From Stegostoma tigrinum (Eukaryota): a stretch of DNA of 64,000 nt. The notes beneath the pieces were generated by a model, which had not been told where the DNA came from, made no database searches, and saw only the letters and a program-made list of their open reading frames with translations. Location of the stretch: assembly GCF_030684315.1 (NCBI RefSeq), contig NC_081369.1:13306035-13370034 (forward strand). Direction: 5' to 3'. Positions 1 to 64,000 of the stretch are shown here, piece after piece. A program made the position numbers and the translations under genes. Numbering within the stretch: position 1 is the stretch's first letter; every line of letters begins with the position of its first letter.

Positions 1-830
1 ACCATTGGGCTGCGGGGTTCCCAAACAGAATATGAGTTGCTGTTCCTGCAACCTTCGGGTGGCATCATTGTGGCACTGCAGAAGGCCCAGGATGGGCATG
101 TCGTCCAAGGAATGGGAGGGGGAGTTAAAATGGTTCGCGACTGGGAGGTGCAGCTGTTGATTGCAAACCGAGCTTAGGTATTTCTGCAAAGTGGTCCCCA
201 AGCCTCCACTTTTTTCTCCCCGATGTAGAGGCCATAACGGGTACAGCGGATGCAGTATACCACATTGGCAGATGTGCAGGTGAACCTCAGCTTGATGTGG
301 AAAGTCTTTTGGGGCCTGGGATGGGGGTGAGGGAGGTGGTGTGGGGGCAGGTGTAGCACTTCGGCAGGTGTAGCACTGTACGGGCAAGTGCCCAGTGTGG
401 TGGGGTTGGAGGGGAGCGTGGAGCGGACAAGGAGTCTTGGAGAGAATGGTCCCTCCGGAAAGCAGATAAGGGTGGGGAGGGAAAAATGTCTTTGGTGGTG
501 AGGTCGGATTGCAGATGGCGGGAGCGTCGGAGAATGATGTGTTGGATCTGGAGGTTGGTGGGGTGGTATGTGAGGACGAGGGGGATTCTCTTTTGGTTGT
601 TATTGTGGGAACAGGGTGTGAGGGATGAGTTGCGGGAAATTCGGGAGACACGGTCGAGGGTGCTCTCGGCCACTGAGGTGGGGGGTGGCGGGGGCGGTTG
701 CGATCCTTGAAAAACGAGGACATCTGAGATGTACGGGAGTGGAATGCCTCATCCTGGGAGCAGATGCAGTAGAGGCAAAGGAATTGGGAATAGGGGATGA
801 CATTTTTGCAGGGAGATGGGTGGGCGGAGG
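1..830 (-). mobile_element. Penelope-like element fragment (RT C-terminus/GIY-YIG region), inverted arm
   Basis: The minus frames give RIPLVLTYHP and FTCTSANVVYCIRC..GLYIGE (GIY-YIG). The sequence is closely similar to 62853-64000. Confidence 0.85.
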
Positions 831-844
831 TGGGTTTGAAATTG

Positions 845-2200
845 AAATGAGGCCAGACACCAACTCTCCGACAACACCTCATACCGTCCCCTGGATCATG
901 ACCCCATCCCCGAGCACCAAACCATCATCTCCCAAACCATCCACCTCATCAACTCAGGTGACCTCCCACCCACAGCCTCTAACATTATCGTTCCCCAACC
1001 CCGCACCACCCGCTCTATCTCTTTCCCAAAATCCACAAACCCGCCTGCGCTGGTCGACCCATTGTCTCCGCCTGCTCCTGCCCCAAACTCATCTCCACCT
1101 ATCTGGACTCCATTTTCTCCCCTTTGGTCCAGGAACTCCCTATCTACGTCTGTGACATCACCCACACCCTCCACCTCCTCCAGAACTTCCAATTCCCCAG
1201 TCCCCAACACCTCAATTTTACTGTGGACATCCAGTCCCTATACACCTGCATTCCCCATACAGATGGCCTAAAGGCCCTCCGCTTCAACAACTTCTCTTTC
1301 AATTCCTCCCACTTCCTACAGACAAAGGGGGTGGCCATGGGCACCCACATGGGCCCACAATATGCCTCCCTCTTTCTAAGAGATGTGGAACAATCCCTCT
1401 TCTGTACCCATACTGGCCCTAAAACCCACATCTTCCTCCATTACATTGATGACTGTATCAGCGCTGCCTTCCACAAGGAGCTCGAACAGTTCATCCACTT
1501 CAACACCTTCCACTCGAACCTTAAGTTCACCTGGACCATTTCCAATACTTTCCTCACCTTCCTGGACGCACCTCCCAGTCACAAACCATTTCAACTCCCC
1601 CTCCCGTTCCTCAGGCGACATGTCCATCCTGGGCCTCCTGCAGTGCCGCAATGATGCCACCCACAGGTTGCAGGAACAGCAACTCATATTCCGCTTGGGA
1701 ACCCTGCAGCCCAATGGTATCAATGTGGGCTTCACAAGCTTCAAAATCTCCCCTCCCCCTATCGCATCCCAAAACCAGCCCAGCTCGTCCCCGCCTCCCT
1801 AACCTGTTCTTCCTCCCACCTATCCCCACATCCCACCACAAGCCGCAGCCCGAATTCCTACCCACTAACCTCATCCCGCCCCGTTGGCCTGTCCATCCAC
1901 CCTGGGCTGACCTATCTTCTCCCTATCTCCCCACCTACACTCACCTTTACTGGCTCCATCCCCGCCTCTTCAACTTGTCTGTCTCCTCTCCACCTATCTT
2001 CTCTTCTATCCATCTTCAATCCGCCTCCCCCTCTCTCCCTATTTATTTCAGAACCCTCTTCCCCTCCCCCATTTCTGAAGAAGGGTCTAGGCCTGAAACG
2101 GCAGCCTTCCTGCCCCTAAGATGCTGCTTGGCCTGCTGTGTTCATCCAGCTCCACACCTTGTTACCTCGGATTCTCCAGCATCTGCAGTTCCTATTATCT
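845..2200 (+). mobile_element. Penelope-like element fragment (RT, internally deleted) ending in 3' terminal repeat
   Basis: RT motifs DIQSLYTCIP, QTKGVAMGTHMGPQYA and LHYIDDC are present, then EQQLIFRLGTLQPNGIN. It ends in the tail ctgaagaagggtctaggcctgaaacg...ctccagcatctgcagttcctattatc, which is shared with many copies in the window. Confidence 0.88.
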
Positions 2201-2201
2201 A

Positions 2202-5200
2202 GGGTGTTAGGTGAGTTGCTTCTACAAACAATTCACCTATGTGGCCAGTAAAGAAGCCAGACAGGAGTTGGTGACTTAATTATCAAGAACTAAATATGGT
2301 AACACCTTTAAAGGTATCCAGTGTGGCTACTAGCCTTGAAACCATGATTAAATACCGTCAATCTGTACAGTAGTTTACAGGGCTGGCTAAGAGTAATGGA
2401 TTTTGGTCAATCCCCTTGACAAAGCAGCGCAGTATAAACGTGCATTTACCTTCATGGGACAGCAATATGTGCGGACAGCTTTGCCGTAGGGATTTCACAA
2501 CTCCCCATCAATATTTCATCAACGGTTAAGCAATGGGTTGGGGGACTTTTCTAGGCCAGAGTGCCTGATACAATACGTTGATGGTTTGCTTTTGCAAACA
2601 GGAACCAAACAGGAGCATTACCAGCTCTTGAATGAGTTTATGCAATTTCTTAAGGAGCCTGGGTTAAAAGTGAATCTGAAAAAAGGCTCAGATAATGAGG
2701 CAGCAAGTGAGTTACTTCGGATGGTGTTAACACCAGGAAAAAGACAGATAGACAAAAAACAAATTTAAACAGCAGCCAGACTTCTTATCCCCACAGATAT
2801 GAATGGATTAACATCATCTTTTGGTTTGACTGTGTACTGTAGAGTCCATATTATGGTGTTACCACAACTGATGTTACCTAGAAAAACACCCCATGGGAAT
2901 GGAAGCCAGAATGCACACAAGCAATAAAAGCTTTGAAACAGAGTTTGGCAAGTGCTCCTGTCCTAAAAACCCCCAAGTATAGTGGACCTCTCTCTGTGGG
3001 GGTGGCTTCAACAGGGTCCACAACATCAGTGGTCTTATTGCAACAGATACACAGTCAATCCAGACCAGTGGCCTACGCCTTGTGCATGCTCACACCAGTA
3101 GAGAAGGGGGTACATAGCATACGAAAAGTATTTTCTCGCGCTGTTGTGGGTGGTACAACATTTATCCACATTGTAAAGTTGACAATTTTGATGAAATGTC
3201 CATCCAGCAGCATCTGAATGGTGTATGTATTAATGAGGGCGCAGTGAACCAAAACAGAACTGGTAGATTGACCCTGTTCTTACAAGGGAGAAACATGGAG
3301 GTAAAAAGGGGTTAAAACTACTACCATGTAGCAGGTAACATGTGGTGTCCCCTGGTAAATTTAGAGTGCCCAGTGGTAAGAGCAGAAGACCCCAAGGGAC
3401 CATACGTATCAAAACAAAAAGGAAGGAATACTGATAAGAACAACACAGGGAATACCCAAGAGAATGGAATGGCCTCTGGAAATCTAGTAGACACATCTAT
3501 TATGGTCAAATTCTTGATCTCGCAAGGAATTAAGGGCTATGGGAAGAGTGCAGGTAAGTGGAGTTGAAATGCCCATCAGCCATGATTAAATGGCGGAGTG
3601 GACTCGATGGGCCAAATGGCCTTACTTCCACTCCTATGTCTTATGGTCTTAAGTGGCAGACGGAGACAGAAATAAGAAAACTGCAATCGAATGACAAATA
3701 ACCCATAATTTTTATTGATGGCTCTTTATCTGTAGAGAATGGAGAACAGAAAACTAGTTCTGGGATCAAAATGGAAATTGAGCAAAGACGAGAATTGGTG
3801 GGTAAAGCCCTCAAACCAAAAACTATGAGGGTGCAAGCAACTGAGTTAGCAGCAGTGGCATTTGTAGTCAGCCACGGAGATAAATTCCACCCAGACGTAC
3901 TAAATATTCAGTCAGTATGTACATGTGCCACGGTCTGATACCTACCCTTATGGGAAGCTAGGGCCTTTGTGTCAGCAGATGGGAAGGCCCATTGGTACAT
4001 CTTTGAAAGGGCGAATGGGAAAGAATCCGGGGTGGTGAAAGCGAAAGCTCATTCTAAGTTATCACCAGTGGGAAATAGAAAGGCAGATGAATTGGCCAGA
4101 TGAGGGGGCAATGGCAGGAGAGAGAGAGAGAGGGAAGAGAGAAAGAATTGGCCTCAAAGGATTTAGCAGGAAAACAAAGAAATGATTAAAAAGTTACATA
4201 AAATATTAGAAGGGAAGGAGTCAGAGGAATAGGAGGAACAAAAAGGCTTACACATAAAAAGGGGTGTAGCATTGTGTGAAGGGAAATTTAATACTAGATA
4301 GAGAAAGGAATCAGATGATTTATAGGTATCATGACATGTATCAACACCAAGAGTTGCAAACCACCTTAGAGATGAAAGAGGTACTTTGCTAGCCACGAAC
4401 GAAAGGGGATGTGGAACATTATGTGAAAAAGTTGTTTGGTATGGGCCCAAAATGACCTTGATAGAAATGTGAAGGGAGGCCTTAGACCCACAAGGCCAAG
4501 AGAGGGGCCCTAGACAAATGTACAGATTGGCTTTGTGGGTCCCCTACTCCCAACTACTGGAGGATGTAAGTACATCCTGGTGATAGTAGATATCTTCACC
4601 AAATGGGTAGAGGCGTTTCCCACTTGAACTGCAATCACTGAAATCCTGATGCAGGTCCTGTTAGAAAAGGTTTTCACACATTGGGGTTTGCCAAGGAGTG
4701 TTGAATGAGATCAAGGGATACATTTTACAGCCCAGGTGACACAGAATGTCATGGCACTGCTAGGAATAAAATAAAGGTTCCATATATCCTGCAAGCCCCA
4801 ATCCAGTTGAAAGGATTAAATCGAACTTTGAAGAATAGGTTGGCCAAAATGGTGTAGCCGCACCAGACCACTTGGATGACAATGCTTCCTTATGTCCTGA
4901 TTATAATAAGATAAACTGCAGCATCCTCTACAGGGTTTAGCCCTTATAAGGTTGATGACGGATCGAGAGATGCATGGCCTGGAGTCACTGCGAGGATTAG
5001 ATCTATCTGAGCCAGAAGTAGACGGAATAACGAAAGATAGGTGGGTACAACAGCTGGTTAAAAATGCAGAAGTGAATTATATCGGCGCAAATAATAATGG
5101 ATAGGGAGAAATAAAAAAGTAAGGCCCATTTTGATTCCAAGAAAAAGCCAATGGAACTGCAGTGGTGCAACAGGTAATAAAAACACCCTTCCTGGCCCCT

Positions 5201-5328
5201 AGGTTTGCATGACCATATGCAGTGATTGACAAACAAGCCCATCAGTATACACAACGGTAACAGCCCCGAAAAACAGTGGCTGGTATCATATTAACCAGTT
5301 AAAATTATTTGGAGGGGGTGCGGAATAA
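2202..5328 (+). pseudogene. pol: Decayed pol of a retrovirus-like LTR element (RT, degenerate RNase H, second RNase H, integrase)
   Basis: Manual translation across stops and frameshifts gives NSPMWPVKKPDRSW*, FTFMGQQY..LP*GFHNSP, QYVDGLLL and LASAPVL..RPVAY. Second RNase H: IIFIDGS (~3705), QATELAAV, VKAKAHS, GNRKADELA. Integrase: KYILVIVDIFTKWVEAFP (~4570-4620), DQGIHFT and WYHINQLK, with stop at 5326-5328. Confidence 0.9.
3507..3650 (+). mobile_element. CR1 LINE 3' tail inserted in the pol gene
   Basis: Nearly identical to the reverse complement of 26805-26945. It ends cctatgtcttatggtctt. Confidence 0.85.
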
Positions 5329-5387
5329 TTATCATCATTTACACATAACGTTGGAAGAATGTTATGTCCCAGAGTTAGGAAACTTTT

Positions 5388-5725
5388 TATAGAATCCCTA
5401 AAGTATGGAAGCAGGCCATTTGGCTCATCGAGTCCACACCAATCTTCTGACCAACATCACACCCAGACCCTCTCCCTGCCTATCCCCTGTAACCCTGCAT
5501 TTCCCATGACTAATCCAGCTAGCCTGCACATTCCTGAACATTATGGGCAACTTCTCATGGCCAATCCACCAAACCTGTACATCTTTGGACTGTGGGAGGA
5601 AACTGGATCAAACCCACGCAGACATGGCCACGTGCAAACTCAACATGGACAGTCTCCCGAGGTTGAAATCAAAACTGAATCCCTGGCAACATGAGGCAGC
5701 AATGCCAACCATTGAGCCATTATTC
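5388..5725 (-). mobile_element. HE1-like tRNA-derived SINE (diverged)
   Basis: The core atctttggactgtgggaggaaac..cccacgcagaca..gtgcaaact is shared with the copies at 28.8, 43.4 and 61 kb. Confidence 0.8.
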
Positions 5726-6526
5726 TGTCTGACTTAGAGTGGGACAAGTTTTGGAATCCACCCCCAGGTGATCATGGGACCAGAACAACCACAGCAAAAA
5801 TGTAGATCCAGCAGATGCACCACTATCTCCCAACCTTCAGTGTCAGATGGACTCCTGAGATTCACCAATGCAAACAGAAACAAAGGCAAAAGAGAAAGAG
5901 AAACGCAATAGGTGGAATATCCATCCTCCAAACAAAATGGGCGAGGGGAAGGAATGGCAGGCTGGAACCAGCTCTTGAAGTACATGAATTGGCGGAGTGA
6001 GGAGATGTGCACTATATATACAGTTAAAGATACAGAATAAACTGTAAATAAGACCAGAAACTATGCTAATTTGTAGTAAGTTAAGACAACTTGATAAAAT
6101 ACAGGAAGAGACAAACATGGGAGAATTGATGGTTATCTTGCTTGGAATTGCGATTAGTGTAACCGCAGGATATGCAGCTGATGGATTTGTATTATGGAGG
6201 GAAAGGGATGGCAACAATTCAGTGCAAGTGTAAAACTTTGAATCTTCAAACAAATGTCATGGCAACAACAGTGTGTTGGGATGAGATGTGGATCTTTTTA
6301 AAATCGAGTTTTGGGACCCACCCCTTTCTTCAGGCAACACCTCTGCCAGGCAAAGAGAGGGTGATACTTTTTATGTGGTCTAAGTCAAAAATAAGCCTTA
6401 AAGGTCAGAGACCTGCGGTATTTGACGACTCAGTTGAGTGGATTAGAGTATAGCGTAAGCCCGAACTTACCACAAGCCAAATGTGGCCTTGGTGGATGGG
6501 AACAGTTTGGATACAATAAAAAAAAA

Positions 6527-7160
6527 ACAAAACAGAAGTATGGCACAGGAACAGGCCATTCGGCCATCCAAGCCTGTGCTGATCATCATGCCCTGACATC
6601 TGACCTTATTCGGTCGATATCCCTCTATTCCCTCCCTATTCGTGGATCCATCCAGGTGCCTCTAAAATGTCAATGAGCTACATTCACAACATCCTCTGGC
6701 AGCAGATTCTAGGCTCCTACCACACTCTGCGTGACAACTTCCCTCACACATCTCTCTTAAGCTTTTGCCCTCTCACCTTCAATCTGTGCCTCCTTGTAAC
6801 TGAAACTCCAACCCTGGGAAAAAGCTTCCGACTATCCACCCAATCTATGCCTCTCATAATTTTGTAGATCTCTATCAGGTTTACACTCAGCCACTGTCTT
6901 TCCAGTGAAAACAATCGTCGTATTTTTAACCTTTCCTCATTGCCAATGCCCAAGACCAGGCAACATCCTGGTGAACCTTCTCTGCCCACCCCAAATCCCA
7001 TGTGATTTTAGTTTTTGTACCAATCTGCAACGTCGGCTTTAGTAAGGCATTTGATAAAGTCCATATAAACTGCATCCACAGCTCTTCCCTCATCTTTGTC
7101 ATCTCTTTAAAAAAATTCAAATCAGATTGGCGAGACATGGCCTTCCCCATACAAAGCCAT
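6527..7160 (-). mobile_element. CR1 LINE 3' fragment
   Basis: The minus ORF reads LFSLERQWL..LIEIYKIMRGID..KLFPRVG..TRRHRLKVRG, typical of the CR1 ORF2 C-terminus. Confidence 0.85.
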
Positions 7161-7370
7161 GTTCCCTGTTGCTGGCTCGTTGATTTTCTTCTGAACGTGC
7201 ATATATCCTGTCCCTCAGTATTTTCTCCAAGAGCTACCACATCACAGATAATACATGGATAGGTGCCATGAGCGAGGACGTTTCATACTGTACAGAGATA
7301 GCTCATCAACTACCACCATCATGACCCCCAGAACCATCTCAGAGCCACAGTGTAGCAAATCAGAGATACA

Positions 7371-7587
7371 AGGAACTGCTGACGCTGGAGAATCCGAGAT
7401 AATAAGGAGTACAGCTGGATGAACACAGCAGTCCCAGCAGCACCAGAGGAGCAGGAAAGCTGACGTTCCAAGTTGAAACCCTTCTATAGAAAATCTGAAA
7501 AAGGGTCTCGACCTGAAACATCAGCTTTCCTGCTCCTCTGTGGCTACTTGGCCTGCTGTGTTCATCCAGCTCTACACCTTGTTATCG
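7371..7587. repeat. Penelope-tail inverted-repeat (hairpin) insertion
   Basis: Two oppositely oriented tail copies, flanked by the duplication gagatacaagga (7363-7374, 7588-7599). Confidence 0.8.
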
Positions 7588-9472
7588 GAGATACAAGGAC
7601 AGTAGGGTTAGTTTCAAAGGAAATGAAAGCCGTAGTTACTATAGTACCAGGATACAGATATGTACAGGTAGTGTTTAACCTGACAGATATATAGGTGCTA
7701 TCCTGGTACGATGACACAACCTGGCAGCTCTTTGATCATCTACTCCAAATACAGCTTAGTTGTAGTTAATTCGCATCAGAATGGAGAAGGAAGGGAAGTG
7801 GGTTGATAAGAGTTAATGGGAGCAGGCTGTGTGTCGGGGTGACCACTGTTAACACCCTGGACATAGCATAAATGGATACACAGTTAAGTTCCCTTCAGGA
7901 AAATATGAGGATAATGGTCAGCCAAGAATACCATGATCAAGAAAAGACAGGTAATATAGCAGGGCAAGCGGCAAAGGGAGCCCTAGGCACCATCAAAATG
8001 TTAAGACCCCTTCAAGTTATTACCAAAAAAGGTTAGATAGGATAGTTCAGGAGTTGATTCGCAGTAATCAATCAGCATTATGTTCAACATATACTACCCA
8101 GCTCCTGTCTATGATTAGCACAAATACGTTGCAATTAGATGCTGACAGACTGGGCGTTGGAGGAGTAACTGAAGACATGGCTGGGGGAGAAGATGCCCCT
8201 CTGTCACCTCAGAAGCCTCACTCTCTCCAACTAGGTCTTGGGCATCTGTGACGATAGTAAATGTCAGCTTTACATTGGTGCAGTGCATTATATCCCCAAA
8301 CATAGGGACAATCTGACACACCCACTAAGGTGAGTTCATAATACCATGAAGGAACTCGGGTATCATTAAGTAACCCACTAACCCATGCTATAGTTCTTGA
8401 CAGATCAAAAAGGAGGGGGTGTGGATTTGTCCCATGTGGGGAAAACTACCGGGCAATCAAAGAAGGGCTAATTCCGTGTGGATCTGCCTCTTAGGAGAAC
8501 TGCTCATTGGTTATTTACTGGCAGGATGGACAAACCTTTCTTAAGGATGCCTTAGTGGGAGACAACGACTATGTTGCCACGCAGCCTCGGATAACAAAAA
8601 AAGGAAGGACATGGTGCATCCTGGATGGACAGAGTGTGGCTGTCAGCATTATCTCTTCTGACTTAACCTTTAGCCACCAAATTCTGTTTAACCAGAACCC
8701 AACGAGAAACTGCTCATAATCCTACCCATCCAAATGATTCAGACGAAAATTTACAGTGGTACATAGTTATGGAACTTGCACCAATTCCACACTTCACCAC
8801 AGGCTTTCGAGGCAAAGGAAGTTATCCATAAATGGGCTGCAAACAACAAGGAGATTAGAACTCACACAGAAGAGGTGGAAAGATAAGACTCCAAGCTTCT
8901 GGTGCAAAACTGGAATGGGAAGTGAACACTTAAGTCCATCTGTGGATCAGAATTGTGTCTTGTGATGGTTGTACTGTAATTCGTCATACTCATTGTTGTA
9001 ACAGTCTTGTTTGTTAAAACGGAACATAATGAAATGGAAGAGACTGACAGGCATTGGTCTCAGAAATTAAAAGATAGCTCGTTTTGAAGAGGGTTTGTAA
9101 CGGTTGCTTAATATAGGCTAAGAATAACCTAGATAAAGCTAGCTTATGGTATTACTTTTTTTAAACTATGCGTTTGTATCATTTGTATTGATATTAAGCA
9201 TATCTTGCAAGACGCGGAAAGCATATAACAATGTATTTGCCATGGAACAAAAGGAAAATCACTAAGATATTATAACTGATTTGTAACTTTGTTTACATTT
9301 ATGACTATGGCTTGTTAAGTATAATGATCTAAATTGCAGTTCAAATAACAAATGTGGTAATGTTTTACTACGAATACATCACTGAGGAGGCAATGCTCAC
9401 CACTGTCTGGAGGATACAGCAAACCCAATAAGGACAATCCTCAGGTAAATCTTTGGATCAAAAGAGGGGAGA

Positions 9473-9919
9473 TGTTGGATAAGGCTGGAGATAACAGGAA
9501 CTGATGAGACTTTACAATGGGCTGTTTTGGGAGTGGAATTACACTGAGTCTCTCAGGTCAGCCATGAGCCAAGATTGCAGGAAATCACTAACTGCTGTTT
9601 CTGCCAAATCAGGTATAGACTTGGAAGAGACCTGTGTAAAAAGAGCCTAAGAATACTTTGTTCTGCAGAACTTCAAAGAATAATGCTGCAGGAGGCATCT
9701 ACACCAAGAGGCATAGTGAAGAAGTCAAGCAGAGTTTCAGCCTGAACAACAGGTAATAATGTTTGGGGCTAGTTACAGAAACGAGGGTAGTCAAAGTCGG
9801 CAACGGAGATATCTCTATAAGTGTTGTTTGCTTAAATAATGAATAAATCAACCGCATTTTATAGAGCTCTAATAATCTCCACTGTATCTTTGTCTATGTG
9901 TATACTGTTATATACAACG
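9473..9919 (+). mobile_element. 3' LTR of the retrovirus-like element, preceded by a polypurine tract
   Basis: PPT aaaagaggggaga (9460-9472) is followed by TGTTGGATA. AATAAA lies at 9842-9847. The end TATACAACG approximates the inverted complement of the start (TATCCAACA). Confidence 0.7.
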
Positions 9920-10319
9920 TTCTAACTTGCCATTCTTCACTATTGCCTCCTTAAGAGCATCGTGGAGCAAATCTGCTCCAAGGACTGCCCCAGGTCAAGG
10001 AGTGTGCTTATCACCACCTCCTCTAGGATGACATAGGGAAGGGATGTTAACAAATACCACAGCTTCTGAGCAGTGACTCTTTGGCATACTTAGTTGTCAA
10101 AATGTCCAATTAAATCATTACGAAAACTAAACCATAAGCCATTTTGAATTTTCCCACACAAGTTGTCTGCTCAAATTCATACAATACAAATTTAATTCAA
10201 CTTGAAGTTATAAGGAAAATATCATGGCATATTCAAGTATTTAAAGTTTCCATATTTAAATCAAGCACATGCGTGCCATTGTAATGGCCATTGGGGGTCA
10301 AATGAAGAGACCCAAGATG

Positions 10320-10665
10320 GACTGCCCTTAAATCAAGGCAACATTTGATCAGCTGTGACAACAAAAGGCCCTATCAATATTGAAATCAATAAGAGGCAGA
10401 GAGAAAACTCTCTGCTGGGTGGAGTCATTTCTAACACAAAAGTCGATGGTTCAGGTTGTTGGAGGTCTAGCCTGTCATCTCCAGGGCATCTCTGCAGGAG
10501 TTTCTCAGGTTAGTGTCCTAACCCAACCATCTTCAACTGTTGGAATGACCCTCCCTCCATCATAAGGTCAGAAGTAGGATGTTCTCTGATGTCTGCATGA
10601 TGTTCAGCGCTATTCATGACTCCTGATATTGAAGCAATCAAGGCAAAAAGCAGCAAGAACCTGAC
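10320..10665 (+). mobile_element. Old CR1/L2-group LINE RT fragment (second LINE family)
   Basis: TLCWVESFLTQKSMVQVVGG..ISAGVSQ. Same family as 21690-23195. Confidence 0.7.
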
Positions 10666-12243
10666 AGATCTTTGGCATAAATGTAAAATATGGTATTAAA
10701 ATGGAACCGGATCCATCAATTGCTGCTACATATCAGCTTGTCTGAATGATGACTCACTCTTATGTGAAGTTAGTTCACAACCAATGTCATCACAAAGGAT
10801 ATCAAATATTTCACTAAAATTGACCTCTTGGTGAGAGTGGCAAATCAAGTATTTAGTTTCGCAACACCTTGGGAAAGGTCCGATGGTGCACACGAGTTCT
10901 CCATCTGTTCTGACTTTGCTTCCCATAAGTTTGAAATAATGAACTTTAGACTCGAAATACTGGAGCTTCATTGACTGTATTTCTCAGCTCTGCATGTGGC
11001 TGCTGGGCCAATAGACTGACGCATTATTATTTGGCACCCTGAACTGTATATTCACTCACCCATCAGTTCCTAGCTCTCTACAAAATCCCCCTCACCATTT
11101 GTTTTTCAGTTCTCCATCCAAAGGCAGTTCTGAACCACAGTGTCACAACCACCATAGACAGGTAAATGAGAGGGGCATGGAATCCACCCCGGCCAGAGTG
11201 GGAATCAAACCCTGAGCTCTGGTGTATATTGAGTAGGCTGCCTGAGAATTGCCTTGGAGGGCAGTATTCAACAATGCAGGGATTGAACTCCATACTGTTG
11301 GTACCAACCTGACCATCCAGCCAACTGACTGCTAAGAATTCTGAGTAGTCACGGCAACTTTTGTATTGAATTTTGGAGCAATGGATGATCATAGTAAAAT
11401 CTCCAATTATATATGGATAACCAGGAATCATTTCCATCATTACCATAATGTCATTGGCATGAGCTGGAACCATTTATCAGTGGATAGTCAGCCTGCTTAT
11501 GTCACATTGTAACCTCACCCTCCTTGGCCATCAGGTCTACAAAGTGGCATTTGAATCTGGAGTTTCTGGTTCAGATATAGCATCACTATCTGATGAGCCA
11601 TAAGATATTTAAAATCATCTTTCATGTGCCAATAACTCTTCCTTGAGAAAGATCAATTCATGTGGGCAGGAAAATACCTCCACATTCTAATACCAAATGC
11701 CATTGTCAAAGCAGATTTGTCATTCACAAAATAATTTCAAGCTGAGTTAGAGAGATCCCCATTGCAAACAGACATCCATTTAGCATTGGCTCACGACCTT
11801 TTGAGATTGTTTGTGGAAAGGACTGGACGTTTTTGGAGCTTATGGTCAACACTGCCTCTTTTTCCCTGACACCATTGATGACCAGTACATTCTTTTGACA
11901 TGGTGAACCTGCTTTCTTGATGAGTAGACAGTATCAACGTCATTGGACTCAATCCCAATTAGGTTGGCAATTGGAGAGCTTGCAAACTATAGAGGAAAAA
12001 CTAATCTTGCAGCATTTCCAACTTGTAGCATCCAGTGAGTTAGTATTTAACTGGATAGACAATAAAAAAGTAGGTGCGTACATCCAGCAAAACAAAAAAG
12101 TCTTGTTTCCATTCTCTCAATGTATGATTGATTGGAAAAAGCAATAGCCAAATGCAAATGTGATCAAATAGACACGTTAGTGTGCAACTAACTGTATTAT
12201 TGAATACAAGTCAATCAGTCCTGAAAGCATCTCACTCCAAATG

Positions 12244-12468
12244 GATAATAAAATGTGAGGCTGGATGAACACAGCAGGCCAAGCAGCATCTCAGGAGCAC
12301 AAAAGCTGACGTTTCGGGCCTAGACCCTTCATCAGAGAGGTCTCTGATGAAGGGTCTAGGCCCGAAACGTCAGCTTTTGTGCTCCTGAGATGCTGCTTGG
12401 CCTGCTGTGTTCATCCAGCCTCACATTTTATTATCTTGGAATCTCCAGCATCTGCAGTTCCCATTATC
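12244..12468. repeat. Perfect 95-bp-arm Penelope-tail palindrome with hammerhead cores
   Basis: 12244-12338 is the exact reverse complement of 12341-12435. The right arm has a ~33-nt extension. TSD tctcactccaaatgga at 12230-12245 and 12469-12484. The core CTGATGA..GAAACGTC is at 12344-12371. Confidence 0.92.
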
Positions 12469-12894
12469 TCTCACTCCAAATGGAGTTCATTCTGAATAGC
12501 TACTTTTGGACTAGTACTGTTAAGGACAATAAATTATGACTCTGCAATCACACTCACACTTTTGGGTGCTATCTACAGTGAATGAGTTACTACGGTGCAT
12601 AAGAAATGTGCAAGGAACATTTCCACCTGTACATGTAAGATTAAAGATACACCAGTATCAAGTTCAGAGTAAGTCTGCATTCTACCAATTTCTATTCATC
12701 CAGCAATTCTGTGACGTGCCATTTAAATGGAGTCATATTGGACTTGAAGCATTAGCTATTTCACACTCCATGGATGCTGCCAGACTGCTGAGATTCTCTG
12801 TCACTTTGTTTTTCTCTTTCAGATCGCCAGCATCTGTAATATGTTGTTCCAGTATCATATTTAAGTTGGTTTAATTGAACAATTTTCTCACAAG

Positions 12895-13235
12895 TTCTAA
12901 ATATTATCAAGTTCCACTGCAGGATTTGAGCACATAATCTGGTTTGACACCTCCGTACAGTACTGAAGTTACATTGTCAGTGATGCTCTCCTTCGGATGA
13001 GTTATCAAATCACCTATATCCTCAAAGTATACGACCGGTGTAATAGTGCTGAGTCTACACACCATGTGTATTCATGTTTAAGCAAGAATCATCGCTTCAC
13101 CAAAAAAACAGATAGCAGACATTTTTCTCATGACTGTCCGTGGGACATAATTGTGTGCAAAATGGCTGACAATTTTCTGCACAGATAACTGCACTACAAA
13201 GTAAGGACTGTAGAATGTTTCTCAGACACAGTAAG
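12895..13235 (+). mobile_element. Ancient SacSINE1-like DeuSINE
   Basis: ttgagcacataatctgg..gacacctcc..cagtactga..cttcggatgag..gtgggac..gtgtgcaaaatggctg resembles the Deu-domain SINE consensus as recalled. Confidence 0.6.
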
Positions 13236-13669
13236 GATAAATTCAAACCGCTCCTTTCAAAAAGTGACACAAGCCTTTAAGAAATGGAGACTTCATGACT
13301 TTGAGGTTGAGTCCAGATATCAAATTATAACTGAACAGTGAGCATAAACTACTTTTCATACTATCTACTAGACAGAAAAGCCGTTCTTTTCTGTTGGAGG
13401 CTCGTTCGCTAAACCACCCCACCCCGAGGAGTAAATACTGGGAACTGGAGAAAGTGAAAAACATAAAATATCAGGCACTCCCACCACCGCCGCGCCCCCC
13501 CGGCCCCAATGCCTGTCTCGCCATTTTCTAGTCCCTTACAGTTCGAAACTATAGTGAACTGTTTGGCTAACACCAAGACAAGCAGCCAATACCAAAAGAG
13601 GTAGTTGCTAAGTTACCCCACCCGTCATTGGTGAGCTGGTGAGCTGGTGAGCCGGTGACCCCCGATTAC

Positions 13670-13760
13670 CTACCGCGAACTCCCCGCCGTCTTCCCAAAG
13701 CACTTCCGCCTAACGTCGCATTATTTCTTCGCTCCTGCGCACTTCAGTCGCTCTGAAAAC
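13670..13760 (-). other. TRADD: Putative non-coding first exon of the divergent gene, probably TRADD (TSS approximate)
   Basis: Minus-strand donor TAG|GTAATC at 13669, with an alternative GCG|GTAGGT at 13673. The identity is inferred only from human head-to-head TRADD/FBXL8 synteny. No TRADD coding exon was seen in the window. Confidence 0.5.
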
Positions 13761-14049
13761 GTGACTACCGTTCCGCTTTCTCATTGACTATTCATACGAA
13801 TAGTCGATTTGGAGTTGCCAGTCCTGTAGCAAGTTCAAAAAGTGGATTGGGGTGATCCTGCACTCTGACATTCAAACTATCTGAACAGTAAATGGCCTGA
13901 GGTCTTTCACTTCGACAAGTCAACGGATGCAATGATGGAAGGGCGGTGAGACCACAATGCAAAGCGGCCAAGAAACCACTCCGTGTTTTTCTTCAACGGG
14001 ACACCGCTTTGTATTGTGGGACAGATATTGGGCGCATGCGCAAGTGCGC

Positions 14050-14183
14050 TACCGGCCTCGGCTGTGGTGCGGCCTTGTCGGCCTGAAGGTTCCAGTTGCT
14101 GCTGGTCCTCCAGCTGGCGGCCTGCGGCGCCACTGAGTCTTTCCCAGCCCCAGTCCTCCTATCCCCCTCACCGGGAGACAGAG
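14050..14183 (+). other. FBXL8: FBXL8 non-coding exon 1 (start approximate)
   Basis: Lies downstream of the NRF1 site and ends in the strong donor GAG|GTAAGA (GT at 14184). Confidence 0.7.
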
Positions 14184-14792
14184 GTAAGAAAATGCAAGGG
14201 TATCATCAAAACAAAAAACAAACGGAGAGGAAGGAACACAGTGAGACAAGCAGACAAGGAAAAGGCGAACGGGCTTTTCACCTTTTCCAAATCCTGCCTG
14301 GAATTCTGAGAAGTCAGACAAGGCCTTGGTTTGCAGGCAGGGGAGGAGTGAAAATGAAGGAGGAAAGAGGAGGAAAAAGCACTTGCATTTTTGAAACACT
14401 TCATAGAATCACAATTGTCCCAGTGCAGAATGGAGAGGCTTCTCATTCTCGCACCGTGAGTTACCTTTGTGGTACAGTTAACAGCCTTTGTGCACAAGGA
14501 CAACAAAGTTCATAAACCATAAATTTGCACGGATCTGTTATTTTAACACAAACAACTGCAGATGCTGGTCACCTGAAATAAAATCAGCAAGTGATGAGAC
14601 AAATCAACATCTGTGGACAGAAGAACACAGTTAATATTTCAAATCCAATACAACTCACTTATCTTCAGGACAGTTCAATGTTTCAGCAGGAAAGGCAGCA
14701 CCTCAGTCAATGCAGCGTGCTGTCAATTCTGCTCTTGAGTCTCAGTCCGCATTATTTAAAGATGGAACATGATCCAGCATCCTTCTGATTTT

Positions 14793-15030
14793 GAGATAAC
14801 AAAGTGTGGAGCTGCATGAACACAGCAGGCCAAGCAGCATCTTAGGAGCACAAAAGCTGATGTTTCGGGCCTAGACCCTTCATCAGAAAAAGCAAACCTT
14901 TTTCTGATGAAGGGTCTAGGGCCCGAAACATCAGCTTTTGTCCTCCTAAAATGCTGCTTGAACTGCTGTGTTCATCCAGCTCCACACTTTGTTATCTTGG
15001 ATTCTCCAGCATCTGCAGTTCCCATTATCT
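14793..15030. repeat. Penelope-tail inverted-repeat insertion
   Basis: Two inverted tail arms with CTGATGA..GAAAC cores, flanked by ctgattt(t)tgag. Confidence 0.85.
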
Positions 15031-15785
15031 CCTGATTTTTGAGGCTGGATACTTTGTGCCAAGCTGACACTAAATGAAAAAAAGATACGTGGAGAAGAGG
15101 AAGTGAGAGCTTTCTTCGAGAATTAGCAATGTCAGCATTTGTGAATTTCATTTGAATGTAATGATAAACAGTAATTTTTACTGAATCAAAGACTATTTAT
15201 TCAGATACTGGATTAATTTTTTAGGTCAACATTGCAGGAATAAGTTGTGAGTAACTTGGGCCTGAAATAGTTTTTTTAAAATTTCACAGTTTTAAACTTG
15301 GTTTCATTATCATTAATGCAGCCACCACAACCAAATCAAACTTAAAAATTCAGGATACATATCTGGCCATTGACATATTAGTTAGTTTATTTAATAAGTT
15401 ATATGGCAACAATATGAAAATCACTGATTGGAATAACTGTGCAACAATGGAAAGATGCCACATCTTATGTAATCATGGATATGCATGGCACTGTTAAAAA
15501 ATCCAATTCAGCACTGAAGGAACTCATACTAACGGCAGTGATTTAGTCACTTGCAAAGATGAGAAGCCTTGCTCACAAAACAGCTCAGTTCCAAACAGTG
15601 AGACAACTTGTGCTACAAACCAGGCTGAGAGATGGTGAAAGATTTTATTCCAAGGAAAGTGACTTTTGGTATGCTTGTCTACAGACAGCCGAGCTAAGCA
15701 ATTTTACCAACTTCAGAAAAAAAGTTTAAGAAAACAATGGAGTGGTATTAATCTGGTAACTACAAATCAGTCAGCCTAATGTTAG

Positions 15786-15935
15786 TGATAGTAGGAACTG
15801 CTGATGCTGGAGTCTGAGATAAGAAAGTTGTGGAGCTGGATGAACATAGCAGGCCAGGCAGCACCAGAGAAGCAGGAAAGCTGACGTTTTGTTTCTGGAT
15901 TCTTCTTCAGAAATGAAATGTTACCACGTGTTAGT
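15786..15935 (-). mobile_element. Single Penelope 3' tail with TSD
   Basis: Tail sequence flanked by gcctaatgttagtg (15774-15787, 15936-15949). Confidence 0.75.
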
Positions 15936-16584
15936 GCCTAATGTTAGTGGTGGGTAAACTAAGGTAAAATAAACTCTCACGTGGAGTATAGGGATTGGTA
16001 ACAGTACAGTTTCTTTAAAGGCAAACTATGCCTGATTAATCTGATCAAGTTGTTTCATTAAATAGCAAAGAGGATTGGAGGCAATGTTGTAGGTTTATGT
16101 AAAGGCTGTCAAAAACACATCAGACTCATTCAGAAAACAGAAACATACAAAATGAAAGGAACTTGTGTGTTTTTTTATTCATTCATGGGATGTTGGTATT
16201 GTACAATTTTGGGGAAACCAATTTCAGACGATGTCTTGATTGTGGAGGCAGTACAAATGAGGTTTCCCTGGGTGACATCAGCGATTAAAACTTCAGTCAT
16301 ATAGAGGTTGCAAAAGCTGGAATTGGTCTTCTAGCAGGAAAGGTTAAGGGGAGATCGACAAGAGTTATTCAAAATTGTGAATTTTAATAGACAAAACGGG
16401 AAGAATCTATTTTCTTTAGCAGAGTGCGCATTCACAGTTGGAAAGTTTCAGTGCTAGTCGAGGTTGGTTTGAGTGCTTCAAGAGACGTTACTGTTTGCAT
16501 AACATTAAAGTGAGCAAGTCAGATGTTATAGACTAAAAATAATTGATAAAAATAGGGGAAATTAGGATAGTATTTTTGGATTAT

Positions 16585-17220
16585 AGGCTCATAGAGATGT
16601 ACAGCACAGAAACAAACCCTTCAGTCCAACTCATTCATGCCGACTGGATATCCTGAATTAATCTAGTCCCAATTGCCAGCATTTTTCCCATCTCCCTCTA
16701 AGCCCTTCTTATTCATGTACTCATCCTGACGCTGTTTAAATGTTGTACCAGCCTCCATCACTTCCTTTGGCAGGTCATTCCGTGCACACACGCCCGTCTG
16801 TGTGGAAAAGTTGCCCCTTAGGGCCCTGTTAAATCTTTCCCCTCTCACCTTAAACCTGCGCCCTCTGGTTTTAGACTCCTCCATCCTGGGGAAAAGACCT
16901 TGTATCTTATCCATGCCTCTCATGGTATTATAAACCTCTTTAAGGTCACCCCTCAGCCTCCGATGCTTCAGGGGAAAAGCCCCAGCCTATTCAGCCTCTC
17001 TCTATCGCTCAAACTCTGCAACCCTGACAAAATCCTTTATAGCCTTTTCTGAACTCTTTCAAGTTTCGCAACATCCTTCCTATAACCGGGAAAGCAGACT
17101 TGCACACAGTATTTCAGAAATGGCCTACCAGTGTCTTGTACAGCCACAAAATGACCTACCAACTCCAGTACTCAATGCACTGACTAATAAAAACAAGCAT
17201 ATAAAATGTCTTCTTCACAA
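16585..17220 (-). mobile_element. CR1 LINE 3' fragment
   Basis: ORF 16663-16923 reads GLFPRMEESKTRGRRFKVRGERF. Confidence 0.85.
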
Positions 17221-17221
17221 T

Positions 17222-17360
17222 ATAAAAACCGAAAGAACTGTGGAGGCTGTAAATCAAGAACAAAAACAGAAGTTGCTGGAAAAGCTCAGCAGGTCTGGCA
17301 GCATATGTGAAGAGAAATCAGAGTTAACATTTTGTGTCCGGTGACCCTTCCTCAGAACTC
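17222..17360 (-). mobile_element. Penelope 3' tail, second family (also 31345-31450 -, 32765-32865 -, 42897-43030 +, 56053-56150 +)
   Basis: The copies share ctgaggaagggtcaccggacc(c)gaaacgttaactctga...cagatgctgccagacctgctgagcttttccagcaac. Confidence 0.7.
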
Positions 17361-18736
17361 TAACTGCACTGCTGGACCAAACTGCACAGTTGCAGCTTGT
17401 TTCCATCTGAGTTGCTTGTAGGTTTTGTATGAAGTTATCGACTGTTATTTCACTCGGTGAAAACTGTTTCCTTTGTATCCATCTTGAAATCATTAATTCC
17501 TTCAATGAAGCAAGGAGATTAGTGACCTATTCCAGAAAGTCAAATGATGAAGGATACTACTGGAACCAGTCTTTGTTTCTAAGGTTTATTTACAAAGTTA
17601 CTCATTACAAATGTCCACCTCCTAGCTCCTACAGTTTTAGTCTCCTACTAATAAAAAAATTCATACCTCCAGGGTAGATAAGACTTGAATGTAGAGCTTC
17701 TGGCTCAGAGCATTTTCTAGACAAGGATTTCAATCTATTAGTGTTGTTCTTGAAATCCCAAGGTGCACAAAAATCCTCATACAATAAGCTGTGTCCTGAT
17801 ATAAAATGGAAGAATCTGAATTGCAATGGCCCTTACATGATTTCATCATGGAACCTTCTGATGTGGAGTTAGGTGTGTTGCCATTGAGCCTGCTCTTGCA
17901 CTTAATTGAAGCACAACTGGATGGCACTGATTAGCATCTGGTCTAGTCCACAAACAGTTCAGCAGACCAATTAATCTTTGTGATTTCTCTGACCTTTTTT
18001 GTTAGATATAGCATCATCTTTCAGTGATATCGTAACATGACCAACCGGGATTGGAGTACACACTCTACAAATAGGATTGTTGATTTAAAGTTTCAGCATG
18101 TCCCCACTTTAAATCGTTCCACTCAGTGATAATCTACTTTAACATTGTGCGGCTAATGGTGCTGCGTTCTGAGCATTGCTACTTCCACAGTAATGTTAAT
18201 CTGCCTTGCGTTGTGACGCGTGAGCTGATTGGTGCCATCTTGGAGCCATCATGAGTAGAGATGTTTGAGGTATCAGTTGCTTTTCCTGATAACTGCAGCA
18301 CAGGACACTACTGAATGTCGAAATGCTATATCAATTGTGTGTCATTTTCAGGAATGAACCTGAAATTTGTAGACTGCTCCCTTCTATGAAGGTGCAGTTC
18401 CTGACTCTGAAATCCTCTTTTTATTTTAGACCCTCAGGTATTGATGGTGTGGAGCTTTGTTTTAGACGAGGCAGAGAGGCCACTTAAAGTCGGTGAGAGG
18501 CAATTGCTGCAGGTAAACTGGTTTCTTTGGCTCAAGGGCTTGTTGGGGTGAAAGATACAGGGTGCAGTATTTATTCTTCAGGAACGTAAATTTTCAATCC
18601 TGTGATTAATTCTGGAGCCGCCCCCAGAATGTGGCCATGTTCAACCTAGCATCAGCTGGAGGCAGCGAAGCCATTTGAAAGTTGTTTAAGATTCTTTCAA
18701 GCTTGTGATTTAGCATATGTGGAATCACTCTTAAAC

Positions 18737-19900
18737 ATGAATTGAAAGCGTCCAGTAAGTGACGGTAATCAGTTTGGTGCTACTAAAAAAACAAGGAAAA
18801 CGATCACTTTGGAAAAGAAATTAGAGGTCCTGAAACGGTTTGAGGCGGGAGAACGAGCAGTCACAATCAGCAGAGCGCTTGGCCTACCCCCTACATCAGT
18901 GAGAACAATCCGTGGTAACGCTGACAAAGTCAAACAGAGTGCACAAAGTGTTACGCCTGTGAGTGCCAACAGGATAAGCCGGATCCGGAGCAGCATTATG
19001 GAGAACATGGAAAGACTCTTGGAAGTCTGGATAAAAGAACAAAACCAGTGCAAGGTGCCTGTCAGTTTGATGGTCATCCAGGCAAAAGCCAGAAGCCTGT
19101 ATAACAACTTGCGGAATGAGCAGAGTGCGCATTCACAGTTGGAAAGTTTCAGTGCTAGTTGAGGTTGGTTTGAGCGCTTCAAGAGACGTTACATAGAACA
19201 TAGAACATAGAACAGTACAGCACAGAACAGGCCCTTCAGCCCACAATGTTGTGCCGACCAACTGTTTGCATAACATTAAAGTGAGCGGTGAAGCATCTAA
19301 TGCTGACCCTGAAGGGGCTGATGTATTCCCTGCCCACTTGAAGGGAATGATTGGAGAAAATAGTCACTCATCAAGCCAAGCCTTCGCCACTGATGAAGCA
19401 GGGCTTTACCGGAAACGTATGTCACAGAGAACTTACATCTCCAAAGAGGAGAACAATGAGTACGCCAGCAACCGCAGAGAATCTCATGATGCTGGCCCTG
19501 AAATTCATCATGAAGTCATGACCTCAACAGGGGAAATAGGCTTTGATAAAGTCAAGGACACTGACAGTGTGGAATTACAGGTGCCCTGTGGTGATGAATT
19601 GACCAATGAAGAATTAATGCAACCGGAGAGTCAACGAGCTGAAGACGAAGATCGCACTGAAACCGTACCCCCTCGAGTACTGTCAACAAAACGATTGTCA
19701 AAGGCTTTCCAGCTCATTGAAGAGGCATTGAAATCTTCACTGAGGGTGACACAAACAGAGAACGTAGTGCCAAAGTGAACAGGGCGGTCAACGAACATGT
19801 TAACTGTTACAGGCAGATCTACCGGCAGAAGAAAATGAAAACCATCCAAGATAAATTGGATAAATTTCTCAAGGTTGTTAACAATCCTGGCCCTCCATCT
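18737..19900 (+). pseudogene. Tigger (TIGD1-like) transposase pseudogene
   Basis: MN*KRP..KKTRKTITLEKKLEVLKRFEAGER (psq HTH), MERLLEVWI..IQAKA..FSAS*GWFERFKRR (CENP-B HTH), then HNIKVSGEAS..DEAGLYRKRM..TYISKEE. Most of the DDE core is deleted. A CR1 tail is inserted at 19191-19260. Confidence 0.88.
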
Positions 19901-20049
19901 CGCTAATTCCACCAAGAGTATCCGTTCAACCAACTCTTCCTTCAACCCAGAACTAAAATCACTGTATCTTCATTTATTGAGCTTCTGTCTGCAGAAGGTG
20001 TTTCTATGTGGGCTGAATGAGAGAAGGTGGACCTTTCACAACACGTTTG

Positions 20050-20500
20050 AACACAAGGATTAGAAACAGGGATAGGCCAGGTAACCACTTGAGCCTGCAC
20101 CATCGTACGATGCTGATCTGATTACAGCTTCAGCTTAATTTTCCTGTCTGCTCCACATGACTCTTGACTTTCCTGTTGATAAAGTTGAATATAACAATTT
20201 TGAATACCGTCAATGTTACCCCCCCCCCCCGCCCCAACTGCCACAAGCTGTGCTCTGGGGAAGAGAATTACCCCCAGAGATAAAGTTTTCTCCACCTCTC
20301 CAAAGCAGGACTGCTATTTTTTAAGAACATTTAGTTCTAGACTCCCTGACAAGGGGGAGATACTCTCTCAGCATCTACTCTGTCAAGTCCTTTTGGAATC
20401 TTGCATATTTCAGTCAGTCCACCTCTCACATTTCTAAATGCCAATGGATATAGTTTCAATTTGGTCAGTTTCTCACCTTAAGATAACCCCTTCAGCCCAG
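20050..20500 (-). mobile_element. Old CR1 3' fragment inside the Tigger element
   Basis: Degenerate match to CR1 3' ends elsewhere (ttctagactccc..aagggg, ctctgtcaagtcc). Confidence 0.6.
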
Positions 20501-20539
20501 GAAACAAAGCTGCTCTTGTAATGAGCTCCCACAGCACAG

Positions 20540-21240
20540 TGTCCCCCCCCATCAGTAAATATCAATGACACCATTATGAATAATGCTGTGTCTCTGTGGA
20601 CTTCCACTTGATGAAGGCAGGTGTTGGTAACAAAATTCGACATTGCCTTCTACGTACCAACTCGGCCTTTTGCTGACTGCAGGTAAAAGAGGCTAAAGAG
20701 CAGAATCTCAAGCCGTAGCCTTTGGTCATGGTTCACCACTCCTTCCCGTGTTTATGAGATGTAGCCAACTTGCAAGTAGGTACTGTATGATCCTGCCAGC
20801 AGTCCTTCCGTAAGATCCTCCAGACCCAATGGCGAGCAAGCCAGTTCAACAGCATCATCCTCTCTCAAGGCAACATGCCCATGATAAAGCAGTCATCAAT
20901 CAAAACCACCTCCACTGAAACACTTGCAGAAGTCCTCAAAGCCTCCCTGAAGGGGTTAAAGGTCACCGCCGAGTCATGGGTGACCCTGAATTCTAACAAA
21001 TTAAAGTGGAGAACGTCAATGCAGGAAGGCACCCGAGTATATCGAAGGACTTAATCAGGAATGTGCAGAAGCAGAGTCAAGGGGTCAGAGACAACATCTC
21101 AAGTCATAGCCTCTCCGCAACGTCTTGCTTCACGTGGCAGAGCTTGTAGACTGTACACAGAATGTGTCAGCCATCATGAAACCCATTGCACCAGCATGGA
21201 AATAAGTCACCCTCAATCTCAAGGGATGGCTAAGAAGAAC
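20540..21240 (+). mobile_element. RTE-clade LINE 3' fragment
   Basis: cgtaagatcctccag..agcatcatcctctctcaaggcaacatgccc..ctcaaagcctccctgaag resembles the RTE ORF C-terminus. Confidence 0.55.
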
Positions 21241-21689
21241 AGAGAGAGACTGGTGAGTGTTATCTAATTTGAATTTGTACAATATTTCTTTTATATTTGT
21301 TGATTTATTTTACAAGGTATTTCATTTAGGAAACTACAGGAGTGAAAATGTATTATACAGTTTTATGAACTTGCGACTGTCTTTTTCAGATAGGAAATGT
21401 GCATATGAATCTAGCTGCAATTTACACAATGATTCCAATGGAAACTTCTGACTCAGTTAAAGTTGTTTCACTCAAAGTCACAATTGTATAGAATGTAACT
21501 AGGATTTTAAGTGAGGAATTGCTGTATTCCAGATGTATTTGGTCTAATTCTAAACCTGTGCTTTTGCAAGTCCTACAGCTTGACATCCACTTTTAAATTC
21601 TAATTAAATCAGTCCAAAAGATAAAGCTAATGATTTCAACCTAAAGTGCCAAGTGGATGATCCGTTTTGGCTTACTGCAGAAGTCCCCG

Positions 21690-23195
21690 GCCTCTCAGAT
21701 GCCATTCTTTAGCCAATTTGATTCACTTCATGTATATCAGCAAACAGCTGAAAGCTCTGGATAGTGCAAAGTATGTGGGCCCTAACAACAGTAGTACTGA
21801 AAACTTGTGCTCTAGAAGTTGCCATGCCTCTAGCCAAGTTGTTCCAAGACAGTGACACTGACATCTACCTGACCAATGTGAAAAAAATGCCCAGGTATGT
21901 CCTGTGGACAGAATGTTGGACAAATCCAGCCTGGCCAATTACCGGCCCATCAGTCTATTCCTGATCATCAATTAAGTGATGGAAGGTGTCATCAACAGTG
22001 CTATCAAGCAGCACTTGCTCAGCAATAATCTCCTCAGCTCCTCCTTTCATTGCAGCCTTGATTCAAACATTGACAAAAGAGCTGAATTCCAGAGATGAGG
22101 TGAAAGTTGACATCAAGGCTGTGCATGACCAAATGTGGCATTAAGAAGCCGTAACGCAACTGGAGTCAATGGGAATCGTGGAAACTCTCCATTGGTTGGT
22201 GTCATACCTAAAGCAAAGGAAGATCATTGTGGTTGTTGGAGGTCAGTCATCTCAGCTCCAAGATATCTCTGCAGCAGTTCCTCAGGGTACTGTGCAAGGC
22301 CCAACCAAGTGCTTCATCGATGACCTTCTGTACATCGTAAGGTCCGAAGTGGTGTTGTTTACTGATGATTGCTGATGATTCATGGCTCCTCAGATACTGA
22401 AGCAAAGATGCCCAAAAAATGTGAGATAAAATGCAGGTTTGAGCTCACAAACAACATGTAACAATTTGCATCCACGCAACTGCCAGGCAATGACCATTTC
22501 CCATAAGAGAAAATCTAACTGTTACCCTTTGACATTCAATGCCATTACCATCACTGAATCTCCCACTGTTGACATCCCCAAGATTACCATTGACTAAACC
22601 ATTAAACTGAGTTGGACCAGACATAAACACAGTGGCTACAAGAGCAGGCCAGAGGCCTGATTCCCCAAAGCCTGTCCATTATCTACAAGGCACAGGTCAG
22701 GAGTGTGATGGAATACTCCCCACTTCCCTGGATGAGTGCAGCCCCAACAGCACTCAAGAAGCTTGACACCATCAAGGCCAAAGCAACCCGCTTGATTGGC
22801 ACCACATTTACAAACATCCACTCCCTCCTCCACCGACACTCAGTAGCAGTAGTGTATGCTATTTACCATTTACCATGGCTCCTTTGACACCACCTTCTAA
22901 ACCCATGACCACAGCCATCTGGTAGGATATGACAGGCAGATACACGGGAGCTGCACCTCCTGCAAGTTCTTCTGCAGGTCACACACCATCCTGGCTTGAA
23001 AACATATCACCGTTCCTTCAGTGGTGCAGGGTCAAAACCCTAGAATGCCCTGCCTAAGGGCATTGTGGGTCTACCTACATTAAATGGACTGCAGTTGTTC
23101 AAGGCTGCAGCTCATCATCACCTACTCAAGGCCAACTAGGGATGGGCAATAAATGTTGGCACAGCCAGCATTGCCCACATCTTGTGAATGAGTTA
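21690..23195 (+). mobile_element. CR1/L2-group LINE (second family), RT and 3' end
   Basis: NYRPISL, LHWLVSYLKQRK..VVGGQ, VPQG, LFTDDC, MEYSPLPWMSAAPT. The 3' end is gggatgggcaataaatg..gcccacatc..gaatga. Confidence 0.85.
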
Positions 23196-23838
23196 AAAAC
23201 GGAAGAATCTTACATCATTTTTCAAATTCTGCAATACCATTTTATAAGCAATCAACATGTACCTTGCAGATGAGAACTAGAAAAGGTGGAAACATTCCAC
23301 AGCTGTCCGAACTTCTGACTTTCTGCAGGGTTTATTTTTCCTTCAGATTTGTAGCAACAACAGTATTTTGCTGTTGCATGATGAAGATGACTGAAATGGC
23401 TTGTCTTCTATTTTTGCATGTTGCCAACGTAAAATCTGTATTTAGCAGAACACAATCTAGCTTCAGTGAAACAGATGTGACCCAAGCTGCCACACCCTGG
23501 AAGCACAATTCAGACCATTGAAACATTTTTCTCATTTCCATGGTTTCCTTCCTGTACCTGTTGCTTCTTTGAAGTGTTTCAGCAGCTCCTCCCTCTGAAA
23601 AGTATCATCCTGTAGAATTGGAACTCCCATGTTGACTAATCTACACTACCATGACAAAGGAATCCATAACAATCAAAAGATTTACATTTTCTTTTCCCAC
23701 TGTGGGTGAGTCGACTCTAACATCCATATCATTGAGCCACTCATCAAAACTCCTACTGAACTTGCCTTGAAAGTATCAATTGCAAGCCTTTTTTCAGTGC
23801 AAGTCTCTTAGATGACAAAGCTTATCCTTTCTGTGGTA

Positions 23839-24039
23839 CAGGTAGTTCTCCTTTAATGTGATAGTTTTGTTCTTGTGTGACCCCGTGCTATAGAAACTCA
23901 CATTATAGGGAAATCGTTATAGAAAAGCATTAAACCTGTGCAGCAGAAAGTTTGCATTACCCAGACAGCATCCAATATTTGTCAGTCATGTTACAGCCAA
24001 TTCATGTAAATGAAGCACACATTATGGCAGAACTACCTG
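23839..24039. mobile_element. Tigger-type MITE (201 bp)
   Basis: TA-CAGGTAGTTCT...AGAACTACCTG-TA terminal inverted repeats with TA duplication. Confidence 0.85.
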
Positions 24040-25329
24040 TACCTCATTAAACTTCAAATTATCTTCTGTTAAAGCACGTCATTACTTTTAGTTATGCTGC
24101 TTAATGCCATTTTGTTTTCACATTTCTTTATTTCTAAGGGCTCTTCTCCCAAATTGTAATGGCACTGTTTCCACCTGGAGTTATTTCCCTTCTGTGTTTG
24201 CTCTCCTGCTGCCCCAGCTTTGCGTCCCTGTTTCTGTTTTAACTTGGGCTGCTCCCTTCATCATTTGTTCCCTTTTCTCAGCTGCCCCTGTGAATTCATA
24301 CTGAGGAGCACTGTCTTCTGGCGGATATTCATCAGTTCAGGAACTTTGCACTTCCCTACCCTGACTGACATCTATCTTTAGAGCTTGGTCAATCTAAACA
24401 ATATTGTGTCAGTTGCCTGCTTTTGAATTCTCTCTTTGAAGAATAGTAATTTCATTGCCTGCTGTTTGTTCCACAAGGGTCTTCCACAGTTTGTCACAAT
24501 CTCTGGTCAGGTCATCTCTGCAACCATTTTTGTCCCTCAAGACCATTTCAGTCCATGATGGTCTGACGTGTAGCAATCAGATGATGCAAGTTAAAATTCA
24601 GTTGTCGATATTTACCGCTGCTGAAGGCTCTTCTCTAGCAGATAAAGTGTTTCTCTCGCAAAAGTCACTTCAAGACCCACTGTTAGTGCTTGCTTACCCA
24701 TTTCTGCCCCAAACTACCAGCCCATGACCCCAGTTCCTAGTCGTCACCCTGAGCTTTCAATTAATGTTTAAAATTACCAGTTGGTTTTCCTGAACATTCC
24801 ACATTATCATGTCTCTCCAGTCATTTGTACTGTCTGGTCCATATGGTAGCCAGGTAGCTGCCTGGTAATATGCCTTTGAGCGTGCAAGCTGTGTCACAGG
24901 CATCAAGTTCTTTCACATTGCTACAATCTACATCATCTTCGTTAGAACCCTGAGTTCAAAATAAAAGAGCACTTGCTGTACAAGTTATTTTGTTTGATTC
25001 TAGTGAGTGGCTCAAATTAAAAGATTTTGGAGTTCATTCTGATTTGTTGCAAGGAATGAATCTTAGCAGTTTGATTGCCATGTTTGAATAATGTCTTACT
25101 ATCACATATTGTTAGCTTGTCAGGGCTTCTACTCTTCGTGGTTCCCTATGGGAGAATCCAGTTTCTGAGAGGAGCCTCGAAATGTTTTCTGAAGCAGGAT
25201 GAGCCTGTCAGCAGCCAAGACAGGCATGGGTCTGGATGGGCACAGACCACAAACTGTTTTCATTGACCTGATAGAAGCTTGTGAGTCTTGAACACTGCTC
25301 TTGACTTTGTCCTCCAACACCCTGTGGAT

Positions 25330-25645
25330 GAGTCCCTCACTGAACCTCCCCGTACAATATTCACCGAGCCTTTGCTTAAGCCAAAAATAACAGCTTGCAG
25401 ATTGGGCAGTATCTCAGCTGAGGTATACATGTTTGACAGAGACTAAGTTGTGCAAAACTTATGCTTACTTTTCCAGCAAACCTGGAATGAAGCAAGATTC
25501 CCAGGAGATCTCAGCAATGCCAAAGATTGTCTCAGTCTTTTGGATTGCCCACTTCCAGCTGCAGAAACATTTTTGTCACAATCCCAATGTGGATTCAGAA
25601 CATTATAAGGCATGACAGATCTGATCTTTACCATTCTGCAGGACG
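25330..25645 (+). mobile_element. RTE-clade LINE RT fragment, 5' part (continues at 29510)
   Basis: AETFLSQSQCGFR...DLIF motif, characteristic of RTE RT. Confidence 0.65.
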
Positions 25646-26804
25646 TGCAGTAATGAGGGAATACTTCATGGAAGGGTCTTCAAATGAGACCTTGAGGGCA
25701 AAGCTTAGAAATAAAAAAAGGGGTTATTACCTTGCTGGAATTATGCTAGAGGCCTCAAAGTAGTCAGAGGGAAATAGAGGAGCAGATATGTAGCAAATCA
25801 TAGAAAGTTGTGAGAGAACAGTGTTACAGTTGTCGGGACTTCAGTGTTTCTAATGTTAATTGTAATTGCCTCGTGTGAAAAGATCAGATGGGGTGGGTTT
25901 TTTTTTTAAATGCAAGAGACCTTTTTGTGCCAGGATGCAGTTGGTCCTACCAGAAATGTAGTGCTAGACTTACTCCTAGGGAATGAAGCTGGTCGAGTGG
26001 TTGAAATTCCAGTGGGCAAGCATTTGGTGTCTAAATTAAGGGAAGACAGATTTGAGTATCATTAGACAGGGTCTGCCAGAGACTTGGAGTAGCCTATTCA
26101 CAGTTAAGTCTACATTTGGAAGGTGGGAGTCTTTTAAAAATAGTATTCAGGGCCACTGTATTCATTTTAGAGTGAAGGGCAAAAGCAGCAGGTCCACGGA
26201 ATCCTGGATTTAAAGAGACATTGAGAATTTTGTAAAGGAAGAAAAGATGCATTTGTCAAATGCCGTGCATTGAAAACAGGGGGAGGCCCTTCAAAAGTAT
26301 AGAGTGTGTGTAGGGGTTTGTTTGAAAAGGAAATGAGGAGGGTATAAAGGGGTCATGGAATATCTTCGGCAGATGAGATCAAGAAAAACACCAAGGCTTT
26401 TTATTTGTTGAGAGTAAGAGAATTACCAGAGAAACAGTGATGTCTAATTGAGACTAAAGGGACAACCAATAGATGTAGGTGAAGTCTTAATTGAATACTT
26501 CTCATCTGTATTCACAAAGGAGAAAGATATTATATTAGGGAATTTCAGGTTGGAATGGTGAGGTTCTGACGCATGTTAAGATTGATAAGGAGGAGATATT
26601 AGACTTTTTAATAGGCCTACAGGTGCATAGATCCCTGATGAGATGTACCCAGGCTGTTGTTGGAGGCAAGGGAGGAGATTGCTGGGTTCCTGGGAGAGAG
26701 ATTTAATAACTTGCTGGCCATAGGTGAAGTGCCAGATAACTGGAGGATAACTAATCAGGTTCATTTTGTTCAGGAAGGGCAGTAGAGATAGGCCTGGTAA
26801 TTAC

Positions 26805-27937
26805 CATAAGACATAGGAGTGGAAATAAGGCCATTCGGCCCATCAAGTCCACTCCGCCATTTAAATCACGGCTGATGGGCATTTCAATTCCACTTCCCTG
26901 CACTCTCCCCATAGCCCTTGATTCCTTGTGAGATCAAGAATTTGCCGATCTCTGCCTTGAAGGCATCCAACGTCCTGGCCTCCACTGCACTCCATGGCAA
27001 TGAATTCCACAAACCCACCACTCTCTGGCTGAAGAAATGTCGTCTCATTTCTGTTTTAAATTTACCCCCTCCAATTTTAAGGCTGTGCCCACGGGTCCTA
27101 GTCTCCCCGCCCAACGGAAACAACTTTCTAGTGTCCACCCCTTCTAAACCATACATTATCTTGTAAATTTCTATTAGATCTCCCCTCAACCTTCTGAACT
27201 CTAATGAGTACAATCCCAGGATCCCTAGCCGTTCATCATACGTTAAACCTACCATTCCAGGGATCATCCGTGTGAATCTCCGCTGGACACGCTCCAGGGC
27301 TAGTATGTCCTTCCTGAAGTGTGGGGCCCAAAATTGGACCAGTGTTCTAAATGGGGCCTAACTAGAGCTTTATAAAGCCTCAGAAACACATCACTGCTTT
27401 TATATTCCAACCCTCTTGAGATAAACGATAACATTACATTCGCTTTCTTAATTACGGACTCTACCTGCAAGGTAACCTTTAGAGAATCCTGGACCAACAC
27501 TCCCAGATCCTTTTGTACTTCTGCTTTACGAATTTTCTCACCATTTAGAAAATAGTCCATGCCTGTATTCTTTTTTCCAAAGTGCAAAACCTCACATTTA
27601 CTCACATTGAATTTCATCAGCCATTTCCTGGACCACTCTCCTAAACTGTCTAGATCTTTCTGCAGCTTCCCCACCTCCTCAGTACTACCTGCCTGTCCAC
27701 CTATCTTCGTATCATTGGCAAACTTTGCCAGAATGCCCCCAGTCCCTTCATCCAGATCATTAATATACAACGTGAACAGCTGCGGCTCCAACACTGAACC
27801 CTGCGGGACACCACTCGTCACCGGTTGCCATTCCGAAAAAGAGCCTTTTATCCCAACTCTCTGCCTTCTGTCAGACAGCCAATCCTCAATCCAAGCCAGT
27901 AGCTCACCTCAAACACCATGGGCCCTCACCTTACTCA
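26805..27937 (-). mobile_element. Young CR1 LINE 3' portion nested in the older CR1
   Basis: Near-intact ORFs 27300-27821 (VPQGSVLEPQLF..KFANDTK) and 26884-27267. Confidence 0.92.
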
Positions 27938-28807
27938 ATTACAGATCATTTAATCTGACATAACCTGGAGGGAAATTATTGGCAAAACTCAAAAGAATGG
28001 GATGAATCAATATTGGAATGGGAAGGATTAATCAGGAATAGTCAGCATGGATTTGTTAGAGGGAGATCCATTCTGACTTATTTAGGTTTTTTGAAAAGTG
28101 ACTGAACATATTGATCAAGGTGGTGCAGTTGATGTGGTTTAAATGGGCTTCAGTAAGACCTTTGACAAGTTCCCACATGAAAGGCTGGTCCAGAAGTAAA
28201 ATCCCCTGGGATCTAAGGTATGTTGACAAACTGCATCCAAAATTGGCTTAACAAAAGGAGGCAAAGGTGATGATGGAGGCTTGATTTTATGATTAGATGA
28301 CTAACATTGTGCCACAGGGTTCGGTACTGGAACCATCGCTGTTTGTTATTTACATTAATGACTTGGATGTGAATGGTGAAGGTATACTTGGTAAGCTTGC
28401 ACATGACATGAGAATTAGGGATGTTATTAATCAAGAGAAGGATGGTTTCAGGCTACGCTCTGATATTGATGAGCTGGTAAATTGGGCAGAACAATGGCAG
28501 ATTAAGTTTAATTCCGATAGGTGCAAGGTGATTCGTTTTTGGAGGTCGAATAAGGGAAAGACATATACATTGAATGGTAGGTCCTAGGGAGTAGATCCCT
28601 GAAGTTGTCAGCACAGGTAGACAGGGTGATGAAGAATCCATATGGAATGCTTTCGTTTATTAGCTACGACATAGAATATAGGAGCAAGGAAATCTTGTTA
28701 CAATTTTCTAAAATATTGGTTAGGTCACAGATGGAATACTGTGTGCACTTCTGATTGCAACACTATCAGAAGGACGTGATCGCACTTGAGAAGATGCAGA
28801 GGACATT

Positions 28808-29060
28808 TAGATTAGATTAGATTCCCCACAGTGTGGAAACAGGCCCTTCGGCCCAACAAGTCCACACCGCCGCTTGAAGCATCCCACCCAGATCTGCACA
28901 ACTTTGGACTGTGCAGGAAACCGGAGCACTCGGAGGAAACCCACGCAGACACAGGGAGAATGTGCAAACTCCACACAGATAGTCGCCCGAGGCTGGAATC
29001 GAACTCGGATCCCTGGCACTGTGAGGCTGCAGTGCTAACCACCAAGCCACTGCGCCGCCC
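28808..29060 (-). mobile_element. HE1-like SINE
   Basis: tRNA head GGCGGCGCAGTGGCTTGGTGGTTAGCACTGC, central core and (AATCT)n tail. Confidence 0.9.
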
Positions 29061-29509
29061 TGAAGAATAAAAGAAATTACCTGAATGTTACTTGGGATGA
29101 AAAGTCTCAGTTATGAGGAGAAGCTTGGTTTATTTTCCTTGGAGCAGAGGAGACTGAGGGGGCATCTGATTGAGGTATACTAAATTACAGAGTTGATCGT
29201 AAGAGTCTCTTTCCCATGGCAGTCGTGTCTAAGACCAGAAGGTGTAAGTTTAGGTGAGGGCCAAGTGGTTTCGGGAGGATTTGAGAGAATTTTTCACCCA
29301 ATTAGTGGTAGACGCATGAAATGTGCTGCCTGAGAGGCTAGTAGAAGCATACTTATGCAACACTAAGAAGCATCTAAATGGATACATAAAATGCCAGGGC
29401 ATAGTATAGGCTGTGGACCAAGTGCAGGTAAAGAATTTGGGTTTGATGTAGTTTGACATAGATATGGTGGGCCAAAGGGCCTATTTCTATGCTCAGTGAC
29501 TCTGTGACG

Positions 29510-29860
29510 TCCAGGAAAAATGCCAGGAACTAAACTAAACTGTCTACATAGCCTTCATCAATCTGTAGAAGGTCTTCAGTTCAGCCGATCGTAAAGTTCT
29601 CCGGGAACAATATCCATGGACATACATCAAGGCTGTGCAGCTTTTTCGTATGAAATGACTGCCCTGGTTCTCTGTGGCTGAGTGGAATCTGATGCCTTTC
29701 CCATCAGAAGTAGCATCAAGCGAGGATGTGTGTTTGTACCCACCTGTTTCTTCAGCTTCTTAGTGACCATCCCCACCTTGTCACCAAGGAAACTCAAACT
29801 TGATGGGATTGTTCTCAAGCTGTCAAAGGCTGAAAGTGAAGATGGAAATCTTGCTCGCAA
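29510..29860 (+). mobile_element. RTE-clade LINE RT fragment, continuation
   Basis: QEKCQE..YIAFINL*KVF and FPIRSSIKRGCVFVP (GVKQGC motif). Confidence 0.7.
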
Positions 29861-30863
29861 AGCCCTCCAGCATGCAGTTTGCTGTTATAGCGTAATGTGC
29901 ACAGAAGAGAGCTGGAGATGTGATTTACTGCCCTCTAGTGGAGATAGAGGCATACACATCTCACTATGATACTGAAGGGTGTTTCCAACTGAGGAGTGAA
30001 ATTAACCACAGATAATCATCTAACTCCTACAACATGTGAGCACAAAAGACACCGTGGCTGATGTTCGGAATGAGCCATGATCAAGCCAGCATAGTAATCA
30101 GAATGCCAGATGCAAAAAAAAACTTATAAAAACACATGAAGAAGGAGAAATGGAGCAAAACTAAAACCTCAGGACAAAGCATTTATCTGGGAAATTGTTA
30201 ACTGTTCAAACTATTTCTGATGGAGCTGTTGAACTGTGTTTGGTTTTGTGCTGTTGGTGTGTGGGCACTTACATTCTTTTGAGGAGGGCGATGTATAGTT
30301 GAATTTGTAGTTCTGAATTCAGTGAAGGTAGGACTATTCTACCTGATCTGCATGTTGGTCTGATCGACAGCTGCAGTGTAGCATTAAAATGGGCATAATG
30401 AGAACCAGAGTAAAAGTTGTTTCTTAAAAATCGACCCATATATTGCACCAGATAAAGCGATAGATGGTGTTTATGACCAGGCTTAAGAACAGATGCCCTC
30501 AAAGTTTTCAGTGGCTGTGAAGTACAGGCCTTCTCTTCTGCTGCTTGTATGAATTTGGTATTTTCTGTAAGGGTCTGTGATATCCAGCATCCAGTCAAAT
30601 TGAAGAATCCTCATGAATTGTAAATGGTAAAGCTAAAGAAATAGAAATAGAATTACATTTATCTTTTACAATATGAAGATTATAACATACACACAGGATT
30701 AAGGGAGAAATTTTGAAAAAACAATATTTCTTTTTCCTAAGAATTCACAACAATTAATCTAGGGGAATGAAATATCACACTTATTAATTTTTAAGTTCCA
30801 GTGAGTTTCAGCACTTAATGAATTACAGTGAATTATTTAAGTTGTAATTGCTCCTGATTAAAC

Positions 30864-31067
30864 AAAATCAGAAGTCACATGACACCAGGTTATAATCCTA
30901 CTGGTTTATTTGAAATCAAAAGCTTGAGAGCGTAGTCCTTTTGTCAGGTGACGCTGCATTCCAAAAGCTTGTGATTTCAAATCCACCTGTTGGACTATAA
31001 CCTGGTGTTATGTGACTTCTGACTTTGTACCCCCAACCGCCCCCAGTCCAACACTGGCACCTCCACA
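30864..31067. repeat. Inverted-repeat insertion of a third, probably Penelope-type family
   Basis: The arms tcagaagtcacatgacaccaggttata.. and ..tataacctggtgttatgtgacttctga are inverted, with a one-sided extension. The flanking duplication is tcct(g/a)att(a/g)aacaa. Confidence 0.65.
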
Positions 31068-32501
31068 TCCTAATTGAACAAGACTTCAATGTTTCATTGG
31101 TTTTTAATACAATACTAGTGGGTCATTAGTTTATGTTCACACCTTAACAGGGACTTCTATAGTAATGCTTTTGAGAAAAAAACGCAACAACAGGCTTTGG
31201 AGGGGCAAGTTATCACTGACAACAGCTTTCGGGTTTCTGCATTTAGCTGCACATATGCAGACAACAGAAGTGGCTGTTAGTTTTACACAGCACGAACAAG
31301 ATTAAATGCTTCATAAAGACTGAAAGAAATGAGGATGCTTAAAATAAGAAACAAAAGCAGAATTTTCCAGAAAAGTTCAGTAGTTCTGGAAGCACTTGTG
31401 GAGAGAAATCAGAGGTTAAGGTTTCGGGTCCAGTGACCCTTCCTCAGAACTCAGATTAGATGCTTAATTCTGGTACAAGCTGTTGTAACATTCTGATGCA
31501 AACTGATCTAATTCATTAATAAAAACAGAAAATACTGGAGAATACCAACATCTGCATGTTTTGTTTTTATTTAACTCACCATTAACTCTTTTTTTCCACA
31601 AATGCTTTTTTGCCCCTGTAATTATATTAAATATAACCATATGTGGACATTATAAAATAATAAATTTCCAACTACAAAATTGTCACATTATAATACAACC
31701 GCTCTGACTTGGGGAGATCACACACGGGAATTTTTGGTGATGTTGAGTCTTAATCTTTAAAGGAATAGATTGAACTGAAATTGGCCAATGTGTTTAATTC
31801 CCTGAATGTGCGTTACCAAGGATGGAACCTTGTTCTTCAGGCTCACATTCAGAAAATCTGTCTCCATTCCTCACAGTTCCCTATTGATGAACTTTAATAG
31901 TCAGAAGATCATGGGGACCACATCTCTGGTTCCCATTAGACAATCACAGAGGGCAAGGTTTCAACCGAGCAACAAACATTCACAATGTCATTGACAGAAT
32001 AACTATGTCACATGAGTATAAATAAAGTTACACAGCTGACTTTTTTGGCTTTGAGTTATTTGTGTTACTGATTACATTTCATTTATTTCGGATCAGATTC
32101 AACAATGCATAAGCTCATGGAACAGTCACAAGATTAACGAGTACGGTTCAGGACAGCTTGCAAGTAGATTGCAAAACGGCTGATAGAGTCTAACAGCGTG
32201 CAAATCCCTGCCAGCTAGACATGTAGAGAACCCGTCGATTGAATTAATACCTGCCAACTGTTCACTTGTTCCTAGTGCAGTGTTGCTTGGTGCTGGCTGT
32301 TTTAGACTGAATGAAATTGCCCATGCACACTTTCTTACTCTGTGGGAAATCTTCTCTCGTAAAATGAAAGATTCAGACATGGTTCAGAAACAGTTCTGCA
32401 GTAACTAATGTTCTTGTTGCCATAAGGTACTCCTGTGCGCCACTGTCACCTCCCAGAGAGTCAAGTTTGTGTTGAACGAGCAGGAAAACCAAACTAAATG
32501 A

Positions 32502-32638
32502 ATGGAAATCCCTGAGGAGATCTTGGCCTTGATATTTTCCTACCTGTTGGTGTGTGAAAGGCACTCAGTCTCACAAGTCTGCAGAAAATGGGCAGAGGCT
32601 GTTGCTTCTCCTGCTGTGTGGTATTACACTGTAGTGAG
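32502..32638 (+). CDS. FBXL8: FBXL8 coding exon 1 (F-box); exon begins at 32427
   Basis: Missed by the ORF track. Translates MEIPEEILALIFSYLLVCERHSVSQVCRKWAEAVASPAVWYYTVV, an F-box resembling human LPEEVLALIF..VCRAW..SAVW. Acceptor cataag| with branch ctaat; donor AG|GTGAGT, phase 2. Confidence 0.93.
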
Positions 32639-33399
32639 GTGAGTGGATATTCTGCGGCATTTATCTGTCTGATGAGTAGTAGCCATTGCATATAGTCCCT
32701 TTTGCAAATAATCCTTTAAATACTGGGCTTGAAATGTTACAATATTGCCCGCCCTGAATAAATGAAACAAAATCGGAAGTTGCTGGGAAAGCTCAGCAAG
32801 TCTGGCAGCGCCTGTGAAGAAAAATCAGAGTTAACTTTTCGGGTCCGGTGACCCTTCTTCAGAATTTGATGAATAAACAAAACGTTTTTATCGGTTTTGT
32901 TTTGAATGTTTCATTCAAGTTGAGTAATGTATTTGCTGGGGCATGGACTTGCTGGTGGTTCGTGGGCCCCTCATCCAATCATATAGTTGTTCTGGCTGGT
33001 TATATATAGTCATTTTCTATAAATGGATAGAAAATGTAAAGATGGAATAAAGAAGGAAGTTATTCAGCCTGTTGTATTTGTGCCAACTCTTGATAAAAAC
33101 TGCCCGATTTCCTGTTCCTTCCCCATAGACCTTAAATTTAAATATGTTTCCTGTTACCTTTGAAAGTGACGATTGATTCTGCCTACACCACCCTTTTAGA
33201 CAGAGCATTCCAGACCAGAACAGGTTTTGTTGTGATCTTGGAAACTTTAGAATTGGATGAGTGGAGATGGGTGGAATCAAGCTGCTTTTTCGGATGGTGT
33301 GTGTACACCTGTGTTGAATGCAGTACGATGAAGATTCAGTAGCTTGGTTCCCCAAGTGAGAGGATTGTTTTATTAAAGACTGTGGAAATTGTGTCTATG

Positions 33400-33775
33400 T
33401 TCTCACATTTACAAGAATGAGAGATGATCCATTGAATCATACGAAATTCTGAAGGCGTTTCACAGAGTAGGCACTGACAAACTGTGTCCACCGACTGGGG
33501 AATGGTAACGCAGCCTCAGGATGAGTAGTCAATCATTTGAATCTGAGATGAGGAAAGATTTCTTCACTCAGTCACTGGAATTCTCTATTTCGGGAGGTTG
33601 TGGATGACTATATTTAAGAGCGGGATAGACAGAATTTTAATTTCTCAGAAGAATCAAAGGAAATGGAGAGGTGGTGGGAGTTGATGCCTAAGGTGAATCA
33701 TTGTCATAATGAAAGGCATAGCAGGTTTATTGGGTTATACACTCTATTCCTGCTCCTGTTTCTTGTGTTTTTGTG
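33400..33775 (+). mobile_element. Old CR1 3' fragment
   Basis: gaatgagagatgatccattgaatcatac..gagatgaggaaagatttcttcactcag..ctattcctgctcct. Confidence 0.65.
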
Positions 33776-35397
33776 CCACTTCATTGGAGGGGAGGCCTCT
33801 TCACATGGCGGCTGAACGCTGCAACAGTGGTCCACTGATAGCTGCTGCTCAGGTTGGACGGGGTTTGGTGATGGACGCCTAACAGCCCCAGGCCACATTG
33901 TTGGCGAACAGCTTTCAGGCTTCTAGCAGTTTTTGTTGTCAGCGATGGACACATCTGCCACAAGGCGTATCCCAGTGGTGACGCCGAAATGTCCCTGCAA
34001 GTGGGCTCTGAAGGCTACCCACTGCTGTCAGATGGGTAGCTTCTGCAGGTGCTGAACCACCTCTGGGATGATCTGACCTTAACCTGACATCTCAGTCTCA
34101 CCTTGAAACCCGACCGCAGCATCAGGAAGTTTTCACCCAAGACACCGCCGATTAAAAAGCAGCATTTTCGCTGAGACTGCAGCCGACTGACAGTGAACTC
34201 CTGTGGCTATATATTGTGATTAGGCATAGTCTGGCTTGGCAGTGAGACTGTTACCACTGAGCCATGGCATCTTGAGGCAGCCCTCGGCACCAAACGCCTT
34301 GCGCAGCAGAACATCACAGAGGTAGCATTTTCAAATCCCCCTGAACCTCAGTGGATTTCATTGCTCGACAGTGCAAATGTTAGTTTTGATGTTTTGATTG
34401 GAACTAGCATTAGGAGTTACTGCTTGCACCCTGTGTCCCATTCACACCTGCAAATTAACGCACAGCCCATGGCCGGGGCAGCCTTACAGTGAATACACGT
34501 TTTTGAAGGGAGCTCTTACCTCGGAAAGATGCATGCGATGTGTACACTGTGACCTAGTCCCAGTGCTCAGTCTAGAATATTCAGTTTGAGCTTTCTAGCC
34601 TCATGGACCTGGAACCGCCACACCTTAAACCCAACAGGCGTTGCTGAGCTTAAAAACGTTCTTATAAAAATATTTTTTCAGATTTGCTGTGTGAAGGGGA
34701 GTGGTAGCCAAATGAGTGTGATGTGCACATCATATGGAGCTTGTTAGATTAAAAGGTACACAATTGAAGAAGGTGTAAGATCCCCGAAATAAATCAGGGA
34801 AGTTGTAGTTTGGTTGCAATGCTGCTTCAGTTATGTATGGGGCATTAAAGCAGAGTGACTATTTCGCCAAATGAAGTGATTGACATGATCTTACCTCCAG
34901 GGAGTATCTTAAGAATGCTGCAAAGGAAGGACAGTTTCACTGATTGCACTCTGCTTTTTGCAGTTCATCCATAAAAGCGTGCACAGGGTCTGTTTAGCAA
35001 ATGATCAGTTTAAGAATAGATTTGCAAATTTGAAAGTTAAAAATGTCGATGAATGTTTGAGCAAGCAGCAGAAGCACAGCTTGAGAGCTCCAGTTGGAGG
35101 TTTTACAAGTTCCACATTATTTATCACTCCTAAATGGAAATATGTTAAGTGTAGTGAGGAAATACAAAGTCTATAAAGTTTTAAAGGAGACAAATGGCAT
35201 TCGTATAAATAGTAGTTCAGAAATAGGAGGGATCAGACAGGACAGAAATGCAGAGCAGATAAAGACATGTTTGGACAGCATGCAAATAAGGCTGGTGAGC
35301 CACCAGTGCAGTTACACGTGGGACTATCACACAAGGTAAAAAGTCATCATAGCCCCAGAAGATCTCTCCACTTGGGAGAGATGACTGGTGATGAGTT

Positions 35398-35915
35398 TAG
35401 AACATAGAACAATACAGCACAGAACAGGCCCTTCAGCCCTCGATGTTGCGCTGAACCGTGAACTAATCTAAGCCCCTCCCCCTACACTATCCCATCATTA
35501 TCCATATGCTTATCCAAGGACTATTTAAATGCCCCTAACGTGGCTAAGTTAACTGCATTGGTAGGCAGGACATTCCATGCCCTTACCACTCTCTAAGTAA
35601 AGAACCTGCCTTTGACATCTGTCTTACAACTATCACCCCTCAATTTGCAGCTATGCCCCCTCTTACAAGCCGATGTCATCATCAGAGGAAAAAGACTCTC
35701 GCTGTCTACCCTATCTAATCCTCTGATCATCTTGTATGTCTCTATTAAATCCCCTCTTAGCCTTCTTCTCTCCAATGAGAACAGACCCAAGTCCCTCAGA
35801 ACTTTCTTCATAAGACGTTCGCTCCAGACCAGGCAACATCCTGGTAAATCTCCTCTGCACCTTTTCCAATGCTTTCACATCCTGCCTGTAATGGGGTGAC
35901 CAGAACTGTACGCCA
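35398..35915 (-). mobile_element. CR1 3' fragment
   Basis: ORF LGLFSLERRRLRGDLIETYKMIRGLDRVD, with a gttctat tail. Confidence 0.88.
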
Positions 35916-35989
35916 TACGTTTAGCCTGAGGGTTTCCGTGCTTCAGGCAAGATACAAGGTTGAAAAGGTGGGACTGTTAAAGTAATGAT

Positions 35990-38160
35990 TGATGTTTTGG
36001 AGGGTTCAGTGTCAAATCTATTTGGTTAGAGTTAAAGGACCAACAAGGCGGTTCCCCTCCAGTTGAGTCTATACTGTGGGCTGCTGAGTAGTGGGAAGGA
36101 GATATTGGAGCAAACCTGAAGATAAATTGCAGAAAGTTTCAAGATGTTTAGCATGGTGTTAACAAAAGACTTTAATCATCCAAAAATGAACTGAGTTCGG
36201 GGAAAAGAGTGAAAGGAATTCTTGTAATGTGTACAAGACAATTTTTTTGATCGATTGGAGTGAAAGCAATGCTGGCTGCAGCTATGGGGAATGAAGTAGG
36301 TCAAGTCATGCATGTTTCAGTGGACAAGCATTTAGGAAGCAGTGGTCACAATATCATTACATCTTGAATAGCTACAAATAAGGACGAGGAAGAACCTCAT
36401 GTGAAAGTACTCAGTTGATGGAGGGCTAATATTGATTTGAAGAAAGATCTGAATCAAGTGGATTGGAAACAAAGGACTGTAACAAAAAACAAAAATAGTA
36501 AAAGAGCAGTGGTAAATCTTCAAAGTGGTAATCACTCAGGTACAGACTAAATATATTCCTGTAAGGGACTAAAGGAAAGGCATCCAATGCTAGAGCTCTG
36601 TGCCAACTGAAAGTAAGGTACTTAAACTGAAACTGATAAAGGAAGCTTCTAATAGTATCTCACCATTTGTATCTACATTCACGAAAGAAGTTACAGTTGA
36701 GAATCCCCTAAAGGAGAGGTTGATAGAGAAATCTGGAGAAGATAAAAACAGATAAAGAGGAAGTACTTAAAAGATTGGCAGTGCTGATAGAAAAATCCCC
36801 AGAAAAGATAGGAAACACCTAGCTTACTGAAGGAAGTGAGGGTGGGAATTGCATAGGCTCTGGCCCCTTTAGATATGGGCTACTAAAAGACTTGAGGATT
36901 GCAAATGCTAGACCTCTGTTCAAAAGACAAGAGAAAAATGAGCCCAGCAAATACAGGCCAAACAAACTAATGCCATAGTGGGGAAGCTTTCACAGGTAAT
37001 AATCCAGGATTCAGAAGTGGCCCTTGGAAAATAGAGACAATAGAAAATGAAAATCAGCACAGACTTTTAAGAAGCACATTGTGTTTGATTGTTGTGCTTT
37101 ATATGATAAGCAACAGAGAATGTTGATGATAGAGTTGCAGCTGACATTATATGTATGAATTTTCAAAAGGACGATTATTAAAATATTACATAACAAAAGT
37201 TTTAGCAAAATTGAAATATATGTGATTACAAGAGCAGTAGTTGAGGTAGATACAAAATTGACTAAGAAACAGAAAGAACAAAGAACTGTCATGTCAGTTA
37301 CTTGAAGGGAAATGTACCATAGTGTTCCCCCAGGGATCAGCATTTCTCTAAACCTGGGGACATTGGATATCTTTTCAAAGTTTACAGATGATGCAAAACT
37401 TCAAAATGTAGTAAGAAGTGAGATGGATAGTGACACACTTTACATAGGACACAGACTGGTGGCAGATGAAATTTAATACAGAGAATTATGAAGTGATATA
37501 GGAAAGAACAAGGAATTGGTACAGTTTAAAGAAGCTGTAAGAACAAAGGGGCCTGTTGGTGGTATGAACACAGACCTTTGAAAGTGGCTATACAGATTGA
37601 GAAGGCATACAGCACCATTGACTTTATAAGTAGAGGACTGGAATGGAAGTGTAACAATTTAGGCAAAACATTTGCAATAATGCTAAACTGCAGCTGGAAT
37701 GCTCTGTTCAATACTGTTCGGCACACTTCAGAAAGTGTGCCGAACAGATAAATCTTGGAGGGCTAGCAGTAGAGAATCACTAGAATGCTATCAGGAATTT
37801 GGGACTTCAGTAGAAACTTAATGTTATCTTTTGAGCAGTGAAGGCTGAGGGAAAGTTTGACAGAGATGTTCAAAATCATGAACAATTTTGATAAAGTAAA
37901 TTTGAAGAAACCACTTCCAGTGGGAGAAGGATCAGCAACCAAAGAAACAAATTTAAGAAGTGACTTCAAAAGAAAAATATTACGCTGCAGATTTTGAATT
38001 CACAGTCTGAGTGGATGATGGAGACAAGTTGTATTGTAATGTTCAAAAGGAAGAAATGGATAATGTTAAGGAACCAGGAGAGAGTAGCCATTTGAACAGC
38101 TCTTTCAGGGTCCAGCACAGGTATGCTGAGTTGAATGGCCTGTTTGCATGCTGTATCATT
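35990..38160 (+). mobile_element. Heavily decayed CR1 LINE
   Basis: Recognisable remnants in order: EN region, YRP, vPQGS, KFTDDAK, LRESLTEMFKIM and the 3' tail. Confidence 0.7.
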
Positions 38161-38590
38161 CTAGATCATATCTACCCATTCAAGGTACTCGTGATTATTG
38201 TGTTTAATTCTGTGCTTTTTGTTGACAGTCCAGAGGGACCAGTTGCTGTATTCATCAGGTAAAGTGAAGTGTGTTTCTGTGGCTCCATTTAATCCTTTTT
38301 TACTCCATATTCATATATAACAAACTGGATCAGTGCTTGTGCATGATCCTGAAATGACATTGCTGTCTGTCTACAACCACATTTTTGAGATGATTAAATC
38401 CTTACTAAGCTTCGATTTGATCCATGTTCACGGCAGTCAACGTGACAGCAACCAACAAATGTGCATAGTCTTAGGCTGATGTAGTCCAGGCTTACAGCAG
38501 GATGAAGTTTAATTCACGATGTTGTCTCTGAATTGTGCCTTGTTCACATGGTATCTTTGTACTGACTGTTTGCTGTACTTTTGCTGTCAG

Positions 38591-39569
38591 GTGTGACTCT
38601 GGAGAGGCAAATGACCAGAATGTGCGTGCATGCCGACAGTTCCAGCATCATATCAAATACCTGAAGATTTTGTGCAATCAGTCTTTAGAAGCAAATCGCA
38701 AGAACTTTGTCCAAATTCTACACAACTTGTCTGAATCGGCAACAGAACTGTTGGGCCTCTCCACTGTGTGTATTGGTGAAAATCCTTTCTTCTATTCTGG
38801 GCAGGACTTGCTGCAAAGTATCAAAAGTTTATTTAAAACAGCCTCCCATGTACCTCTCCGCCACATTGACTTCCGAGAAATGCCGTTCACTTTGGATGAT
38901 AACATCGTCCAACTTGTCACCAGCAGAAGTCCCTCTTTAGAGAGTTTGTTCATCAATAATAAGACACTTGTATGCAAGGTGACTTCTGAAACTCTTCAGG
39001 AGGCCCTGAGGACTTGCCCAAATCTGGCTGCTCTGGGATTGTTTTATGCAAGCCTGACAGAAAACATTCTAGCTGAGCTGCTGAATGCCAAGCGACCGCC
39101 ATTGAAACTCCTTCAGCTACACTGTGAGCGTATGGATAAATATAATCCAACTATCTCAGCTGAAATGTGGGAGGCTCTGGCGAAGAGATACCCTACACTT
39201 TGTGTGGACATCGAGCTGGACCATACAGTCCCTGCTAAGAAAATACCCCAAATCCTGCAGCCTACTATCCCAGTGGTCAGCCTAGAATTAAGTACCTTCA
39301 CTTTTATGGTGGAGCAAGTCAACTTTATCTCTCAAAACTATCACAACACGTTAAAAAGGATTGTTCTGCAAACAACGTCCTCTGATGAACTGAACCAGGC
39401 TTTGATGAGACTGGCATCTTCCTGCTTGTCTTTAGAAGAGATTCATTGCTACTGTGTGGTGGCCGTGGATGTGGTGCATGCTTTCATTCTGCACTGTCCC
39501 AGACTCTGCAGATACACACTGAAAACCTCTAAAGAGCCACACCCCTGGCTGCCAGCAATTCTACGATGA
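38591..39569 (+). CDS. FBXL8: FBXL8 final coding exon (leucine-rich-repeat region); spliced protein 371 aa
   Basis: Acceptor tttgctgtcag|G completes the phase-2 AGG codon into the long ORF: CDSG..CIGENPFFYSG..IDFREMPFTLDD..LESLFINNKTLVCKV..EEIHCYCVV..CPRLCRYTLK..EPHPW, stop 39567-39569. These motifs match FBXL8, and its position upstream of HSF4 agrees. Confidence 0.93.
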
Positions 39570-39613
39570 ACTTAGGAGTTGAGCTGCATGACCCAAGTTG
39601 TCAAGTGACGGTG

Positions 39614-39619
39614 AATAAA
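39614..39619 (+). terminator. Candidate FBXL8 poly(A) signal (alternative at 40343-40348)
   Basis: AATAAA hexamers downstream of the stop codon. Usage is unknown. Confidence 0.4.
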
Positions 39620-41002
39620 CATCTGTTGATTCTGCTATATTCAGCTTGAAGAAAGTGCACAGGCTCTGCTTTAATGGGCTCTCTCCAAGGAGAAATCTAA
39701 ATGTTTTGAAAATTGAAAGGCCTCAGCTTGCAACAAAAGGACCCAATAGTACAAAAGACATTAACAAATGGAAAATTTACAGCTTCTGCAAAACAAACAG
39801 CCTTAAAAATCATTGTGGTGTGCAACAACTGACGGCCAATTGTCTCCTAATCCCGTGCCTTCAACATTTTGCACATAGTAACGTGATGGTCAGGTCTGTT
39901 CTACTCTCTAACATCCTATTCAGTAAGCAACTCTGTCCTGAACCTTCTATATACATACAGAACCATTTAAGTTCGTCAAGAGTATTTACACTGCAGTGAG
40001 AAATTGTGCCCCAAAGTCACACCAGGCCTGTTTGGCCTCTTTTTATAAACTCATAAATTGCATGTTTTACTTTTCATTATTGGTATTCCTTTGGATGACT
40101 GCTGTTTTGGAAACGAAGGAGTTGGTTTCAGTGCAGTGGGAAGTCATCTAGGGTTCCATCTTTCGCAGAGCAGCCTTCAGGGGGTGTAAAGGAAAGCGGA
40201 GGGTCAGGACAAACAGCAAACAAACCTAACCACCACTTGGGTTGAAAGGTGGATAGCTTCCTCACTCAAAATTCTCCAGTTTCGAACTTCTTTAATATGA
40301 CGGTAATTAGATGTGGGTCGATTAGATTCTTGTGGCATTGATAATAAAATATTTCAAAGTTGAGCTCTCTCCCCTCACACCCAGCATAATTATCGTTGTT
40401 GTCTTTCTCATTAACGTTCTTTTAATTTTGTAGTGTACAAGGATGTGTTCAGACACATAATCAGCAGTGCCCTGAAATGGGATCTCTCAACATCAGCATT
40501 GACTGTGCTTTAAAAAAGATCACTTTGTTTTTCTGGTGATCTTTTGGAAATATTAACAAAGGTGTGAATACAGTTAAGAGTGCTACATTATTGTTCCTGA
40601 TTATCACTGTTAACTACATAGAGAGCTAAAAGTAAAACCTAGAATTTATAAGCTGTTTTTTCCTATAACTTTGCAATAAGAATTCCAGTAACTTCATGAC
40701 TGTTAAATGCAATGGCTTCTTTTTGTCTATTTAATAATATTAAAATACTTAATTTCTATCATTAGACTCAAGAACATTCTTTTGTACTTCAAGTGCTAAG
40801 CCGGAGTCTTAGAAACAAACAAAGTTTTTTCCAATGGAGTGATGGAGCTATGACCGGTTGAAGAGCCTTACTCTGTCACACAGCTGTTTTCTTTGATCTT
40901 ATGTGTCTGCTTTGCCTGTGTAAATCATCCTGGGTTATCTTTCTACATTCTCCTTGTGCAATCACAACATTAATGGTGATAAGGAAGCATCATGCTGTCA
41001 AG

Positions 41003-41275
41003 AGATAGTAGGAACTGCCGATGCTGGAGAATCTCAGATAACAAGGTGTAGAGCTGGATGAACACAGCAGGCCAAGCAGCATCAGAGGAGCAGGAAAGCT
41101 GATGTTTTGCGCCTAGATTCTTCTTCAGAAATGAGGGAGGGGAAAGGTGTTCTGAAATGAACCCCCTCCGTCCCCAATTTCTGAAGAAGGGTCTAGGCCC
41201 AAAACATCAGCTTTCCTGCTCCTCTGATGCTGCTTGGCCTGCTGTGTTCATCCAGCTCTACTCCTTGTTATCTCT
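41003..41275. repeat. Penelope-tail inverted-repeat insertion
   Basis: Inverted arms. TSD atcatgctgtcaag at 40989-41002 and 41276-41289. Confidence 0.88.
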
Positions 41276-41344
41276 ATCATGCTGTCAAGTTTTAATGATG
41301 AAAAACATTGCTGTTTTATCTTCGATTCTTTTTATTATAATGGT

Positions 41345-42362
41345 GGTGAAGGGAAGCTTTTCCGACTGGAGGCCTATGACCAGCAGTGTTCCACAAGGAT
41401 CAGTGTTGGGTCCACTACGTTTTGTCATTTATATAAATGATTTGGATGTGAACATAGGAGGCATGGTTAGTAAGTTTGCAATGACACTAAAATTGGAGGT
41501 GTAGTGGACAGGAAAGGTTACCTCAGAGTACAACAGGATCTTGATGAGACGGGTCAATGGGCTGAGGAGTGGCAGTTGGAGTTTAATTTAGATAAATGTG
41601 AGATACAGCATTTTGGAAGGGCATATCGGGGCAAGACTTTTACACAGTTAATGGTAAGGTCCTGGTGAGTGTTTCTGATTGAAGAGACCTTGAAGTGCAG
41701 GTTCATAGTTCTTTGAAAGTCAAAGTAGAAAGGATAGTGAAGAAGGCATTTTGTATGCTTGCCTTTCTTGGCCACTGCATGGGTATAAAATTTGGGAGGT
41801 CATGTTGCAGCTGTACAGGACATTGGTTTGGCTAGTTTTGGAGTATTGCGTGCAATTCTGGTCTTCCTGCAATAGGAAGGATGTTGGAAGGGTTCAGAAA
41901 GGATTTATGAGGATGTTGCCAGTGTTGGGGCGTTTAAACTACAGGGAAAGGCTGAATAGGCTGGAGCTATTTTCCCTGCAGCGTTGGAGGCTGTGGGGTG
42001 ACCTTACAAAATCATGAGGGGAAGAGATCGGATAAATAGGCAAGGTCTTTTCCCCAGGGTAGGGGAATCCAAAACTAGAGAGCATAGGTTTAAAGTGAGG
42101 GGGGGAAGATATAAAACAGACTTAAAGAATAACTTTTTCACGCAGAGGGTGGTACGTGTATGGAATGAACTGTCAGAGGGAGTCGTGGAGGCTGATATAA
42201 TTGCAACATTTAAAAGGCATCTGGATGTATGAATAGGAAGGGTTTAGAGGGGAGATAGAGTGAATGCTGGCAAATGGGACTAGATTAATGTAGAATATCT
42301 GGTTGGCATGAACGAGTTAGACCAAAGTATCTGTTTCTGTGCTGTGTATATCTGTGACTCTG
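41345..42362 (+). mobile_element. CR1 LINE 3' portion
   Basis: VPQGSVLGPL.FVIYINDLD, LEYCVQFWS, KTREHRFKVRG. Confidence 0.9.
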
Positions 42363-42364
42363 TT

Positions 42365-43070
42365 CATTCATGGGACATGGGGATTGCTGGCTGGGCAGCA
42401 TTTATTGCCCGTCCCAAGTTGCCCTTGAGAAGGTGGTGGTGAGCTGCTTTCTTGAACACTGCAGTCCACATATGCTGTGGGTTGACCCACAATGACATTA
42501 GGGAGGAAATTCCAGGATTTTTGACCAAGTGGCAGGGAAGGAATGATGATATATTTCCGCATAGTGAGTGGCTTGGAAGGGAACTTGCAGGTGGTGGTCT
42601 TCCTATGTATCTGCTGCCTTTGCCCTTCTGACTGGGAGGGGTCCTGATGTCTAAGAACCTTTGGTGAATTTCTGCCATGTGTCTTGCACTGAGCATCGTG
42701 GTGGAGAGTGGATGCTTGTGGATGCAGTGCCAGTCAAGAGGGCTGCTTTACCGTGGATGGTATCAAGCTTTTTGAGTGTTGTTGGGACTGCACCCATTCA
42801 GGCAAATGGGGAGTATTCCATCACACTCCTGACTTGTGTCTTGTAGATGGTGGGCAGGCTTTGGAAAGTCAGGCGATGAGTTATTTGCTGCAGAACTGAG
42901 TTTTGAGGAAGGGTCGCCAGACCGGAAGCGTTAACTCTGATTTTTTTCTTCACAGATGCTGCCGGACCTGCTGAGCTTTTCCAGCAACTTCTGTTTTCAT
43001 TCCTGATTTACAGCATCCGCAGTTTTTTCAGTGACCTCAGGGATGTTGATAGTGGTGGTTTCAGTGATTC
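42365..43070 (-). mobile_element. Second-family CR1/L2-group LINE 3' fragment (Penelope tail at 42897-43030)
   Basis: Its reverse complement matches 22560-23195. Confidence 0.8.
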
Positions 43071-43436
43071 TTGAGTACCTATCCATGAATAGAGGTTTCA
43101 CCCTTTCTTTCCTCTGTCACCTCCACTTGTCCACGAGCCCTTCTAAATCTCTGAACTGCACTCATTGCCAATTTTAATTTTTTGACTGGTGGCTACACTT
43201 TTAACTGCCCGAGTTCTCTCTCTCTGCCTCTCTACTGCACTGCCTCCTCAAACACAGCCCTTAAAGCTTACCTGTTTGATCAAATTTTTGGTCACTTCCC
43301 CCAGTACTACTAATGTGGCTGAATGCCAAGTTTTGTTTGATTAGGCTCGTGTGCAGTTCCTTAGAATGTCTTATGATACAGAAGATATTATGTAACTCTA
43401 TTAGTGAGTAATGGTACAAATGGTTTACAACACTGT

Positions 43437-43749
43437 AATTAGATTAGATTCCCTACAGTGTGGAACAGGCCCTTCAGCCCAACAAGTCCACACCGCCCCT
43501 TGGAGCATCCCACCCAGACCCCCTATAACCCACACACCCCTGAACACTAAGGGAAATTTAGCATGGCCGATCCACCTAGGCTGCACATCTTTGGACTGTG
43601 GGAGGAAACCGGAGCACCCAGAGGAAACCCACGCAGACACAGGGAGAATGTGCAAACTCCACACAGGCAGTTACCCGAGGCTGGAATCAAACCTGGGTCC
43701 CTGGCGCTGTGAGGCTGCAGTGCTAACCACTGAGCCACCGTGCCGCCCT
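43437..43749 (-). mobile_element. HE1-like SINE, full length
   Basis: Head GGGCGGCACGGTGGCTCAGTGGTTAGCACTGC, core and AATCT tail. Confidence 0.92.
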
Positions 43750-44007
43750 AAATGTCAACAATGATTCATTATACATCTGTTTAGATGTTATTATTCTTTT
43801 ATAAATGTGGGTGTCTCTGGCAAGGCCAGCGTTTGTTGGTGTTGGTGTTGGTGAGTGCCATTTTAAACCATCTGGTACAGTTACAACTACAGTGCCATTA
43901 GAAAAGGAATTCCAGGATTTTAAGCTGTATCCATTTGTGCTTCCTTCTCCAGGTGGCATAGTTTAGGGGTTTGTAAAGTCCTGTTTAAGTAATCTAGTTG
44001 AGTTGGT

Positions 44008-44260
44008 GATAACACAGTGTGGAGCTGGAGGAGTACAGCAGACCAGGCAGCGTCAGAGGAGCAGGAAAGTTGATGTTTTGGGTTGGGATCCTTCTTCGGA
44101 AATGGGGGAGGCGAAAGTGAGTCCTGAAATAAATAGGGAGAGGAGGTCTGGGACTGGGGAAGGTACGTAGGATGGTGATAGTTGTGTGCAGGTAGGCAGC
44201 GGTGAGGATTGGTCAGTGAGGTGGGAGGAGCGGATAGGTGGGAGAGAGATGGAGAGAGGT
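44008..44260 (-). mobile_element. Penelope 3' fragment (related piece at 46085-46370)
   Basis: Matches the 62853-63400 family. Confidence 0.75.
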
Positions 44261-44429
44261 TGTATCAAGTCAAGGAAACACCAATATTTTCCAAATACCA
44301 AATTCCAATATCCTGCCTTCCAGTCCACAAATACTCTACCCAACTTTGCAACAATATTATGAAGCTAGTGAGCGTTCAGAAGAGATCTACCAGAATGTTG
44401 TTGGTTATGGATGTTTTTGATAGACCATT

Positions 44430-46085
44430 AAATAGTACAGCACATTACTGGCCCTTCGGCCCACAATGTTATGCCGAACTTTTACTCTAATCCCAAGGTC
44501 TATCTGGCCTCCACCCTACCTTATACTATCTAATAGCCGCTTAAATGTCCCAATGAGGCCGACTCCACTACCCTCCCTGGCAATGCATTCCACACCCCGA
44601 CCACTCTCTGAGTAAAGAACCTACGTGTGACGTCTCCCCTTTATCTACCTCCACTCACTTTAAAACTATGCCCCCTTGTAATAGCTACCCCCATCCCAGG
44701 AACAAGTCTCTGGTTGTCCACTCTACCTATACCTCTGATCATTCTGTATACCTCTATCAAGTCACCTCTCATCCATCATCGTTCTAAAGAGAAAAGCTCC
44801 AGCTCTCTCAACTTTTCCTCATAAGACCTTACCTCCATTCCAGCCCACATCCTGGTCAATCTCTTCAGAATCTTTTCCAATGCTTCCACATCTTTCCTTT
44901 AATGAGGCGACCTGAACTGGGCACAATACTCCATGTGTGGCCAAACCAGGCTTTTGTGTGGCTGGAGCATAACTTCATGGCTCTTGAACTCAATCCCTCT
45001 ATTAATGAAAGCTAACACACCATACACCTTCTTAACAAGTCTATCCACCTGGGTGGCAGCTTTCAGGGAACTGTGGACATCAACCCCGAGATCCCTCTGC
45101 TCCTCCACACTGTCAAGAATCTTTCTGTTAACCCTGTATTCTGCTTTCAAGTTTTTCCTACCAAAATGAATTACCTCGCACTTTTCAGGGTTAAACTCCA
45201 TATGCCATTTCTCAGCCCAGCTCTGCATCCTATCAGTGTCCCTTTGTAATCTAGAATAGGCTGCCACACTATCCACAATGTGACCCACCTTCGTATCGAT
45301 AGGGTGGGACATTCTTCTCTAGAGCATAGGAAGTTGAGAAGTGACTTTATAGAGATTCATAAAATCATGTGGGTTATGGATATGATTAATGGTAGGTGTA
45401 TTTTCCCTAGGATGGGAGATTTAAAGACCAGGGGACATATCTTTAAGGTGAAAGGAGAGATTTAAAAAAGACATAAGATGCAAATATTTTATACAGTGGG
45501 TGGTTCATGTGTGGAATGACCTTTCAGAACACATAATGGATGCAGGCACAGCTACAACTTTTAAAAATCACTTAGATAGAAAAGATTTGGAGGGTTAGGG
45601 GCCAGGAAGAGGCAGGTGGGACTTAACTAGTTTGGGACTATGTTCAGCATGGACTGATTGAACTGAAGGTTCTGTTTTGTGCTATATGATTCTCTGACCT
45701 CCTCCTTTCTTGTATTGATATGCCTTAGAATATCAATGTACCCATCTCTAGACTCACTCTAGACTGGTAGATAGGGAGAGCCTTTTTTCTAAGATGTTGA
45801 CGGCGAGCACGAGGGGGCATAGCTTTAAATTGAGGGGTGAAAGATATAGGACAGATGTCAGAGGTAGTTTCTTTACTCAGAGAGTAGTAAGGGAATGGAA
45901 CGCTTTGCCTGCAATGGTTGTAGATTCGCCAACTTTAGGTACATTTAAGTCGTCATTGGATGAGCATATGGACGTACATGGAATAGTGTAGGTTAGATAG
46001 GCTTCAGATCGGTATGACAGGTCGGCACAACATCAAGGGCCGAAGGGCCTGTACTGTGCTGTAATGTTCTATGTTCTATGTTCTA
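44430..46085. mobile_element. Cluster of CR1 3' fragments (44430-45297 -, 45298-45700 +, 45762-46085 +)
   Basis: ORFs WHMEFNPEKCEV..EEQRDLGV, KLRSDFIEIHKIM and TRGHSFKLRGERYRTDVRG. (GTTCTAT)n tail at ~46066-46085. Confidence 0.85.
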
Positions 46086-46369
46086 AGCAGGGATGAGACG
46101 GAGGGTTGGTCATGGGATGAGACCGGGAGTGGGGAGATTTTGAAACTGGTAAAGTCCACATTGAGACCTTTGGGTTGGAGGCTCCCAAGGCAGAATATGA
46201 GGTGCTGCTTCTCCAGTTTCCGGGTGATGTCATTATGATGCTAGAGGAGGCTCAGGATGGACATGTCGCCTAGGGAGTGCGATGAAGTGTTGAAGAGGTT
46301 CCCGTCTGGAAGGTATTGTTTGTCATGAACAGAGTGCAGGTGCTCTACAAAGTGGTCTCTGCGCCTCCA

Positions 46370-46566
46370 AGGAAATGAGTTACTCACCTATGAATCCCTA
46401 GAATCTAACTTGTCTTTGTAGCTACAGTGTTTATGTGCTTGTCCAGTTCAGTTTTCAGTCAATAGTAAGCAGCAGGATATTTATTGTGGAGGACTCAACA
46501 ATGGGAATGAATCTTAAAGGGAGGTGGTTTGATTCTTGCTTTCTTGCAATGTTCACTGCCTAGCAG
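46370..46566 (-). mobile_element. Second-family LINE fragment, downstream half of the R2 target (upstream half 50415-50550)
   Basis: On minus, 50550-50415 reads ataaggtcagaagt..agcaagacctggacaacattcaggcttgg..gccacata. 46570-46370 continues aactgctaggcagtgaac..gaatcaaacc. Together they are colinear with 22335-22660. Confidence 0.75.
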
Positions 46567-49500
46567 TTTTGAAACACTCTGAAGGGGCCTTATTTGAGTT
46601 TTACTGTCACGTGTTGACATTTTGGTAACTTCCAAGGAGCAAAATCACAGTGACAGGATCTGAAGGAGGATGGTCCAGGGGCATCCTGGGGCCTGGGACA
46701 ATATACCAAGCGGTGATCCTCTTAGACAACCGTCGTGCAATGGGAAATGTAGAGCAAGGCAGGCCCCTCCAATTGGTTGGCCACGGCCAAAAACATTTTG
46801 TGCATAGTTAAACCTTACAACAGTGCAATACAACCATGAAAATTTATTCAAATTTAATTCACTTAAAATAACTATCTTATCCACCATCGTTAAACATACC
46901 TTGTGTAGGTGCCCACATCAAAGTGGCCTTGGACAGCCCATCACACCTTGGCACTGGAGGTGGGTGTATACTCAGCTTGCGCTGGGCAGTATTTTGTAGT
47001 CTTCATCTGTTGCTGAGTATCTGTAGAAGTTCCAGCATCAGGGAGATGGTGAACCTGGATAAGTCTTGGGCAAACGACTTGTATCTCTGAATGCCCAAAA
47101 CATGCATTAGACAGTCGATTTTCTTGAAACACTTTCCTGGTGCTGCTAAGATGAATCCAAAGAATGAGGGCTTAGCTTGTTGTGTCAAATTTTTGATTTC
47201 TCAGTCCTGATGTTCATACATTGAGGTCTTCCTGGTCCAGGTCCTCTCCAAGGACTTCTGGGTGTGTTCAAAACATGCCATCACACCCATTAGGGTGATC
47301 CTTCAGTCCTTTTTGAAGATGAGGTCCGGCTTCCATAGTTTTCCTTCCTTATCCTTTATCCTCAGCTCCAAGTACTTCATCTAGCTGTATTTACCAACAA
47401 ACTGGTGCAGTTTCTCCACTGTTTTATTATGCGAGCATTATTAATGAAGGGGGAGCTTCCTGAGATGTGTGAGAGTGTTTCCCAAGGAGCATTGCACCTC
47501 CTGCTTTCTTTGTTTAGGTAGGGTCTGCCTCTGGTTAGGATTGTCCTGCTTTGGTGGTGGTTGCACCTGAGTACTCAACTGTTGATTAACTTTGATGATT
47601 TGATCTGGAATCTGTTTTTGCCCATGAAATGGATATGCGTCATTCTTGTAGTATTATATTCCAAGGTTTGACCACTTGGCTAGCTCCCTGTCGCACGAGG
47701 CTTTGCAGTCAATATTGTTTATTGTAAGGTGTTCTGGGATTGGTGGATCTGGGAGTATCTCCAGCTCTGCTGATGGGTTCTTGTTTGAATTTGTCTTAAG
47801 TCGGTAGGTCTCAACATCTTTGAGGACTTTAAGGTGTCCCAGGCCTTCAGTTTGTCCCATATTGTCTTATTGTCAGAACTGGAAGGAATCCCAGATCAAT
47901 AAGTTCTTAGATTTTCTAAGCAACTCACATTTACGAAAAACAGCCACTGGGACCTGATCTTTGAGTTGAGGCATACCCAATCCTCCATGTCTGCTTCTTG
48001 AATAAGTTATACCATCTGAGGTGGTAAGTGTAAGATTTCTTTGACTGGGATCCGAATAATGGCAGCCGTTTCTGAAGACTACTTTCGGAAGAGTATTTTC
48101 AGAACACAGCCCTTCAATACTGGTTGTATTATTTGTGCGCTTATCTTTGAGTTGAGTGAAGGGCTTCAATAGACAGACTCTTTCGGTAGGTGTTTGTGTC
48201 CAATCAAGTCAAATGCCATAGTAAGTTTGATAAAGATAACTGATCCGTTCGGCACCTTTGATGATGTTGGCCAACGTGGTGATATTTTCATTGCAGCCGA
48301 AGGTCACTGCTAAAAAACAGTTTTTGTCTGAGTTTAATTTGAAACATGCCATTTAAGTGCTTCTCCATAATTTTCGTGAAGAGGCAAAGCAACGTGGGAC
48401 CAATTGTGATAGGCCTCCACTTATATGTCTCTCAGCTTCTCTAGCTCTTCTGTCTTTGCAACGAGAACAGTTTCGCTCTTCTTCAGGGGCTCTGGGATTG
48501 CACGAGATCTCAACCACAAGGTGAAGAGTCGTGAAACCCTGGCTGTGTCGCCGTCATGAATCTTCTGGATACATCCCACCTTCATGTTGTTGGGTTGCGC
48601 CGCACTGCTGGGGTCAATTCCTTTGATGGCTGTATCAACAACTTCTTCTTTGGTGGGTCACATGAGCAATTCATCATCCTTGCTTCTGATATTTAGCTTG
48701 AATCTGTTCAGATTTGCCTTGTTGTTTGGGGTGGGAAATTTTGCAAGGAAGGTTTCCAGCTCTTCCTTGGACAGTGGACATGCAGTGATGGCTGAATGTT
48801 CCGTGACCTGTTGAGCCAGCTACCTCTGTCTTGCTTGTAGAGTTGTTGAGTTGCCATGAATTTGGATTTCTTCACTGCCCAGCGTCTTCTTGCTCCTGAA
48901 TTCATCCCCAATTCTTCTACCTTTTTTCTTCCTTTTTTCCATCTTTGGTTTTTCCTCCTCTTTTTCCCTTCTCTTCCATCTTCAGTCCTTGGAGAAGGTT
49001 CTTCTCCATTAACGAGGAGGTCTGTGATACATTTGATATGCGCTAGTCCCAGGCTCTAACCTTGAATTTCCCTTTCTTGCTTATGAGTTCTTCCACCTGT
49101 GCAAGTTGGTCATCTAAGTCTCGGTGTTCCGGCGTGCAGGCGAGAAGTTCGATAGTCCTCTTTTGCCACTGGACACCTGAGGATTCAACTTCAGGGTCTT
49201 CTCTACGGGTGGCTTCTGGAGGTTCAGACACTGGGGCTTGAGGTCCCACATTGCTATTTTGCAGTATCCTCCAGTTGTCTGAGATCTGTTTAGGTGTTTT
49301 TTTAGTTAGCATACTGGTTTTTTTTTGATAAAAGTGCAACCTGCATACTGCTGTTCCAACTGATGAAGAAATCTTGTCTTGTCTTCCATCCATTTATAAG
49401 CTTTCCTTCGTTTGGATGTTGTCTTGCAGATTTCTACGTGCTTCTCGTTGCAATATTCTGCATGCTTTTGACATTCATGTTGGCTGAGGCCAGTGTTGAT

Positions 49501-50414
49501 GTGAATGTTACTCACATCCTGAGCATCCCCTGATTGTTTAGAAAGGCCAGTGCCATTATATTTCACATAACGACAAGCTATAGAGTGATATTCTCTGCTG
49601 TTCTTGCATTTTGAGAATATTCTTGACCTGATGTATCCTGGCCAAGTGGTCTCTAAAGGTCCCCATGGTTGGAAGGAGGGAGTTGTAGATTGCACAAAAC
49701 AGACCACCTGTGGAGTAGCGGATCATGATCTCATTTACGGATGTTCTGTCGAATGAAGGCTCGATTATGACTGGAGTGATATAAGTCATCATCTCCAATG
49801 TTTCCATGCCCTCTGTTGCTCACACATCTTGTTTTCCCTTTAGTTGTATCTTCAGAAGGCCTGAGTTGTGATAATCTGAGCCTGAGGGTGGGCCACCCTC
49901 ACGTTCTCTTCAATAACAGGGTTTGTGTCTTCTACGGCGACTCTAGGTCCTATAGGCCTTACCGAACCTTGACTCATGTAGTTATGGGAATGCGTATACT
50001 GGGTCTCTCCACCATCTCCTCTGTCTGGGTGGAGATAGATTCTTTTCTAATGTGTCATCTGCACTTTTCACAGGTCACTACTAATGAGCCTGGGGGAAGG
50101 TTTTTCTTCCAGGACACATCCCAACTGGACCAATAAGAGTCTTTAACTGTCTCCATTTTATATAGTTTTGTTTTGTGCATGATATTTGGTGGACAAGTTT
50201 CGTGATTCGTGCAGATCAAACAGCCATCTCGCAATTTTTCTAGGAAATATTTAGACAGCCAATAGCCAAGCGGAGTGATGCTTCCAGTGGGAACCTCGAG
50301 GAGGAACAACATTCATTGCAGCAGACAAAACTGTGTAAAAACTACCGCAGCGGTAACTAGCCAGGCACGACTCCCAAGGGAGATCCCTCCAAGAGATTCA
50401 TAGTTACTCCTGCT
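46567..50414 (-). mobile_element. R2-clade non-LTR retrotransposon, near full length, decayed, internal RT deletion
   Basis: Minus frames in order: three zinc fingers (CAIY..RDHLARIH; SKC..YHSIAC; GLSQHE..KH), Myb (KWMEDK..LEQQY..KTPKQISD), KKSKF..QQLYKQDR. RT WRPITIG..LFTKIM and VIFIKL.MAFD..H, then LKP and DGITYS..GGLG. CCHC RRC..ETLSHISG..ARII and RLE KLWKPDLIFKK. A 28S-like 23-mer lies at the 5' end. Confidence 0.9.
50245..50414 (-). ncRNA. Degenerate HDV-like R2 5' ribozyme
   Basis: Minus strand, in HDV order: 28S-derived P1 5' AGCAGGA, CC-TCCTCGA-GGT (P3/L3, 50296-50302), P1 3' TCCCACT (50286-50292), GG, P4, CTAA (50251-50254). P2 is aatgtt/aatatt. Confidence 0.65.
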
Positions 50415-50549
50415 ATATGTGGCCTGAAAGTCACTTGCCAGTTTTCCATCCAAGCCTGAATGTTGTCCAGGTCTTGCTACATTGGGGCACAGACTGGGAG
50501 TTTGATATAGTACATTGATTAACAGCATTCCGACTTCTGACCTTATCAT

Positions 50550-51420
50550 AAGAACTAAAAGCAGGAAAGGCTATTTAACCCATCAAGCTGCTCTGCCATT
50601 CAATAAGATCATGACTAATCTGATTTTGCCTTTAACTCCACTTGCCTACTGATTTCCCTGAACCGTTGACTGCATTGTCAATCACAAATCTGTTGAACTC
50701 CACCTTGAATTTATTCAATGCTGCCACTTTTCTCTGGAATTCGAAAGACCAATGACCCGTTGAGAGAAGAAATTTCTCCCCATCTCCATCTTAAATGGGA
50801 AATGCCTTGTTTTGAAGTTACTCCCCTAGTTCTACAAGAGGAAACATTCAGCATCTACCCTCTAAGACTGTTACACGTTTCAGTAAGATCACCTTATTCT
50901 TCTGAATGGCAATGAGTGTAAGCCCTAACCATCCTAGAGACAATCCTTTCATCTCAGGAATTGGCTTACTCAACCATCTCTGAAATTCTTCCAATGAACG
51001 TATATCCTTCATCAAGCCAGGAGACTAAAACTGTACTAAAACAGTCCAGATATACACTCTCACCAAAACCATCAGTACTTGCCCAGATCCTCCGGTGCCA
51101 CAATATTTTGCAGTCTCTCTCTATTTAACTAACGTTTTGCTTTTATATTATTCCTGCCAAAGTGGATCACCTCACATTTTCTACATTATACTCCATCCAC
51201 TGATCTTTTTGCTATCTTAAACTATCTATATCTCTCTGCAGGAAGTTAGAATCCTCCTCAAAACCTGCTTCCCTTCCTATCTTTCAATCATCAGTTTAAT
51301 TTGGCTACAGTACTGTAATCTGAACCTTAATGGAGATTGTAATAGTTGAGGTCCCAGCATGGATCCTTGTAGCCCTCCAAAAGTTTGTTTGCCAACCTCA
51401 AAATAATACCCTTTACTGTT
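50550..51420 (-). mobile_element. Old CR1 3' fragment
   Basis: Degenerate CR1 3' end (ccattcaataagatcatgactaatct, taagatcaccttattctt). Confidence 0.7.
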
Positions 51421-52079
51421 CCCTGTCAGTTGGCCAAACCCTCTGTTACATTAATGCAAAGGCACTCTCGATATGGTGACAGCCGTTTCTTTGTGTGCAT
51501 TGAGGGTGGCGCAATAGCCAACATATTTCTATCTGTGAGTATACTTTGGCTTTGTATCAACAAAACAAGAGTAAATAAATTTGGGAGAATATTTGAAAGT
51601 TTCTTTTGCATACAATGCAGAGGATGCAGTCTGCCATCTGATAGCTATATCTGCTGAGTGTAAGAACAACTGTGCAATAGGGCTGATTAAATAACATGAA
51701 TTGTGAAGTTTATAGCTATACACCTGTTCATCGATGGGGATCCCGTGTTCAAGCAGGATAATGGCAGCGGAGAGAATTTGTTTTGCTGAGCTGGCTATCC
51801 AAACGACTGATATTGAATGCATTGGCTCACTGCTAACCCACATAACTGTTAAAACAGTAATGATTTGCCACCCTTTTGCATTTCAAAATACTTTTGCTGT
51901 TCCTTCACAAGATTGGCCAAAGTTGACTGTCTGCATTTGTGGAACAGGGAGCTTTTGAATGGAAAGAGTGGGACATTTTGCACCTCAGATTCATTCAGTA
52001 CTTCACAGTTTTTTTTATGCTGAGGAAAGGGACTATTTGGCTCGCTGTGTCTGCACTGTGTCTTCAAATAAGCAACTAA

Positions 52080-52680
52080 TCTAGTGTCATACCCCCACTA
52101 GCTCCCTGTAACCCACATATTTTTCCCTTTTAAGATAATTGTCTAATTCCCTTTTGGAATCCTGAATTGAACCTCATTTCATTGTGGTTGCAGGCAGTGC
52201 ATTCCAAACCCAAACCACTCCCTTTATGAAAAATGTTTCTCCTTGTATCACTTTTGCCCCTTTTACAGATTAGTTTAAATCTGTTCCCTCTTGTTCTCAA
52301 TGCTTCAGAGTGGAAACACCTTCTCTCGATTTACTCTACCCAGACCCCTCGTGATTTTGAATACTTCAATCAGATCTCCTGTCAAGTGATAATGGATAAT
52401 GGGATCTCCTGTCGAGCTTCTTTTCAAGGAAGACAGCTGCAGCTTCTCCAATCTCTCTTCATGACTGAAATTCCTAATTCCTGGAATCATTCTTATAAAT
52501 TTCTTTTGCATTCCCTCCAGTGCCTTCATATCCTCCCTTAAATGCCGTGCCCAAAACTGGATGCAATACACTGGCTGGGGCCAAGCTATAAATTAAACAT
52601 AACTAGCTTCCTTGTTCTTGTACTCTGTGCTCCTATTAATAAGGCCTGTAGTGTTGGATGCTTTATTGCCTGCTGTCTCA
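52080..52680 (-). mobile_element. Old CR1 3' fragment
   Basis: ORF YCIQFWARHLREDMKALEGMQKKFIRMIPG. Confidence 0.8.
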
Positions 52681-53659
52681 GCCTATCCTCCTACCTTTTG
52701 AATTATTCACATACATACCGAGGTCCTGATTGCTTCCCCCCCACCTGGGAGCCACTGCTTAGGAGTCTGTACCTCCACCAATACAAAGTTAGGTGGCTAA
52801 CGGGAGAGAGGTCTTAGGCTGCTAGGGGCATACATGCTGGGTGGAGGAGAGGTGGACTTGATGAATCCACACAAGCTTCCACACAGTGCATCCATTCCGG
52901 TCCTAGCTGTTGCGTCCGATGTCGTTCATGGCCTCAAAATTGCGTTGCTCAGCCCCCGCTGGCATCTCTTGAGGTGAACCAAGCATTTGGTGGGGAATGC
53001 CTGAAGAGGCCCCCATTTGGAAGGAATTTAACAGCCTCCCTCTCAAACCCATTCCCCAAAATCCGAGCCACCCCTCAGAAGTTCTGTCCTGCTCCAAAAT
53101 GTATACACCCTGGCCCCACCACTGACCACAGGAGAACTCCTTCCCTGTGTAAAGTGAATGAGTTAAGTCCTGGTCTGAGGCAGTCCTTACTGCTCCTAAT
53201 CTTGGCAGTAGAGGTCAGCTCAACAGTGGGACACTTAACAAACTCAGGGCATCTGGAGTGTGGTGGTCCAGTTAAACTGAATGGCCAGGCCACATCTATG
53301 TGAATTCCTCAGAGGCCTGAACAGATTCACAAACCGATTTGCTGGCAATTCAGCAGTGGCAGGCAGCAATCAGAAACGTCAGTCTGTTGAAGGTAAGCTC
53401 CAGCTGCATGTGGTGGGTGGGACGTGTGAGTAAATGCGGTCATGTTTGGTGATAGGGCTTGTAGTGATGTTTTAGTCATGTGGTAACGAAGGAGAAGCTC
53501 AGGATAAAGGAAACCCAAAGCTTCCTCACCAGGCTTTGAGAAACACTTGAGTCGTTGGTTTGCAAGGTAATCAACAGAAATTTTAAAACTGGGCCTCCTC
53601 TCGTCCACAATTTTTTTCTGTCAGTTTAAATTTAACAAAGAAATTCTTTTATATAAAAA

Positions 53660-53960
53660 AAGTTATTCACGGGACAAAGGCGTTATTGTCCATCCCTAAT
53701 TGCCTAGGGGGCAGTTTAGTGTCAATCACATTGCTGTGGGTCTGAAGTCACATGTAGGCCAGACCAGGTGAAAATGGCAGATTTCCTTCCCTAAAGGATA
53801 TTAGTGAACCAGATGGAATTTTCTGACTATCAATAATGGAATTGTGGTCATCGTTAGTCTCTCAATTCCACACAATACATGGCAGGAGTCGAACATAGGT
53901 CCCCAAAATATTACCTGGGTCTTTGGACTATCAGTCCAGCAATGATACCACAAGGCTATT
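53660..53960 (-). mobile_element. tRNA-derived SINE sharing its 3' tail with the second LINE family
   Basis: The tail ggcaattagggatggacaataac matches the 23130-23160 LINE end. The head is tRNA-like. Confidence 0.55.
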
Positions 53961-54351
53961 GCCTTTCTATTGCTATTGTTCTTCAAGCTTGCACTTTAAA
54001 CTAATATTGGTGGGCCTCAATCATGCATACTTAACTGGAGGTATTCTCCTCTGTTGAGGGGCAAGAATAAGTAAGACATGGTGGGAAAACAGTGTGATCA
54101 GAGGGAATGGCTGTGGGCCAAAATTATATTTGTCCATTCCCTATTCCTGGTGGAAACAAATTAACCTTTTCCTGTTTGAGTTAAATAGTGGCCTGAAATT
54201 GGGCAGGAGACTGGCAGAAATAGCAAAGACTTGATAGAAATGGCTTTTACATCATTTCTCTGGGGCTTTGATTTGCAACTTTTCTGTCAAGAGATCAATG
54301 GGAGCTCAAGACAACTGCGACTGTAATGTTTAACAGCAAGCGACCCTATGT

Positions 54352-54568
54352 GATAATGGGAACTGCAGATGCTGGAGAATCCAAGATAATAAAATGTGAG
54401 GCTGGATGAACACAGCAGGCCCAGCAGCATCTCAGGAGCACAAAAGCTGATGTTTCGGGCCTAGACCCTTCCTCTCTGATGAAGGGTCTAGGCCCGAAAC
54501 GTCAACTTTTGTGCTCCTGAGATGCTGCTGGGCCTGCTGTGTTCATCCAGCCTCACATTTTATTATCT
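54352..54568. repeat. Penelope-tail inverted-repeat insertion upstream of HSF4
   Basis: Inverted arms. TSD agcgaccctatgtga at 54339-54353 and 54569-54583. Confidence 0.9.
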
Positions 54569-55254
54569 AGCGACCCTATGTGAGTCTGCCTATTGATGAT
54601 GCAGTGGTGCTACATTTGTTGGTTGAAGTGGAAAGTGAGCTTTCTCGGATTGGTCCTGGGCTGATTAACCCGTCGTGGTCACTTGATTTGTGAAGAGTTC
54701 AGCAATGGAGGTGTTTAGGACGAAACCCATTTTAACTGCTGTCATCAGGTTCCACTTTGTGAAAACGTGGCCGTTTCAGTTGGCTAATTAAGATATCAAA
54801 AATGGGACGGTCTGCTAATATATTTTTATTTAAATTGATTTTTATTGCAAACATGAGTTTGTTGGGGGTTTATTTTAGCAGAATTACGGTAATATTGGCT
54901 GAAGCCACTGAAAGTATTTCAGGTTCTCTGCTGTTATGCTGCCGAATGGTTGGGTGAAGCTGTAACACAGCGTTTGCTTGTATTTTGCGGGGGTGTATTT
55001 TTGGGTGGACCCAGCGCTGTGTGAGCTCTCTGCAGTGTTGGAGCTTTTAAATGGACCGTTGTAGTATCGGGTGACCGTGTAGGACGAGGGGCTGAGAGGG
55101 CTTTCCTGTTGTCATTGCGGAGTCAGCTGGTGATTGTAGTTGGTGTCAGGGCTGGATGGTGTGATCCTGGAGCTCGGTGTCAGATGATGCTGTGCAGCTA
55201 GTGCCCCGCTCAGGGTCAGCTGCTGATGCTGTGGGCTAGTTGGGTTGGGATGGG

Positions 55255-55383
55255 ATGAGGAGCCCATCGAGCTGTGCCACTGGGCTCATGGATGGATATA
55301 GCGCTAATGTGCCGGCCTTCCTCACCAAGTTGTGGACTTTGGTGGAGGACCCCGAGAGCAATGAACTGATCAGCTGGAGTGAG
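55255..55383 (+). CDS. HSF4: Heat shock factor first coding exon (start of the DNA-binding domain), HSF4
   Basis: MRSPSSCATGLMDGYSANVPAFLTKLWTLVEDPESNELISWSE, then the phase-0 donor GAG|GTGAGA at the conserved HSF exon 1 boundary. The MDGY-NVPAF leader and the position downstream of FBXL8 favour HSF4. The next exon was not found in the window. Confidence 0.88.
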
Positions 55384-58300
55384 GTGAGATCCGGGGCCTG
55401 TGTAGACTCGGGAGAAAGGGGGTGGCGCTGTCAGAGTGTGCGTGGAAGGCGGGAGAAAAAGTTTTATCTGAGTGGGATGCAAGGGGGGGGGGGTGAGAAA
55501 GGCAGATCTAATTATACCCCCTCCCACTAAATATTAATCTCGCCCATCATAGGATCGTTACTTTTTCTGATTGCTCAAATCTCGACCACATTGAGAATCT
55601 TTATTTTGTTACAAGGAATCCAGTTTACAGCTACTTTCAGAAGGGTTTTGTTACAGTACGCATTTTAAAAAAAATATTGAATGGAATCCACGCCTCCATT
55701 TGGCTTGAGGGTATTTGGCCGATGTTGTGTTTCGTTGGAGACAGTTTTTGTTTAGCTTCTTATTCCTGATGACGGCTCCATGATCCCGTGCACAGTGTTC
55801 CCACTGGAAATCTTCACCGGCAGCAGCCCCAGGCCCTTGTGCGGCTCATTGATGTTACCTTACCACAAATCAAATCTCAGTGTGGACCACTCTCTGTTCA
55901 CCCTGTCTCTCCTATCAATTGAAACGATTTTATACCAGTGGGCTATTCAATTTGACAGCGCTGTCCCAATGTAAGATAAGAAGCTGGATGTGGTATTGAA
56001 GAATCAAACAGACCTTTATTATAACTCTGACTTTAAATAGACAGACACATCGGTTCTGAAGAAGGGTCATTTGGCCCAGAAACGTTAACTCTGATTGCTC
56101 TCCACAGATGCTGCCAGATCTGCTGAGATATTTTGGCAATTTCTGTTTTGTTTGGTATGTGTCTGGGCTCACATTAAACTAGTAGTTTATCACAGAACAC
56201 CACATTTCTGATTGGGTGCCATGATTCAAATGATCTCTGGGCAAGATGGAACCTTTATACTTGCAGGTCATGAACATTCTCTTAAGTTACATTGACGTGC
56301 TGGCTGTGGGTTGACACACAATAAGTCCAGTAACTAATCATTCTTGAAATCATATTATTAAGGCTCAGCCAGGTCTCAGGAACCATCATGCTATCACACC
56401 CCAAAATCTTTTGGTATATGGACAGTGATCCACCCACTGTCTCCTCTAGAGCAAACATTATCTTATTCACAGGCATCTAGCGAGTCACAATAAATTGTAA
56501 CCCTTCCGACAAACATGCATGCTTTCTAATTTCTAATCACCTCACAGTTAGTCTAGTCTTTGCTTTCGGGCATAGCCTAATTTTCTGAAGCCTGGTGTAA
56601 AGAACACGTGCAGTCAACCAAAAGATACTCCCTGTCTCTGCCTTTTTTTAACCAACAGTTTACCCTCATTAGTTGTGACTCGGCTTCGAAAGCGCTTAAA
56701 TTGATTCTGATGTCTTTTGAGACATTCTGAGGATGCAAAAGTTGACACACTTCAAGCCCTGGCCTCTGGGATCCTAGCTGCTCTCCGTTCCGTAAACCCC
56801 ACACTGCCCCGGGACAACACCCTTGACGTTCAGTCACTGGTCAGTGTCCCCTTTGGCTCCCCCCTCTTATTGACTGGAGACAGCAATCACAAGTCAATAA
56901 GCTTGACCAGAGAGATAGCGATGACTGTCGTTCCTCTGAGACAACAGATTCCAGTTTATTTTTTTTGTAAATTCAAACGGGAAAAGTATCTAGATTTGAA
57001 GCAGTGTGAAAGTTGCAAAAGTAAAAGAGAACTGAAACAGATCAGAAGCTCGAGCAGTAAGATCAGCTTTTTCTTTGCTCTTCAGGCTTTGCAGGTTTTT
57101 CTGTTAAGTTGAGGTGGATTGTGGACAAGCTGTCAGGCAGCATTTATTTCTCATCCCGAGATGCTCTTGAGAAGATGATGATGGGTCTCCTCTCAGTCTG
57201 GCTGCAGTCTGTATGGTGAGGATACCCCTTCTTCATGTGATGAGATTCAGTTTTCCATTCAATCAGGCCTGTGTCTCATTCCCGTCTCTCTTGCCCAGTC
57301 TTCACTCTCCGTGTATCTCTTTCTCTCTTGCTCGCTGTCTGTCCCCTCCTGCTGTTATTGAGTCCCACTATTTTGACCTGGCAGACTTGAAGAACAGTGG
57401 CCAATATATGTCCATGTCAAGATGATGGGTAGCATGAAGGTGACGGTTAGCCCTTATGGTGGGGGACAGTAGACAGTGTCTTTCTAGGTGCTGGAATTTG
57501 TGGATTTAAGAAGTGCTGCAGTGCATCTTGTAGACAGAACACAGTGTAACTGTAGAGATAACACACTTTGGAGCTGGAGGAACACAGTAGACCAGGCAGC
57601 ATCAGAGGAGCAGGAAGGTTGATGTTTTGGGTCGGGACCCTTCTTCAGAAACGTAACTGTGTTGTGCTCAAGGTGGAGAATGTGAATCTTTAGTCTAGTG
57701 AATGGACTACTGATTAGTCAGATGACTTTGAGCTTTTTGAATGCTACGAACCTGCTACCATCTATTTAAGTGGAGAATTTTGCATTAGTCCTGATTGGGT
57801 GGTGGCGACCCTTTTGGAGCATCAGGAAGTGAACTGCTCACGACAGAGTGAACAGGTGCAGTGACAGCGGGGTCAAAGCTGCGATATAACTGTTAATTTT
57901 CATGTTCGGGGAATGTCTTTGGTTGAGCCAGTTCAGTGAATTACAAGCCAGTTTTCGAGGTGGAATGTAGGAGACTGAGAAATATACTTCTAAATATTTC
58001 CATTCCTGGAAAAATTATTTCCTCATGTTTTGGGAAAAGTTCCATCAGATTGGAAAGCTTGTTCATAAGCCACACCAAGTTATCAGCAATTTTATCTTCT
58101 CTATTTCACAATGGAAGAAGGCAGAGGCAGGAAATTATGGGCCAGTTATCTATCCTGGTGAGCGTTTTAGAATTGACCATGAAAGACATCATTGTTGTCC
58201 ACTTAGAAAATCTCAATATAATCAGGCATTCTGTATTTTTCTAATTTATTACTAAGACTTTGTACCTAGGTATCTCACTCCTAAGATGGCACAGAGGACT

Positions 58301-58529
58301 GAAATGCTAAACTTTTTATTACTTTATTTTCTACCTTATTATTAAGGCACTGTACCTAGGTACCTTTGTACCTAATATGGCACTGTCAGTGGCAACTTGA
58401 TAATCTTTACACTGCACTTTTGTGAGTATATGTGACAATTAGCATGGTTTCATCAAAGGAAAATCATGTTGAACCATTTTATTGGAGTTCTTTGAAGGAG
58501 TAACGTGCTGTGAATAAGTGGGAGCCTTT

Positions 58530-59125
58530 GACAATAGATGTTTGGTGCAGGAGTAGGCCATTCGGCCCTTCGAGCCAGCACCACCATTCATTATGATCAC
58601 GGCTGATCATCCACAATCAGTACCCTGTTCCTGCCTTATCCCCATAACCCTTGATTCCACTCTCTTTAAGAGCTCTATCCATCTCTTTCTTGAAAGTATC
58701 CAGAGACTTGGCCTCCACTGCCTTCCGGGGCAGAGCATTCCATATATCCACCACCCTCTGGGTGAAGAGGTTTTCCCTCAACTCTGTTCTAAATGGCCAA
58801 CCTCTTATTTTTAAACTGTGTCCTCTGGTTCTGGACTCACCCATTAGCGGAAACATGCTTCCTGCCCCCAGAGTGTCAAATCCCTTAATAATCTTACATG
58901 TCTCAATCAGATCCCCTCTCATCCTTCTAAACTCAAGCGTATACAAGCCCAGTCGCTCCAATCTTTCAACATAGGATAGTCCCGCCATTCCGGGAATTGA
59001 CCTCGTGAACCTACACTGCACTCCCTCAATAGCCAGAATGTCCTTCCTCATATTTGGAGACCAAAACTGCACACAATGCTCCAGGTGCAGTCTCACCAGG
59101 GCCCTGTGCAGCTGCAGAAGGACTG
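58530..59125 (-). mobile_element. Younger CR1 3' fragment
   Basis: ORF 58617-59225 reads LEHCVQFWSP..LEFRRMRGDLIETCKI. Confidence 0.9.
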
Positions 59126-60019
59126 TGTTGGATTTACTGTAGTTGGATTTCCAGAAGACATTTGATAAAGTTCCATATTGAATGTTATTGCAGAAAATAA
59201 AATCTCTGGAGTTAGAGGGTGTCATATATTAGCATGAATAGATGATTAGCTGGCTGGCAGGAAACAGAATATGCATAAATGTGTTTTTTTTCTAATTGGC
59301 AAAGTGTAACAAGTGGGGTCCCACAAGGAGCTTGTGCTGGGCTGTCAACTTTTTACAATTTGTATCAGTGCCTTGGATGAGAAGAGTGATGGTGTGGTAA
59401 CTAAATTCACAGGCAACACAAAGATACATTGTAAAGAGAGCATAAATTGCTGACGGATAATTATAAGTTGTGAGTGGGCAAAAATCTGCGATAGGGCTCG
59501 GGTTAGGGTTAGGATGGAATATAATGTTGTAAAATGTGAAAAACTACCATTGCTTAAATGGAAAATGGTGCAGAGGGATTTAGCAGTTCTGGTGCATGAG
59601 TCACGAATATTAGTGTGCAATTGACAGCAAATAATTAAGAAGGCTAATGGGATGCTATTCTTTATTCCAAGAAGAACTGAATGTAAAAGTAAGGATGTTA
59701 TAGTTCAGTTAAACAAAGCATTAGTGAGACCATATCTCAAACATATTCTGGTTTGAACTCCTGATTTAAGAAAGGGTGCAAGTGCATTGGAGACAGTTCA
59801 GAGGAGGTTTGCTGGATTGTTATCTGTACTGGGTGGACTGTCTTATGAGCATAGTTTGGACAGGCTGGGCTTGCCGAGGTGACTTGATTGAAGTGTGTAA
59901 AATTCTGAATGGTCTTGTCAAGATAGATGTGAAAACGATCTTTTCTCCCGTGGGTCAATCAAGATCTAAGGGGTACAGTTTTAATAATTAAGGGTCGCCC
60001 TGTCAGGACAGAGACAAGA

Positions 60020-60218
60020 GGCAGTCGGAACTGCCGATGCTGGAGAATCTGACATAACAAGGTGTAGAGATGGATGAACACAGCAGGCCATGCAGCATCA
60101 GAGGAGGAGGAAAGCTGATGTTTCAGGTCAGGACCCTTCAGACCTGAAACATCGGCTTTCCTGCTCCTCTGATGCTGCTTGGCCTGCTGTGTTCATCCGG
60201 CTCTACACCTTGTTATCT
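60020..60218. repeat. Penelope-tail inverted-repeat insertion
   Basis: Inverted arms with the approximate duplication aggac..gacaag. Confidence 0.8.
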
Positions 60219-60626
60219 TAGGACGTGGACAAGTTTTTTCTTACTGCTTCAGTAGCTTTGAGACTTGCTGTCGCAGAGGGTGATGAAAGTGTGTTCATTG
60301 AACATTTTAAAGGCAGAGGTGGTTAGTTTCTTGTTAGGCAGAGGAATCAAGAGTTATAAGGGGTTAGTTAGGAATGTGAAATTCAGAATATAGATCAGCA
60401 ATGATCTGGTTGACTGATGGAACAGATTTGAGGAGCTGAATGGTCTACTTATGCTACTTTGCATAATATGGTTTTAATGAATTGCAGCTCTTGAAAGATC
60501 ATGTATTGCAAGGAGCTCTTTGAAATATTTCAATGGGGTTAGACAGAACGAAATAAATATACATTAGAATTCTTTGTTACAATTAAAGGTAGATTTAAAA
60601 AAAAGTGAAGAATAGAACTGAAGATG

Positions 60627-60698
60627 TCCTTGGTAGTATAGCGGTTAGTATCTCTGCCTGTCACATGGGAGACTGTGGTTCAGTTCCCTGCTGGGGAG
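60627..60698 (+). pseudogene. tRNA-Asp(GTC) pseudogene
   Basis: TCCTTGGTAGTATAGCGGTTAGTATCTCTGCCTGTCACATGGGAGACTGTGGTTCAGTTCCCTGCTGGGGAG is 72 nt and colinear with vertebrate tRNA-Asp(GTC). It has stem mismatches and a damaged B box. Confidence 0.85.
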
Positions 60699-60708
60699 AA
60701 TCCAAGCT

Positions 60709-61356
60709 GGGTGGCATAGTGGCTCAGTGGTTAGCACTGCTGCCTCACCGCCAGGTACCAGGGTTTGATTCTATCCTTGGGTGACTATCTGTGTGGAGTT
60801 TGTACATTCTCCCTGTGTCTGTGTGGGTTTTCTACAGGTGCTCCAGTTTCCTCCCACAGTCCATAGATGTGCAGTGTAGGTGGATTGGACATGCTAAATT
60901 GCCCATAGTGCCCAGGGATGTTTGGGTCAGGTGGGTTAGACAGGGGAAATTGGGAGCAGGGCAATGGGTCTGAGTGGGATGCTCCTCGGAGGGGCCATGT
61001 GGACTTTTTGGGATGAATGACCTCAGAATCCCTACAATGAGGAAACAGGCTCTTCGGCCCAACAAGTCCACACCGACCCTCAGAGCATCCCACCCAGACT
61101 CACCACCCTATAACCCACCTATGCTAGACATCCCTGAACACTACAGGCAATTTCCCATGGCCAATACACCTAGCCTGGATATCTTTGGACTGTGGGAGGA
61201 AACCGGAGCACCCGGAGGAAACCCATGCAGACACAGGGAGAATGTGCAAACTCCACACAGTCAGTCGCCCGAGGGTGGAATTGAACCTGGGTCCCTGGTG
61301 CTGTGAGGCTAACTACTGAGCCACCGTGCCTGTTTCCACACTGTAGGGATTCTATG
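60709..61356. mobile_element. Two nested HE1-like SINEs: + copy 60709-~61015 resuming at ~61329, - copy ~61021-61330
   Basis: Both heads and cores are visible. The + tail cctgtttccacactgtagggattctatga resumes after the - copy. Confidence 0.88.
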
Positions 61357-62852
61357 AAGAGGTGAATGCTTCCCTCGTATAGTGTTACTTGTAAAGTGTA
61401 ATTTTAGAAATTAAGTTGGGGCTTTCTTGCCTGCTCTGCAATCTCTAATTCTTTCTTTGTGTTTCACGCTTCCTTTTATTTTGTTCTGTGCCTCTTGCTT
61501 ACTCTTTCTTACTGTTATCTCCGTATACTATCAATTATTTCTGAATACTTTACGTCCTAACAACATGCCTGTTTTGTACATTTTCTGTTTTCATCAGTAT
61601 TTTTTGCTGTGTTTCTCCATTTACTTTTTGTATTACTGTTCCCCTTTTTTTAAATAGTGAAACATATTGCAAGGATCCCAAATGTATTTTTAAAAGAATA
61701 AAATTGCTGCAAAAGAAATTTAAAAGGAAAATGAGACCTTGATCTCCCCTGGCAGCTTGTTGCAGTACTGAGCGAGATCTGCAATCACACAAGTGCTTTC
61801 CTCCAAATCAGTCCATAAGTTTTTTTAAGATAGATATTGCAGGTTTTACTGCATCTCTTCATTTTTCTTTAAAATAAAGGATAATTGTCATGTTACTCCA
61901 TCGGCTTTTACTTCTCAGCCTATTGCCCAGAGTAAATGGTTGTGCACTTCCTAATTGCTTAATTTTCTGAGACAACAGACATTATTGAGGTGTAATTCAT
62001 CATATGAGTGCTTCAGATATCTTGTACAAAATGCAAAAGAGAAATTTGGGTTTAAAGATTTGGCAAAGATCTGTAGCTCCAGTTGTGAGTGAGGTTATTG
62101 ACTTGCTCGCTGAGCTGGCTTGTTTTTGAACAAAATTTGGGGATTAAACTTTTCATTTTGGGGGGGGAACCAAAATGTTAAAATGGCCCTGTTTCACAAA
62201 TGCATTTTTAACCAGCATAACTTTCCACTTGATCTGTGGACTCAGAATTTACTATTTTTACATCTCAAAAGAATTAATTCATTAAACCTACTTCTTCCTT
62301 CACAACTAATTCAATTCCCTGCAGGCCTGAGCCCGGAGTCACTTTGTATAGGAAAAGTTATAAATGTCCTCCATCAAATCTAGTCCCAAACACACATTGT
62401 GACAGAAAGATAAAAATTCTGTTTTGGTTTTACAACTCAAACTATCTTCACACAGTTAAAAGATATAAGCTGGAGAAGGCGATCTTTGAACATGTCATGT
62501 AATAGGGCCTGATTCTTTAGTGAGCACCATTAATCTTTAGCAATCACATCCAGTTATTAGACCTGTCTGCCTTGAACAAAGGGTATGTTACATTGCATAA
62601 TTATACCTGACCTTTAAGTTGAAGATGCCAACAATGGCCAAAATGACCAGTGTCTCATTTCCAGCGCTGACTGAACGTACAAAATACGCCAACTTGAGAA
62701 ACAACATAATGAGCAGAATGGCTCCTTCAGCAGTTTTGATTATGGAACATTAATCTGTAAAAATGAGGATTATAGTTTATGTTCTAAAGTGAAACAGAAA
62801 TTTATGGCACCGAAACAAGCTACTTATGAAAACTTGCTTCAAATGAACCATA

Positions 62853-64000
62853 GATAATGGGAACTGCAGATGCTGGAGAATCCAAGATAACAAAGTGTGG
62901 GGCTGGACAAACACAGCAGGCCCAGCAGCATCTCAGGAGCACAAAAGATGACGTTTCGGGCCTCGACCCTTCATCAGAGAGGGGGATGGGGTGAGGGAAC
63001 TGGAATAAATAGGGAGAGAGGGGGAGGCAGACCAAAGATGGAGAGAAAAGAAGATAGGCGGAGAGGAGACTATAGGTGGGGAGGTAGGGAGGGGATAGGT
63101 CAGTCCAGGGAAGACGGACAGGTCAAGGAGGTGGGATGAGGTTAGTAGGTAGGAAATGGAGGTGTGACTTGGGGTGGGAGGAAGGGATGGGTGAGAGGAA
63201 GAACAGGTTAGGGAGGCGGGGACAGGCTGGGCTGGTTTTGGGATACATTGGGGGGAGGGGATGAGCTGGGCTGGTTGTGTGATGCAGTGGGGGGAGGGGA
63301 TGAATTGGGCTGGTTTTGGGATGCGGTGGGGGAAGGGAAGATTTTGAAGCTGGTGAAGTCCACATTGATACCATTGGGCTGCAGGGTTCCCAAGCGGAAT
63401 ATGAGTTGCTGTTCCTACAACCTTCGGGTGGCATCATTGTGGCACTGCAGGAGGCCCATGATGGACATGTCATCTAAAGAATGGGAGGGGGAGTTGAAAT
63501 GGTTCGCGACTGGGAGGTGCAGTTGTTTATTGAGAACCGAGCAGAGGTGTTCTGCAAAACGGTCCCCAAGCCTCCGCTTGGGTGGTGGGGTCCGACCACC
63601 CAACCAACCTCCGGATACAACGCATCATCCTCCAACACTTCCACCATCTACAATCCGACCCCACCACCCAAGCCATTTTTCCATCCCCACCCTTGTCTGA
63701 CTTCTGGAGTGACCACTCTCTCCGTGACTCCCTTGTTCGCTCCACACTGCCCTCCAGCCCCACCACACCCGGCACCTTCCCCTGCAACCGCAGGAAGTGC
63801 TACCCTTGCCCCCACACCTCCTCCCTCACCCCCATCCCAAGCCCCAAGATGACTTTCCATATTAAGCAGAGGTTCACCTGCACATCTGCCAATGTGGTAT
63901 ACTGTATCCATTGTACCCGGTGTGGCTCCCTCTACATTGGGGAAACCAAGCAGAGACTTGGGGACCGCTTTGCAAAACACCTCCGCTCGGTTCTCAATAA
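62853..64000. mobile_element. Penelope-like element with inverted structure (minus 62853-63579, plus ~63585 to window end)
   Basis: The minus arm has the tail and RRLGDRFAEHL..PVANHFN..LGTLQPNGIN. The plus arm has FTCTSANVVYCIHC..LYIGET (GIY-YIG). Confidence 0.88.

Follow-up and report, generated by a model that had tools for sequence, protein, structure and literature searches.

The window, the whole stretch of 64,000 nucleotides of shark DNA analysed here, carries on its minus strand a decayed R2 retrotransposon that interrupts an older LINE fragment (Table 1). R2 elements are normally specific for one site in the 28S rDNA. The gene context given in the initial annotation, between FBXL8 and HSF4, stands in so far as an FBXL8-like exon and a probable HSF DNA-binding exon, which may be of HSF4 or of HSF1, flank the element. 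The limits of the element were set exactly by sister copies, which align from query base 1-2 to 3848; these lie on C22, C2, C35, C3, C1, C4, C15 and C23, match the window copy at 64-77% and fix both of its ends. With these ends and an R2-A domain order read against an intact relative (L139), the assignment of the locus to an R2 on the minus strand was confirmed. The absence of 28S sequence downstream of the 3' end, as first described, was likewise upheld, and an Rfam search of the whole 64-kb window returned nothing at gathering score.

Table 1. Features of the element and its surroundings in the window.
Feature	Position	Strand	Basis or remark
FBXL8-like coding exon	38532..39566	+	Atlas lead 0.95; no Pfam or PDB hit
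Downstream half of host LINE fragment	46400..46566	-	In-register host copies
Decayed R2 copy, family A (shark clade of the 3-ZnF A lineage)	46567..50414	-	Sister-copy alignments, tree
3' UTR, CAAAA end as in family A and B copies	46567..47002	-	Sister-copy alignment
Restriction-like endonuclease remnant (KPDLIF) up to ORF end	47003..47340	-	Comparison with L139
CCHC zinc-knuckle remnant, partial	47450..47500 (approximate)	-	Comparison with L139
Deletion site of ~0.5 kb, RT catalytic core removed	48060..48110	-	Sisters carry extra sequence; deletion common to second species
N-terminal extension and first part of RT	48110..48860	-	Comparison with L139
Myb domain remnant	49260..49400 (approximate)	-	Read against L139; relative's Myb stretch matches R2Tg
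Three N-terminal zinc finger remnants	49460..49700 (approximate)	-	Frameshifted, several ligands lost; read against L139
Decayed HDV-like ribozyme region	50245..50414	-	Aligned to intact sister's 5' end
28S rRNA-derived leader from target position -28 (where the ribozyme likely cuts)	50391..50414	-	Alignment; PMC3774820 (in part)
Upstream half of host LINE fragment (presumably CR1/L2-like)	50415..50497	-	In-register host copies
HSF DNA-binding-domain exon	55288..55380	+	Pfam E=0.002, below cut-off

Read against L139, the domains of the window copy follow the order ZnF-ZnF-ZnF-Myb-RT-thumb-CCHC-KPDL endonuclease. The three zinc fingers and the Myb domain are intact in L139, where the Pfam hits are weak, and are decayed remnants in the window, with several zinc ligands mutated; the eight ORF pieces of the window within or beside the element gave no Pfam hit. 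The domain order claimed at the outset, three zinc fingers, Myb, RT, CCHC and a PD-type endonuclease, is thus present in the form of remnants, with the RT core deleted. At about 48060-48110 four sisters carry 485-525 nt more than the window copy, which is devoid of the QGDPLS and FADD motifs of the RT, one of which is kept by 3 of the 5 sisters tested. Stops number 42-64 in its three frames, and no open stretch exceeds 138 aa. The description 'near full-length' was therefore overstated, since the frames are broken, 485-525 nt are missing and both RT motifs are gone. An intact ORF and 28S sequence on both sides, the marks of an active rDNA-resident R2, are both absent, and the element is a dead, RT-core-deleted R2-A fossil outside rDNA. 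It is not an R2 SIDE, as most of the ORF is kept and the deletion is confined to a single copy and absent from the sisters.

The host LINE is presumably CR1/L2-like. Of 24 host-LINE loci found by the right flank, 17 run in register into the left flank, 15 of these 17 stopping no more than 5 nt short of the junction, which bears out the proposal that the flanks are the two halves of one LINE. No target duplication was found at the window junction, and the join is blunt within about 2 nt. As the host copies read ..CCACACAAA TGCCAGG at this point, the junction A's are ambiguous and can belong to the CAAAA end of the element. The join given initially, gccacata to aactgct, consequently holds to within +/-2 nt but not in its exact letters.

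The insertion is old, older than a species split, and fixed. A contig of one run, X1 (possibly the assembly's own source study), spans 46332-50477 with 1 difference. In a second species, represented by three studies, the same insertion and the same deletion are present at ~7% divergence (239 differences in 3433 nt), and contigs cross both element junctions. The empty LINE site that had been suggested for related sharks was sought and not seen, the second species examined carrying the insertion.

The window copy belongs to one of several R2 families in this genome. Family A, its own family, consists of about 10 loci with a pairwise identity of 61-76% and is extinct; none of its copies turned up in the rDNA contigs, while one (L033) lies at the canonical site in decayed 28S that extends from -690 to +103 at 81-84% identity. 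Sister family B has intact ORFs of 1177-1317 aa at the canonical 28S site in the rDNA contigs, together with at least 116 dispersed chromosomal copies, and its 3' end is homologous to that of family A. The supposition that such stray copies might be common was thus correct, with about 10 of family A and over 100 of family B. Upstream 28S amounts to 357 nt in the family-B copy L126 and to 468 nt in L152, and a few full-length strays have a near-complete open frame, that of L120 reaching 1283 aa. A derivative of family B of 0.8-0.9 kb, made up of ribozyme and 3' UTR, qualifies as a SIDE and is mostly dispersed. Also dispersed are family C and other old groups, families A and C being found on chromosomes only. 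Sequence of the 28S adjoins L033 (family A), L206 and, with 11 nt, L045 (family C), and automatic detection of a leader in the family-C loci found none. A 2-ZnF element, L194, occurs in rDNA and is also dispersed; its assignment to the D lineage follows from the number of its fingers and from distance rather than from labelled references.

In the tree, the window copy falls in the family-A clade (SH-aLRT 99), within a shark clade with B and C and among vertebrate R2 elements including Platysternon R2, in an alignment where decayed rows were anchored on L139 and so biased towards it, and in a tree without labelled R4, NeSL, Hero or Utopia outgroups. Identity between the window copy and L139 is 48% over 473 columns. 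An apparent match of the window copy to B residues 701-770 proved to be mis-framed, and those columns were dropped from the later tree; a long-branch clade in the DNA tree was an artefact, the 1600 nt taken for short SIDE copies having run into flank. The best protein matches are from sharks, Scyliorhinus at 69% and Chiloscyllium at 50%, and mark the host as a shark. The best PDB matches of the family-A and B open frames are R2Tg (9dou/9nl3) and Platysternon R2 (9nl2). Best hits in a non-R2 clade, named in the initial annotation as a refutation, were not seen among these PDB matches, and the tree places the window copy in family A of vertebrate lineage A. Membership in R4, NeSL/Utopia or Hero does not agree with the presence of a Myb domain and the use of the canonical R2 site by relatives; Utopia is described as lacking a Myb domain (PMC12247875). 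In the tree of family B, the branches form a ladder that leads to the rDNA copies.

The element opens with 24 nt of 28S rRNA that start 28 nt upstream of the R2 site, a feature absent from the initial annotation. The window copy, L031, L032, L033 and the related L039 all begin at 28S -28/-27, and -28 is reported as the position at which R2 HDV-like ribozymes most commonly cleave themselves, zebra finch included (PMC3774820). The intact family-B 5' end matched the Rfam HDV model weakly (17.8 bits, E=2.3, below gathering), and the 5' end of the window copy gave no Rfam hit. The putative P1' strand of the intact relative can pair with the 28S leader. Folding of single-stranded 5' ends against shuffles gave z=+0.9 for the window copy, +0.25 for L032, -1.2 for L033, -3.6 for L031 and -2.0 for B, values that say little about the decayed copies. 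From the alignment, the 5' region of the window copy would be homologous to the putative ribozyme of its relative, but decayed. A compensated, self-encoded P1 helix in family A was considered and dropped, since its P1' lines up with sequence like UCCCGCC and the changes in the leader are those expected from CpG decay. A leader from -28 is by itself no proof of an rDNA source, because any full-length stray carries it; such a source is instead indicated by the long upstream 28S of L126, L152 and L033 and by the ladder-like B tree.

The landing sites of stray copies were analysed in family B. The 116 dispersed loci are made up of 76 from the first 80 of 150 matches and 40 from later searches, 11 of the latter chosen for a hotspot junction; the other 4 of the 80 were rDNA copies, and most duplicate matches on rDNA contigs were skipped. 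Twenty-seven loci lie at one CR1-type site and 56 elsewhere, 7 have a 28S tail, 16 a clipped 3' end and 10 no 3' end. The leader is present in 52 of the 61 dispersed copies with a complete 5' end, starting at exactly -28 in 17 and at -28..-25 in 34, a count in which two junctions were adjusted by hand. After one of the 56 had been dropped for lack of a usable alignment, the 3' end was followed by T in 51, by TA in 41 and by TAG in 28 of the 55 non-hotspot copies. Upstream, GGAGTA (28S -24..-19) with at most one mismatch occurs within 32 nt at 28/50 sites against a background of 11.1% (p about 1e-14), and the exact motif at 12/50 against 0.6%, with controls of 4/50 for the reverse complement and 7/50 for the 3' flank; from 22/50 sites the motif is absent. 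To arrive at these 50 sites, a second shared site with four copies was represented by one of them only, and two more copies were set aside, the first for its N flank and the other for its 357 nt of 28S. Motif-anchored sites also favour A-12, C-9, C-7 and A-3, and the motif is commoner in full-length copies (22/32) than in the rest (6/18). The tabulation of 3' flanks proposed at the outset thus returned mostly TAG directly after the element, with GGAGTA enriched upstream.

The window's own site fits this pattern poorly. Its 3' flank starts with CTGCT rather than TAG, and GGAGTA was not found at the site within 2 mismatches. In 8 of 24 pattern-matching host copies AGT(A/G)A(C/T) precedes TGCC by exactly 16 nt, a spacing as in 28S. 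By a scoring matrix built from the motif-anchored family-B sites, the window site ranks in the top 6-9% of background and eight host copies at 0.9-28%, while the family-A sites of L031 and L032 are in the top 0.007% and 0.9%. The site of the window copy is only a weak mimic of the 28S target, and mimicry, evident across the families, is no more than possible for this copy.

The CR1-type hotspot received 17 of 47 B copies chosen by protein only, and genome-wide its junction is seen at 26 of 129 B 3' ends, the 129 including rDNA copies. We counted 9467 empty hotspot sites, a lower bound on the number of sites, giving a chance of 1.5e-6 per insertion. The upstream CR1 half is kept in 26 of the 27 hotspot copies, including 5 of the 6 that are 5'-truncated; there are 24 junction types, and identity to the rDNA element ranges over 75-95%. 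On these grounds the insertions at the hotspot are independent of each other. Smaller shared sites hold 4 and 2 B copies, and target duplications of at least 6 nt were found in one B copy only (L100). The 7 of 116 copies with downstream 28S (29-354 nt), 6 of them 5'-truncated and several adjoining Penelope-like sequence, likely owe their position to a foreign RT or to displaced rDNA. The labels CR1 for the hotspot LINE and Penelope for the adjoining sequence are presumptive.

The D-lineage R2 of the same genome, unrelated to the A lineage, leaks too. TAG comes first at 20 of its 25 non-28S 3' ends and the start lies within the leader in 10/20. The GGAGTA motif is present in 5/20 D copies and never exact, a difference from B that is weak (p=0.06), and none of the 25 copies lies at the CR1 hotspot.

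We consider it probable, at about 0.8, that the window copy arose through off-target TPRT by a still 28S-specific R2, which would have used a ribozyme-processed RNA at a degenerate target, the copy then decaying. A master copy in a 28S gene would be co-transcribed with the rRNA, and an HDV-like ribozyme would cleave the transcript 28 nt ahead of the insertion site, so leaving the 28S leader on the RNA. The R2 protein would then bind a degenerate 28S look-alike, with GGAGTA ~18 nt before the nick and TAG after it, and nick the DNA; the RNA would be copied to its 5' end, that end joined bluntly, and the copy would later decay and lose 0.5 kb. The start at -28 and the end at the precise 3' end of the family agree with the earlier proposal of an off-target integration reverse-transcribed to the 5' end. 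Turnover and homogenisation of rDNA purge copies from the arrays. Since this turnover would have removed family A from the arrays while strays persisted, an excess of dispersed over rDNA copies requires no change of target. With over a hundred strays, many of them at target-like DNA, natural off-target insertion has likely been recorded here.

The alternative raised by the initial annotation, that target specificity was relaxed or shifted, would make this R2 a generalist like R2NS-1_SMed, R2NS-1_CSi or BLAG, with its masters outside rDNA. Dispersed copies do far exceed those in rDNA, families A and C occur on chromosomes only, the window site is barely target-like, and full-length strays carry the whole putative ribozyme. 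However, the marks of a non-specific R2 are contradicted by copies at the 28S site and by target-like flanks: family B is intact at the canonical site, which L033 of family A also occupies, L033, L206 and L045 adjoin 28S, stray sites mimic the 28S, the B tree climbs towards the rDNA copies, and the D lineage leaks too. A shift of specificity was thus not borne out; for family B it is largely refuted already, and for the locus as a whole we regard it as very improbable. The best reading would be an R2 still targeted to 28S but leaky, though not necessarily more so than in other animals, rather than a lineage with a shifted target.

A different account leaves the choice of site to annealing, the 3' rRNA tail of the RNA and the 28S leader of the cDNA pairing with look-alike DNA at breaks of other origin. 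The TAG after the 3' end would fit primer pairing, the leader merges with genomic G-runs at several 5' junctions, and the excess of the motif in full-length copies points the same way. On the other hand, five leaderless 5'-truncated copies lie at the CR1 hotspot and retain the upstream half of that site, motif and leader mostly stand in tandem and not merged, and the D copies, which have the same leader, seldom show the motif and avoid the hotspot, a contrast with B that is itself weak; annealing is in our view quite improbable. Displacement of an rDNA fragment, or the copying of R2 RNA by a foreign RT of a Penelope-like or CR1 element, seems to have occurred in this genome, as in the B copies with downstream 28S, several of them beside Penelope-like sequence. 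Yet the window copy has exact R2 ends, a cleanly split host, no downstream 28S and no foreign tail, and for this locus such a route is extremely unlikely.

Off-target TPRT by a 28S-specific R2, the reading preferred here, has points against it as well. The window site is a weak mimic, nearly half of the B sites (22/50) are without the motif, the rDNA contigs yielded no family-A copy, and the ribozyme region of the window neither folds better than shuffles (z=+0.9) nor hits Rfam. In one PRINT study (PMC11371274), off-targets show little similarity to the target beyond the primer-pairing bases, the match seen being mainly downstream.

By itself, the window copy is an ordinary dead fossil, and the chief interest lies in the genome at large, which records leakage directed by a motif, together with a strong hotspot in a LINE and a SIDE in a vertebrate. 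Vertebrate R2 proteins of the A lineage are under engineering for safe-harbour gene insertion, and the rules of their off-target insertion are known only from rare cell-line events. The shark genome documents more than 100 natural off-target sites from the germ line, in which a motif can be measured and one LINE hotspot recurs, and this one host offers a contrast of A and D lineages together with intact elements for direct tests. It is conceivable, if rather unlikely, that the CR1-type LINE is a standing second target of shark A-lineage R2 and that ribozyme-carrying strays form a reservoir re-seeding purged arrays; if true, this would account for the long survival of R2. A 2026 review finds that the durability of R2 is without a framework, that the split into specific and non-specific elements is an oversimplification and a graded specificity is wanted, and that extant locations can mislead (PMC13580325).

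Shark R2s are already known (PMC5035012, PMC12247875, PMC13188248), and R2 domain contacts and junction classes are treated in PMC11601368 and PMC11204384. We found no report of dispersed shark R2 or of the CR1 hotspot in this literature, though supplements (the shark tables of PMC12247875/PMC13188248), Repbase/Dfam and subscription journals may hold these families. Non-specific R2s are rare, being described from flatworms, sponges and a cockroach (PMC5035012, PMC12247875, PMC7650587); R2NS-1_SMed and R2NS-1_CSi (PMC5035012) and cockroach BLAG (PMC7650587) are of the R2 clade, dispersed outside rDNA and described as non-specific, whereas the lineage in the shark still uses the 28S site and shows a motif that resembles the target. 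In Drosophila, a few extra-rDNA R2 copies have been reported, seldom present and often incomplete, and strays of R1 in repeated DNA have 4-9 bp in common with the target and carry upstream 28S (PMC2718515). In contrast to those R2 strays, the shark genome has dozens of full-length ones in several families. The R2 SIDEs described in Drosophila (PMC3414825) are alike in kind to the 0.8-0.9 kb derivative of family B, which here has a vertebrate host and is mostly dispersed.

The closest likeness is to vertebrate A-lineage R2 (R2Tg, Platysternon R2, shark GCB70372.1 and GCC16572.1), with which the element shares three zinc fingers, Myb, RT, CCHC and RLE, and the use of the 28S site by its relatives. 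It differs from these in that the window copy is dead, RT-core-deleted and outside rDNA, and in that its family has many natural dispersed copies. The off-targets of engineered R2Tg match 28S at -25..-19, with a strong T at -20, and over 4-5 nt downstream (PMC12222951), and this logo agrees with the site motif of family B. In contrast, R2Tg off-targets in cultured human cells are <1% in the same source, while those of the shark are fixed in the germ line and recur at a LINE hotspot.

The source genome carries, in its rDNA, a second R2 with two zinc fingers, assigned to the D lineage by finger number and distance, and dozens of dispersed relatives of this element were found (loci L253-L302). 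Since one of these, L283, is full length, shares 99.4% identity with the rDNA copy and starts at -28, the start of the 28S leader and the likely ribozyme cut site, leakage of the two-finger R2 is recent. In one rDNA unit the D element is reduced, by an extreme 5' truncation, to ~80 nt of its 3' end, and these follow the 28S leader region.

Among family C and other extinct A-lineage groups, several copies end where a TAG-like flank begins, and one (L206) adjoins 28S. A family-A copy at L033 lies within a decayed rDNA fragment, together with an upstream 36-nt tandem repeat built from 28S sequence. Annotation places close R2 relatives (P0001, P0004, P0121, P0059, P0103, P0005) on contigs of 0.25-1.9 Mb in other sharks and, as a fusion, within a gene model of a turtle. 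This hints that dispersed R2 copies may occur in other species.

Loci and window features
Feature	Location	Remark
Further common insertion site in repeats, group 1	L109, L140, L225, L247	clustered by script
Further common insertion site in repeats, group 2	L093, L244; L120 similar	clustered by script
Further common insertion site in repeats, group 3	L101, L243, L249	spotted by eye
Open dispersed B copy (L120)	G000:C4:4075494-4082294	1283 aa frame
B copies, 29-354 nt downstream 28S or clipped 3' ends	L133, L135, L149, L151, L152, L232, L236; also L096, L129, L144, L159	
Short B derivative, dispersed	L213, L214, L216, L219-L221, L224, L226, L227, L231, L233, L238, L244, L247, L249, L250	
Relative of short B derivative	L197:5372-6202	inside rDNA
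Family C; other extinct groups of the A lineage	L044-L047, L050, L198-L204, L206, L208, L211	dispersed
36-nt repeat	L033:1085-1894	
Two-finger R2	L194:2773-6303	in rDNA, 1177 aa frame
Truncated D element	L193:6227-6333	
Presumed resemblance to pol (RT, RNase H) of an LTR element or retrovirus	window 2490-3935 (+)	short broken frames
Presumably Tigger/pogo-like transposase	window 18746-19775 (+)	broken frames

The 28S target is resembled by each of the three further insertion sites in repeats. The dispersed family-B copy L120 is full-length and displays 91% identity to the rDNA family-B element, with a few of the conserved positions changed. Sequence which we take to be Penelope-like often adjoins the B copies having downstream 28S or clipped 3' ends, and this association suggests that another reverse transcriptase captured rRNA/R2 read-through transcripts to produce these copies.

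Family B has also given rise to a non-autonomous derivative of 0.8-0.9 kb, in which the 5' ~650 nt is fused to the 3' UTR. Most of the 16 dispersed copies have one internal join in common. L216 is a separate deletion of younger age. This derivative is a vertebrate R2 SIDE, the short non-autonomous form (ribozyme and 3' UTR) described in Drosophila.

Follow-up and report, generated by a model that had tools for sequence, protein, structure and literature searches.

Ribozymes of the HDV-like type at R2 retrotransposon 5' ends were described by Eickbush, Burke, and Eickbush (2013, PMC3774820), and the commonest cleavage site in that account is position -28, in agreement with the preliminary description of the locus reported here, which stated that many R2 ribozymes cut about 28 nt upstream of the insertion site. 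R2Bm insertions outside the 28S gene have been known since 1988 (Xiong et al.) and are described as rare in PMC10499050, and PMC5035012 records the non-specific elements R2NS-1_SMed and R2NS-1_CSi together with the retargeted R8 and R9. The off-target insertions reported for engineered R2Tg (PMC12222951) show two features, an upstream GGAGT and T/A/G after the nick. Cartilaginous-fish R2 elements of both lineages, chosen by their 28S flanks, are reported in PMC13188248. A range of R2 stringency is expected according to PMC13580325, where the positions of extant elements are considered to be biased by rDNA turnover.

Here we describe an R2 copy in a window of the Stegostoma tigrinum genome (the whole stretch analysed, 64,000 nucleotides) and compare it with the other R2 copies of the same genome. 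Very probably, the stretch in question belongs to a dead R2 outside the rDNA, of which it forms the decayed 5' end, and its 28S leader was copied from a 28S-R2 co-transcript that had likely been cut by the ribozyme. The features are given below, with their basis in brackets.

46480..46566, minus strand: host LINE, downstream of the insertion (in register with the upstream part)
46567..50414, minus strand: R2 copy of lineage A (three zinc fingers), located outside rDNA, complete at its 5' end and dead (DNA identity; 3' end as in sister copies)
47006..49873, minus strand: broken R2 ORF with remnants of zinc fingers, Myb, RT, and RLE (many stops and frameshifts)
50246..50254, minus strand: J4/2 CTAA, whose C at 50254 is predicted to be catalytic, followed by the P2 3' strand in decayed form (alignment)
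50255..50281, minus strand: decayed P4 region, which in L010 and L011 is 6 nt longer (alignment)
50284..50295, minus strand: P3 3' strand (50295-50293), P1 3' strand TCCCACT (50292-50286), and P1.1 GG (50285-50284) (alignment, pairing)
50296..50302, minus strand: L3 TCCTCGA, including the CC of P1.1 (alignment, published motif)
50303..50310, minus strand: P2 5' strand (50310-50306) and P3 5' strand (50305-50303), decayed (alignment)
50314..50352, minus strand: second J1/2 hairpin, arms about 50352-50342 and 50324-50314 (alignment and fold of the intact copy)
50353..50359, minus strand: J1/2 strand TAGTTAC, pairing with leader bases 50407-50401 (helix 2, 90% of cells paired in 22 copies)
50391..50413, minus strand: 28S-derived leader, 28S positions -27 to -5 from the R2 nick (alignment to the genome's own 28S)
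50408..50414, minus strand: P1 5' strand, decayed, with one CpG change and A as its first base (alignment, pairing)
50415..50500, minus strand: host LINE, upstream of the insertion (alignment to empty copies)

The window copy is 3.85 kb long, and its DNA is 61-71% identical to six other old copies and 54% identical to the rDNA copy. It interrupts a LINE, presumably of the CR1/L2 type to judge from its RT motifs, whose halves rejoin in register (one offset gives 34 of 50 matches and the others at most 19; continuity was judged on 19 empty copies). Since the upstream LINE flank reaches 50415 and the downstream flank is in register with it, the R2 start must be 50413 or 50414, that is, -27 or -28 in 28S numbering, with at most one base unexplained at the join. 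No 28S sequence was found after the 3' end of the copy. The flank on that side has C as its first base and lacks an upstream GGAGT, in contrast to most younger sites, where T stands at +1. The element is non-functional because of stops, frameshifts, and the loss of about 0.55 kb of the RT core near 48080-48110, and what is left of its ORF aligns along a 1297-aa protein of the rDNA-resident copy L074 at 27-60% identity. Three zinc fingers, the Myb motif, and RLE, all read by eye in the translation, place it in lineage A. A 130-aa fragment from the window had no match in Pfam, nor in a protein search against longer proteins, which is weak evidence. The 3' part of another LINE, which we take to be CR1-type, lies downstream of the R2 copy (window positions 44400-45310, minus strand).

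The leader at 50413-50391 on the minus strand reads as first described and matches the 28S genes of this genome (L006-L009) at 21 of 23 positions. The second-best match of this 23-mer within the window has seven mismatches. A match of at least 21/23 is expected by chance about 1e-5 times per window and about 0.5 times in the whole genome of 3.2 Gb; thus the context of the leader carries the case. The preliminary description would have been contradicted by 28S similarity running on well beyond 50414, and the host LINE was found there, with only 4 of 20 bases matching 28S at -28 to -47. Base 50414, the counterpart of -28, is A and not G, and its assignment to the leader is ambiguous.

The HDV-type motifs pointed out in the preliminary description are all present and in order, namely L3 at 50302-50296, TCCCACT at 50292-50286, GG at 50285-50284, and CTAA at 50254-50251. 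In addition, CCTCCTCGAGG (50304-50294) agrees at 10 of 11 positions with the conserved R2 ribozyme motif given in PMC5035012. As it stands, P1 of the window copy has two central mismatches, and P2 and P3 are imperfect, while the order of the helices is kept. It was proposed earlier that P1 is restored when CpG decay is reversed, and the sister copies bear this out by having decayed both ways: an ancestral CpG in the P1 3' strand accounts for CA in the window copy and L010 and TG in L011. A pairing of GCAG in the old leaders with CTGC of the element was considered in place of CpG decay and rejected, CTGC being part of the second J1/2 hairpin. The ribozyme stretch of the window folds no better than shuffled sequences (z +0.84; 163 of 200 shuffles equal it). 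A search with Rfam HDV-type models, suggested earlier as a check, did not recover the ribozyme, giving no HDV-type match in the window at gathering score and none in L074, L180, and L001 at E <= 5; the long J1/2 may defeat these models.

The structure is much clearer in L074, the intact relative in the rDNA, which has an open frame of 1297 aa with matches to Pfam RVT_1 (E 1.7e-35) and to C2H2 fingers. Its 5' end folds into P1, P3, P4, and two J1/2 stems (z -3.78; 1 of 200 shuffles), and addition of P2 and P1.1 by inspection completes the nested double pseudoknot. One of the J1/2 stems, overlooked in the preliminary description, is built with leader bases -21 to -13. The HDV-like order P1, P2, P3, L3, P1', P1.1, P4, J4/2, P2' can be drawn in the intact copy, and 79-90% of the cells of the individual helices are paired across 22 copies. 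For the structure as a whole, with the second J1/2 hairpin left out of the count, 84.9% of the cells are paired in these copies versus 27-47% when the strands are slid, and 12 pairs have changes on both sides. As the 22 aligned sequences are related and partly decayed, and the counts include CpG decay, these figures give support and not a probability. The predicted catalytic C of J4/2 and the AA that follows it are unchanged in 22/22 copies. The old subfamily, to which the window copy belongs, has a 7-nt L3 and a 7-bp P1, and the younger lineage has an 8-nt L3 and a 6-bp P1. Overall, a -28 type HDV-like ribozyme at the R2 5' end is predicted, with support from both alignment and folding.

The position of the cut was bounded using the younger lineage. 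A protein search yielded 210 candidates, of which 150 were scored and about 120 examined. All 14 loci of this lineage on small contigs lie in 28S at the canonical 3' junction, and in one of them, L077, a tandem duplication starts exactly at -28. Ten of these 14 rDNA copies (L073-L086) are 5'-truncated, with repeated identical junction classes. Large contigs contain 96 loci; 84 were kept at >=80% identity, two in 28S fragments (L138, L151) were set aside, and 51 of the kept loci have a 3' end and are referred to as two-ended. Genome-wide, 37 of 41 exact matches to the J1/2 motif fall on large contigs, as do 20 among the 100 listed of 188 exact matches to the 28S leader, and the rDNA is maybe under-assembled. 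The J1/2 motif is present in 49 copies, and subtraction of four in which the script found no leader and of the two in 28S fragments leaves 43 off-target leaders. Eleven of them start at -28, 31 at -27 to -12, and one (L192) at -30; no copy of the 11 starting at -28 matches 28S at -29. In two of the four copies missed by the script, L115 and L172, inspection by eye puts the start at -28. The 28S leader is repeated, in tandem or partially, at the 5' junctions of L121, L149, L151, L163, L165, L174, and L179, as in other R2 elements.

Among 20 further loci, six, selected by their leader pattern, likewise stop at -28, and five of the six belong to another R2 lineage, characterized by a compact ribozyme and two zinc fingers. 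Over the RT region, the protein of this second lineage is 28% identical to that of the lineage A copy. The lineage is represented by the off-target copies L193, L195, L197, L198, and L202 and by L194 in 28S; its ribozyme is about 95 nt long, and its off-target copies start at -28.

The preliminary description held that the single junction in the window maps the cleavage site in vivo. That claim was too strong: the window copy starts at -27 or -28, and 31 of the 43 younger copies fall 1-16 nt short. Since the starts of single copies vary, the cut is mapped by the upper limit across copies, and one junction gives a lower bound. The family of off-target copies appears to bound the cut at -28 in vivo in two R2 lineages, presumably through self-cleavage.

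In the mechanism that we propose, R2 masters residing in the rDNA would be co-transcribed by Pol I, P1 would form between 28S positions -28 to -22 and the element, and the ribozyme would cut at -28. The R2 protein would sometimes nick look-alike sites with GGAGTA about 20-26 nt upstream and TAG at the nick, and reverse transcription would run up to the RNA's 5' end or close to it. Without 28S to anneal to, the cDNA would be end-joined, leaving the leader visible, and the inserted copies would decay afterwards. A site in a CR1-type LINE fits the signature and is present in thousands, and could in this way become a second place where insertions of the younger lineage recur. Both the self-cleavage and the Pol I origin of the template RNA are steps that we infer.

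Relatives of the window copy bear on the origin of that RNA. L010, L011, L012, and the more distant L110 start within 1-2 bases of the window start and have unrelated flanks; L093 starts likewise within 1-2 bases, but inside a 28S fragment. The genome search, whose counts are floors, turned up no intact member of the old subfamily in the rDNA. One could suppose that a piece of 28S had become, by capture, the old subfamily's own 5' end, and that the subfamily spread as a non-specific R2 whose masters lay outside the rDNA, so that the ribozyme would cut, but not from a Pol I co-transcript. Apart from the missing rDNA member, such a history would suit the recurrent differences of the old leaders from 28S (-25 is A in 5/6, and -23 is changed in 3/6), which appear more uniform than decay needs. 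Precedents are also available, as duplicated 28S sequence can turn into element sequence (PMC3774820) and two non-specific R2 families are on record (PMC5035012). We nonetheless regard this history as unlikely. L093, a member of the old subfamily, occupies the canonical R2 site, with both flanks, in a 28S fragment that has decayed to 81-84% identity with 28S; the P1 partner of -23 is still C in the window copy, L010, and L011; the same CpG changes arise privately in younger copies; and, following PMC13580325, an old lineage resident in the rDNA would be expected to be lost through turnover. The rDNA-resident parent assumed in the preliminary description thus has indirect support, from L093 at the canonical site and from the younger sister lineage in the rDNA with its intact ORF and ribozyme. 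Upstream of its decayed 28S fragment, L093 carries a 36-nt tandem array made of 28S sequence (L093:585-1394). L094, L107, and L110 form a third, older R2 subfamily, 52-56% identical to both others and sharing the 8-nt L3 of the young lineage.

If the leader was copied from a co-transcript, its 5' end at -28 might still have a cause other than the ribozyme, such as a nuclease or a stop of the reverse transcriptase where it meets the GC-rich stem P1. Other processes do trim the end, as indicated by starts spread between -28 and -12, and cleavage is predicted here. Such a cause is very improbable, however, given that in two unrelated R2 lineages, whose cores differ, the limit falls on the first base of P1, that the catalytic C is invariant in 22/22 copies, and that -28 is the site found in published assays of the same architecture (PMC3774820). 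Least credible is an arrival at the DNA level, by which a piece of rDNA with its R2 lost the flanking 28S later and the junction position is a coincidence: dispersed R2-bearing 28S fragments do exist (L093, L138, L151, L199, L200), but the host LINE, which joins up in register on the two sides of the element and leaves no more than one base unaccounted for, the absence of 28S after the 3' end, and the same start in sister copies with unrelated flanks largely refute it. A leader copied from a ribozyme-cut co-transcript remains the reading that we adopt.

The target sites were analyzed in the 51 two-ended copies, 35 of which lie at unrelated sites, 13 at one LINE site, and 3 next to short 28S tails. 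At the unrelated sites T is found at +1 in 33/35, A at +2 in 28/35, and G at +3 in 19/35. The word GGAGT, a motif chosen after the flanks had been seen, occurs 7-36 nt upstream of 11/35 sites versus 31/899 background windows (3.4%; p 1.6e-8), with L175, whose flank is too short, scored as a miss; the exact word is absent at 24/35 sites. To judge from these flanks, the off-target sites seem to keep a 28S-like signature, as the engineered R2Tg off-targets do. Loss of 28S targeting of the R2NS type is not what we find, since the younger lineage resides in 28S and the off-target motif is kept. Target-site duplications measure 0-2 bases in 51/51 two-ended copies and about 11 bases in L211.

Sixteen R2 insertions occupy one and the same nucleotide in the RT of a CR1-type LINE, namely the 13 two-ended copies L130, L132, L134, L148, L160, L163, L165, L166, L167, L172, L174, L181, and L186 together with L204, L211, and L212. 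At this site GGGAGTA is separated from the nick by one base more than in 28S. Exact matches to the empty site number 4,333 in the assembly, versus 188 to the 28S leader. Duplication of a single chimera was considered and rejected: the 5' junctions differ, the copies are scattered over the R2 tree, and flanks within a subclade (93-97%) are no more alike than those outside it. These three observations indicate 16 separate insertions. In one clade of five copies (support 0.99), 5/5 are at the CR1-type site versus 10/45 of the others (Fisher p 0.0014, post hoc). This subclade differs from the main burst at 50 nonsynonymous and 68 synonymous codons. A decaying dispersed copy as its master is not supported, as only 1 of 42 shared substitutions is of the CpG type versus 28% of all differences. 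Coincidence in time with a burst of CR1 could explain the 5/5 clade as well as a changed specificity would. We tentatively suggest, as a possibility that is not the favored one, that a second multi-copy target has been gained, one nucleotide within a CR1-type LINE's RT that imitates the 28S site and is about twenty-fold commoner in the assembly, and that the 5/5 sub-lineage, with its intact frame and non-CpG shared changes, is midway in a switch from the rDNA. The literature searched contained no mention of a natural hotspot for R2 in a CR1 LINE.

The tree of the younger copies consists of a star-like burst and a ladder toward the rDNA copy. Burst copies differ on average by 3.7% from their majority sequence, in which the frame is open over 1306 codons. 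Codon changes in the master lineage are 214 synonymous to 113 nonsynonymous, and private changes are 1652 to 2411. The dispersed copies appear to be dead on arrival, shed by masters under selection that would most simply reside in the rDNA. Some dispersed R2 pieces run on into downstream 28S, for 72, 113, and 166 nt after the 3' ends of L089, L169, and L171 and for 29 nt in L138; possibly they are captured R2-28S co-transcripts. Three of the four abut one abundant repeat or sit between inverted copies of it, and the end of this repeat is, we presume, similar to the minimal hammerhead of Penelope-like elements. L204, at the CR1-type site, and L199, in a 28S fragment, are internally deleted R2 copies in which only 0.6 kb of the 5' part and the 3' end are left, resembling the SIDE elements of Drosophila.

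The behavior of R2 outside its usual target is of importance both for biotechnology and for the evolution of retrotransposons. R2 proteins, thought to be confined to 28S rDNA, are being engineered as tools for gene insertion, and this genome holds a natural, heritable record of the misses of lineage A R2, with the same signature as found in human cells for engineered R2Tg. The record also shows that a decoy or second target can be furnished by an abundant host LINE. Moreover, extinct R2 subfamilies, erased from the rDNA by turnover, are preserved in the off-target copies, and these offer a case in which it can be tested how a site-specific retrotransposon may come to change its target.

Both the -28 ribozyme and R2 insertions outside 28S were already known; new is the picture of a whole family, with its -28 limit, its natural off-target signature, and its second site. 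The ribozymes of PMC3774820, as presented there, resemble those described here in the use of 28S positions -28 to -22 as the P1 5' strand, in the L3, P1.1, and J4/2 motifs, and in tandem duplications of 28S from the cut site, represented here by L077. In contrast to the rDNA junctions and assays of PMC3774820, our data come from off-target genomic copies of a vertebrate, the window copy being a dead fossil; in addition, leader bases -21 to -13 pair here with J1/2 of the element in three subfamilies. Lineage A elements such as R2Tg, as characterized in PMC12222951, share three zinc fingers, Myb, RT, RLE, and the canonical 28S site with the copies of this genome, and the R2Tg off-target signature, consisting of -25 to -19 and the first bases after the nick, recurs in them. 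Here, unlike in R2Tg, the off-target insertions are natural, heritable, and numerous, and the motif at the CR1 site lies one base further from the nick. The R2Bm insertions discussed in PMC10499050 are similar in being at non-28S sites with a partial likeness to the target; against that rare case, at least 51 two-ended dispersed copies were examined here, and one second site is recurrent. Finally, the R2NS families and R8/R9, in the account of PMC5035012, likewise have copies off the canonical site, whereas the lineage described here is still found in 28S and keeps its target motif, and its second site is a retrotransposon and not rDNA.
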